A stretch of DNA of 64,000 nt from Mustelus asterias (taxonomy: Eukaryota): contig NC_135818.1 of NCBI RefSeq assembly GCF_964213995.1, positions 44,826,001 to 44,890,000 on the forward strand. The letters are read 5' to 3'. Shown one piece after another: positions 1 through 64,000 of this stretch (its first letter is position 1; the number at the start of each line of letters is the position of its first letter). Made by a program: the position numbers and the translations under genes. Below the pieces are notes generated by a model. That model had not been told where the DNA came from and ran no database searches. It was given only the letters and a program-made list of their open reading frames with translations.

Positions 1-268
1 AAACTCTCACTTTAAATATTATCCAAATAGAAAAGGCTCAACATGTTCATGTACCTCAATGGTTAAAGTGGAGTTTAAAAAAGGAGCACTCATTCCCCTG
101 AGCATGCCTCACCCCAGCTTTTGAAACTTCTCATGTAACATCTGATCGTCCCACAACAGTTCACCCAAGCTCAAGTATCATGACTCCAGCCCTGCAGCAG
201 TTGGGATATCTTAAAGACTTGGACTTCGTCACGAAATAAGATAGAACACCGAACATAGAAAAGCTACA

Positions 269-440
269 GCGATGGGCCTACTGGTATTATCGCTCGACTA
301 TTAATCCAGAAACCCAGATAATGTTCTGGGGAACCGGGTTCGAATCCCCCCACGGCAGATGGTGGAATTTGAGTTCAATAAAAAATATCTGGAATTAAGA
401 GTCTACTGCTGACCATGAAACCATTGTCGATTGTCGGAAG
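269..440 (+). mobile_element. tRNA-derived SINE (family B), 5' part only
   Basis: A-box-like tggtattatcgc and B-box ggttcgaatcc; collinear with the full-length copy at 38068-38468. Confidence 0.8.
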
Positions 441-568
441 ATCAATTGATACATTTTTCAGAAAATGTAACTTGTTGCAATGTAACATTTTATAAACTAC
501 TTGTCAAAACCACTGAATTCACCCACTTAGTGTGTATAATGCCCTGCAACATTTGACCTACATGTTGA

Positions 569-1099
569 GGGCAATTCTCCGAGGGGCAAACTGGTAATGC
601 CCAAGGGGCACCTTGGCACTGCCCACTGGTCATTGGGCAGTGCCAAGAGGGCAGGGCCTGAGGTTGTGGGGCCTATTGGGGGGTGGGAGCATTCCGCTGC
701 CACTTTGCATTGAGATCAGTGGCAGAGGGAGGGAAGGGGTGATCGGAGCTGGCCCCGAGAGGTCCAGGAAGCCAGCGATCGGGGGTGGGGTGGTCAGAGA
801 GGCAGTGATGTGGGGTCGTAGGGCTGGCCAGTGATCAGGCTAGCCAGCGATCGGGAGACCAGCAGTGCGGGGCTGCTGTGCATGCGCTGATCTCGGCATT
901 GACAGATTGGCGCATGCGCAGTGGCCCGCTCAGTGCTATGCTGCCGGCCTCTCCAGCAGGAAAAGGCCCCGCCCCCAGATTTTCAGTGTGAATCTCACTA
1001 GGGCACTCTGCGGTGCACAGAGTGTGCGAGGTTCATTCTGAAAAATCTGCTAAAAATATCAGGAATTTGGCACTTAGAATTTTTTTGGGAGAATCGCCC
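569..1099. mobile_element. Non-autonomous PIF/Harbinger-type DNA element (MITE)
   Basis: Inverted termini gggcaattctcc (569-580) / ggagaatcgccc (1088-1099); GC-rich non-coding interior; no clean TSD. Confidence 0.65.
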
Positions 1100-1563
1100 T
1101 CATTGTTGATGAATTAATTTGCGACATACACTCTCTCACCATAAAGAAAATGGTTGCCCTCCAAAACAAGAGGGCTCCATCCTAAACAACCCTCAGCCCA
1201 ACTCTAACTTAGGAAGAATTTTTCCCCAATTTTATTTACATAAAATTTTATTGCAATTACAGCACAGGAACAGGCCATTTGGCCCACACAGTGTTTATAC
1301 TCCACAAGAAACTCTTCCTATCTTCTCTCAGGGGTGGGAACAAACAAACAAGAGTAATGGAAGGGAGAAAAAAATGTGAAAATGTTCAGAGGTGTCAAGA
1401 GAGGGGAGAGGCTGCGACTAGGAATCTGCCAGCTCTAGTGACAGAATAACTGTTTGTCTGAGAGTACATGTGAACAAATTAGGAATTTCAATGACCAATA
1501 AAGACAAAATTTGGAAATTTCATGAAAAAGATCAAAACAGTGGTGGGCATGAACCGAGCTACT

Positions 1564-1688
1564 GGCTCTGATTTTACTGGCACACCTGCCCCAAAATTGG
1601 GAAGGGCGAGGCTCGCAGAACGGCATTCTCCCTTGGCCTCGGCGCGATCTTATGAGCCTCGGACGGGCGCGCTGGTAAAATTCCGACC
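1564..1688. mobile_element. Short Harbinger-type MITE (~125 bp)
   Basis: Termini ggctctgattttac / gtaaaattccgacc; similar copies at 26863-26987 and (inverted) 52809-52931. Confidence 0.6.
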
Positions 1689-3269
1689 ACTATTATAAGT
1701 GCCCAGTAATACAATACTTAGAAAGAGTATCCCAGACTGTCTCAGGTTCATTGGGGGCTCTGGTGTGGTCAAGATATTAGGTGTCAAAAAAGAATACCAG
1801 ATGGTGGCCTTATTCAAACAGCATATACAGACTGGTAAAGATCAACAATATTTTTAATGTAGGAAAGTATCATTCATTCTAAATTACGCTCTAAAAGATA
1901 TCAAAATTGTCACTGGATAAATGTAAAACCTCTCAGAAAGCAATCTATTAAAATGGTCTGCCAGTAGTTTAAAGGAAATATGCCCGGAGATTTATATTGC
2001 CAACTGATACTGGGAATGAAGTGGTTGTCATCATGCTATGTTTCCTATTGCACTAACCAACAAAGGCAAATGTGAGAAAGAGAGAGAGAGTGTGTGGGGG
2101 AGGAAGAAAGTACTATTCTCTTTGGGTTTGTTTGATTGCAGTTTTCTCAATTTGAAGGGATCAGATTGCTTACTCAAGTTGCTGGAAATCAGATGATTGG
2201 CACCAGTGGCCTTTTAACTGCATTGGTAACCTTCCGTTATTGCAAACGCATGCAAATCTAACAATCAATATTGCGAGCAAACTGAAATTCTATTTCCTCA
2301 CTGGCATTTCATGGCGACATTATGAAGTGCATGTATTCAATTTTCCTGGGTGAGATATTCATTCTCAGCCAGAGATCTTCAATAAATTACTTTTCATAAA
2401 TTATGGCTTGTTAATGTGAAGTACAGTGACAGATATATAACCAGACTATTTATAAGTGGAGTCACGTTTGTAAGTGTGATCATGTAACAAAAGGGTTATT
2501 ATCTACTTTTTCCAAAAAACCTTATTTTTCCACTTCTCAAACTTTTCGTGTCCTTTTTTGTTATTCTAAAAATGACTTTCCTGCAAGGTTAACATAGAGC
2601 GAAATGCTTCAATTTTTATTTACAGTTACCTTTTAAAATTATTTGAGCAACACATGGCAACTCGAGGCACTTTCTGCCTATCCACCATCTGCAACACCCT
2701 GAAGAAATGAACATCAGGGCGACTCTTTTGTTAGTGCGTCTATCTAAAATCAGATTTTATAAATCACAAAACCTCAGCCTCTACACAAAATCTTTGCAGC
2801 GGTTTCATTAAATTGAATCAAAGAAGATGACTGTACTAAAGTAATACTGCAATTGACTGCATTTTTTTTGTATGGTGTTACTTCCAACGGTTAAATTGAT
2901 TTTTTTAAAAAAAGAATGCCATTTCAAACTTTTTGGAAGGAAGGAGTTAGTTAAAAGGAATAGATTTAATTTAAGATAGTTTTGAAATAGAATCCATTTA
3001 GTCCTTCAAAACAGAATCTGTCTCTTAGAGCTCTTAGACTGTAACAGGTCCAACAATCGCACACATTTTCAGTAGGACACGATTCGGCAGTAAACCTCTT
3101 GCTGGATTCTATCCTAATGCCACATATCACTTCAGAAGTGGAAAGAAGAATATGAATCCTTCTAAACTCTGTCACACGGAACGTAATGCAAAGAAAGGGA
3201 TCCTGGACAATTGGAACTCAGTAATTGTGCTAATGTGGGCACACTGTTATTAATAAATGGACCTGAATG

Positions 3270-3940
3270 TTTTGCGTGTGGGAGTGGGTGTGTTTGTGTG
3301 CATCTACACGACAGGCATGTGTGTTTGCTGGCACCTATACTAGCATGCAAGCACACTGGAGAACATGTGTTAAAAGCAGCCAACATAATCAAGGACCCCA
3401 CCCACACCAGACATACTCTCTTCCACCTTCTTCCCTCGGGAAAAAGATACAAAAGTATGAGGTCACATACCAACCGATTCAAGAACAGCTTCTTCCCTGC
3501 TGCCATCAGACTTTTGAATGGACCTACCTTATATCAAGTTGATCTTTCTCTACACCCTAGCTATGACTGTAACACTACATTCTGCACTCTCTCCTTTCCT
3601 TTGCTATAAATGTTATGCCTTGTCTGTATAGCGCTCAAGAAACAATTCTTTTTATTATATACTAATACGCATGATAATAATAAATCAAATCAAATCAAAA
3701 TCGGTGTGTTTGTGGACACAGAGACATGAATGAGTGTATGGGCATGTATGAGGGCCTGGGGATGACTAAGCCAGTGTGCAGACGAAGAAATGAATGTATG
3801 TGTATGTTTGGGTGTGCAAACGTGAGAATGTTGTGGACAGCTATGCGTGTTTATGTATGCAGGTATATGTATACGTGCATGTAAAAATATGTGGACATGT
3901 ATGCATGTAGATATACAAGCGCAGGCCTGTGCTGAGGGGG
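3270..3940. repeat. Degenerate TG/TATG low-complexity tract interrupted by a Rex1 fragment
   Basis: gtgtgt/atgt-rich sequence on both sides of 3373-3702. Confidence 0.6.
3373..3702 (+). mobile_element. Rex1/Babar LINE 3' end
   Basis: Translation IIKDPTH..HTLFHLLPSGKRYKSMRSHTNRFKNSFFPAAIRLLN is the Rex1/Babar ORF C-terminus; (aaatc)n tail. Confidence 0.85.
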
Positions 3941-4016
3941 CTAAAATACTGGCTTTCAGAATATAGATAAATCTGAAAGAGTAGGGAAAATACATGTGTG
4001 CATTAGGGAAGAATTT

Positions 4017-4337
4017 ATCATAGAATCCTACAGTACAGAAGGAGGCCATTTGGCCCAACGAGTCTGCACTGACCACAATCCCACCCAGGTCTGGGTGGGA
4101 TTGTGGTGATTATCCCTAGCTAGTCCCCCTGATGCTAAAGGGCAATTTGGCATGGCCAATCCACTTAATCCACACATCTTTGGACTGTGGGAGGAAACTG
4201 GAGCACCCAGAGGAAACCCATGCAGACACAGGGAGAATGTGCAAACTCCACACAGACAGTGACCCAAGCTGGGAATCAAACCCAGGTCCCTGGCGTTGTG
4301 AGATAGCAGTGCTAACCACTGTGCCACCATGTCACCC
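4017..4337 (-). mobile_element. HE1-type V-SINE
   Basis: tRNA-like head, V-domain (gtggagtttgcacattctcc...tttcctcccacagtccaaagatgtg) and CR1-like tail. Confidence 0.9.
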
Positions 4338-4489
4338 CTAGTTAACTCCAGTATTAATCATGGAGATGATTTAACTCACTTTTTCTCAGATCATGACCTG
4401 TTTTAAACTAATATTTGAATATTTTTATCAAACAATGCTTGAGAAGACTTAGAAACTTATTTTCTTCTCACCTGGAAATCACCTTAAAT

Positions 4490-5400
4490 ATTGAAGCCAG
4501 AAGATGACATTTGGGCCTATCATGCCTGTGTTAACTCCGAGAGTTACTCAATTACTCCCACTCTTCTGCTCTTCCCCCACAGTTCAGCACATTTCCCTTT
4601 TCAAGTAGTTATATAATCCTCTTGATTTTATTGCAACCATTCTTTCATGAAATACATTCCAGATCATAACAACATGCTGCATATTTTTCTTTTTGCCAAC
4701 TGCCTTCAATCTGTATCCTTTTGTTGTCAACCCTCTATCACACGTAATAAATTTTCCTTCTTTTTCTCTTGAACCCAACAAGACTCTGAACACCTCAATC
4801 AAATTTCTCCTTTAACCTTCTCTGTTCTAAGGTGAATGACCCCAATTTGTCCAGTTTCTCCATATGAATGAAGTCTTATCAGGTTCCATTGTAGTAAATC
4901 CTATCTTTGACATCTTTATATTGTGTTGCCCAAGATAGACCACAATATTAGAGCAGCTCAGTGGTAGAGTGGTTAGCACTGTTGCCTCACAACGCAAGGG
5001 ATACGGGTCCGATTCTGGCCTTGCGTCACTGTCTGTGTGGAGTTTGCACATCCCCCCCCAAGCCTGTGTGCTCCAGTTTCCTCCAACAGTCCAAAGATGT
5101 GCAGGTTAGGTTGATTGGCCATGCTATATGCCCCCAAGTATCACAAGATGTATAGGTTAGGGGGATTGGCCATGTTGAATGTGTGAGGTTACAGGGATAG
5201 GGCACAGGAGGGAGTCAGTGCAGATTCAATGGGCCAAATGGCCTCTTTCTGCTACGTAGGGATTCTAAGATATTCCAGCTGGGACATTACCAAGTATTTA
5301 TAAAAGTTCAACACAACTGCTTTGTCTTTGTGCTGCATTCCTCTATTAATAAAGTCAAGGATCCCTTGCATCTTTTTAACAGCTTTCTCAAGTAACTGCA
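4490..5400 (-). mobile_element. Old CR1-group LINE 3' fragment split by a SINE
   Basis: Decayed C-terminal motifs IEVFRVL..GYRLK..VVMIWN; sequence resumes after 5270. Confidence 0.6.
4952..5270 (+). mobile_element. HE1-type V-SINE (diverged)
   Basis: Same head/V-domain/tail architecture as other copies. Confidence 0.85.
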
Positions 5401-5641
5401 AGTACTTACTCAACTCCTATTCGTTCTGAAACTGGCTTGCTCTTTAGGGAGTTCAGGCTCCAACAATGGAGGGAACCTGATCGGGGAAGATGCTTAAAAA
5501 ATTTGAGACTGCCCACCAATGCTTGCTTAAGATAAATGTTACATGCTATTGATTAGCATATGACACTGTGTGGTGACATGATTTTCCTGTGCCAGGCTAC
5601 GATGCATGTCCTCTCTTCAATGTTTAGCATTTGGAGATACA

Positions 5642-5755
5642 GGGCAGAATTTCCTCATAAAAGTTCTAAGTGTAAAACGGGCGAGAAAACAGGAGGCTTT
5701 CTTGCCAGTTTTTTCAGCGAGGTAAGTCATGGTAATTTATGGCACTCTGTGCAAT
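5642..5755. mobile_element. Harbinger-type MITE end fragment
   Basis: gggcagaatttcc...aagttctaagtg resembles the inverted terminus of the 569-1099 element. Confidence 0.5.
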
Positions 5756-6197
5756 ACAGTTTTGCTCCATTTAGTGACTTTGGAATTTGTCAAGTACAAT
5801 GATGCAAATGTCAGGAATCTTAATAACTTGATCTTTTAAATACAATTAATACTTATTGTTTTTCTGCCAGTAAATACATTAAATCATTTTACAAAGCATG
5901 ACTTTGTAGCAACATATGAAAAAAATCAAATAGAGCAGTGGTGTTGACCTTACATCGCTAAATATTTCTCTCTCGTCTGAAGAACAACCATTCACAACTA
6001 CTCTCTGCTTTTTGCCCCTCATTTTTGTCTATGCACCAACTGCCCTTGAATCAAATTGCCTTCATAATTGCAAGCAAGCCTGTTAGGTGGTAATATAGCA
6101 AATCCCTGTTCAAAGTTCATATAAACATCACCTGAAATGCCCTCATCCACCTTTCCCGTTACTTCAAATGGACTCAATCAACTTAGCCAAATACAAT

Positions 6198-6600
6198 GGG
6201 GGTGATTTTCCACTCCAGTTTTCAGCGGACGAGATCAGCAATGGGAGCAGAAAATCCTGCAGGAGGTCTGAAACGGGATTTACCCATTTCCCATACTGAG
6301 TGACCATACCCCCTGCAATGATGCAATGGGAATCCCGACATTCAACGTTGAGCCCCCCATTAAAATAAATCAACATTTCACCATCAGACCTTTATGCTTG
6401 ATAATCCCCATTTAAATGATCCATTCATGTCAGCGTGAGGGTGCAATGATGTGAACCATGACAGGTCTCCCATGGCATGCACCTGGTGAGCAGAATCCGC
6501 CAGAGGAATTCAGGTGTGTGTATCATTCAGGGAGGAGAGGATCGTGTCCGGGCACTGCCCCTGACATTGCCCCTGTTCAGGGTTGGGAGGGGGGTTTGCG
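6198..6600. mobile_element. Harbinger-type non-autonomous element fragment
   Basis: ggggtgattttcc terminus; interior resembles 48707-49600. Confidence 0.45.
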
Positions 6601-6899
6601 ATTTTGAACTTTTTGTATTGAGGTGTTCTTTAAACAAAGTTGCTGAATTCAATCCGAGCCGGCCCCAGCAGCGTCACATCAGGGGACACAACCTTTTCAT
6701 TGTTTTCAGCTATGAGCCGATCGATATGGTGGTGAAAGCCGCCATTAAGGTCAAAGGCTTCTATGCCATTTATCCCACCTTCTGCATCACTCTGCCTAAA
6801 AATGGGACAATTCAGACTAATGGCTGGGATTTTCCAGTGATTTTTGCAAAGGGAAACAGTGCACATGGGAATGGAAAATTTGATATCCTTGGCTAGCAA

Positions 6900-7200
6900 A
6901 AGTATAGCACACTACACCATGTTTTGCATGAAGAAGTGTTTCTGAACTTGACTCCTAAATGGTCTGGATATAACTTTAAAGAAAAACTTCTACATTCTTG
7001 ACTGACTCACCAGTGAAAAACATTTCTCTCTGTGTACTTTACCAATTCCTTTCAAATCTTCAATCAAATTACAACTTAAGCTTCTATATTCCAGGAAGTA
7101 CAAACCTAAAGGAGACAATTTCCCTCATAATTTAAACTTTGAAGACCTGGTAAAATTCTGATGAATCTGCGTTGCCCTCCTTCCAAGGCCACTGTATCCT
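6900..7200 (-). mobile_element. Old CR1 3' fragment
   Basis: Decayed similarity to CR1 C-terminal region (atgaagaagtgtttctgaac..., ccctcataatttaa). Confidence 0.45.
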
Positions 7201-7230
7201 TTCAGAAGTGTGGGAGGGGTGATTTTCCCG

Positions 7231-7323
7231 GCCTGGGATAGGGCCTGGGTGAGATTGTAGTTGGTCCAGACACAATGGGCTGAATGGTCTCCTTCTGCAT
7301 TGTAGGGATTCTATGATTTTATG
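7231..7323 (+). mobile_element. HE1 SINE 3' tail fragment
   Basis: gggcctgggtgagattgt...ccttctgcattgtagggattctatg. Confidence 0.75.
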
Positions 7324-7729
7324 ACAGAGAAACAGGGCAGTCAAGTGGGGGGAGGGGTATGGGGGGGGGCGTTGGGAATGCCGGCAATGATTGTGGAGGA
7401 GAGGGATGGGGATGCTGGTGATGACTGTGGGATACGGCACGGTGGGGGGGGGGGGGGGGGGGGGCCTGATACCTCCATAGTGGGGAAGGAGGGTGGAGTT
7501 TATTTTTTGTTCTGATTGGGGCACCATTTAAAGATGGCACCCCTATCTCTGCAGAGTGGATCTTGTTGGCTTGATGAGGCCCCGCCCACTCATTTGTTTT
7601 AGACTAAGATGTTCAAAATTTGGAGATAAAACTGCTCAGTGGAGCTGGAAAGCTTCACACCAGTTTTCTGTTTGAGCCTGAAATTTTGGTAGCAATCCCC
7701 AAAATCTCTTTGTAAGATTATGCATTTGT

Positions 7730-8520
7730 TTTGAAGGATCCCTCTGATCTTGACTATTTGTTAATATAGCTGCCAAAGCATGTTTCTGTTAATCTTTATA
7801 TCTTTCACATGTTACTTTTCATACCCCCAATTGCAGCATTTTTTGTCTGCCTTTTCCATTATTTAATCTCCCCCTGTATCTACATTATTCTGCGCACTTT
7901 TTGAACTCCTTCAGTTTTAAGCAATCTCTCACCTCTTTTGTTAACCTTGGATGTTCTATTTAGTAAATGAAGCTATTGTCCCTTAGGGTTATATAATGAT
8001 CCTGCAAGAGTTAAATTAATTTTTGAACACCTCCTACTGCTCATCTGTAGGTTCACCTGGGATCAGTGTGCTGTCAGCAGTTACTGACTCATCCCGTTGA
8101 GGTTAGCCTTAACTGACATTCCATTTCAAACTTAAATTCAATCATATTATGATTATTGTTCGTTAAATGTTCCATTATTATTAGATTAAAACTAATTCTG
8201 GCTCATTACTGTATTCTAATTCTGGAGTGGCCTATCTTCCTTTTGGCTCCAGAGCACTTTGCTTCCAAAGATTTTTCTGAAGAAACGCCTTTCTGACTTG
8301 AGTTCCATTGTTCTTCCCAATTATATGAAAATTAAATTCTCCCATTAAAGCAACTCTACTTTTGCTACACGTCTCGCTAACCTCTGAATTAATGCATTCT
8401 ACTACTTCATTGCTGCCAGCAGAAGAGCTTGAAGCCAGCACCCGTTGAATATTTAAGGCCTTTCTTCATCCTCAATTATAACTCCCGAGTCTTTGTTAAT
8501 GCTTTCCCATATTAATACCC
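7730..8520 (-). mobile_element. Old CR1 ORF2 endonuclease-region remnant
   Basis: ORF 8232-8441 contains the APE motif VALMGEFNF (GDFN-like) and EPKGR. Confidence 0.55.
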
Positions 8521-9864
8521 TCTCTTACTAGATAATATAAGAAGGTGAGGTTGGGAAAGTTGGACGTCACCTTAATCATTGGCCCACTCCACTCTTGTCG
8601 GTTAGGCAGAACTCAAATCGACTTTATAATTGAATTTCCTTTCCATTCAGGCCATTGTTGTCTGGTGCAGTTTAAAGTAAAGAGAAACTATACTGACATC
8701 CAGAGCTAGCAAAATAAAAAATGCTTTTCTTCCTCTAATGGCGGTGGTACCCACGTGTTTCAGGATGCTGACTTGATGAAGCGATGCAGCCTGCCTGCGA
8801 CCAAATTTCAACATTTCCATTTCATCTGTCTGGTCATTTGGATTACAGTAAATTAATTGGCTCTGGAGTTGGAGAACTTTCCATTAGACAGTGAAACTCT
8901 GTAGTAATGAAGCGCAAGGGCACATTAGATAAATAATGACTCTGGTCACTATGTGTAGTAGCATTGTGAATACATTCCAAGGGAACATGTTTATAATTCA
9001 CGAGATACAGCAATCAGAATAATTTCCCCCGATAAATACATAAATTAATTCTGTTTCGGGATCATTATCTTGATTATTTACTGGTGTGCTTCCTCCTGTT
9101 CCATTAGCCACAGCGATCCTCCAGTTTAAATTTGTTATTCAGATGAGAAAACCAGCATTCATGAGCATTTGGAGGATTCCTGATGACATGCTCTATATCT
9201 AAAGTAATTTTCTTTTTTAAAGCATGCAGCTATTATTTCCATGCTGGCGAAGAAGCATTTATTGAAGAGGGAAACTGTTGACCATTTTTGTCAGTAAAAT
9301 AATCATTTTCAATGAGAATATTTCACATCTTGTCAGACACATGATTGATCTCAGCAGGAAGACTGTCATTCTGGGCAGCAAAATAGTCTTTCATCAGAAA
9401 CATCACCATTTTGTAGCGGAGTATGTGAAGCTGACTGCAGAGATGGAGGCCAGTGGCACAACAGCACTGCAAAAACACATTAAACTTGCACTCCTTTAAT
9501 GGGGTTTAAATATTTATAACACATACAAAGTACAACATGCTGCAATCTTCACGTTACACTGTGAAATATCCATGCGCACAAGACAAAATGTTGGTTTCTA
9601 TTTGTTTTAATCCTCATTTAATTATTTAACACAGAACAGGCGTTCACACATAATATCATATTCTGAGCCATTTTGTACTTTATTTTTAACTTAATTGCTT
9701 CTAAAATCAACAGTACATTATTTGAAATATAGACTATGCTTGAGTTAGTTTGATTTTGAATGCTGGATAATCACAGCTGCTATCTTCTGGATGATCCATT
9801 CTTGAATGTAAATTGCTGCAATGTTGCTTTATAAATGGATATGATTAACATTTGTAATGGAACC

Positions 9865-10050
9865 CATATAATCTTGCAGCACAGAAGGAGGCCATTTGGC
9901 CCATCGGGTGTGAGCTGCTCTTTGAAAAAGGTTATCCATTTAGTCTCACTCCCCTGCTCTTTTCCCATAGCAGATTTCTCCATGTAGTTATCCAATTCCA
10001 TTTTGAAAGTTGCTATCAAATCTGCTTTCAAGCAATGCATTCCAGATCAT
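9865..10050 (-). mobile_element. Old CR1 3' end fragment
   Basis: TFKMELDNYM motif and cagcacagaaggaggccatttggccc tail. Confidence 0.6.
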
Positions 10051-10109
10051 CAAAGCTCAAGCATAGTATTCTCTATGGACAAATGACGCTGCAAGTTTGT
10101 TTCAGCATT

Positions 10110-11211
10110 TTATTTTATTCTTTCACAGGCGTCACTGACTAGATCAGCATTTCTTGCCTATTGCTAATTGTCCTTGAGAGGATGGTGATGAGCTGTCTTC
10201 ATGAACTCATGTAGCCCATGTTGGTACAGGTTCACCCATAGTGCTGTTAGGAAGGGAGTTCCAGGACTCTGACCCAGAGACAATGAAGCACCAGTGCATA
10301 AATTCCAAATCAGTATGGTGTATGGCATGGAGGGGAACCTGGCGGTGGTGCTGTGGCCATGCATCGGCTGTTCTTGCCTTCTATACGTAAGAGGTCACAG
10401 AAGGTTCTGAGGAAGGAGACTTGGTGCATTGCTATAGTGCTTCATCTAATTGGTACACACTGTTGTCATTATGCATTGGTGGAGGAGGGAGTGAAGGTTG
10501 AAGGTGGTGGATGGATGGCAATCAAGTGGCTGCTTTGCCCTGGACAAGTTTCTTGAGTGTTGTTGGAGCCGCATTCATTCAGGCAAGTGGAGAGTATTCT
10601 ATCACACTGCTGACTTGTGCCTTGTAGATGGTGGACAGGTTTTGGAGAGTCAGGAAATGAGTTACTCTCTGCAGAATTCCCAGTCTCTGAACTGCTCTTG
10701 TATTTATATGGTTAGTCCAGTTCAATTCCTGTTGATGGAGGGCTTTCAGTGATAGCAATGCCATTGAATGTCAAGCGGAGATGGTTAGATTCTCTCTTTT
10801 TGTAGATGGCCATTGCCAGGTACTTGAGTGGCACATGTGTTATTTACCACATACCAGCCCAAGTCTGAGTGTTGTCCAGAGCTTGCTGAATATGAACATG
10901 GACTGCTGCAGTACCTGAGGTGCATGAATGGTACTGAACCCATCTGGTTCACTAATGTCCTTTAGGGAAGGAAATCTACTGCCCTTACCTAGTCTAACCT
11001 ACATATGACTCCAGAGCCACAGCACTGTGGCTGATTCTCAACTGCCCTCCAAGGGCAACTAGGGATGGGCAATAAATGCTGACCAGCCAGCGATGCCCAT
11101 GTCCCACGAATTAATTTTTTTAAGTATTGTGTTATCATCTCCGCTTCTGTTCTGATGGAAAGAAGGTCATTGATGAAGCAGCTGAAGATGATTGGACCTT
11201 GGACACGACCC
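10110..11211 (-). mobile_element. CR1-group (L2/Crack-like) LINE RT and 3' end, interrupted by a SINE
   Basis: QGPIIFSCFINDL and LNWTNHIN..RLGILQR..IYKAQV..EYSPLA motifs; 3' tail matches the family-B SINE tail. Confidence 0.8.
10939..11121 (+). mobile_element. tRNA-derived SINE family B, 3' half
   Basis: ccatctggttcactaatgtcctttagggaaggaaatct...gggcaataaatgctg matches 38068-38468. Confidence 0.8.
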
Positions 11212-11309
11212 AAACCCCGTTGATGGAAAATCAGAAACTGTTTCCAGAAATGGTTTCCTGGAATGCATTCCATATGAGTATCACAACCCTTTAGGATTAC
11301 CACATCATA

Positions 11310-11632
11310 TTATAGAATCCTACAGTGCAGAAGGAGGCCATTCAGCCCATCAAACCTGCACTAACAACAATCCCACCCAGGCCCTATCTGCATAACCCCT
11401 CATATTTACCCTGCTAACCCCCCCCGACACTAAGGGTCAACTTAGCATGTTCAATCAACCTAACCCACACATATTTGGACTGTGGGAGGAAATCGGAGCA
11501 CCCAGAGGAAAACCATGCAGTCACAGGGTGAATGTGCAAACTCTGCACAGACAGTGACCCAAGACCAGAATCAAACCCAGTTCCCTGGCGCTCTGAGGCA
11601 GCACTGCTAACCACTGTGCCACTGTGCCACCC
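11310..11632 (-). mobile_element. HE1-type V-SINE
   Basis: Full head/V-domain/tail. Confidence 0.9.
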
Positions 11633-12294
11633 CATTATAGCATTATAAATACAATAAAGTGATCTAAAATTTAATATTGTAATATATTAGTGAGAAAAGT
11701 ACAATATTTTCTGAAGGTGGTTCCTGCTGGTGTTATTATATAATCAAAACCTTACTTTATTTTCTCTCTTCTACTTTCTTTCTCTAACAGGCTCTCTATC
11801 ACTAACTATCTTTTTTCTCATTATCTTCCTTTCTGATGATGGAAAAAAAGTTACTCAGGTTGCCATGTTGGTATAAAGGCATTCACTATATCCTGAGATA
11901 ATGGGTGCAGGAGGGTTATGGCTACTATATCTATAGGTTTTATCAATGGAGAATTTCTCTCTCTCACAAAATCGCTGTTCTCTGTATCAGGGATTAATTC
12001 AGAGCAGGATCAATATTCTGCTCTACCTGAAGAATAGCTACGTAACATAAATATGAATGTATTTACACTAAATGCCAAGTTGTCTATAAAAAACAGTGAC
12101 CTGGCAGACATTAATATTAATCGCACTATTCTGGGCAAAACAGAAATGAATGTTATTGCCTTACAATTAATAAAAGCACACCAGAGTTGAATACAATAAT
12201 CTGCATGGAACTATTATACATGGCAGGCATGCAGCAATCTGCATGACAGGGGTGAGTAATCATACAACACAAATCTGCATTTAAGTAATCTTAC

Positions 12295-12382
12295 CGAGCA
12301 AGCTGTACCTGTCAGCATCCAGAAGGACCATGATACATCTGAACACTACCTGGTAATCTATGAATTCACAGAGCCTGTTTAT
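12295..12382 (-). other. Candidate 88-nt exon
   Basis: Long polypyrimidine tract + AG acceptor and G|GTAAG donor on the minus strand; one open frame (INRLCEFIDYQVVFRCIMVLLDADRYSLL); product not recognised. Confidence 0.3.
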
Positions 12383-13112
12383 CTTCCAAACAGACAGCAG
12401 GAAGGATAAAAGAAAAGAAACAGAGACAGCAAAGCCATGTGGAATACATCTGAGGCTAATAGAACTGATTGAGTGATTGGTTGCTCCCAGAACTTGCCCA
12501 CACGTTCCGAAAGCATGTCTCACTGAGTTGGGACCGTAGAACCAACCACCCGATTGACATTATAATCAGATTAGTAAGCTACAAATTCCTGGAGGCTTAA
12601 GCACAGCCTCCTTAGATCTTTATATCTCTTATTTTGAGTTAATCAGATGCAAGTCAGACATACTCTGCAATCGTTCTGACTATAACTTTCAATGGACTTT
12701 CTCCATTTCAAACAACCGTTCCTGGAATTTTCTTTACTGGCGTTCTAGAGTTTAATTATTAAGGACCTTGGTTCGTATTGATTTAAAGTTTTCTTTTATT
12801 TTTCACAAAGTTGTATCTCCAGTATCTTTGATATTTCCTGATTGGCGATGTTTGCCAGTTATATTTATACATTGCAAGATTCATTTTCCCACTTATCTGG
12901 TATTAAACAAATTCTTTTTGGAATTCCAAAAGCAGTGTTGAATTTGAAAGAGGAGGAGGTGATTGTGCACAGGTAAGGAAAGGCATGTGTAATTGCACCT
13001 CAGGCATCTGATTATCCATTGGGATTTATCCCAGGTTTTGGGTTTTCATACCTGCCTTCATCACTGTGACCTTTTGAGATCTGTTGTGATCATTTCTCTA
13101 TAGAAAGGATTT

Positions 13113-13156
13113 GGGGGTGAGGGGGGGTGAGGGGGGGGGGGGGGGGGGGGGGGGGA
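13113..13156 (+). repeat. G-tract with G-quadruplex potential
   Basis: ggggg tga ggggggg tga followed by a ~25-nt G run. Confidence 0.7.
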
Positions 13157-13757
13157 TGGCGAGCGTAATTAGGTTGATGGCCTGTGCTTTAATGCAGCCT
13201 ACATTCACGGCAGTTTGGAAAAGACACTGAGGAAAGAAATGATAATCAGGAAAGCTTCAATATTTCCCAAATAAACTCCAAATGACAATCCATTAAATTA
13301 CATGATATGTTAATCAATAAACCTCTTATACCCATTAAGATTTCTCGGATACAGTTTCTCAGCATCAATTGTCTGATGTAGGTCCTCCTTTAAGATTGGG
13401 AAGGGAGCTGAAAAGATAGTTACAGACAGTCCAGTTTCTGAAGCAAAGTAGTGAAGGTAAGTTTCCAGCACGCTCAGAAGTAGAATACAGAAGGACTGTT
13501 TGGAGTTATGTTGTTCAAGCGAAGCAACATAGTCCATTAATGTGGACAGTGTGACCTATTCATGATTTGACCTACTACATGAACAGTATTTGCATTGATT
13601 AGTGACTGTAGTAGAACAAAAAGCCCTAGCTAATGTTGCACTGAGAAACACTGGAACTGGGTAGAAAGTAATGAGTGGTTCATGTCTCGACCCAAATTCC
13701 AGTGACACTTATATTTGACATGCCACAGCTGAGATTCCATTATTTGGACAGAACTGA

Positions 13758-13893
13758 ATGGATGCGGTGTGGAGACATTATTATCCAGTTGCTGTGGCAA
13801 AGTGGCCAAAACCATTTCCATCTGCTCTGCACTGTGCAGTTTTCCCCCATTCAACAGGGGATAACCATACATTCGAAAGTAAATGCAGACAAG
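13758..13893 (+). CDS. Candidate alternative first coding exon (MDAVWRHYYPVAVAKWPKPFPSALHCAVFPHSTGDNHTFESKCRQ)
   Basis: ATG-initiated frame in TE-free sequence ending at a CAAG|GTATTT donor; protein not recognised. Confidence 0.25.
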
Positions 13894-14525
13894 GTATTTC
13901 CCTCCTGTTGTTTTGTGTGTGTGTTCTTCCTGTTTCTTCCCCACCCTCTGCGCTGAGTGAAAAAAGATGTTATGCGGTGCCTCCAGCCTATTGTACACTT
14001 TTGAATTGCTCTCTCAGTGGGGAGCAACAATTCTAAAAGGCAATTTGCTGGTTTTCAGTGGGAGCCTTTTGACTGGGCTGCAGCACTGTGCTTCTTCAGG
14101 CTGAATCATGAGTGTTGCTAAGGGAGCTGAATGTGTGCTTTCAACTTCTATCCAGGGAGAAACGGGGCGTCTAAGTGCTCATGGAAATGCCTCTCCAGTA
14201 GACTTGCATATTTACACAGATGAGAGTGCAACTCATTTGCCCTTTCTGACATACCACGTGGGAAACCCTGAAGCATCTCAGAGGATTGTATCAGGGGTTT
14301 GTTCATTAATGAGTTCCTTTTACAAACAGACCCTGAAAGGTGGAAATTTGTGAGCCCTGAAGCAGAGGAATCAGATAGAAATGGCAGTGTAGAAACAGGT
14401 TATTCAGACCAACTGTGTTAACGTTCCACAGCCATCAAGGACTAACCCTCCAAACCAGGAGTTCCTGTTGATCTGCAGATTCTGCCTATGCTTTATAGAT
14501 TACCATTCACTCACTTCTGACATCC

Positions 14526-15600
14526 TGGCCTGAATTTCCGTCACAACAGAGAGCTCCGCCATGGTGAAAATGGCGGATGAGCCCAGAAATCTTAAACACC
14601 CCATCCCCACTGAACACAATGCTTCCTATTTTCGAAGCAGCAGGATTAGATGGGCCGTGATTCATGCATGGATGGTTTATGGAAGCAGCTGGTGTTTAAA
14701 TCACTCGCTGCCTCCACTGAAGTGGGATTTTGGTAGGCCAGGAATGTGAATCTTAACATGCGTGGATTAGACCGGGTAAGAGCTGGTCGGAATTTGGTGG
14801 ATTTGTTTGTGTACCCCTTTGAAGAGGTAGGGTACCCCTTTGGTCCCAGAACACCATTGGGAGGGGCGGGGTTCCCTTTGGATAGTTAAGGCAGCCTTTG
14901 GGATTGTTAAAAGTGAACATGATTGCGTGTAAAAAGAGCATAAATTCATTGGAACTATCAAGGCTTCCAAAGAACTGTCAAACTATCAAAGAACTGTCAA
15001 GCCATCAACAAGCTGTTAAAGCTGTCAAAGAACTATCAACCTGTCAGAGAACTGTCAAGCCTCACTGGAACTGTCAAAGCTGGTTAGAACTGTCAAAGCT
15101 GTAAAGGAATTAAATTCTGCTTGGCTTTATTTAGGAAAAAACAGTTGTCAATTAAAATAAATCAGTGTTCAATATTTCATTCTGTCTGTTGATATAATCT
15201 TAAGCATTATCATTCTAGATTTTGTGCTGCATGACTGATTTTACAACCGAACATTACCACAGCGGGGTGCCTGTTAAATGAAAAGTTTGATTGACAATTT
15301 CAATGGTTATGGAACAGAAATGTTTGTTTTCAGAAGAAAGCAGCGGAAGGAATTTCAAAGCACTGAATGCCTGCAGGGGGCATGAGTTGGCACTAAGTTA
15401 GCATAGGAGATGAAAAGGGCTATGGGAGTGAGTGGGAGGTCATGGGTTGTCATAGGAGATTTGAGGGGTCATGGAGGTTGGGTAGAGGTGCATAGGATGG
15501 CATAGGGCTATGAAGGATCATGAGAGGTGGGTGGAGGAGAATCTGGTAGCATTGAGATCATGACAAAGCCATGGGCGTAGATTGGAGGTGACATGAGGAT
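14526..15600. mobile_element. Decayed non-autonomous DNA element with an internal CTGTCAA repeat array
   Basis: ggcctgaatttccg Harbinger-like terminus; tandem aactgtcaa variants at 14951-15105; degenerate ggcatagg repeats at 15375-15600. Confidence 0.45.
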
Positions 15601-16867
15601 TGTTAATCCATTAATTGAAGAAAAACCATTGTTTTAAACATAAAATAATGCTGAATTAATAAGTATTTTCCAGCTTGTTTCAAATGAAAGAAAAGTATCT
15701 AAAATATCAATACCATTATATGAGTTCATGAGCTGACCGCAATCTAAGAAAAGTTGACAGGGGAAGATGAGGTTGGAGGGGCAAGGGAAATGGAATTCTC
15801 TCACCTTGTGGTACTCCATGCTAACATTAATAAACATATGTAAGAAATAGAAATGAAAAGAAAATAAAGCAAAGGTCAGAATCAAGTGTGGGCTGAAACC
15901 TACCAATTATATGGTAATCCTATGATTTTGCATATCAACTCACAGCAGGTACAAGGCTCACCGGACATTAAAGAGAAATGAATGGCAAAAAAAAATCAGA
16001 GACAGAAGCTTAGGGAGAGGAAAGGATTCATTATCATCAGTTAATAACAGCTTCATCCTATACCTCAGTATTCTCAGCTCTGTATATTATTCGTAGAAGC
16101 CTCTTCAGAAAGAGCTCAGACTGAAATGTGAGTCTGAATCTTCTGAGCTTCTAATTATACCAAAAAATGAATAAAATGATGTACAGTGATGATTCTTTTG
16201 ACATATTTAACAGGTAGATGACCAGAAGTGAAGTGCAAACACTGGCTTTACTTCCTCAAATAGTTACTGGAGGAAATGTGATTAAAATTGATCAGTCTAT
16301 GGTGCATAAAAACATTGGCAGCAAGGTTCTGGATGTGACCATATCATTAGTTATTAACTTTATCTATTCTGCCCTTTATCTTATCAGAGGGCCTTTTAAA
16401 ACTGATAAAAGCATCGTTCTGTCTTTAATACATTATCGAGAAGTTTGTGAACTGTTTGAAAATAGTTGTAACTGTAACCACCTTTCAGGATTTAGCGAGC
16501 AGCACTAATGGAAAGAAAAATGCAGGCTGGATTAAATTTCAGATTCAAGGACTGGATTGTGTCCAAACAGCACAAATGATCAAATAAATCCTTGCAAAAA
16601 TACAAGTCATTTTCCTCCAGCAGCTAACCAAAGAGCACTGGTAATCTCTTTTTCTGTTGAAATTGGAAATGTTTTGAAGTCTTGTACCAAATAAAAACTT
16701 TGCTGTTAGTGATCTCTTTCAGCTTCCATAACAGACTAGATTAATCCCCAGCATTTTCTCCTGGCTGGAATATCAATACCTATCCATCCAATCAGCAACT
16801 CTCTCTGAATTTTCATTCAGAATGTTTAATCACTCACAAACAATGTTCGGCTGACCCGTGACTTTAT

Positions 16868-17117
16868 TTTGCACATTCTCCTCGTGTCTGCGTGGGTTTC
16901 CTCCGGGTGCTCCGGTTTCCTCCCACAGCCCAAAGATGTGCGGGTTAGGTTGATTGGCCAGGTTAAAAATTGCCCCTTAGAGTCCTGAGATGCGGAGGTT
17001 AGAGAGATTAGCAGGTAAATATGTGGGGGTAGGGCCTGGGTGGGATTGTGGTTGGTGCAGACTCGATGGGCCGAATGGCCTCCTTCTGCACTGTAGGGTT
17101 TCTATGATTCTATGATT
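16868..17117 (+). mobile_element. HE1-type V-SINE, 5'-truncated
   Basis: V-domain and tail, near consensus. Confidence 0.9.
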
Positions 17118-17329
17118 GGGGACGATTACTTTGAGATCATGGATTTGACTGATGATTAGCTCACAGGTGATGACATCTTGCCGGTTCCTGAAGCTGCCCC
17201 TCTGGACTACATTTTAACCCCCTGTTCTGTTGAAACTGGCATCATGGGGACCTCTGGATTTATCCAGAACTGAGAGTGAACACATTGATTGTAGTGCCCT
17301 GTAAATAGTAATAAACCCATGTCATTTGT

Positions 17330-18125
17330 TAGATAATCATTGCATTACATTTACTACAATATGCTTCCTGCTTTCCACCAGTCTCTACGCTGAATAGCAC
17401 ATGGCCCAGGTAATGATCCAGAAATTAAGTTCTGCTTCTTAATTTGGTGCCTAACTCTTCATATGGACTATGTACAACATCCTGCCTCATCTTGCCAATG
17501 TCGTTGGTACCTACATGGACCACAACCACTGGATTCTCCTCCTCCAACTATAAGTTCCTCTCCAGCTCTAAGCAAATGTCCTGAATTGTGGCATTGTGAA
17601 GCAACACAGCTATCTGGACTCTTGCTGTTTGCTGCAGTGAATAATATCAGTCCTCCCCACTATAGTATCTCCTCCTACCTTTGCATCCTTATGCAATCCC
17701 CCCCAGTTGAATGTCTTCCTATATCGCAGTGTCATGGTCAATCAGCTCATCTACTGTGTGGCCCCCAATCACATCCAAACAAGTTGAGAGTGCCTAAAAC
17801 ATGTTGAACAATTGCAGAGGCTGAAACTCCTGCACTCCTGCCCTCTGAATCGCTTTGCCTGCCGTACTCGCAGTCACTCCTGTCCATAACACTGACCAAA
17901 TCTAAAGACCCTATCCTGAGAGGTGTGACTCCCTCCTCGTACAAAGCATTCAGGTAACTCTCTCCCTCCATGATATGTCTGCAGCTTAGCCTCCAGCACA
18001 ATGATTCTAAGCTGAATTTCCTCAAGCCACAAATATTTACTGCAGATGTGTTTGCCCGAGATAACAATGTTATCCAGGAGCTCCCATATGTTGCAGTCTT
18101 GACACATCACCTGTCTTACCATCTT
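17330..18125 (-). mobile_element. CR1 LINE ORF1 remnant (Zn-finger/coiled-coil and SGNH esterase-like domain)
   Basis: VMCQDCNIWE..HICSK..LEEIQLRIIVLEAKL N-terminus and VGGDTIVGRTD (GDS-like) motif, with frameshifts. Confidence 0.7.
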
Positions 18126-18209
18126 GAAGTGTTTTCAACAATTACTCAATCAAATTATTTATCATGCTTTCTACAGATTTTATTATCTTCATCATCAATT
18201 TGTGTACTG

Positions 18210-18430
18210 TTTCACCCACTCTCCAACCCCTCCCTATTGCATCCCCTCTTTGCATCCCCCTCTGCTGCTCCCCTGTCTACTTCTCCCCCTCTGCCGTACA
18301 CCATACTTTTGCTGCTCTCCCTCTCTCTTGCTCCCCTTCCTGCCATTTCCCTCTCTGTCTCCCCCTTCTCTGCTGCTCCCCTCTCTGCCTGCTCCCCTTT
18401 TTGCTGTTCCTCTCTCCATCCATTGCCTAC
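18210..18430. repeat. CT-rich degenerate tandem tract
   Basis: Repeated ctgctcccc/ctctctg units. Confidence 0.6.
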
Positions 18431-18795
18431 AAATGTCTCTGCATTCAACATTTACTGTGCTATTGATGATCATCTTGCTCTGTGATTGAGGTCCAATCTC
18501 AGGCAGCCAGGGCGGGGAGGGGCGGGGGGGTGGGGTGGGATGGGTGTCACTCAACCTCAACACCAAAGTGCAGAAACTAACCTCTCACATAAATATTGTG
18601 AGCAAACCCTATCCCAAGGATAGGTAGAAACTCAGATGTGAGCACTGATTGTATTTACCTAACTTCTAAAGCACCCGAAGAATTGCCTTTGTGTGCTTGC
18701 CTTGGTCTTCATGGTGAGTTTTGGAAATCCTATGAATTTACAACTAACTAAATTCAAATGTAGTTTAAAATATTGCTGCAATTTAAGTTGGTAAC

Positions 18796-19069
18796 TGTGA
18801 TAACCGCCATGACCTGCATGGGGAATCACTGATTGACCTCACTGTGGGACTATCGAATACAAGCTCTCTGGGGATTGGTAATTAACTAACCAGGTGGGGC
18901 TCATATACCGAGCCCTGTATGAAGCAGGCCTCTGAGCGGGTCCATTATTCCCGTTGTCTTGGTTGGGGCCTGTTTGTGTTCACCACAGCCTTGTGGTTTT
19001 TGCTTTGCTTTACTTTATTTTGTACAATAAAGCACTGCTCCATTACAGCCGACTCTTGGAGTTATTACA
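18796..19069 (+). mobile_element. Solo LTR (274 bp)
   Basis: TGTGATAAC...GTTATTACA termini; 5-bp TSD GTAAC (18791-18795, 19070-19074); AATAAA at 19026. Confidence 0.85.
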
Positions 19070-20094
19070 GTAACCCACCTCTCGGAACGGTGTTCGGTGA
19101 AACTTGCTGATCATGTCCACTGGAGCACAATGGAGCTGGTATCAGCATTTGAAAGCAGAGTTGGTGATTTTAAACCACCCCTCTCCTCAATTTTCACCTA
19201 ATCCCATACACTGTAATGATCTTCCAATGATAAAAATCAATTATTTTTCACTATCGTGGCAAGACAATTAAGAAGTGCATAAATATGTTGAATTATGTGT
19301 TCTTAAAATTTTATTATGCACACACATAACTCCACCTGATTTTGCTGGGATTTTCCACCAGTGGAATCTTCCTGTCCCGTTGAAGTTGACGCCTTTAAAG
19401 AGGCGGAAAATTCCATCCTATCATCTCAAGCGACTGATCACAATCACTTCTCTGATATGAGAAAGAAAAAAATGTGTGCATTTTTCCTCTTTTGATTTTT
19501 TTCCCCTCTCCTGTGGAGGTGTTGGCTCATACTGCACATCCTTCAACAAGTAACTGGTGCTCAAATACTCACGCTGTTAATTATTTTGTTTCCATGGTAA
19601 CAAAAGACAAATTCTTAACATTCTTCTTTTGTGACAGCTTTTAGACAGTAGTACTCCTGTTATAGTGTGACTGGCACAATTTACAAGATAATATCACTCA
19701 TTAACATTAGAAATAGATACCTTTTGATTTTTTGAAGAAAATGATAAATTTGGTATGATGTCCCCATGTTGCCTTGGAGATCACTTCATTTGGGAACATT
19801 TGTAATCATTCACTCTGAGTCGATATGGATAAGGGTTCCTTGTTAGAAATCTCACACCTTACCTGCTGCATGGCACTTTGTGTACCGTTACTTACCTTTT
19901 CTCCACACATCATTCATACTGCTTTAAGTTAAGCATATTTATCAAACAATTTTATTCATAGTAATGGGAATTTCTAGGCCTAGAAATTACTTTCGCCCTG
20001 TTTTAGTTAACACAGGGCAGAAGTGGTTGGGGCAGCAAAGAGTCCTGCCTACTAGTTGGAGAACTGATGGGAACCCTTTGGCATCTTTCAACAG

Positions 20095-21190
20095 GGCGTC
20101 AAAGTCACAGGTTAAGAGAAGAGGAGAAATCAAACAGTGAAGATAAGGAAGTTGAAGTTCAATGACCAGAAATGATTCTTGATCAGATGGTTGGAAAAGA
20201 ACGAGAACAGGTGGAGGATGAAGTGGATGTTTTTAGTTCGGGAAAGTTGGCAGAGTTACAACAGAGAGATATAGAAATAAAAGAGTTGTACCAGAAAGCA
20301 TAGACGGAAGAGGAATCTGAGTTTATACCAGAATGTTATTACCTTAAAAATTATGTCTTAATGTGGAAATGGAAACCTTTACATATTCAGGCGGATGGAC
20401 AATGGGCAGAAGTTCATCAAGTGGTATTGCCGGTAGGATATAGAAAGGAGTTGTTGCAGGTAGCACATGAGGTACCAGTAGGAGATCATTTGGGCATAAG
20501 GAAAACTCAGGCTAAAGTACAAAAACATGTTTATTGGCCTGGACTGCAGAAAGATGTGGTTAAATTTTGCCGGTCATGTCATACATGTCAGGTAATAGGG
20601 AAACCTCCAGCAATGTTAAAACCAACATCCTTAATATGCATTCCAGCATTTGAAGAACCTTTTAGTAGGACCCCTCCTTGAAATGAAAAGTGGGAATCAA
20701 TATCTATTGACTATAATGGATATGTCTTCTATCACACAATAATACAGCTAAAAGGATTGTAGAGGAGTTACTTAATAATACAGCTAAAAGGATTGTAGAG
20801 GAGTTACTTAATTTTTTTACTAGATATGGACTACCCACCAAAATACAATCAGATCAAAGATCAAATTTTACAATAAATTTATTCAAGGAGGTTATCGATA
20901 GCTTAGGGATAAAACAATTTAAATGAACTGCGTACCATCCAGAATCCCAGGGAACGTTAGATCTGTGGCATCAAATTTTAAAAACAATGTTGGGAGCCTA
21001 TTGTCAAGATTATCCAGAGGATTGGGATAAAGGAATTCCATTTGTACTCTTTGCAATTAGGGATGCACCTAATGAATCAGCTAAATTCAGTCCATTTGAA
21101 TTGATTTTTGGTTATGAAGTAAAGGTACCACTTAAATTGATGAAGGAGAAATTGGTTAGTCAGCGTTCAGAGACTACATTGTTGGACTAT
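20095..21190 (+). pseudogene. Gypsy LTR-retrotransposon integrase remnant
   Basis: HHCC Zn domain (AHE..DHLG..CRSCHTCQ) and core motifs YLLTIMD, YGLP..IQSDQ, AYHPESQG; stops and frameshifts. Confidence 0.9.
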
Positions 21191-21271
21191 GGTCAAAGTT
21201 TAGGGAACTTTGTTCCAGTAAAGTTTATTTTACAAATATAGAGAAGGGCACCTCTGTTATAGCTTTAGTGG

Positions 21272-21550
21272 AGGTCTTGTGGCATTGTGGGTAGTATGCA
21301 AGCTGCCTAGTGGGCAGTGTCCTTGCTTCTGAGCCATCAGCTCAGGGTTCAAGTCCCACTCCAGGACCTGATGGTCAAGGGAGGTACATAGCCAAACAAA
21401 TTGATTATCAACTTGTAAATCCTTCAAACAAATGCCAACAGCAGGCAGGAGTGGGAGCGAGTCCTGGTCAGCTATATGATGGAAAGAAAGTGGAGCCTTT
21501 ACCGTCACCATTCCAAAACTCCAGGCTACAGCATGCATGTAATAGCACCT
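21272..21550 (+). mobile_element. Diverged tRNA-derived SINE (family C)
   Basis: A-box-like tggcattgtgg and B-box ggttcaagtcc followed by a non-tRNA body. Confidence 0.5.
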
Positions 21551-21569
21551 CAGCAGCTTAGACTCCTTG

Positions 21570-21760
21570 GGGGCTGGTTAGCTCAGTTGACTGGGCAGCC
21601 TGCGTGGATCAGTTTGGTGCCAATGGCAGAGAGTTTGATCTCTGTTCCTGTTGGGGTGAATTTGGAACCTGCCTCCTTGTCCTACCCATGGTCCAGATCA
21701 CACCACAACGGGTTGGACTTGCCTTTGAGCAGAGAATTGAAGGAGATAGTTTTAGTCTTA
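21570..21760 (+). mobile_element. Diverged tRNA-Ile-like SINE (family D)
   Basis: ggctggttagctcagttg head resembles the tRNA-Ile(AAT) 5' end; decayed B-box agtttgatct. Confidence 0.45.
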
Positions 21761-21949
21761 TGTTCTGTTAATTCAGAAAGGGCGTCATGCTGAGTGAAAG
21801 GGCATTGCTTCCAATTGCAATGTGTCAAAAGAACAAATTAGTTGCATAAACTGCCTCTAATTGTCTAATTGCCATTAAAATTAGATGATAATGTTAACAT
21901 TCTAGTGTCATGGTTAACATTTTTCCTTCAGCTAACAGCATCTTAAGAT

Positions 21950-22040
21950 CCAATTATCTGGTCATTCACCTCACCGTTCTTTGTGGAATCTCGGTGTGCA
22001 ATGGCTTTATTTACATGCACTACAGTAAACACTTTAGAAG
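21950..22040 (+). mobile_element. Deu-domain SINE remnant
   Basis: attatctggtcattcacctcaccgttctttgtggaatctcggtgtgc resembles the DeuSINE central domain. Confidence 0.5.
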
Positions 22041-22282
22041 GTCGCACTTTTTCTAATAAAGGTTACTTGTGAGACACAGCAAGATGGAAGATGAAAGGGA
22101 ACACAGACAAAAAACACCTCACCTTAATTTGTGTTATCTTTCAAACCACAAAAACACCCTGAATTTTGAAATGTATTATCAACTGTAACTTCCAAAAGTT
22201 GACAAATAAAATGTTTTGATTTTCTTATGATGTATATGCGACAGGCAGTTACATTTATACATACACATATGCCGGAGATTAG

Positions 22283-22528
22283 TGTGATATGTGTACAATG
22301 TATGTTGCGGTTTGGGGTGCATACTGCCCCTTTAAGAATGTGGATCAGGTGACCCCTGGGGAATAGTTCCTCCCCATGTGGGACTCGGTTGTGCAACCTT
22401 AGATCTGACTGTGGAATAGTGCACACCTACAATAAAGAGCTCCCCAGTGTTCAAGTTACCAAGTCTACCTTGTGGTTCTTTAGGCATCATAAGTCCATAG
22501 GTGCATAAATAGTAACTAGTACCTAACG
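22283..22528 (+). mobile_element. Possible decayed solo LTR
   Basis: TGTGAT start, cccctttaag element, AATAAA at 22431; no convincing TSD. Confidence 0.3.
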
Positions 22529-22602
22529 CCAAATTAAATACTTATATAGAAGGTCATAAACCAGTGTTGACAGACATGGGACCTATTGTTATCAGACCCC
22601 TA

Positions 22603-22945
22603 GGGGCGGCACGGTAGCACAGTGGTTAGCACTGCTGCTTCACAGCTCCAGGGACCTGAGTTCGATTCCCGGCTTGGGTCACTGTCTGTGTGGAGTTTGC
22701 ACATTCTCCTTGTGTCTGCGTGGGTTTCCTCCGGGTGCTCCGGTTTCCTCCCACAGTCCAAAGATGTGCGGGTTAGGTTGATTGGCCATGCTAAAATTGC
22801 CCCTTAGTGTCCTGAGATGTGTGAGTTAGAGGGATTAGTGAGTAAATATGTAGGGATGGGGGGTAAGGCCTGGGTGGGATTGTGGTCGGTGCAGACTCGA
22901 TGGGCCAAATGGCCTCTTTCTGCACTGGAGGGTATCTAATCTAAT
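22603..22945 (+). mobile_element. HE1-type V-SINE, full length
   Basis: gggcggcacggtagcacagtgg head; (atcta)n tail. Confidence 0.92.
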
Positions 22946-22974
22946 CCTGATGGACATTGGCAAACTACCAGTCA

Positions 22975-23700
22975 GCCAAATATCATGTTCGCTGCTGCTA
23001 ATGGGGTCTCCTCTATACAGGGAAGACTAAAAACAGACCAGGTGACTGCTTTGCGGAGCACCTTTGCTCAGTACACAAGCATGACCTCGACCTTCCTGCC
23101 ACTTGCCATTTTAACTCAGTATCTTGTTCTCATGCCCACGTGTCCATCCGTGGCCTGTTGCAGCGTTCCAGTGAAGCCCAATGCAAACTGGAGAAGCAGC
23201 ATCTCATTTTCCAATTAGACATGTTACAGTCCTCTGGACTCAACAATGAATTCAACAACTTTAGACTGTGACATTTCACCTCCATCTTAAACACTTTTTT
23301 AAAAAATCCCACACATTTATTTTCTCAATGCAATAACCCTCCCTTCCCCCCTCCCCACCTTCCCTCCCACACCAAATCATCCGTCTTTGTTCTTCAGGTT
23401 GCTACATTTTATTGCAATCACTCACCGCTACAGTTTAATAGCTAACACATTCTCCTCTTTAGCTCTGATGAATAGCTGAATGAACTCAAGGGGCGCGATC
23501 TTACCACCCGCTCATGCCATCCTCACACTGCAGCAAAGACAGAGATTTTGGTGACAAGCCAAATCTCCGTTCACTGCATGGAATGGGAAAATCCAGCTGG
23601 CATGAACAGTCGGAAAATTCTGGCCAAAATGTTAGCCTTTTTCTTCCCCTGCAGATGCTGCCGAGTTTTTCCAGCGATCTCTATCCTTGTTTCACATCTT
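22975..23700 (+). mobile_element. Penelope-like element 3' fragment (GIY-YIG end and terminal repeat with decayed hammerhead)
   Basis: Translation YHVRC..GLLYTGKTKNRPGDCFAEHL; ctgatga...(g)aaa core and cagatgctgcc..tccagc terminus. Confidence 0.75.
23490..23624. mobile_element. Harbinger-type MITE inserted in the PLE terminus
   Basis: ggggcgcgatcttacc / cggaaaattctggc termini, probable 3-bp TSD CAA; inverted relative at 63199-63335. Confidence 0.7.
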
Positions 23701-23947
23701 AACACTGGGGACAAACATGAAATGCACATTTTAGAGTTCTGTTCACCCTTAAGTCAGAGTGCCAGAGGATTTGGCACCTGGAGAAAATGGTGGAACCAAA
23801 TGAAGGAAGGGTTTCACGGCTGAGAGGAAAAACACACTATGCTTGTGGCAATCATTTTTACAATGTATGACAGACAGATGAAAAGAGATTCAAAAATTGT
23901 GAATGTGCCTACAGTGTTGTCAAGAAGATGGTTGCAAAAGGCCAAAG

Positions 23948-25380
23948 GGAATCTGAAACCAAAAGAGAAAATGCTGGAAAATCTCAGCAGGTCTGACAGC
24001 ACCTGTAAGGAGAGAAAAGAGCTGACGTTTTGAATCCAGATGACCCTTTGTTAAAGCTAAAAGGCATAGAAAGTAAAAGATATTTATACGACAGGGGGAG
24101 GGAATGAAAGATGAGTCATAGCCACAGAAACCAGGGGAAAAGATTGCTAATGGCTGTCCACAGAGAGAATAAAGGGTGTGAATGGCCAAACAGCAGAGAA
24201 GCTAAAATGAAGATGTTGGGGGAGGGGAGGGAATGGATGGGACAGAGGTAGAATTCAGAAAAGGGGAAGCAAAGGGGGAGAAAAGGTAAGGGAAGGGGGA
24301 TAAAGTAGGGGGAAAGAGTGGGGGGGAAGAAAAATGAAGAAAGTCAATAAAGAAATGAAAGGTCGAGAACAGTAAAAAATTAAATAAAATAGAATGAAAA
24401 CAAAGGGGTTGAGGTGGGATAAAGCAAATCATCTGAAGTTGCTGAATTCGATGTTGCGACCGGAAGGTTGTAAAGTGCCCAGCCAGAAGATGAGATGCTG
24501 TTCCTTCAGTTTGCGTTGAGATTCACTGGAACATTGCAGCAAGCCAAGGACAGACATGTGGGTATGGGAGCAGGATCGTGTGTTAAAATGGCAAGGTCAA
24601 GATCCTGACTGCGCACAGACCAAAGGTGCTCAGCAAAGTGATCGCCCAGTCTACGCTTGGTCTTTCCGATATAGAGGAGACCACATTGGGAGCAGTGAAT
24701 GCAATAGACCAAATTGAAAGAGGTGCAAGTGAAACACTGCTTAACCTGGAATGAATGTTTTGGACCTTGGATGGTGAGCCTGGAAGAGGTAAAGGGGCAG
24801 GTGTTATACCTTCTGCAATTGCATGGGAAGGTGCCAGGAGTGACGGGAGAGGTGTTGGGTATAGTGGAGGAGTGGACTAGGTTATCCCGGAGGGAATGGT
24901 GTCTGTGGAATGCTGACAGAGGGAGTGAAGGGAAGATGTGTTTGGTGGTGGCATCACACTGGAGTTGGTGAAAATGGCGGAGGATTATGTTTTGCATGCG
25001 GAGGCTGGTGGGGTGAAATGTGAGAACAAGGAGGACTCTATCCCTGTTCTGGGAAGGAGGGGAGGGGATGAGAGTCATGGTGCAGGAGATGGTCTGCACG
25101 CTGTTGAGAGCCCTGTCGACAACTTTAGATGGAATCCACGGTTGAAGAAAAAGGAACACATATTAGAAGCACCACTTTGGAAAGTGGCATCAGCGGAACA
25201 AATGAGAAGGAGGTGAAGGAGCTGAGAGAAAGGGATGGAGTCCTTACAGGGTGTAGGGTGTGAAGATCTGTAGTCCAGATAGCTGTGGGAGTCAGTGGGC
25301 TTGTAGTAGATATTGATAGATAGTCTATTGCTGGAAATGGAGACAGAAAGATCAAGGAAGGGAAGGGAAATGCCTGAGAT
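23948..25380 (-). mobile_element. Penelope-like element (Neptune-type), RT C-terminus, Zn-linker, GIY-YIG and terminal repeat
   Basis: ORF 24506-25159: LVLTFHP, PCNCRRYNTC linker, FTCTSFNLVYCIHCSQCGLLYIGKTKRRLGDHFAEHL. Confidence 0.9.
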
Positions 25381-27296
25381 GTTACAGGTGAAGGCGATTG
25401 AAGATCCACAGCAGACAGAGTCAGGAAACCGGCACTCGGAGGGATGTTGAAGAGCAGGACACTGCTGAGCCCCTGGCTGATGATGTGCCCCTGGGTCCGG
25501 TCATCCCACAGCTGCTGGAGTTGCAAATTCAGGGCCTTGAGAGTCAGGAAGGGATGACAACAGCCTTCCTTCGAACCACAAGGCTGACAGGAGGGGTACG
25601 ATCGCTTTCTGTGTGAGGAGATGGTGCCGTAACTCCAATGCAATTATGCCAATGCTGTAAAGGTGGCTTCCGCAGCAGGAAGTTTGGTGCAGGATCTGCA
25701 CTCCATGGTAGGAGATGTCCACTCCATGGTTCAGCTCATGACCTCCATGGTTGAGGGCATGTGCTCCATGGTGCAGGGCATACATTGCATGGTGCAGGCA
25801 CAAGTGCGAATCCATGAGTGTCAACGCCAAATGACGGTGGGGCTTCTGGATCTCACTCCAACTGCCCTTCTAACCCTTGGAGGAGCAGAAAGGCCCCTGG
25901 GCACCTGAAGGGAAGAGGATAGGCAGGAGCACAGCCGAGGGCCTTCCACCCAGGAGATGCTGGGGATGTCCAGTCCATCTGACACCTCACCCCTTGTGAA
26001 CAACACACCTCCAGCCCCGTACACTGAGGAGGGCAACACTGTAACAAATGTGCAGCCTGAAAGTAGGCTCAGAGTCTCAAGATCAAGGTCACCAGGGGAC
26101 ATCCGCCAAGGTAACCTCTTGCAACAGGGTAGGGAAGGCAGCAGGCCACCTCAACCTCAGCTGAAGATCCCTATATAGTGGGAGGGTGAGGAAGTGAAAG
26201 AAACTATAGGGAACTAGTGGGCACGGGTGAACCTAAGCACCGGTAGAGATAATTAACCATTGTAATATTGCTCTTGCATTGAACATCACTTTGCTCACCT
26301 ACAGATACTCCACCCTGTTATCTCATGGCACCATGCTCCAAAAACCCCCACATACTCAGCTTCATTGCTATGCAGTGTGAGAATGTCAGCACTATGTCCT
26401 TCCCACCTCCCACACTGATGACTCAGTAAAGATGCACTGCTGCTGGCACAGGCACCCCCAGCTCCCCTCCTACAAACCCCTCATCCATGGAAGGTGACAC
26501 CTCCCCCACCCCCAGCATCAACGCTCATGCCTCTCATGTCTGCCACTCTTCTCCAGTGATGAGGAGGCCAAAGGCTGACAAAGTGCTGAGAGCCTTGGAT
26601 ACAAGGTGGATGTGAACACCAGGACTCCTGACCTCGGAGGGGGCTGCAGTAGCTGGGATTTGTCATCCAGCATCTCTGAATCCCATGATAAGCCCGTTCA
26701 GCTCTCTGTCAGGTAGGAGTCAGGCATATCGCTGAGGATGAGAGGAGCATCACTCTGTCCTCACTGCAAGTCAACATTATTCTCCAGAAGAGCCTGGCCA
26801 ATGGCTTTAGTGTCCTGCCCATAAATGTAGGCACCTTCAAAAGGACCTTCTGCAGACACTGCAGCCGGAATTTTACCGCCTCACCCACCCAGGAATCGGG
26901 CAGGCGAGGCTCGCATAACAGAATTCACCGTTGGCCTCAGGCAGGATTTTACAAGTCTTGCCCGAGTGAGGTCGTAAACTCCCGACCACCCCAATGAGTC
27001 AATGTCAGATCCCATGGAGAGAGAGCTCTTCACTCACTGTTACTGGTTGTCCCCAAAATGAGAAGCTATGAGGGCATTTCTAGTCTTTGACCCCACGAGG
27101 CCACTGGTCATTGCCCAAGATCCTTCCTCCGCATCTTCCTCCTCGCCGCTCTCCTCGACCTCTTCTTCATCCAAAGAGAAGTGGCACTCCTCCATCTACT
27201 CCTGGTCCAGCTGCTCCCCCCACTGCAATGATAGGTTGTGCAGAGTGCAACAGACCACTCTGACGTGAGACACCCTCTGGGGCTTGTATTGGAGAG
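25381..27296. mobile_element. PIF/Harbinger remnant: putative accessory ORF (+) convergent with transposase C-terminus (-)
   Basis: Minus strand 27295-27080 reads LQYKPQRVSHVRVVCCTLHNL then an acidic tail; plus strand has a heptad-repeat frame (25663-25908). Confidence 0.65.
26863..26987. mobile_element. Short Harbinger-type MITE
   Basis: gccggaattttacc / cgtaaactcccgacc; matches 1564-1688. Confidence 0.65.
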
Positions 27297-29349
27297 TAAG
27301 TGAGGAGTGTTTACTAATGAAAAGCTAATGTATTTAAAACAGACTCCTGGGCTCCCCCGTTTTTCACATTATTCCATCGGAGAAGGGGGTTGAAAACCGG
27401 AATTCGCAATTGCGCCAGTGCGATTCACGTTTTCCAATTCTCTTCAGATTTTGTGCCCACATCGGAAATCCTGCGCATGGCTAATGCGGGCTCAAAATCC
27501 CCGTGTTAGCTATATGGTGCATGTCTGCACCTCCATTGCACAGAATTTTCATGGTTTGCTTCTAATCACTATGACAAAAGTCTGAATCAGATAGCTCGGT
27601 ACAGCGCTAATTGGTGAATACAGTCCTTGTCAGCAAAGGACAGTTTTGTGATAAAGGTTTCTTTTAAAGATCAGAATGCAATCATGTGAAACCACTAATT
27701 CTAGTAGAGACTTAAATTATGTAAAATCCATTACAATTGCCGTTCCATCCACGGAGCTCAATTAGGATGAGGTTAATATAATGTCAGTTTGCTCACAATC
27801 TATTGTGAGCAATATTGCACACAACTTTTCACTGAATCCACTACATTTAGCATGTTAAATATTAAAAGCTGCATAAAATAGACTTCACTAACAGTCATAT
27901 TCCCCCTGCAATGAAATGAGCTATAATGTTATCAATATTAATTTGTTTTATTTCTCCAATGACTTTCATTTTTCAATCCTTATGTCATTTTAAATGTCTG
28001 AAAATGAACTAACAAAGATGTTCATATGCCTCTAATGTATTGTTTACTGTTCTTTTTTATATGCCACGTCAGTTTAGTTCAAATGTTGTGAAGTTGCAAA
28101 CAAAGGAGCCTCGCAATCCAGATACAAAACAATAGAACTGCCAATGTGATTTCCATCTGTAACATATCAGATTTAAAAGCTATGCTGAAATATGTAGTGC
28201 AACTCACAGACAAGGGATGTTTTATCTCTTACATACAGCTCTTTTTTCTTTTGTCAAATCTCAGTTCCAATCCAAGGTATCAATCATTATCTTACAATGT
28301 TGTTCCTCTGCTGTAACTTGTCCTCTTGATTGATGACTTCTATTCATTTCTAAAAACACTTTAATATATCATTTTGCACAAATGCAAAAAACCCTAGCAT
28401 CCTGATACAACACAACACAGACAGTGTTTTTCAGTGAGTTTAAATAAATGGAGATTCTCGGAGTGTTTTTGCAATCAGACCTGGATACAACACTGAATAA
28501 TTCAGCCTATTTTTGAATGATGCGACTCAATACCATATTGCATTCTATTGCATTTAAGAATAGGCATCTCTCCCAGACAACATTGGATATAGATTTATCA
28601 ATCTGAAAGCCCTTAGCATAAATTGCTCATGTATTATTTTGGCCAATTCTGTGGAACACAAACATGGTTTGATCATGAAGCACAACAATGAGTGGGAAAT
28701 ATTAGGGAGCTTGCTCATCTCAGAGATGGGAAGTCAGAAGTAAGACAAGTGGGGACCAGTTACAGCAGGATGTGTGAACGAAGTGAGAACTCTTTTCAAC
28801 AACAGAAATAAAGTATATTCATTTATGGCTGGGGTGGGCAGGAAGTGGTTCCCCCCCCACCCCCCCCCCCCCAGCCCCCGGGGGGTCAAAGGTCTAAAGG
28901 GCACCTGAGAGCCATTGATTCACGGCAGGCCAGGAACTTCAGTCAACACTGAAGGAGAAAGTGACAGAGAAGAAAGCAATTTGCCATCCCATGGTTCAGC
29001 CAAGTCTCCCTGGAAACACTCCGCCAGGCCGTGAAGGAAAGGCAGGAGGTGCTGTTTCCGTGAAATGGGGAATGGAGTGCGCTGCAGGTTTTAATTTGCG
29101 CCAAGACTCTGCATATTAGCACGTGAAAAAGAGAAAACCAGCAGGGCAGGCAGTAACAAGTGCAATTTAAATCAGCTATCATAAATTAAGACACAATATT
29201 GTCTGTAACTCAAAAGGAGCTGGGGCCTTCCAGTCAACAGAGGATAGAAGACCATAAAGATAAGGAAATGTGTCAGCAGCTTATTGTGCCTGCAATCTGG
29301 GGGGGTATCTCATTGGCAGGGGCCTGTGTGCCTCATCATTGCCCTGCTA

Positions 29350-30280
29350 TGGAGTCTGCATGTTACTCAGTGATATCCTAGCCCTGGGCACTCTCTGTAG
29401 TGAGTATGGAAAGCCTCACCTGTGTGGTCAAAATATCCAAACCTAATCTTTACAAAGCCTATAGTCTGCTCAATCACACAATCAGAGGAGGCACATGCAG
29501 CATTTTAGCTCTCTGCAGCAGCAATCTGTGAATGGCAAACTGGCATGTCATCATCAAAGAATTCCAAGTGTATTCCTTGTCCCCAAGGAGGCAGGCCAAG
29601 AGGGTTCAAAAACTTGTGGCGCCCCAGGGGTGGGTCAGAATGTAAGCATTGTGAGAGCTCCCTCGGAACTGGTAGTCACATTGGAGCTGCACATCCAAGC
29701 AGTGAAAAACTTTCCTATTGATGCATGTAACTGGTTGTTGCCAGGAAGCTCTCAAGGTCATGTGTGCAGTCAATAGTACCTGTACTTGGGAGAAACTTAC
29801 TGTAACTGCCAACACTCTCACGGATGGAATTGGACAAATTGGTGTACTCTCCTGAATGAGGCATCTGTCACCTCATCAAATGTACTTATATGTCCCTGAC
29901 TGGGAGATGCCACATAGATCTCCAGTGGAGCCCTGGAAGGAACCATTGGCCACAATGTTGAAGGTGGTGGTAACCTTCAACGCCATCGGCATGTGGTTCC
30001 CTTTCGGTCCTTGCAGCCACAGGTCAATGTGGAGAAGCTGGCAGATGTATGAAACAACATTCTGGAATATTCTGAGGTGCCTCTGGAATTGCCTTTTGTT
30101 ATATATAGATTATTGCACTAGCTGCTATATACCTAAGTTGAGGTCAACGCTGGCCATTACAACTGACCCTATCCACCAGCATCCTGGCTTTCCTGAGTCC
30201 TGCCACCTCTTGATGCTTAAGCCATTGCTCTTCTTGGCTCTGTGCCATTCTGTGACTGGCCCTTCTTCTTATCTGGTTGA
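29350..30280 (-). pseudogene. PIF/Harbinger (HARBI1-like) DDE transposase remnant
   Basis: INRKVFHCLDVQLQCD, GSSHNAYIL, LLGDKEY and VIEQTIG motifs. Confidence 0.8.
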
Positions 30281-30456
30281 GAGCCAGTAAAAAAGACAAG
30301 GATGTCTGGAGCCTACTTAATATTAAAATAAATATGTGTGACCTGATAGCTATTACAGAGATATGGCTGCAGGATGATAAAGATTGGGACCTAAGTATTC
30401 AAGAGTGTGTGACATGTAGGAAAGACAGGAAACTAGGAAAAGTTGGAGGGATCATT

Positions 30457-32356
30457 CATAGAACATAGAACATAGAACATAGAACAGTACAGCACAGAAC
30501 AGGCCCTTCGGCCCACGATGTTGTGCCGAGCTTTATCTGAAACCAAGATCAAGCTATCCCACTCCCTATCATCCTGGTGTGCTCCATGTGCCTATCCAAT
30601 AACCGCTTAAATGTTTCTAAAGTGTCTGACTCCACTATCACTGCAGGCAGTCCATTCCACACCCCAACCACTCTCTGCGTAAAGAACCTACCTCTGATAT
30701 CCGTCCTGTATCTCCCACCACGAACCCTATAGTTATGCCCCCTTGTAATAGCTCCATCCACCCGAGGAAATAGTCTTTGAACGTTCACTCTATCTATCCC
30801 CTTCATCATTTTATACACCTCTATCAAGTCTCCCCTCAGCCGCCTCCGCTCCAGAGAGAATAGCCCTAGCTCCCTCAACCTTTCCTCATATGACCTACCC
30901 TCCAAACCAGGCAGCATCCTGGTAAATCTCCTCTGCACTCCTTCCAGCGCTTCCACATCCTTCCTATAGTGAGGTGACCAGAACTGCACACAATATTCCA
31001 AATGTGGTCTCACCAAGGTCCTGTACAGTTGCAGCATAACCCCACGGCTCTTAAACTCCAACCCCCTGTTAATAAAGGCTAACACACTACAGGCCTTCTT
31101 CACAGCTCTATCCACTTGAGTGGCAACCTTTAGAGATCTGTGGATATGGACCCCAAGATCTCTCTGTTCCTCCACAGTCTTCAGAACCCTACCTTTGACC
31201 CTGTAATCCACATTTAAATTTGTCCTACCAAAATGAATCACCTCACATTTATCAGGGTTAAACTCCATTTGCCATTTTTCAGCCCAGCTTTGCATCCTAT
31301 CTATGTCTCTTTGCAGCCTACAACAGCCCTCCACCTCATCCACTACTCCACCAATCTTGGTGTCATCAGCAAATTTACTGATCCACCCTTCAGCCCCCTC
31401 CTCTAAGTCATTAATAAAAATCACAAAGAGCAGAGGACCAAGCACTGATCCCTGCGGCACACCGCTAGCAACCTGCCTCCAATCCGAAAATTTTCCATCG
31501 ACCACCACCCTCTGTCTTCGGTCAGACAGCCAGTTGCCTATCCAATCGGCCAACTTTCCCTCTATCCCACACCTCCTCACTTTCATCATAAGCCGACCAT
31601 GGGGGACCTTATCAAACGCCTTACTAAAATCCATGTATATGACATCAACTGCCCTACCTTCATCAACACACTTAGTTACCTCCTCAAAAAATTCTATCAA
31701 ATTTGTGAGGCACGACTTGCCCTTCACGAATCCGTGCTGACTATCTCGGATTAATCCGCATCTTTCTAAATGGTCGTAAATCCCATCCCTAAGGACCCTT
31801 TCCATCAATTTACCAACCACCGAAGTAAGACTAACCGGTCTATAATTACCAGGGTCATTTCTATTCCCTTTCTTAAACAGAGGAACAACATTCGCCATTC
31901 TCCAGTCCTCTGGCACCATCCCCGTGGACAGCGAGGACCCAAAGATCAACGCCAAAGGCTCTGCAATCTCATCCCTTGCCTCCCAAAGAATCCTAGGATA
32001 CATTTCATCAGGCCCAGGGGACTTATCGACCTTCAGTTTATTCAAAACTGCCAAGACATCCTCCCTCCGAACATCTATTTCCTCCAGCCTATTAGCCTGT
32101 AACACCTTCTCTTCCTCAAAAACATGGCCCCTCTCCTTGGTGAACACTGAAGAAAAGTATTCAATCATCACCTCGCCTATCTCTACTGACTCCATACACA
32201 AGTTCCCACTACTGTCCTTGACCGGCCCTAACCTCACCCTGGTCATTCTTTTATTCCTCACATAAGAGTAAAAAGCCTTGGGGTTTTCCTTGATCCGACC
32301 CGCCAAGGACTTCTCATGTCCCCTCCTAGCTCTCCTAAGCCCCTTTTTCAGCTACT
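30457..32356 (-). mobile_element. Young 5'-truncated CR1 (HER1-type) LINE
   Basis: Uninterrupted RT frame, short 3' UTR and (ttctatg)4 tail at 30457-30484. Confidence 0.95.
30549..32306 (-). CDS. CR1 ORF2 reverse transcriptase domain and C-terminus (585 aa, lacks endonuclease)
   Basis: KSPGPD, NYRPVSLTS, QHGF, DFSKAFDKV, GVPQGSVLGP, FADD and RPHLEYC motifs without stops. Confidence 0.9.
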   Translation of the reverse strand: MAGRIKENPKAFYSYVRNKRMTRVRLGPVKDSSGNLCMESVEIGEVMIEYFSSVFTKERGHVFEEEKVLQANRLEEIDVRREDVLAVLNKLKVDKSPGPDEMYPRILWEARDEIAEPLALIFGSSLSTGMVPEDWRMANVVPLFKKGNRNDPGNYRPVSLTSVVGKLMERVLRDGIYDHLERCGLIRDSQHGFVKGKSCLTNLIEFFEEVTKCVDEGRAVDVIYMDFSKAFDKVPHGRLMMKVRRCGIEGKLADWIGNWLSDRRQRVVVDGKFSDWRQVASGVPQGSVLGPLLFVIFINDLEEGAEGWISKFADDTKIGGVVDEVEGCCRLQRDIDRMQSWAEKWQMEFNPDKCEVIHFGRTNLNVDYRVKGRVLKTVEEQRDLGVHIHRSLKVATQVDRAVKKACSVLAFINRGLEFKSRGVMLQLYRTLVRPHLEYCVQFWSPHYRKDVEALEGVQRRFTRMLPGLEGRSYEERLRELGLFSLERRRLRGDLIEVYKMMKGIDRVNVQRLFPRVDGAITRGHNYRVRGGRYRTDIRGRFFTQRVVGVWNGLPAVIVESDTLETFKRLLDRHMEHTRMIGSGIA

Positions 32357-32692
32357 AATTCTATTAATTAATGATGATATGAGTGCAATGGAGAGAGATG
32401 GCCTTACTTCTGGAGACCAACATCGAGAATCAGTTTAGGTAGAAATGAGAAATACTAAAGATAACAAGCCACTTGTGGGAGTGGTTTATAGTCCCCGTAA
32501 CTGTAGCACATTGGAGAATGGGCTACACAGGAAGAAATAATATGGGCTTGTGAGAAAGATACAGTGATAATCATGGGTGATTTTAATCTAAACAAATCAG
32601 ATTGACAAAGATAGCCTGGATGATGAATTCACAGTATTATCAGGACAGTTTCTTAGATCAGCACATTTTAGCACCAACCAGATAGCAGGCTA

Positions 32693-32815
32693 ATATAAAG
32701 GTAAAATACTGCGGATGCTGGAATCTGAAACAAAAACAGAAAATGCTGGGAAAACTCAGCAGGTCTGACGTTTTGAGTTAGGATGACCCTTCGTCAGAGC
32801 TCTGTTCTCACTCCA
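32693..32815 (-). mobile_element. Short PLE terminal-repeat insertion with decayed hammerhead and an inverted piece
   Basis: TSD caga(t/c)agcaggcta (32679-32692, 32816-32829); minus strand ctgacgaagggtcatcctaactcaaaacgtc. Confidence 0.8.
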
Positions 32816-33699
32816 CAGACAGCAGGCTATCTAGATCTGACGTGCACCAAGACAGGATTAATTAAAGACCCAATAGTGAGAGTATCTCTTGGTGATCATT
32901 ATATGATTGAATTCCATATTCACTTTGAGGGAAAGAGGAGTGGATCCAAGACTTGTGGCTTAAACTTAAATATAGGCACTTATGAGAGGATGAAGACAGA
33001 ACTGGCTGAAGTGAATTGGAAAGTCAGGTTCAGGGATAGGTCAATAAAGATACAGTGGCAAGACAGTGAAGAAGATATTTCAGAATATTTCACAAAAGGT
33101 GCATTCCAGTGAGAATGAAAGACTCTAAGTGAACAACGCACCACCCGTGACTAACTAAAGAAGTTAAAGAGAGTTTAATGTTGAAAAAAAGGCATATAAT
33201 TGTACAAAGATGAGTGGCCGGTTAGAAGATTGCAAAGAATAACTAAAAGATTAATGAAGGGAGTGAAATTAGAATATGAGCGAAAGCTAGCTGGAAATAT
33301 AAAAACAGATAGTAAAAGTTTCTGCAGGTATTTAAAACGAAAGGGGTGAGCAAAGAGAGTGATTGTCTTCTAGAGAGTGAGAATAATGGAAACTGAAGAA
33401 ATGATGGATGAATTGAATAGACATTTTGCATCTGTCTTAATTGTAGGGAATGTAATTAATTTCCCAGAAACAATTGTGAATCTGGAGCTGAAAGAGAGGG
33501 AGGAACTTAATGCAATTACAATCACCAGGGAATGGGTTCTGAGTAAATGATTAGAACTAAAGGGTGGCAAGTCCTCAGGTCCTGATGGATTCATTTGCTG
33601 AAATAGTAGATTATCCAAAATTCCCGAAATTATGGAAGGGCTCCATCAGATTGAGAAATAGTGAATGCGACTCTTCTTTTCAAGAAAGCAAGGAGACAG

Positions 33700-35089
33700 G
33701 GCCCGATTTTACCATTTTGATTCGAAGTGCTGAATCTGGGCATGATTCAGATCCGACTTGTAAACCCTGTTCTCAGACGCCCCCATACGCACTCAGCCTG
33801 AAAAAAAAGTCACGAATCTGAATCGCACTGTGGGCGGGGCTTAACGCACCATAAACGGTGCTGCTCCGATCGGAGCCTTCAACTGCACATGTGCAGTCAA
33901 AAAAAATTGAAAAACGCTCACCTGCCACATCACTCCCGAGCCGCAAAAAGCAGCTCGGAAGCGATGGCCCCCACAAACATCACCCACCCCCAGAACATAA
34001 CTGTCCCCCTTATCCATCCATCCCCACCCCCCCGCTACCCAGACCAGTCGCAACCCCCTGCCCCACTTCCCCTCCACCAGTCGCCCGCAGAGTGGCACCG
34101 GTCCCCCCTTCCCCCTCACCGATCGCCTGCAGAGTGGCAGTGGACCCCCCCTGCCCCTGCCTCCCCACTGCCCCTCCTACCAGAGAACGATCTGGCCCTC
34201 CTCCTCCCCCCCACCCACCAGAGATACATCTGACCCGCCTCCTCTTCCCCCCGCACCAAAGAACCATCTGGCCTCCCTCCCCCCAATCTCCACTCCCCCC
34301 CACCAGAGAACCATCTGGCTTCCCTCCCCCCGCCCCACCAGAGAACCATCTGGCCTTCCTCCTCCTCCCCCCCCCACCAGAAATATATCTGACACACCTC
34401 CTCCCCCCCACACCACAGAACGATCTTGCCTCCCTCCTTCCCCCCCCACTAGAGATACATCTGACCCACCTCCCTCCTCCCCCCCCCCCCCCCCCCCCGC
34501 AACCAGAGATACATCTGGCCTCCCTCCTCCTCTCCCCCACCAGAGAATGATCTGGCCCTCCTCCTCCCCCTCCACCAGAGATACATCTGACCAGCCTCCC
34601 TCCCCCCCCCCCCCCCCCCCAACAACAACAGAGAACGATCTGGCCTCCCACCATTCCTCCCACCCCCACCAGAGAACCATCTGGCCTCCCTCCTCACCTC
34701 CCCCCCACCACCAGAAAATGATCTGGCTTCCCTCTGTCGCCCCCCCCCCCCCCCACCACCACCGATCTGAGTTAGAGAGCCACTGGAAGCTCTGAACCTA
34801 CCTCTTCAGAAGCTGGAGCGCCCAAAACAGACTTTTGCCGAGCATGTCCTTCTTGCGCCAAATCTGGATGGGTGAACGCGATGGTAAAGGGGAAGTGCTG
34901 GTAAGTTTGGGCGTCCAGCCCATTACGTCACACCCATTTCAGGCACTGTCCCGATCGCGTCCATTTTCGGGCCTTGGTAAAGGGGGAATCGGCGCGGACA
35001 CAGGCGTGGATCACGTTATTCGCCTCAGGCCCGACTTTACCAAGTTTTCGCGCCTGAAAATGGGCGCAACGCAATGGTAAAATCGGGCC
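33700..35089. mobile_element. Non-autonomous PIF/Harbinger element (1390 bp) with internal minisatellite
   Basis: Perfect 17-bp TIRs ggcccgattttaccatt; 3-bp TSD CAG; excision restores CR1 sequence ggagacagaaagtcagaaactacagg. Confidence 0.9.
34180..34765. repeat. C-rich minisatellite with two interspersed unit types
   Basis: About 13-14 units of ccagagaac(g/c)atctggcc or ccagagatacatctgacc separated by C-rich spacers. Confidence 0.85.
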
Positions 35090-36153
35090 CAGAAAGTCAG
35101 AAACTACAGGCCAATTAGTTTAACACCTGTCATAGAGTCATAGGGAAATTGCTGGAATCTATTGTTCAGGAGATTATTGCTGAGCACTTTGAAACTTTCT
35201 ATGCAATCAGGCAGAGTCAACATGGTTTTGTAAAAGGGCAGTCATGTTTGACTAATTTATTGGAGTTCTTTGAGGAAGTAAGAAGCAATGTGAATAAAGG
35301 GGAACTGTGATATGGTGTACTTAGATTTCCAGAAGACATTTGACAAGGTGTTACATCAAAGGTTACGTTGCAAAATAAGAGGTCATGGTGTAGGGGGTAA
35401 CATATTACCATAAATAGAGCACTAGTTAGCCAACAAAAAGCAGCTAGTCGGGATCAGTGGTTCTTTTTTGGATTAGCAAAATGTGAGGAGTGGAGTGCCA
35501 CAGGGGTCAGTGTTGGGGCTGTAACTATTTACAATCCATATCAATGATGAAAGGACTAAATGTTTGGTTGTTAAATTTACTGTTGACACAAATATAGGTA
35601 GGAAGGTAAACTGTGGAGAGGACATATGCAAAGGGATATAGGTAGGTTAAGTGAGTGGGTAAGAAAAATTGGTAGATGGAGGATAATGTGGAAAAATGTG
35701 AACTTGTCCACCTTGGCAGGAAGAAGAGAAAAGCAGTGTATTATTTAAATCGGGTGAGATCTCAGAACGCTGAGATACAGAGGGATTTGGGTGTCTTGCT
35801 ACATGAATCACAAAAAGTTAGTATGCGGTGTAGCAAGTGATCAGGAAGGCAAATTGAATGTTATTTGTTGCAAAATGAAAGGAATATAAAAGTAGGATTG
35901 TTTTGCTACATTTGTAGCATGCGTGAGACCACATCTAGAGGGCTGTGCAAAGTTTTGGTCTCCTTTTTTAAAAAAGTGACATAAATGTGTTAGACGCTGT
36001 TCACAGAAGGTCCACTCAACTGATACCAGGGATGAGGGGGTTATCTTATGAGGAAAAGTTAGACAGCCTTGGCCTGTATTAATTGGAGTTTAGAAAATTG
36101 AGAGATGATCTTACTGAAACATATAAGATCCTGGGGGGACTTGGTATAGTGGA

Positions 36154-36483
36154 ATCATAGAAACCCTACAGTACAGAAAGAGGCCATTCGGCCCATCAAG
36201 TCTGCACCGACCACAATCCCACCCAGGCCCTACCCCCATATTTACCCACTAATCCCTCTAACCTACACATCTCAGGACACTAAGGGCAATTTTTAGCATG
36301 GCCAATCAACCTAACCCGCACATCTTTGGACTGTGGGAGGAAACCGGAGCACCCGGAGGAAACCCACGCAGACACGAGGAGAATGTGCAAACTCCACACA
36401 GACAGTGACCCAAGCCGGGAATCGAACCCAGGTTCCTGGAGCTGTGAAGCAGCAGTGCTAACCACTGTGCCACCGTGCCACCC
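36154..36483 (-). mobile_element. HE1-type V-SINE, full length
   Basis: Near-consensus; probable TSD tgga inside the old CR1. Confidence 0.92.
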
Positions 36484-37114
36484 TGGATGCTGAAAGGATG
36501 TTTTGCTTTGTAGGGGAGACCAGAACTAAGGGATATGGTTTGAAAAAAAGGGTCTCCCATTTAAAATGGAGATGAGAAGAATATATTTTTCTCTCAAAAG
36601 GTCCTGAATCTTTGGAACTCTCCCCCAGAGAGCAGCAGAGGCAGGCTAATTGAATATTTTTAAGGTAGAGATGGATAGATTCTTGAGTAACGAGGTGTAA
36701 GGTGTTGGGTTTTGAGGTATAAAACCCTTCTAATTTAAACAAACTTTAAGGTTCAAATTATTAATTGCTGTCCCTATGGTCCTCAAGTTGTGCTTGACCT
36801 ACAAGGTATAAATAACTAGTATTTATGAATCAAGTAGAATGTATTAAGCGAGATTTCACATATACTTAACAATAAGAAGTTTCTCATCTCTCAAGATCCC
36901 AGGAAATCTTGGTGTTGTTGGCACAGGCAATGTCCCTCTTCTTTGTCTTTGAAGTGAACCAGAGAACAGAAATCCAAAACTTCATTCCGACATCAGGAAA
37001 CTGATTTTTGGCCTCACGCCTAATTAAGTTCCCTGTCTGCCAAGCTTCTGCTGCTAGCTAAACTGGGAGATTCCGTTCATATTCACTTTTTTAAAGTGGG
37101 AAATTCAGCACCCA

Positions 37115-37856
37115 ATTTACACAGCAAACTCCCACAAACAGCTTTGAGATAAATGATTAATTCATCTACTTTGGTGGTGTTGATTGAAGGATAGATATTG
37201 GCCAAGGCATGGAGATGATGCTTGGAATGAAGATATTGTCTTCTGAGGATAGGTTGAGCAGCTATGACCTGTACTCCTGGGAGTTTAGAAGAATGAGAGG
37301 TAATCTTATTCAGATTTATATGATCCTGAGGTGGCTTGAACAGGGTAGTTGCTGAAATGATGTCTCCCCTTGTGGACGAATGTAGAACTAGGAGATGCAG
37401 TTTAAAAATAAGTGGTCTCCCATTTAAGATGGAGATGAGGAGAATTTTATTTTCTCTCAGGACTTTGAAATCCTCTTCCCTAGAGAGCAGTGGTGACTGG
37501 GTGATTGAATATATTCAAGGGTGAGTGGAAAAGATTTTTGGTTGATGAAGGGAGTCAAGGGTTACGAGAGGCAGATGGGAAAGTGGAGTTAAAGCCACAA
37601 TCAAATCAGCCATGCTCCTATTGAATGACAGAGCAAGTTCAAGGGGCAGAATGGCCAACTATTTCTTATTATCTTATGAATCTTTTAAATCCATCTGAGT
37701 GAGCAGCTGGGGCCTTGGTTTAACACTTCACCTGAAACACAATGCAGGACTCCTTTATATCACTGAAGTGTCAATTATATCTCCATGTCCTGGAATGGAG
37801 CTTGAGCCCACAATTTCCTGATTTACAAGTGACTTTGCTGCCACCAAGTCAACCTG
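37115..37856 (-). mobile_element. Deu-domain SINE (SacSINE1/AmnSINE1-like) split by a CR1 fragment
   Basis: cagcaaactcccacaaacagc, tgattgaaggatagatattggcc, ggggccttggtttaac and tRNA-like head cttgagcccac. Confidence 0.65.
37215..37680 (+). mobile_element. CR1 LINE 3' fragment
   Basis: EFRRMRGNLIQIY...PFKMEMRR motifs and CR1 3' UTR. Confidence 0.75.
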
Positions 37857-37934
37857 AGAAGGAATTAAAGGATTTTTTTGATGGTTTGTGATTTTGAAGT
37901 TCAGCTCAGGTCCTGTGACCTGTTCTGCTCACTG

Positions 37935-38600
37935 ACCCACATTGGCTGCTGGTCAAGCAACGTCCTGATTTTAAAATTCACATCCTTGTTTTCAAATCCC
38001 TCCATCCCCTCACCTCTCCTTATTTCCAATCTCTTCCAGCCCCACATCTCTGAGCTACCAGCGCTCATTTCTTAAAAAATAATTCGTGGGGCATTGACGT
38101 CGCTGTCTGGCCAGCATTTATTGCCCGTCCCTAGTTGCCATTGACTTTGTAATGATTGATACAACTGAGTGGCTTGCTAGACTATTTCAGAGGGCAGCTG
38201 AGAGTCAGCCACATTTCTGGAGTCACATGTAGGCCAGACCAGATAAAGACAGCAGATTCCCTTCCCTAAAGAACATTAGTGAACCAGATGGGTTTTTCCA
38301 ACAATCGACAATGGTTTCATGGTCATATTCTTAATTCCAGATATTTTACTTTATTGAATTCAAATTCCACCATCTGTCCTGGTGGGATTTGAACCCGGGT
38401 CCCCAGAACGTTAGTTGAGTTTCTGGATTAATAGTCTAGCGATAATACCATTAGGCCATCGCCTCCCCATTTAATCCTGATCTCTTGTGCTCGATTTTGG
38501 TCTCGCATTGGGTTGCCTCGGAACCTACTCTCTGGAATTCCCTGCCCCCTTCTCATCTCTCTGCCTCACTTTCCTCCTATGCGACACACGTGAAAACTAG
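37935..38600 (+). mobile_element. Old L2-like LINE 3' fragment split by SINE family B
   Basis: HWLLVKQRPDFKIHILVFKSLH and LWNSLP motifs. Confidence 0.6.
38068..38468 (-). mobile_element. tRNA-derived SINE family B, full length
   Basis: ggggaggcgatggcctaatgg head, B-box ggttcaaatcc, LINE-derived tail. Confidence 0.85.
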
Positions 38601-39768
38601 CGTACTACCAGTCCTCACAGTTAAAACTCAAAACACCCCCAACCCCCCCTCCCCCACACCCTCCCCACTCCCGCCACCCCCCGCCCACTACGACAGGAAA
38701 ACTCTGCTGTATGTCTTTCACTAAAAGGCTCACACCTCCTTTTCCATATCTATGAAGAAAATCAACATGCAGAACTCCATATAATCCTAACCGATCGAAC
38801 ATGTCACAGACTCTGCTTTTTGAAGAAATCAATTAGAATTTCACTAACAGATTAGTATCCCATTATTGTAATCATAAACAAACCATCCAGATCCAGTTCT
38901 GCCTGTAATTAATGTATTTTTTTTTGAACAAATATGTGTTTGCTGTTTCATACTGGTGCACTAATTAAAGCTGAAGTAAATTAATTGAGAGACGCATTCG
39001 TTCAATTTTGGTTAGCTAAGTGGCACTAGAAAGGTGATGAGTGTTAATGAAGTCAAAGCTGGAATAGAAATACAGTTGAATGTAAGTGACGTATTCTAAA
39101 TGTTGTAATAGCTTTTGATTTCTGTGTAAGCAACGTGTACTTTGGAGGGAGTGAAGTTTTTCTAATTTTATTGATGAATTATGATGACAGAGCACGTCGC
39201 AGTCTGGCCAATGTCACTCTCCGTTTATATTTCTGGCAAAGGATTAGTAGAGCAGTAAATCTTTGGGTGGACACAAACTGCAAATCATCCAGGAGGAAGG
39301 AGGGAAACCCCAATTCATCAAAGTCAGACTGCACACTCCAAAATGACGTCATTTTCTTAATTTGATGCAGAATTCATGTTAAGCGTAAGCTCTAATTTGA
39401 CTCTCCATGCCAAATTAAGTAAAATTAAAAGCATCTTTAGAAATAGCTGTCAAACGATGTCAATTAAATGCTATATCACACTGATATATCTGCACGTAAC
39501 CTGCACTAATGTGGTTAGGGTGTGTCCTAACATGAATGTACTTTGCAGTAACTTCATAAAACACTTCTGTTGAATGGAACATTGGAGAAGTGGATGCAAG
39601 TGTAAAATTTAGATGGGGGTGATTATTCTTTTCTTGGCAGTTTGGACCTGAGCAAACAGATCAGAGATACATTTCACCAGACCTTTACCACTTTTACCTT
39701 TCTTCACCTTTCCCCAACGGGCTGGACGTTGGCATTGCGGATAGGTTGGGAAATTGGCATATCTGTGG

Positions 39769-40578
39769 TGTGGTGATATAAACAGGGCCTAGTTTTAAGG
39801 CTGATGAAATTGGATATCCTAAATTAAAGAATTGGGCATGTTAAAATCAAACACAGCCAAACCTCAGGCAGGCCCATTATACAAATACACAAACGTGTCT
39901 GGGCCTGACCCATCAACCATCCATCACAGGTCGTTGCACTCTACTGATACTTAGCAGGAGATCATTGCACCTCATTGAAATGCACCGGCCTATTGTTAGA
40001 AACCCAGATCGGGCCAGACTTTCTGTCACCGAAAGCTCCTGCAGTTACATGTGAGCAACAACATGGAGATGGACACCTGGGGGGCGGACCCTGGTGTTCT
40101 GTCAGGCAGACATCAAGAAACCCACTGAGTATTGGAACCCCCTCCTGGGACTTCATTGGCCGGAAGCCAGAGACGTTTCTGGAAAGGCAAGCAGCCAGGG
40201 AGATAAAGGAACACATTTTCAGACAGACGAGGAGCGAAGACTCGATGAGGGAGACGACCTTGACCATTTGGAAGACTGACCAGAGAAGGAAGGAAGGAAG
40301 TAGCTGCCATCGAGACTCACCTTCGTGACGACGGACCAGAGGGACTCAGAGAATCGGGCCTGCAGTTTAACCAAACCATCTTTGCGGGTAGTATACTTGA
40401 ATCTGGGGTATCCTCTTGTTTTATGGGGTAATTTAAGGGTTAATAGTGTTATTATTAATAAACTTGTTGAACCTTTACTTGTGTTTGTCCTTTGCCCATC
40501 TTGCAAATAAGGACATCAGGGTAAAACCTTGTAGTAAGCAAACTGGTCGAAAGTATCTGAGAATTCACAGGTATAACA
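39769..40578 (+). mobile_element. Solo LTR (810 bp)
   Basis: TG...CA termini (tgtggtgatata...gtataaca); 4-bp TSD GTGG; AATAAA at 40457. Confidence 0.75.
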
Positions 40579-41158
40579 GTGGCTACAGTGAACAACCATT
40601 TAAATGGAGTTAGATGAGTTTCTCAGCTATGTGGCCTCACTTTGCTGAAGTTTCAGCAAAACAATGTCCAGATGCAGAAACTTTCTTTGGATCTTGCACC
40701 TGGACCCTTTCAGATTCACTAATCTAAAGTTGGTAGACAGCAAGACAAGGGAGGTTTAGAAAACTATGTTTGTCATCCAACTGTCCTTGTATCTTTATGT
40801 ACAGAGGCCACAGCAACCATTCAAGTGCCTCTGTCTCTTTGTCCTACTGCTGTGCCCATACTTTCTAAGTGGTCATTCAAATTAGTTGAGTCTGCTCAGC
40901 AACTGTCCTCCAACTTGTTATTACCCTCAACTGGCAGTACAAGTATCTGAGCTGGTGGCTGTAAGTGTCAACAGAAATGAAGGAACTTCTTCATCAGAGG
41001 TCTGGTATGCTCTCGCCCTTCACTGTGAGACTACATTCTATGGCCTGACAGCAAACCTTGAGTGCCTGAAAATGCAGAAGTGGATGTAAAATGGGTTGGG
41101 GTGGAAAGGGTTGGGAGGCAAGGTGGCACAATGGTTAGCACTGTTGCCTCACAGCGCC

Positions 41159-41442
41159 TAGCTTGTAGAATCTCACTAGCTGTTCTGTCTGGAGACAATA
41201 CACATCTCTTTAACCTGTGTTGAATGCTCCCTCCACCCACATTATCTGTACCTTTAAGGCCTGGCTGGCTGTAGAGATTTGCATTCTAATTAGTATTCTG
41301 TAACTTGATTTCTGTGTCTGTGCACTGTTGGAGAACAGATATCCACTCCATCTGATGAAGGAGCTGTGCTCCGAAAGCTTATGATATTTGCTACCAAATA
41401 AACCTGTTGGACTTTAACCTGGTGTTGTGAGACTTCTTACTG
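41159..41442 (+). mobile_element. Short PLE terminal insertion
   Basis: Perfect 14-bp TSD tgcctcacagcgcc; ends in ccaaataaacctgttggactttaacctggtgttgt, shared with 48337-48522. Confidence 0.85.
41349..41383 (+). ncRNA. Minimal type I hammerhead ribozyme motif
   Basis: cat-CTGATGA-a-ggagc(tgt)gctcc-GAAA-gc-TT-atg: core boxes, 5-bp stem II, palindromic AGCT stem III, stem I cat/atg. Confidence 0.75.
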
Positions 41443-43140
41443 TGCCTCACAGCGCCAGGGACCTGGGTTCGATTCTTGGCTTGGGTCACGGTGTGGAGTT
41501 TAGACTTTCTCTCTGTTTCTGTGTGGGTTTCCTCCGGGTGCTCTGGTTTCCTCCCACAGTCCAAAGATGTGCAGGTTAGGTGGATAGGCCATGCTAAATT
41601 GCCCCTTCGTGTCAGGGAGACCAGATACGGTAAATGCATGGGGTTATGGGGATAGGGCTTGGCTGGGATTATGCTCAGTGCAGACTCGATGGGAAAAATA
41701 GCCTCCTTCTGCACTGTAGGATTCTATGATTCTATGAAAGCAAAAAGTCCATGATCAGACCATCTGCAGTTTGCACTTCATGTCAGGTAGCAGGATAAGG
41801 GTGAAGTAACACTTGGGAAGGGGAACTAGACAGAAATATCCCACTATCCTGAATATTCTCATGTAATGGCCTCAGTTGCAGCCAAGCCAAAGATGTTTCC
41901 TCCAAAGGAGAAGCAGGTATATCTGTCTCTCACATGCTCTCTACTGCTCCCTATGGTTACCTACTGCTTTCACCTCCAGGAAGGAGAGAAGAATGGCAGT
42001 GATTGTTTTATTATGTGTTGGATGAAATGCCTGCCATAGCTGTAAATATGCAGGTATGTGGAAGCTGCAAGGTTCGGTTATGAGTTTGACAGCATTGACA
42101 AGTCTTGTGAGAGTGATGTGGAGTTAGGCATGAGTCCTGGTTGCGGCAAGGGGTGTAATGCATTGAATAATATCAGAGGTTAGTGCCCCAATTGAAGATT
42201 AATTCACTGAACTTGAATGCATTTGTTAGGTCATTTAATTTTTTCTAGCACTACCTCCATAAAAGTCACAATCTCAAACCTGGCCCCCACCTTCCTTACA
42301 CCCCCTACACTGGGGCTTTCCAGCCAGGGCTCCACCAATATCTGGGACTTCCCTGAAGTCCAGTTTCCATTTGATCCTCTTCTACAGTCCCAGGAATAGC
42401 CAACACTCAAACCTGATGCTGCCAGGACTACAGAGCTGCTGATTGGATAGACCAACAGCTCCCTAATGTGGGGCAACAGATGAAAGTGGAGGTCACAGCC
42501 TATTAAAGTCCGGCAGAGCGTTAAATAACCGCAGGGCAGCTGGAACCGCCGGGGATGCATTCCCATCGATTCTTTAGCTGGGCCATCCAAAAACCCCTGC
42601 CCCTGGTATTTTTACCCATGGCTAATGCTATTCCTTCACAGCTTAACATGGATTTCAATGTCATATGTGACTTTGAGAAATTAAGCTGTCTGAAAGGAAG
42701 GTAAATTGGACAGCAACATCCGCTGTTAACGCATGAAATATGAACTCAATTCGAATTGCTCCATAATAACGCCAAGCATTCTTAAGCTTGTCATTATTCT
42801 GAATGCAAAATCTGAGCTATCTATAAGATGCCACTGTCACATTTCAGTATTTAAACAATGAGATGATAATATGACCACATCATTACTAATAATAGTGCAC
42901 CTGCAGAATTAATGAATTAAAATCTTATCCACTTTTTAATTGGAGTTGAGTTTCATTTTATATTTTAACAAAATTTATTCTTTATCTTTTGAAATGAACA
43001 ATATATCTGATATTAATTCTTGGTTTGGTTTGACAAGAATATGCCAATGTTTCAAATCCAGTAAGTGTTTCATGTACTTAATAGTGGAACTATTAGTAAA
43101 ATGCGTTATAATGCTAACCTATATTGAAGGCTAGATTTAT

Positions 43141-43457
43141 GGAGGCACAGTGGCAGAGTGATTACCACTGCTGCTTCACGGTGCCAGGGACCGGGGTTCA
43201 ATTCTGGCCTTGGGTCACTGTCTGTGTGGAGTTTGCACATTCTCCCCGTGTCTGCATGGGTTTCCTCTGGGTGCTCCAGTTTCCTCCCACAGTCCAAAGA
43301 TGTGCAGGTTAGGTTGATTGGTCATGCTAAATTGCCCCTTAGGGAGATAAGCAGGTAAATATGTGGGGTTACGGGGATAGGACCTGGGTGGAATTGTTGT
43401 CGGTGCAGGCTCGATGGGTTGAATGGCTTCCTTCTGCACTGTAGGGATTCTATGATT
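43141..43457 (+). mobile_element. HE1-type V-SINE
   Basis: Full architecture. Confidence 0.9.
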
Positions 43458-43799
43458 GAATATAACCCAGTGACATCAACATTTCTCTCAAGGTCCCAGC
43501 TGAAATGAACGTTCTAACTATGAGAACCCACTTGTGTGCTGCCCATATCATTTTGCAGTAAATTGGCAAACTTACTCAGAGCTCCTGAGAATAACCAATC
43601 TTGAAATTTGTTATGTGGCACAGATGTGAATGGGGACAAAATGTATTCCTGATTCAGTATATGTGTAACCTCATTCTTCACCGGTATTGCAGTTATTATT
43701 CTGTACGTGCAATACAGTTAAATTGGAGAATGTGATACCAACACTGTTGTGAATGCTGAAATAGTGGGCTGGATTTGATCATTGTGGCAACCGATAGAC

Positions 43800-44068
43800 T
43801 TTGATTTGATTTGATTTATTATTGTCACATGTATTAGTATACAGTGAAAAGTATTGTTTCTTGCGTGCTATAACAGACAAAGCATATTATATATAGAGAA
43901 GGAAAAGAGAGAGTGCAGAATGTTACAGTCATAACTAGGGTGTAGAGAAAGATCAACTTAATGCAAGGTAGGTCCATTCAAAAGTCTGACAGCAGCAGGG
44001 AAGAAGCTGTTTTTGAGTCAGTTGGTACGTGATCTCAGACTTTTGTATCTTTTTCCTGAAGGAAGCAG
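43800..44068 (-). mobile_element. Rex1/Babar LINE 3' end
   Basis: FHLLPSGKRYKSLRSRTN motif; (aaatc)n tail; matches 3373-3702. Confidence 0.85.
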
Positions 44069-44402
44069 ATGAAACATCTTCACTTCCAGCAGACTGCAAG
44101 ACCAAAGGTTGTATCTTGTCAGCAGCAACCGGGTAATTGGCTGGCACTGGGGTATCCATCCCTTTGAAGGATGGCTGCTTGCCCCCAATAGCTGCCAGCC
44201 CATCAAAGAGCCAGCAGTTTAACAACCGCAACAGTGCCACAAGGCGTGATGGCTGATGCTGGGAGTGCACCTGGAAGAGCAGAATGTTTTGGATGGACTC
44301 ACAAGCAGGTAAATGGGATTTGGGGGCACTGGGGTCAATCAGACAGGCCCCAGCAAGGGGGAGAGGAGCTTTGGTGAGGGTGTGGCGGTTGGTGAGGGCT
44401 GG

Positions 44403-44694
44403 AGCCTCACAGCACTAGGCATCCGGGTTCAATTCCCAGCTTGGGTTACTGTCTGTGTGAAGTTTGCAAGTTCTCCCCATTTCTGCATGAGTTTCCTCCG
44501 GTTGCTCCGGTTTCCTCCCACAGTCCAAAGATGTGCTGGTTAGGTGGATTGGCCGTGCTAAATTGCCCCTTAGTGTCGGGGGACTAGCTAGGGTAAATGC
44601 ATGGGGTTATGGGGATAGAGCCTGGGTGGGATTGTGATTGGTGTGGACACGATGGGTCTTCTTCTGCACTGTAAGATTCTATGATTCTATGATT
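44403..44694 (+). mobile_element. HE1-type V-SINE, slightly 5'-truncated
   Basis: B-box, V-domain, (attctatg)n tail. Confidence 0.85.
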
Positions 44695-45425
44695 GCTACA
44701 GGGATGGTCATCATTCATCCATGGGCTAAATAGAGCTCGAATAGCAGGCTGCCAGAGTTCACCTGGCATGCTCCCCATGTAGTGGAAGCTGCCCTACCAT
44801 AAAATGCAAACAATGTTAAAAAGAGAGCTGTATTGACCAGCTAAGTGATTCAATTTGCCTCCTAGTGCAAGGCTCATTCAAAACCTTCCATGTTGCTGGT
44901 ATGATGAAATGAAAATGGGCAGATGACAGGAATGTGATTTTACATGTTCCACATCGCATGTCTCCTAACTTATTCTCAGAGGATTGGTAAATCCATCCCA
45001 AAGTGTTCTTTATCATTAGCTATTAGCTTTGCTGAACACAAACATTTTAAAGAAAGAAGTTTAAAGAATGATATGTTGCAGTAGTGTAGATATGTTTAGG
45101 AACTTTTAAAGAATAATGCGTAAATATCATTTTTAAAATGAAGCATTCGTTTTACTGTCAGATTATTTGTTTGATAACACCAGGTAAGAGTGTTATTGAT
45201 TTAATTAAAGAGCAAATATTGTTTGTTCAAATATCACAAAAATGGAATGCTCTCATAGAAAAACATCTCTCAAATTTCAAATCCTTGCTCGAGGCAGAAC
45301 TTTATGTGGGATGTATAATAGGTTACCCAAATACTGAAACATATTACAACTTTGAATAAATTCATATGTTATTTCCATGACAACAGCAAGTGAAGTAGAA
45401 AAGAGTAACTTTGCCATTTTGCAAC

Positions 45426-46335
45426 TGTCAGATGATGGAGGAAAAACCCTGAATTATGCACGGACATACTGAAATTTGAAATAAAACCTGTCGTTTTAAA
45501 AATGGACATGCAAACCAAAGATGGCGAAGGATGCAAATCCAGTCACTGGCTGAGTTGCTGGTGGGTGATACTAAGAGATAAACAATGGAATCAGGCGGTG
45601 TCAACAGACAAGGATGCATCAAAAGTACAAAGTCAATCCTGAAACTAACTGCCATCTCCTGTTGAGATAATGGGGGCTGATTATCTCTCAGTGGGAATGA
45701 TATCCTGAGTAATATCCTATTATGGTTTCCACCTTCCAGGAACATACAAATATTGGGTGTGTCAATGTGTGACGCAGGAGGAAATAAATAACTGAATCAT
45801 GTAACCTTCAGAGACAACTCTCTCTACAATTGGTGAAGCAAGTCAAGTTAGAAAAAGCCACAGCTAGAATGGAAACAGGCAGCTTCTCAGCCAAGCAGGC
45901 AGAACACTAGAGTCTCAAAACCAGCAATTCACTTGTAGAAGTCAGCACTACTGGAATTATGAAACACAACAGCCACAACGTTCTGCCATTTACTCTTCAT
46001 GGACGGTTCAAAAACTGATCCATACAATTTGTATTTATTTTCAGAATCAATTCTCATGTCTAACCTTTGCAAATGTATATGAATGTGCTTTATCATTTTT
46101 CTCACATTTAGTAGCTAATAAACTCACTCTCTCTTTAACTCAAGAAAGCCTGGTTAAATTGGCTCCTTTTAAACCATAAATATTGGGCTTAGAAAAGCCA
46201 ACCTCAAATCAATCCTGTTGCAACTAAGGGGGAAGAAGAAGAAGGGGGAGGTTGAATAAAGAAAGAAAACTAGTTCATCTCTTCTCACTTGGGATAACAA
46301 ATTTGGGGAAACTCGCCTCGAGACTAGTCATAACA
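45426..46335 (+). mobile_element. Solo LTR (910 bp), older
   Basis: TGTCA...ATAACA termini; 4-bp TSD caac/cgac (one CpG-type change); AATAAA at 46117. Confidence 0.55.
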
Positions 46336-46849
46336 CGACCATGGTAAGACTATGTGAAAAAAAATCAGAAATGGGATTTGATATTAATGTGAAAGACTGA
46401 CAGTTTGAGACTTTGATCTCTTCACAAGTCTTACTGCTCTCTGGATAGCCATCGGAGGAAACATCGATAATCTTTTGAATACTTAGACACACGGAGCTGT
46501 GTTGCCAGAAATGGGTGCTGCAATGTGTGATCTGTCTACACCCATTCTCTTGCTGTAGGCAGCATGCAAACCTTATACTGCTTCTTCATTTCAATAATTT
46601 TGGCCTTCAGTCTGTGACAATTGCTTTATTTGTCACAATGCCATTGTGACCATTGCTGTAAACTAACTTTATTTCAAACACATTTTCAGAACATGAACAC
46701 ACAACTACAAGACATCCGCAGCCTTGCTACAATCTACACTAACATGTGCTATTGACCTCTGACCTCCAGGTCAGGTGACGCCACATTGTTCAGAATGTAC
46801 CCTATTGTATTTAATATTGGAATCCATTACCACAATCACCCCATTCCCT

Positions 46850-47300
46850 TGACAGCTACATTTCAGACTAGTTCCTGTCAGAATAGAATAGGTTGCGAGA
46901 ATAGCCTGCGCAAGTACACAAAGTATCTTTGTGGGCCTTCTCCAGCTCTGTGTCACTTTCAGTCCTTAGATTGTTTTCCAGACTCTCAGTCTTTGTCTCA
47001 TTATCTAATGCTTCACTGGTGGATTCTGGTTCTTGATCTTCAGTTACACTGTCTGGTTCAGAGCAGGGTCACATTTTCCTAGTTTTCAGTAGGAATTTCC
47101 GGTTTCTCCTGTACTGTTATCCATTTGGAGTCTACACAATGTAAGACCTTGATTTTCCTGTGAGTCCCATGACAGCAGCAGGATTCCAGATCCCTTCCTG
47201 TTGAATCCTCATTGTCTGTCCCATGTTCAGTTCAGATAGAGTTCAGGCTCCTTAGCCAAAGTGTTATTTCTGCTTCTGCTGTCTCAGTTTGAGCAAGTCC
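46850..47300 (-). pseudogene. Gypsy integrase C-terminal remnant
   Basis: QQKQK..LSELNMGQTMRIQ..WNPA..RSYIV..G.QYRRNRKFL with stops. Confidence 0.65.
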
Positions 47301-47319
47301 TGCACGTGGTAGCTCACTG

Positions 47320-47710
47320 ATTGGTTGGTGGGTAGGGTGGTAGGTTGGGAGATGGGCATATATTAGTTGGATAGGGTGGTAGGGTGGTATGTGTGTAGGT
47401 GGGTGAGATGGTTGCTGAGTAAGGCAGCAGATGGGTAGGGTGGATAGGATGTCAAGTGGGTGAAGTAGTTGGTGGGTAGGATGGCAGGTGGGTAGGCTGG
47501 TAGGGCATTGATAGGTAAAGCGAGATCATTAGGTTGCCAGGTGGCTGAGTTGGCAGGTGGTCAGAGATAGTTGGGTCAGGAAGGGACAAGCAGTCAGGCT
47601 GGGGATGAGTCAGATCAGGTTGGGGGGGTAGTCGGATGGTAGTGAATCGTCAGGTCTGGTTGAAGCAGGTAGTTGGTTTGAGTCGGGGATTGGGGGTGAG
47701 TTGGGGGCTG
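47320..47710. repeat. GT/G-rich degenerate tandem tract
   Basis: Repeated gggtagggtggtagg-like units. Confidence 0.6.
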
Positions 47711-47893
47711 CCAGTGTGAGTGATTGGGGAGAGGGGGAATCTGTACTTCACCAAGGTGTGGACTCGAATTGTTGTGCCTGACTGTTCCTGGATAATTATT
47801 CAGCTAAGTCCTGTGGAACTGCCCAAAGTCTCTGACTCCAATTCAGAGTCGGAGACATTCACAGAGGTTCCTGAGGAACAGGAATTTAAACTT

Positions 47894-48127
47894 TGTGGTA
47901 AACCACTGTTAGCTTATTACCTGTATATGTGACATGCCTGGACACATCCCTGCCGGCCCTACCTGAGACTCCTCCCCCCCCGGTCCAGGTATAAAGGCGA
48001 CTGCTCCCCACCCCCCTGCCTCAGTCTGGACCAGTTCATCGGCATGGGTGTGCTCCAAGTCTTTTGCTAATAAAAGCCTATTTGTTCTTGCATACAAACT
48101 AGTCTTTGCTCGATTGATGGTGCATCA
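47894..48127 (+). mobile_element. Solo LTR (234 bp)
   Basis: TG...CA termini; 5-bp TSD AACTT; TATAAA at 47990; AATAAA at 48069. Confidence 0.88.
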
Positions 48128-48336
48128 AACTTCCTGGACATTTCGACAGAAGTCAGCACATTGAGAGAGCCACAGATCCCAGCATGTACATTGGGCCATG
48201 CATCGGATCACCGACAATCCAGAGACCGGAAGATCTGTGCCAATATTAATAAGACCTGTGCATTTTTTGATATCATGCAAGTGGTGTCTGAGATTTTTGA
48301 AGAGCCAATTAGAATGGTGTCACTGGGATTTTCCAT

Positions 48337-48522
48337 GTAAGAAGTTTAACAACACCAGGTTAAAGTCCAACAGGTTTATTTGGTAGCAAAAGCCACACAA
48401 GCTTTCGGAGCTCCAAGCCCCTTCGTCAGGTGAAGAAGGGGCCTGGAGCTCCGAAAGCTTGTGTGGCTTTTGCTACCAAATAAACCTGTTGGACTTTAAC
48501 CTGGTGTTGTTAAACTTCTTAC
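48337..48522. mobile_element. Fold-back (inverted) PLE terminal insertion
   Basis: 88-bp arms with one mismatch and a 10-nt spacer; TSD ggattttccat(gta). Confidence 0.92.
48396..48432 (-). ncRNA. Minimal type I hammerhead ribozyme motif
   Basis: cac-CTGACGA-a-ggggct(tgg)agctcc-GAAA-gc-TT-gtg on the minus strand. Confidence 0.78.
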
Positions 48523-48706
48523 TGGATTTTCCATGTAGCCAGATCTGACAGCACCAAGCTGCCCATTGAAATTACTGTGGGAACTGTCCAATACTTTCTC
48601 CAGCTGAAGATCAAACTGATCTACTGTCAGAAAGGTCAATAATACCTTTGCCAATCTGAAGACTCAGGTGATCCAGCATAGCAATTCCTCCAATCTAACA
48701 CTCATT

Positions 48707-49600
48707 GGGGTTAACTTTCAACCCCAGTTTGCCATCAGAGAGAACCGTGATGTGGATGGAGAATCCCAAGAGAATCGAGAAATGTGATTCCCTCTGGAGA
48801 TACCGGGTTTCCCCATCCCTCGCTGATGATATCACGAGGTTTGTGACGCGAAGGCCAAGAACCTCACTTTAATAGAGTTAGGTACGTTTTAATGTCATTA
48901 CTCAGCCGTCCCGCCCTGCACCACCCACTGAATATTGCCGATGTGATTTCACTTTTTAAAAACGAGATTCAGTCATGGGAATCATTCCGGGGGGCACAAA
49001 GGTAAGTAAAGCCCCTGGTGGAGAGGGACATGCCCGGGACTATACCCTGACACTGCCCCTAGGCACAGATTGGCACTGCTTGGATTTCACAGTGCCAGCC
49101 TGGCAGTGCCAAACTGTGCCAGGGCAGTGCCAGGAATGGGCACTCTTGGAAGCCCCGTGAGGGTGGTTTATGCGTGGTGGGGCAGACAATGGGCAGTGAG
49201 GGGGGAGCTTGCAGGCACGGGAAAGTGGGCAGTGACGGGTGGAATGTCAGCGATACTTCCGCAGTGTTGCTGGGGGGTGGAGCCCGCCGATGATTGTGTT
49301 GGAGTGGTAGTGGTGAGCCCCCAATAACTCCATGATGGGGGTCGGGGTGGGGGGTGGGGGGGGGAGAGTTCCACTTCAGCTCTGATCCAGAGCCTTTTAA
49401 TGATGGCCCCCCCGATCACTGTGGAGCCTTCCTGGCTCCATCCGGCCCCATCCCACCAGAGTGACAGCTTAAACCCCAGCTCTCATTATCTCTACTCAGA
49501 GATGCTGAAGATCTGGAGAGAAAACTGGTTTGTGCAAAAATCAAGGAGCTTCATGTTGGCTTTCAGTCTGAGCCTTTGGGGCCCAATGTTTCATCTTGCT
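48707..49600. mobile_element. Harbinger-type non-autonomous element
   Basis: GC-rich interior with ggcactg/cagtgcc motifs shared with 569-1099 and 6198-7710. Confidence 0.5.
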
Positions 49601-50024
49601 GAGAAAAATTTGGGGAACCAACTCAATGTGTGGCCATAATAATGATATCATTAACTTAACAATCAAGATGACGAACCAAACTTTGCAATCTGATTGACAG
49701 TTTTCATAATCTTTCTTAGTTTCCAGCTCCATGCTCACAATTAAAGAAGCGTGAGAATTGAACATTTTGTACCAGTGCTTATCTTGTACATTTAACCTTG
49801 TGCAATGTAATTTAATTGCAATACTGAAAATGGTATTTGAGGAGAAGCTTCAAGCTCAGGATTCCATATTCAATTTCCTACGAGTCAGCCAACACTGTTA
49901 CACACAATAATCATCTTGATGAAGTATTTAGCATCATAACTATTATTATTTTGAATGAGTTTTCATAGTAACCTTTACTGCAGCCCTTGTGAACAACTCT
50001 CAATTGGAAGCTTTAATATTCCAT

Positions 50025-50427
50025 GGGGCTGGATTTTATGGAGTGTCGTGTTTCCCGTACCCCCACCGCCCCCCGCAACTGCCACTCCACCGCCCCCACC
50101 CCCACCCCTGCAACTGCCACCCCACCCACATGGTTCTGCCCACGCCCAGTTGACTAAATATTTGATTGAAGCCCACCCATGAAAAAACCAGTTGCCCCAC
50201 AGCCATTAATCATTGGAGGGCCAGCTCACTGCCTTATCACTATCCCTCCCCACCACGCATCCCCTTCGCACCTACCAACCCCCCCAACCCCCAACCACCT
50301 CAACCCCCCTTAAAATGGGAATAATGGAGGTAGGTTAGGGGAGGGGGAAAAGAGGGAAAGCAGCAGAAGAGGCCACAATTTCCCCCTCCTTCAAACATGC
50401 CAGCTGAGGGCCATAAAATCCAGCCCC
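50025..50427. mobile_element. MITE with perfect TIRs
   Basis: ggggctggattttatgg / ccataaaatccagcccc. Confidence 0.8.
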
Positions 50428-52808
50428 ATGTAAAACCCACTGCTCCATGAATTTTAATTCATGCAGAGAGTTCTGCAACATATGTAATGTACAGTCATTT
50501 TCACCATAAGATTAAACTATTAAAATATTTGGTCAATATTTTTAAATGGTGCTTAGATACTTTCTTGGGTCAGGATGGACATTTTGAGTGAAATTCTTTG
50601 CAAAATATGTTATCGTAATTGATATAATGATGAATCAGTACATTTTTGTACACATGTGTGTCTGAATGGACATATTAATAGAGGTGTTTGGTGAACTGAG
50701 AATACATATTCCTCAGATCATACATAACTTGGTTTGTGCCTTATGGCTGGGACTTTCCACACCCGATTGGGATGGGTGTTTCCATTGGCAAGACTGGAAA
50801 ATCTCACAAAAAGATGCGAGGCGTTTTTCCCGGCCAATTAAAGCCAGGAAGTGATTGTCCCCTCCCCGCATCAATGGAGGGCCTTGTTTCTAGATGTTGA
50901 ACATCCGGAACTGAATGTTAATAAATCTTGACCCCACGCTGGAATTATCGCCCCCCCCCCCCCCCCATTTAATTTAAATTCCACCTTTGCATGACTTCAG
51001 GACAGCATAATTTACAACTGCCTCTAAAAGGCATGCACCTGCAGCCCTGAACTTCAAGGCGAACTTGGAGGCGAGTGCACACAACTTAACACAGTGCTCA
51101 TAAGGATCCCGATGAAAATAAGAATCTGCACGAATTCAGGGGAGGTGAGAGGCAAGTGGCTTCATTGTGGCTGGCTTGTAGTGTTGGGGGCAAGGACACT
51201 GCTAAAGGGAGGGGAGGGAAGGGAGCCTCGGGGCTAGGGCTGCAGTACGAGTTGGGATCATGGTAGCACAGACTGAAAGTTGCACACAAGCATATACCAG
51301 GAGATGATAGGGGTGGGTGTAAGAAAACGGCCAGGCAAATGGGAAAACAGGTCAAAGATGAACACTCTTCCTCAGCTTAAACTCATTAGCTTGAACTCAA
51401 TTGGCATACTTGGGGTCCAGCTAGTCAAGAAATTGTACCCAATCAAGCCTCACTAAATCCTGAGAGTGCCAATGTTTGTTGCTTGAAAATTAACCCCTTG
51501 CATGCAGACTTTCAAATTGAATGAGTGCTGCAGAACCATGAGGCAACAGGGAAAGCTTGAGGATCCCCTTGGGAAAGGTGGCCATGGAATACCAACAGAG
51601 AGATTTGCTCCTAATCCCTAGCATTATGTTTAAGTAGATATTGAAAAGTTACCCTCACGGTCCAAGTAAACCGCAAAGCCTTGGAGCGCAGGTTAGGATA
51701 ATGACTGCACCTGAGATGAGAGTTCAGGATGCATTTGAGTCACTATTTGGTCATGCAGTGTGGGGCAGCGCTGGGTGTGGTTTTGGTCAACAATCACTGG
51801 GCATCCTTATGGTGAACAGGACTCTGCAGCATTCATAAAGGGGTCTTGAGAGGCAGCTATAGACAATGATTTGGCTAAGAGTGGCCCTTAGCAGACAAAT
51901 GGTGACCGCCGCATCTCTCTCTTTGACACTGCAGTGAGAAGAGCATCAGGAAGATGGAACTTGGCAATCTTACTGTCTGCTTTATTGTTTTAGGCAGGAG
52001 AGAGGGAGAAGAATTTGTTGGAGGCAATTGAAATCGGCAAAGGGGGGAGCAGAATGCTCAAGCTGAAGGGTGGCAGGGTCTCCTCCGCAGGCAGAGAAGG
52101 AACTCCAGAGAGCTGCTGTTTGTAAGCCCTTCACAGATCCAGAGAAGGTGCATATCTTACCTGCAGGTGAGCAAGAACCAGTGTTGGCAATGGCTGCACA
52201 TGTCAAGGAAACTGATTACTCACCTATGCCATCTTCTTGCAGGACTTGGTGCCAAGGGGACTCAAAGGGCATCCACTGGTTGATGACTTCCATATAACAA
52301 ACTCAGGCTCCTGCTGAGAGGCTCTGCATGAATCCATTGTTTGGTGAAGCACACTACTAACATCATGAAAATGAGCTTCTGATATCTCAGCAGATCAGTC
52401 AGAGCACTCTGGCAAACTCCCCAGAGGGTCACACGCATCATCATGGTTTTCTGCACATTACACAACTTGGTAACGCAAAGGAGGGAGGGTCCTGGATGAT
52501 GAGGAGATGGAGGATTGGCACCTCTCCTCCGATGAGGAGGAAGTTGAAGTGAAGTAGGGTGATGCAGTCCTGGAAGGTGAAGATGCAGGCGATGAGGCAA
52601 TTGCAACTGGCCAAACAAGGCAAACATGTTGGTGGGGCCCTCAATGCCCAAGTTTCCAGGAGGACGATGATGAGATGCAGTGAGAATACGCCTAAGATTC
52701 CCACATTATCTGGGAATGTCCGACTCATGTCCTTCAGAGGGCAGTGTACATATGCCCTGTGAAGACGGTCATATCATGGGAGGTGTGCTAAGATACAGCG
52801 GACACATG

Positions 52809-52931
52809 GGGCAGGAATTTACAGCCTTGCTTGCCCCGAAACTGTAAAATCCCACCCAAGATCAATGGACCTTTCCATTTGTCCAACCCTGCTCCAATTC
52901 CCATGGTGGGTGGAGTGGTAAAATTCCAGCC
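52809..52931. mobile_element. Short Harbinger-type MITE
   Basis: gggcaggaatttac / gtaaaattccagcc. Confidence 0.65.
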
Positions 52932-53295
52932 ATGGACTCAACAGCACTTGAACTTTTGGCAGCCTTCATCACCTGCGGAACAGGGAACATCACTCACAGC
53001 CTGGATGCTCACTTGGTTCAGGTGCCACTGACCTAACCTTCAGCACAGGAAAGATTTACATCCTTGCAGCCAGCCAAATCGCTCTATTTCCAAAGTCTAT
53101 CAGGACCTTGAGGTCGGCCATTATGCCTGGTCTGAGACCTCTCCTTTTTGTTATGTGTCAACTTGTCTTATGTGAGATAGATGGAGAGTGTAAACAGGAC
53201 CCCTGCCAGGCCAGATGAGAAGGATGCTGGACTTGTGTGGGCAGTAAGTGGATGAACACATGTTTCACAGAGGTGTGTATGAGAGAGTGTTTCCA

Positions 53296-53580
53296 TAAGT
53301 TTTTATTTATTAGTATCACAAGTAGGCTTACATTAACACTGCAAAGAAGTTACTGTGAAAATCTCCTAGTCGCCACATTCTGGCGTCTGTTCAGGTACAC
53401 TGAGGGAGAATTTAGCATGGCCAATACACCTAACCAGCTGTTTTGGACTGTGGGAGGAAACCGGAACACCTGGCAGAAATCCATGCAGAAACGGGGAGAA
53501 CGTGCAGACAGTGCCCAAGCCGAGAATCAAACCCGGGTTCCTGGCACTGTGAGGCAACAGTGCTAACCACTGTGCCACCA
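53296..53580 (-). mobile_element. V-SINE variant with non-CR1 tail
   Basis: HE1-like head and V-domain, but tail gtggcgactagg..ttttcacagta..tacttgtgatactaataaa. Confidence 0.85.
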
Positions 53581-54802
53581 TGATGAATTAGTGGTAATGT
53601 CCTTTGGGCTGCCACTAAGTGAGGCCCTTGTGGATGTATGATGGGTCTGTAAGGGTGTGAGTTGAGAGTATTAAGAAGAGTGACATACTGATGGAATGGG
53701 GAGATCATTCATCCTCTTTCAGCACTTGGTGGCTGTCCTCTTTTTGAGTGCATTGGTGCTGACCACAACTGACATTTTATCCCATGCTGAATTGGTGTCC
53801 TTGCTTTCTTCACCCAGAGTGAGGGCAGAGGACATTGTGGCTAGTAGGCATGAGAGGAGGGCATCTCTAAATTTGGGGGCAGTGTGTTTGCTATCTTTGC
53901 CAGCCGGTATCTTCCTAACTCTTGGAGAGTGCTAGCTCTGTACAGGGGCAGCCTTTATACATGGTCCTCGGATTACTGAAGCTTTGAGGTCACAGCGGGG
54001 TGGTCGAGTCTGGAATATATATTTTAATAAACATGTGCCTTTCTGGCTGCATTCCATCCAACACTGATAAGGAGGAGAGGGAGGGAAGTGTCGAGGAAAT
54101 CCCCATTTATTTTAAATTGTTGTGCTACTTCTTTTAATTTGGATCAAGACCCTTAACTCTAAATTAGCCATTCATTCTGTAAACCTGTTTCCATTCAGTT
54201 ACGATCAATATCTCTTTATATATCATTTTTATCTGGACCGCATACTTTTTGTTTACTTCCTGAAGCCATCAAGGTGCAATGGCAATGCCGTCAGCAGCTT
54301 ATTTCACAATGTGACATATTCATCAAAATCCTTTCCCCGAACATTGCTTTCAGTGTGTAAATATGAATAATGTTCTGGGAATGGATTGGGATTTACAGAA
54401 CAACCTTAGTAAGAAAGAATATTTCATATTTCCTAACTAAATGAGTTCAGGGTTCTCTGAACAGCAGGATCAGAGAGCTACAGTAATCAGGAAGTTTGAG
54501 TATTCAAGTATGACAGATGCATTCTGCTTTAATTGTGAGATGCTCAATCTGCCCTTGTGAAATTGGAATCAAAGTTTGGCAGGCAAAACAATAATAGAGT
54601 GATCAACTGTTAGAAAGAGGAGATGGTTAAGGCACAATTGAGCCACATTCCCATGAAAAGGACAACCGAAGTCAGAGCTCCCTGTATGACCAAGCAGATA
54701 GAGAATAAAATTAAAGTGAAAAAAGGTGTGCATAACGGATATCAGGTTGATGACACAAGAGAGGAACGGCTTGCATTTATGAAGTTCAGAGGCGAAGTGA
54801 AA

Positions 54803-55150
54803 TGGGCGGCACGGTAGCACAGTGGTTAGCACTGCTGCTTCACAGCTCCAGCGACCTGAATTCGATTCCCGGCTTGGGTCACTGTCTGTGTGGAGTTTGC
54901 ACATTCTCCTCGTGTCTGCGTGGGTTTCCTCCAGGTGCTCCGGTTTCCTCCCACAGTCCAAAGATGTGCGGGTTAGGTTGATTGGCCATGCTAAAATTGC
55001 CCCTTAGTGTCCTGGGATGCGTAGATTAGAGGGATTAGCGGGTAAAATATGTAGGGATATGGGGGTAGGGCCTGGGTGGGATTGTGGTTGGTGCAGACTC
55101 GATGGGCTGAATGGTCTCTTTCTGTACTGTAGGGTTTCTATGATTTCTAT
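54803..55150 (+). mobile_element. HE1-type V-SINE, full length
   Basis: Near-consensus. Confidence 0.92.
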
Positions 55151-56614
55151 GGAAATAAGAGAGGTAAAGAGATAAAATGAGAAAAGAAGATTGTTCACGT
55201 AAATGAGAATCTAAACATCATCAACAGGTGAATAATTACTGAAAGGGGGGGAAGAAAGGGGTGAACAGAGTAGTGACCACAACAAAAATCTCTGAGTTAC
55301 TAAATGAATACTTTGCATCTACCTTCACTAAGGAAGCAGATGCAACCAAAATCATTGTGAAAGAGTTATCTGAGATATTGGATGGGCTCAAAGTTGATAA
55401 AGAGGCAGGGTTAGAAAGGCTGGCTATACTCAAACTTGATAAGTCGCCAGCACCAGATGAATGTACCTGAGGATACTGGGGAAAGTATGGGTAGAATTTG
55501 AAGACTTACTGACCATAATCTTCCTTAGATATGGGGGAAGTACCAGAGGACTGGAGAGTCACAAGTGTTACCCCCTTATTCAAAACAGGCTGTAAGGATA
55601 AGCCCAACAATTAAAGACCAGTCAGTTCAACCTTGCTGGAGGAAAGATTTCCGAAATGATAATCTGTGACAAAATTAATGGTTACTTGGATAAATGTGGA
55701 TTAATTAAGGAAAGTACTAATCAAAGAAAAGGATAAAGGGATATAGGGAACAGGTGAAGAGGTGGATTTGGGACCAGGGAGAGATTAGCCATGATCTGAT
55801 TGAATGGCAGAGCAGGCTCAAAGGGCTGAATTTGCCGACTTCTGCTCCTAATTCCTCTGTTCCTATGTAAAGTCAACACAGATTTATCAAAGATTTTGAT
55901 GGGGTAATAGAGTAGAGGGTAATGTGATTAATGCTGTGTACAACAACCTCCATCAGATAAAATGCCATGTAATAGGCTTGCTAGCAAAGTTGAAGGTCAT
56001 GGAATAAAAGGAAAAGTGACAGCATGGATACAAAATTGACTAAGTGACAGGAAACAGAGGGTAGTGATGAACAGTTGTTTTCAGACCGAAGGGAGATACA
56101 TGATGTTGATCCCCAGGGTTCAGTACTGAGGCCATTGATTTTCTAGACATAAATTAATGGCCAAGTCTTGGGTCTACAGGGCACAATTTCAAAATTTGTA
56201 GTTGACACAAAACTTGAAAGCCTTGTGAACAGTAAGGAGGATAGTGACAGACTTCCAGAGGACATAGAAAGGCTGGTGGAATGGATAGAATCATAGAATC
56301 TACAGTGCAGAAGGAGGCCATCTGGCACCGACAACAATCCAACCGAGGTCCCATCCCCGTAACCCCACATGTGAAGGCATTTGAAATGATACATTTTGAT
56401 CGAAGAAGGTGGTGAGGCATTATAAAGGGTTCAATTCTAAAAACAGAGACCTATGGTTATATGTGAGTAAATCATTAAAGGTGACAGGGTAAGTCAAAGA
56501 GTTGGTGAAAAAGGCAAACACGATCCTGGGCATTCTAAATAAAGGCATAGAGTACAAAAAATGACGATGAACCTTTATGAAAGACTGGGTCAGTCTCAAC
56601 TGGATTATTGTGTC

Positions 56615-57124
56615 AAATAAAATAAAAGCAAAATATTGCGGATGCTGGAATCTGAAACAAAAACAGAAAATGCGAGGAAATTTCAGCAGGTTTGACAGCA
56701 TCTGTGGAGAGAGAATAGAGCCAACGTTTCGAGTCAGGATGATCCTTCACCAGAGGGGCGGCACGGTAGCATAGTGGTTAGCACTGCTGCTTCACAGCTC
56801 CAGGGACCTGAGTTCGATTCCCGGCTTGGGTCAAAGTCTGTGTGGAGTTTGCACATTCTCCTCATGTCTGCGTGGGTTTCCTCCGGGTGCTCCGGTTTCC
56901 TCCCACAGTCCAAAGATGTGCGGGTTAGGTTGATTGGCCAAGCTAAAATTGCCCTTAGTGTCCTGGGATGTGTAGGTTAGAGAGATTAGTGGATAGATAT
57001 GTAGGAATATGGGGGTAGGGCCTGGGTGGGATTGTGGTCGGTGCAGACTCGATGGGCCGAATGGCCTCTTTATGTGCTGTAGGGATTCTAAGATTCTTCT
57101 AAGACTCTAAGCTAGATGTCAGAG
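56615..57124 (-). mobile_element. Short PLE terminal insertion (decayed hammerhead) containing a nested SINE
   Basis: Perfect 15-bp TSD ctggattattgtgtc; minus strand ctggtgaaggatcatcctgactcgaaacgttggctc. Confidence 0.85.
56756..57110 (+). mobile_element. HE1-type V-SINE, full length
   Basis: Near-consensus. Confidence 0.92.
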
Positions 57125-57675
57125 CTGGATTATTGTGTCCCATTTTTCACTCTGCACTTCAGGAAAGATGTGAAGGCTTCAGAGTGGGTGCAGAAAATAG
57201 TTGTGAGAATGCTTCCAGGGGTGAGGGACGTCAGTTACATCAGTGTTTTGGAGAAGCTGATGTTTCTTTCCTCAGAGAAGGGAAGGCATGGGATTGGGCA
57301 AAGATAGAAGAAGCTTGGGTGATCTGAAGTGTCATGGGGTAACATGGGGATGAGTGCGAGTGATAAGGAGGGTGAGAGGTGGGGTTAGAGGGCCTTTCAA
57401 TGATGTTGGGAGCTGGACTGCTGTGTTGGAGTACTGAGGTGGGTCTTCTAATCCACGCACTCCAAAACCACAGGCCTCAAACATTCCATTGTGGCTCACA
57501 AAATGGACCATGAATACAGCCGCTGTGTGAAAAAAACAAAACTCACGGACAAAGTAATAAATGGGTTGGTTGTACATTTGTGCAAAGTTCTCAGGTTGGT
57601 CTTTCCTGAGTCCACTCAAAATCCAGGCCAATGAGTCAGGATAAATGAATCCTTTTTCAAACTGGCAAACTGTAA

Positions 57676-57955
57676 CTATTTATTTATTAGTGTCATACGT
57701 AGGCTTACATTAATACTGCAGTGAAAATCCCCTAGTCGCCACACTCTGGCACCTGTCCGGATACACTGTGGGAGAATTTAGCATGGCCGATGCACCCAAC
57801 CAGCTCATCTTTCGGACTGTGGGAGGAAACCGGAGCACCCTGAGGAAACACACGCAGACATGAGGAGGACGTGCAGACTCCACACAGATATTGACCCAAG
57901 CCAGGAATCGAACCTGAGTCCCTGGCACTGTGAGGCAGCAGTGCTAACGATTGTG
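57676..57955 (-). mobile_element. V-SINE variant with non-CR1 tail
   Basis: Same architecture as 53296-53580. Confidence 0.85.
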
Positions 57956-58199
57956 CTTCTCAAAATAAGTTGCAGCCACATGCTGACCTTCCTTTGTCTT
58001 TACTCCCTGGTAGCAGGCAGTCATCAGTTTTGAATTTCATGAGACACCCCCTTAATTGGCCTGCGGACAGAGTTGATGAGATGGGAGTAGAGGCAGGGTG
58101 AGGCAAGTGCAGGCCTGATTTAAACAAACCATGGCAACTATTACTGTAGTAACCATTTAAGTGGTGTGACTTCAGGTTGGAAGAGCACCGAGACTTTGT

Positions 58200-58340
58200 A
58201 TTGAAGAATGCCTCAGGTGAGCCAGAGACTGATGGAGAGCTGGAGGGCCTCTTGGAGGCTGTTAGGGAGAAGAAGAAAGTCCTCTTTCTGGGGAGTGGCT
58301 GAAGGAGACTATTCGCCCAGACAAATCAGGCTTATAAGGA
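58200..58340 (+). pseudogene. Harbinger Myb/SANT-like ORF N-terminal remnant
   Basis: DGELEGLLEAVREKKKVLF resembles helix 1 of trihelix domains. Confidence 0.4.
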
Positions 58341-58350
58341 GACAGAAAAG

Positions 58351-58771
58351 AGTGGTTAGCACTGCCGCCTTACAGTGCCAGGGTCCCAGGTTCAATTCCA
58401 GCCTTGGGGGAAGGGATTTTCACAGTAACGTCATTGCAGTGTTAATGTAAGCCTACTTGTGACACTAATAAATAATAAGTAAACTTAAAAGCTGTCTGTG
58501 TGGAGTTTGCACGTTCTCCTTATGCCTGTGCCTGTGTGGATTTCCTCTGGGTATTTCCTCCCACAGTCCATAGATGTGCGGGTCAAGTGGATTGGCCATG
58601 CTAAATTGCCCTCTAGTGTCCCAAGATATATAGGCTAGGAGGATTAATGAGGTAAATGTGTGGGGTTATGGGGATAGGGAAGGGTGTGGGCCTGGGTAAT
58701 ATCCTCGGTCAGAGAGTTGGTGCAGACTCGATGGGCCAAATGGCCTCCTTCTGCACTGTAGGGATTCTATG
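58351..58771 (+). mobile_element. HE1-type V-SINE with an inserted variant tail (58409-58490)
   Basis: Head, then gggattttcacagtaac..gtgacactaataaa, then the V-domain resumes. Confidence 0.8.
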
Positions 58772-59587
58772 AGTGTGGTGCAATGAAATTGGATCCAGTT
58801 GATGTAACCCTGAACACTCAGGGCTGGCCTCTGGGTAAGCACTCTCTAGAATGCACAACAACTGAGGAACCTCAAGACATGTACTGCTCCTGAACATGGT
58901 AGGAATATGTGCCCAGAATTGTTATTGATTCCTCAGAATGTTTCAGAGCCGTTATTCTGCTGAGGACCTGCCAGAACCGATACATGCATTTTGTAATGGA
59001 TAGTAGCAGCTGCCATTGAGCATAGTGGCCAGCAGTGTCTTGTCATGCTCTCCTTTGTCCTTGTAGGAGAAATGGGCATATAATCCCCAGGAGAGAGCAT
59101 AGACTATTGGTGGGGTCCTCTACCTTCACATGATCACAGCTGTGCAGGAGGGATCCTTGGCTATCATCAGGATCACAAACCATGAGGAAAGTATCCCACT
59201 GCAACCCATGCACCCAAAATAATATTGGTGCAGTAAGCCCCACTACCATCTCCAGAATGACCATCACATGTATCTCAGCAACAAACTGAGAGAGGTGAGC
59301 AGGCTGCCTCCACCCCCTTCAAGGCCACACTGGGGACAAGTGACCAAGCACTGAGGTCACCATGTTGGGCAGATCATTGAATGCAAATCATTGGGGTCTC
59401 TTAAACTTGTAACTGAGAACTGTTTTCCTTTATGAGTACCATGTAAGTATTGATGCTTGAAGCCAGACATGGGAGCCTCTCTTTACTAATGGTGGGTCAA
59501 GAAAAGTAGGTGTTAAGAATTGAAGGCAAGCAAGGACACTGAAATCTCTGGGCAGATGTACATCCTTCATATGTGGTAAGAGATTAT

Positions 59588-60112
59588 GGTCCCCATTTTA
59601 CCATTTGGATTCTAAGTGCTGGGCGGGCTTCAAACTGGGAATGTTTCAGATCCGACTTTTAGACCCGTTCTCAGGCGCCCCCATACGCACTCTGCCTGAA
59701 AAACTAGCAGCGATTCTGAATTGTGCTGCAGAAGCCTGTGGGCGGGGCTTATCGCGCCCAAAACGCTGCAGCTCCGATTCGAGCCTTCAACTGCGAATGC
59801 CCAGTACAAAAATGGAGAAACTCTCCCCTGCCACATTGCTCCCAGGCTGGGTAATGCCTCCCCCTGGTCCCAACAGACATTGCCTCACCCCCACAACATT
59901 ACTGACCCCCTTATCCCCCCCCCCACACCTTGCCACCGATCGCGAGCCGCTCCCCCCTACCCCCCACCGATCACACACAGAGTGGCAGCGGAACCCCTTC
60001 CCCTCCACTGATCACACGCAGAGTGGCAGCAGACTCCCGTTGCCCCCCGCTCCTGCTCCTCACCCCTCCGGGCCCCCACCAGAGAGCCATGTGCCCGCTT
60101 CCCTCCCTCACA
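59588..60112. mobile_element. Left part of a relative of the 33700-35089 Harbinger-type element
   Basis: Collinear similarity (attttaccatt, ttcagatccgactt, cccccatacgcactc, gcagagtggcag). Confidence 0.8.
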
Positions 60113-60114
60113 AT

Positions 60115-61526
60115 CTGAGGTTGTGCCCTCTGGCTAGTTTTTTCTACTCGTGGAAACATCTCTCCACGTCCACTCTATCCAGGCCTCACAGTATCCTGAA
60201 AGTTTCAATAAGATCCTCCCTCATCCTTCTAAACTCCAACGAGTACAGATCCAGAGTCCTCAAGTGTTCCTCATATGACAAGCTCTTCATCCCAGGGATC
60301 ATTCATGTGAACCTCCTCTGGACTCTTTCCAAGGCCAGCACATCCTTTCTTAGATATGGGGCCTAAAACTGCTCACATTACTTCAAATGGGATCTGACCA
60401 GAGTCTTATACAGCTTCAGTAGTACATCCCTGCTCTTGTATTCTAGCCCTCTCGACATGAATGCTAACATTGCATTTGCCTTCCTAACTGCCGACTGAAC
60501 CTGCACATTAAACTTAAGAGAATCTTGAATAATTACCCCCAAGTCCCTTTGTGTTTCTGATTTCCTAAGCATTTTCCCATTTAGAAAATAATCTATTCCT
60601 CCATTCCTCCTTCCAAAGTGCATAACCTCACACTTTTCCACATTGTATTCCATCTGCCATGTCTTTGCCCACTTTCCTAAACTGTCCAAGTCCTTCTGCA
60701 GCCCCCCTGCTTCCTCAATACTACCTGTCCCTCTACATATCTTTGTATCATCTGCAAACTTAGCAACAGTGCCTTCAGTTCCTTCCTCCAAATTGTTAAT
60801 GTATATTGTGAAAAGTTGTGGTCCCAGCACTGACCCCTGAGGCACACCATGAGTCACCGGCTTCATCCTGAAAAAGACCCCTTTATCCCCACTCTCTGCC
60901 TTCTGCCAGTCAGCCAATCCACTATCCATGCCAGGATCTTACCCTTAACACCATGGGCACTTAACTTATTTAACAGTCTCCTATGCGGCACCTTGTCAAA
61001 GGCCTTCTGGAAATCTAAATAAATCACGTCCACTGGCTCTTCTTTATCTATCTTCCTTGTTACCTCCTCAAAGAACTCTAACAGATTTGTCAGACATGAC
61101 CTTTCCTTTACAAAGCCGTGCTGACGCAGTCCTACTTTATCATACACTTCAAAGTACTCTGCGATCTCATCTTTAATAATGGGCTCTAAAATCTTGCCAA
61201 TGACCAAAGTCAGGCTAACTGGTCTATAATTTCCCATCTACTGCCTCCCTCCCTCTTAAACAGCAGCGTTACATTAGCTACTTTCCAGTCCTCTGGGACC
61301 TTCCCTGCCTCCAGTGATTCCTGAAAGATCATCACCAATGCCTCCACAATTTCCTCAGCTATCTCTTTTAGAACCCTGGGTGTAGTCCAGTCAGTCCAGG
61401 TGATTTGTCCACCTTCAGACCTTTCAGTTTCCTCAGAACCTTCTCCTTAGTGATAGCCACGACACTCACCTGTGCCCCTGACTTTGCTGGAGCTCTGGCA
61501 TCCCACTGGTGTCTTCCACCGTGAAG
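60115..61526 (-). mobile_element. CR1 LINE ORF2 RT fragment (frameshifted)
   Basis: NYRPVSLT, QHGF, DFQKAFDKVPH, GVPQGSVLGP and FADD split across ORFs 60863-61237 and 60378-60929. Confidence 0.92.
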
Positions 61527-61810
61527 TCAATAAATAGGAGTCTGACGTAAGTGTCTGTTATCCAGGTATTCCAGTAATGAGTGTAGGGCCAGGGAGATGG
61601 CACCTGCTATGAACCTGTTGCAGCGATAGGTGAACTGTAATTGATCGAGGCAATCTGGGAGGCTGGACTTGATTCGTGCCATGATTAACCTTTCGAAGAA
61701 CTTCATAATGATGGATAATAGAGCGACTCGGCCATAGTGATTAAGGCACGCTGTCTGACTTTTCTTTGGTACAGGGATGATGGTCATCTTCTTGAAGCAG
61801 ATAGGAACCT
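61527..61810 (-). mobile_element. Rex1/Babar RT internal fragment
   Basis: IIPVPKK..CLNHY.RVAL.SIIMKFFERL..LDQLQFTYR.NR...AISLALH. Confidence 0.85.
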
Positions 61811-62339
61811 CAGATTCGTCTTCCTTCTTCTATGGCATCATCATGCTCATAATGACCCCCAGCAATCTCCTGTGCTTCCTACACCTCCAGGGCTTCCTAC
61901 ACCTCCTCAGCTTCATCTTCCAATGAGCGTTCATCGTCCTCTAACTCACTTCTGGCAAGGAATCAACTCACTGCATTGCAACATTCTGAAGGATATAACA
62001 TATTGCGATCATGCGGAAAACTCTCTCCAGTGTGTATCGTAGAGAGCCACCTGAGCGGTCCAGTCATTTGAATCGCATCTTCAGAAGTCCTTTTGTCTGT
62101 TCTATCAGGAAGCTTGTGAGCAGCACTGTATTTATCCTCAGAGGCGTCGCACTAGTGTCATCAATCAGTGTTTCAGTGAATATCCCTTATCAGGCACCTG
62201 GGAGTGACTGAGGATATATGAGTCATGACAGCTCAGAGGGTACCGTGCACATGTGTAGGATATGTTTTCAATGATCATGCACCAGTTGCATGTTTATGGA
62301 ATGGTAGCCCTTACAGTTTATGAACATTTGTATGTTTAT

Positions 62340-62945
62340 TGCAATTGTATAATACAATTGTATTGTATAGGGCGCTTGTGAGACCACACCTGGAGTATCG
62401 TGTGCAGTTTTAATATCCTTATCTGAGGAAGGATGTCCTTGCTATAGAGGAGTGCAGCAAAGGTTTACCAGGCTGGGATGGCAGGACTGTCATATGAGGA
62501 GAGACTAAGTCGGTTCGGATTATATTCATTGGAGTTTAAAAACAGGAGGGGGGAATCTCATTGAATTCCATTGCATTCTATCTACATAGAATTCTAACAG
62601 GATTAGACGGGGTAGATTCAGAAAGAATGTTCCTGTGATAGAGGAGTCCAGGACTAGCAGTCATAGTTTGAGGATAAGGGGTAAATCTTTTAGAACTGAG
62701 GTGAGGAGAAATTTCTTCACCCCGAGGGTGGTGAATGTGTGGAATTCACTACCACAGAAAATTGCTAAAGCCAAAATGTTGTGAGATTTCAAGAAAGAAT
62801 TAGATATAGCTCTTGAGGCTAAAGGGATATGTGGAGGTGGGAGGATCAAGGTATTAATTCTGACGATCAACTATGATCATAATGAATGGTGGAGCAGGCT
62901 CAAAAGGCTGAACGACCTACTCCTGCTTCTAGTTTCTATGTATGT
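62340..62945 (+). mobile_element. CR1 LINE 3' fragment
   Basis: LVRPHLEY, GHSLRIRGKSFRTEVRRNFFT motifs, 3' UTR and tttctatgtatg tail. Confidence 0.85.
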
Positions 62946-63198
62946 TTCGATGGATTAGGGGCTGTTGTTATGAGCTCAGATAGCCACGTGGGTGCAGTCG
63001 ATTGCACCTTGCACTCTTGGGAAGCCTGAGGTTATTATAAAACCAGTGAATCTCTGAGCCTGGTTATCTTCATCCAGAATAAACCTGACATAATGATGGG
63101 CCTTCATATAAAGGGCATCTGTGACCTCCTTTATACATCGATGTGTTGCGGACTGAGAAATGCTGCACAGGTCCCCTGTCGATCCCTGGAAAGACTGA

Positions 63199-63335
63199 GG
63201 CCGGAAACTTACCACCGTTCATGCTGGTGGGATGAGAAAATCCCGCTGCAGTGAACGGGAGATCTGGTTGGTCGTCAAATTCTCTGACCTCGCTGCAGCA
63301 AGAGTGTGGCATCAACGACCGGTAAGGTCGCGCCC
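63199..63335. mobile_element. Harbinger-type MITE inside the Harbinger transposase remnant
   Basis: Inverted relative of 23490-23624. Confidence 0.75.
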
Positions 63336-64000
63336 CCAGTAATTGAGTGCTGCAGTCACCTTAAAAGCCATAGACAGGATGAAACCTCCAACTGGGAGTG
63401 GCGTCAGGTCTTCCAGGAGAATGTGATGTACCAGATCTCAAGACAAATACAGACATGCCCCACATTGCCTCTCAGTCACATTTAACAGGGGACTTTACTA
63501 TAATAAACCATGGGTCTGGCAAGTCATTTCCATTGTCTTGGGTCTCTCCTCCTGACCCTCTGGTAACATGTTCTGGTAACAACTGAGCATGTCCCTCAGG
63601 AGGGACCTCCTGCTGGAGCTGTGCTTGGTGTTGCCTCTCCCTGCTTTACCAGCTCTATTGCATTCACACTCTGACAAAGGCAGCATTGGGCTCTGGATCC
63701 ATTTGTCCGTTTGCTCTCTCTCTGAAATGAAACATTGAAGATAATATTAAAGGGCCGAGAAAGTGAAACTCTGAATATGAAATCTATGGGTCCACGGTTT
63801 GTCCTGCCCTACTTGCACAGTGGTCGATGCCGCCTTGTCCCTGATGTGCTGGCACAGACATTAAAGTGACCAAGCTGGCATATCAGAAACGTGACATCTG
63901 GAGGTCTGTGCGGGATGATATGGTGTAAGTGAAATCAGTAACTCAGACTAACTCTGCGCTCCAATCTCTGATGTGGGATATTGATGACCAATTGGTTGCT

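Follow-up and report, generated by a model that had tools for sequence, protein, structure and literature searches.

The insertion at 48326-48537 of the window, i.e. the whole stretch of 64,000 nucleotides analysed here, is almost certainly a coding-free, head-to-head stub of a young and very abundant Penelope-like element, presumably of Neptune type. Its layout is already known and the copy itself is ordinary; the interest rests on the evidence from its family, whose arm junctions seem, with slightly better than even chances, to record two RNA 5' ends genome-wide, namely a TATA-box start, which is the class of this copy, and the cut of a hammerhead ribozyme. If this is true, the minimal Penelope hammerhead would cut in the germline and the cut RNA would still be reverse-transcribed. 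The tens of thousands of young insertions make two questions testable from genome sequence alone, that of in vivo cutting by minimal hammerheads, which bears on PMC4209133 and PMC11167929, and that of the origin of inverted structures, which bears on PMC3846280 and PMC8557442.

Structure of the insertion and its parent element

The inverted arms (48337-48428 and 48431-48522) comprise 92 nt each, are 98% complementary and leave a gap of 2 nt; alternatively, the palindrome can be read as 88 + 10 + 88 nt, which are the arms of the preliminary description. Counted from the tail end of the element, i.e. in nucleotides before its ATG, the left arm (48337-48433, minus strand) covers positions 37 to 133 of the pseudo-LTR and is 95% identical over 97 nt to the natural copy L178, and the right arm (48431-48523, plus strand) covers positions 128 to 36 of the same pseudo-LTR. 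Both arms lack the tail, and they share a 3-nt overlap (microhomology) at their joint (48431-48433). The target-site duplication consists of a left copy at 48326-48339 (plus strand, 14 nt, or 11 nt with the final three bases assigned to the element) and a right copy at 48524-48537 (plus strand), which is defined by the direct repeat and by the empty site in a relative. The arms and the flanking repeat described earlier could thus be confirmed, while the single mismatch reported between the arms has to be corrected to two substitutions private to this copy, one per arm (48425 and 48443).

A contig of run X5 (relative, organism B) joins 48325 straight to 48524 with one target copy left, and from this we conclude that the 198 bases represent the insertion plus one target copy. 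The search for an empty site in relatives proposed in the preliminary description was therefore successful, and its view that the insertion is a young Penelope-like one, free of coding sequence and with one end inverted and truncated, is borne out. Since a probe for the arm has three matches in the window compared to 0.00 in 100 shuffles, the arm palindrome is not due to chance. An assembly or library artefact, which had been considered as an alternative, has a negligible probability: among the sequencing-run contigs aligned to the locus none covers the whole palindrome, but the target duplication, the empty site, the two private substitutions differing between the arms and the thousands of similar palindromes in the genome all speak against it. 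Among the related copies inspected, arm lengths cover the whole range and reach 1.9 kb per arm in L091. We predict that the stub at this site is inert, being without a promoter and without an ORF and with its ribozyme buried in a 90-bp hairpin. An Rfam scan of the palindrome returned the hairpin models mir-607 and mir-879, both below their gathering cut-offs; we regard these as generic hairpin scores and rejected a microRNA reading.

Nearly complete parent copies are L178 (G000:C1:2162300-2166100), with an open frame of 915 codons (an ORF of about 900 aa) and an inverted arm of 291 nt, and L126, with a frame of 821 codons. The reverse transcriptase (RT) domain was detected in L178 (Pfam RVT_1, E 4e-10) and in L091 (RVT_1, E 2e-10); GIY-YIG was found in L091 with an E of 2e-4 and 21.9 bits, slightly below the cut-off of 22.6, and was not reported for the L178 frame at E ≤ 0.01 in the profile search. 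In the element translations, a C-terminal GIY-YIG motif is visible that contains two cysteines and has histidines downstream of it. The linker that separates RT from EN in L091, L126 and L178 reads C-x4-C-xx-C and fits the CX2-5CxxC linker that defines the Neptune and Nematis clades (PMC8557442). In the copy L081 the tail continues directly into the ATG of the element ORF. Upstream of this ATG, the element map places a second start at about 31-38, the predicted ribozyme cut at 98, C3 of the hammerhead at 129 and an initiator-like A at 135; a TATA box lies 29 nt above position 135, and young subfamilies have retained variants of it at a distance of 29-30 nt upstream. At the arm junction of L072 (G000:C1 near 1.491 Mb), six or seven repeats of a 45-nt ORF segment are present, which suggests repeated template slippage. 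Two candidate subfamily boundaries were not retained, an arm end at 316-319, since an indel in the reference L091 artificially produces 316, and an arm end at 134, which is not caused by this indel.

In this class of elements, truncated pseudo-LTRs that face each other head to head, with a tail on one side, are known (PMC8557442, PMC3846280, PMC2377424). The family resembles EN+ Penelope-like elements of the Neptune/Nematis type in its RT with C-terminal GIY-YIG and C-x4-C-xx-C linker, and also in its head-to-head pseudo-LTRs, one-sided tail, variable target duplication and microhomology junction (PMC8557442, PMC3846280). This copy differs from typical EN+ insertions in being minimal, with arms under 100 nt and neither ORF nor tail. 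An inverted 5'-truncated pseudo-LTR and the variable target duplication are present, and the absence of the tail is allowed by the definition, since the 30-40 bp tail of EN+ insertions is described as optional and one-sided (PMC8557442, PMC3846280). Very short insertions, with a median of 128 bp, are reported for another clade (PMC9977147).

Recurrence of the junction in the genome

In the genome of 3.68 Gb, we counted 61,909 exact matches to a probe near the outer end of the arm and 16,155 to a probe across the ribozyme. The exact junction of this copy recurs at 314 places, so that it does not represent a singular event. Such a number, together with the 95-99% identity of the best 40 genome matches across the whole palindrome, would also be compatible with a fixed palindromic master copy, amplified as a unit in a MITE- or SINE-like manner. 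We inspected 56 distinct places with the same junction, drawn from the 30 best matches and the first 30 pattern matches. Stem II of the hammerhead was identical in both arms at 39 of these 56 places, and at least eight variants of stem II occurred, which in each case were mirrored between the arms; the tail was located on the left at 16 and on the right at 35 places, with five uncalled, and the target duplication had a median of 13 nt (range 6-16). The first 50 centres listed for a wider pattern were heterogeneous. The mirrored variants, the tail on either side and the heterogeneous centres indicate that the junction recurs and was not inherited from one palindrome, and as judged from these sequences it is formed repeatedly, from different subfamilies. 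A master copy, against which the varying outer ends and duplication lengths as well as the continuum of centres with arms of up to 1.9 kb argue in addition, is already largely refuted and in our judgement very improbable. Fixed ends, a fixed duplication length and descent from a single master, which characterize MITEs, were not found in this family.

In run X5, no contig matches the young ribozyme region (L091:4164-4179) at ≥97%, a gap in contigs that by itself proves nothing. There is a hint that the young subfamily expanded after the split from the relative.

The hammerhead motif and the ends of the arms

The minus strand from 48432 to 48396 carries a minimal type I hammerhead motif and reads CAC-CUGACGA-A-6-bp stem II-GAAA-GCUU-GUG; cleavage is predicted between 48399 and 48398. 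Only 3 bp form stem I (48432-48430 with 48398-48396), which is followed by the core (48429-48423), an extra A (48422), the 6-bp stem II (48421-48407), GAAA (48406-48403) and the palindromic AGCU; the private substitution at 48425 turns core position N7 into C. The sequence is thus the complete minimal motif that had been described. As also stated there, the plus-strand copy in the right arm is broken at the start of the core: it begins at U4 (48431), lacks stem I and has a G instead of C3, which is a substitution reported to eliminate hammerhead cleavage (PMC11167929).

In the palindrome, Rfam gave no hammerhead match at E ≤ 1, and RNAfold obtained the hammerhead fold for neither monomer nor dimer. 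The minus strand folded with -171 kcal/mol when free and with -115 kcal/mol when the hammerhead was enforced, so that about 56 kcal/mol would be needed to free the intact core; these folding energies support the earlier proposal that the long hairpin would mask the ribozyme. Among 17 aligned natural variants, the pairs of stems I and II were kept in 147 of 147 cells, and stem I shows a compensatory change from C-G to U-A at 2.1/1.1 in three rows (covariation score 0.212, reached in 0 of 500 shuffles); this concerns one of nine pairs changing on both sides, in related rows and among variants chosen by a pattern that required the core. The cores, the extra base after A9, G10.1-C11.1 and the palindromic 15.2-16.2 were invariant in all 17 variants, the cores being required by the pattern. 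We take the conservation of the stems as moderate support for a family hammerhead whose cleavage is predicted from sequence. About a dozen arms in L301-L330 have a U instead of C16.2, so that the stem III palindrome is no longer perfect; both arms share this change in L315/L316, which indicates that such RNAs were still copied.

The motif shares the core, the extra base after A9, G10.1-C11.1 and the palindromic stem III with the minimal hammerheads of metazoan Penelope-like elements, and differs from them in the U at position 17, the 6-bp stem II and its burial in a long hairpin (PMC4209133). For the metazoan motifs, pairs located 100-700 bp apart on opposite strands were also noted (PMC4209133). 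Cleavage by minimal Penelope hammerheads is reported to be weak and to proceed in dimers or with the assistance of proteins (PMC4209133, PMC11167929).

Next, we counted palindrome centres genome-wide in four bins of 31 nt. The distribution was bimodal, with 2698 centres around the predicted cut, 1264 in stem II, which is the depleted bin, 2356 on the 5' side of the core, which is the bin of this copy, and 938 beyond. Breakpoints are thus non-random relative to the ribozyme, as had been anticipated. The inversion point of this copy itself does not lie at the cut: its arms end at 133 and 128, i.e. the junction lies 30-35 nt upstream of the predicted cut at 98, and the view of its joint as a mark of ribozyme action is not supported.

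Arms leave the template at 98 in 2442 cases genome-wide, compared to 969 at 99 and 893 at 100. True ends accounted for 22 of the first 30 loci at 98, the other 8 being variants that continue, and for 15 of the 30 loci sampled at 100, position 99 being represented by its raw count alone; this gives an estimate of about 1790 true ends (1360-2100) at 98 versus 450 (300-600) at 100. Among 50 palindromes of the cut bin, the ends without microhomology were located at 98 in 13 cases, at 99-100 in 3 and at 96-97 in 11 (all fine-scale samples stem from contig C1). A sharp upstream edge with a trimmed shoulder at 98 is as expected for run-off from cut RNA, and the arms ending there are likely to represent a trace of ribozyme cutting in living cells. 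When read contigs were aligned to the element, two contig joints returned to the cut position.

The accessible text of PMC4209133 contains no evidence for in vivo cleavage by the metazoan minimal hammerheads; in contrast, the present family carries an apparent genomic footprint of cleavage. In our literature search, in which most subscription journals were out of reach, we found no paper describing such a footprint of Penelope hammerhead cutting. By analogy, the anole Poseidon element PAc provides points against the footprint reading, since its hammerhead mutants are reported to insert normally in vitro and no RNA reads to begin at the cut (PMC11167929).

In the bin of this copy, the commonest ends at 48 of the first 50 listed places were 133 (9), 135 (8) and 128 (7), and 135 was the commonest end without microhomology (8 ends); eight end calls at 111 are due to a subfamily missing from the panel. 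This second peak, which includes this copy, is likely to reflect a transcription start at about 135, 29 nt below the conserved TATA box. As to a G derived from an RNA cap, 11 of 16 ends have a G before position 135 (p 0.25), the partner arm being G-rich there. In the next bin, 13 of 50 places share a 143/143 hotspot, which requires longer templates and is due to a 6-base palindrome there; of the unselected arms, 57 of 101 continue past 143.

A live rival to the start-site reading is a stop at the folded ribozyme: the RT could have stalled, or ends been trimmed, at a folded or protein-bound hammerhead, followed by joining through microhomology or by later deletion of the hairpin tip. The second peak is indeed broad (129-140, its upper edge partly set by the bin limits) and coincides with the 5' strand of stem I, hotspots lie at short palindromes (133/128, 143/143, 105/93), and perfect palindromes are unstable. 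However, the overlap was at most one base in 38 of 48 junctions of this bin (a few ends being miscalled because of the missing subfamily), arms stop at 130-135 even when their partner is far shorter (56-79), the depleted bin is that of stem II, where fold-back homology is most plentiful, and a later deletion would not focus ends on the single base 98. We consider this explanation unlikely, while giving it an appreciable chance. The reading by two RNA 5' ends, which we prefer, makes base-exact predictions for these ends, at 98 and at about 135 nt before the ATG.

Coupling of the arms and the proposed copying mechanism

The two arms of a copy usually represent the same subfamily variant and end at nearby places. 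Arm ends were correlated (Spearman 0.76, 54 pairs at loci picked by outer or ribozyme probes), and they lay within 15 nt of each other in 23 of the 54 pairs versus 5.1 by permutation; even among long pairs, 9 of 25 ended within 20 nt versus 2.0 by permutation. For 17 paired arms that stop at the cut, the partner reaches no further than 101 in 16 cases, compared to 19 of 101 among unselected arms. In 128 of 132 pairs, a single arm begins at the tail end and its partner mostly at 31-38; in four of 132 the tail is absent from both arms, as in this copy. The tail-bearing arm was longer in 17, shorter in 24 and equal in 5 of 46 pairs, and in a second tally longer in 18, shorter in 22 and equal in 5 of 45. 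Coupled ends, a tail on one arm and the lack of a bias in arm length are better accounted for by one RNA being copied twice from target primers than by self-priming.

Fold-back self-priming, in which one cDNA or antisense template folds back and copies itself, was proposed for rotifer Penelope elements (PMC3846280). It would directly account for the matched variants and the matched arm lengths, and TCA-GG-TGA can form a tiny hairpin. A fold-back copy cannot pass the start of its template, yet the tail is found on the loop-bearing arm at 16 of 56 places (on the other arm at 35 of 56), and many junctions are blunt or contain filler. We therefore regard self-priming as improbable.

Probably, both nicked target strands primed the copying of one element RNA, up to near its likely 5' end. 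According to this two-primer model, the target would be nicked in a staggered manner, 11-14 nt apart, and the RT would initiate internally, some 35 nt before the ATG; in this copy it would have done so on both strands, an uncommon case, with one arm usually initiating at the tail end. The template would be an uncleaved mRNA leader whose start lies 29 nt below the TATA box, at about 135 nt before the ATG; the two cDNA ends would then be trimmed by 2 and 7 nt and annealed via three bases, and sister copies with ribozyme-cut RNA as their template would end at 98. If true, a dimeric RT would copy one RNA twice, once per target strand, and the inverted structure and one-sided tail of Penelope-like elements would be explained.

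The anole PAc protein, which is predicted to dimerise, is reported to extend both target strands covalently with antisense cDNA in vitro (PMC11167929), and this element also resembles the present family in having two internal RT start sites that bound the tail (PMC11167929). The extension of both strands from two start sites agrees with the reading by two target-primed copies. The PAc ORF starts at stem II, and unprocessed RNA is the dominant template (PMC11167929); here, in contrast, the tail end is where the ATG lies, and cut RNA is apparently the source of a minority of arms. The copy is also similar to non-LTR retrozymes, which are short, non-coding, hammerhead-bearing and Penelope-derived (bioRxiv 10.64898/2026.07.22.740005). 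Unlike retrozymes, which consist of two or more head-to-tail tandem units with an intact hammerhead in each, it is a head-to-head dead end with a single intact core.

Further repeats were observed in the window. An older pseudo-LTR copy (41164-41443, plus strand, 77% identity) has its own hammerhead with the U-A change in stem I and is bordered by pieces of another repeat, and a distant Penelope-like remnant (24506-25643, minus strand) is 27-32% identical to the L178 ORF at the protein level and includes a stretch similar to GIY-YIG. A second insertion, which comprises 239 bp (47888-48126) and is absent from the X5 contig, runs from TG to CA between short direct repeats; it is solo-LTR-like and high-copy as judged by contig depth. 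A 600-codon open frame at 30549-32351 (minus strand) encodes a LINE-type reverse transcriptase.
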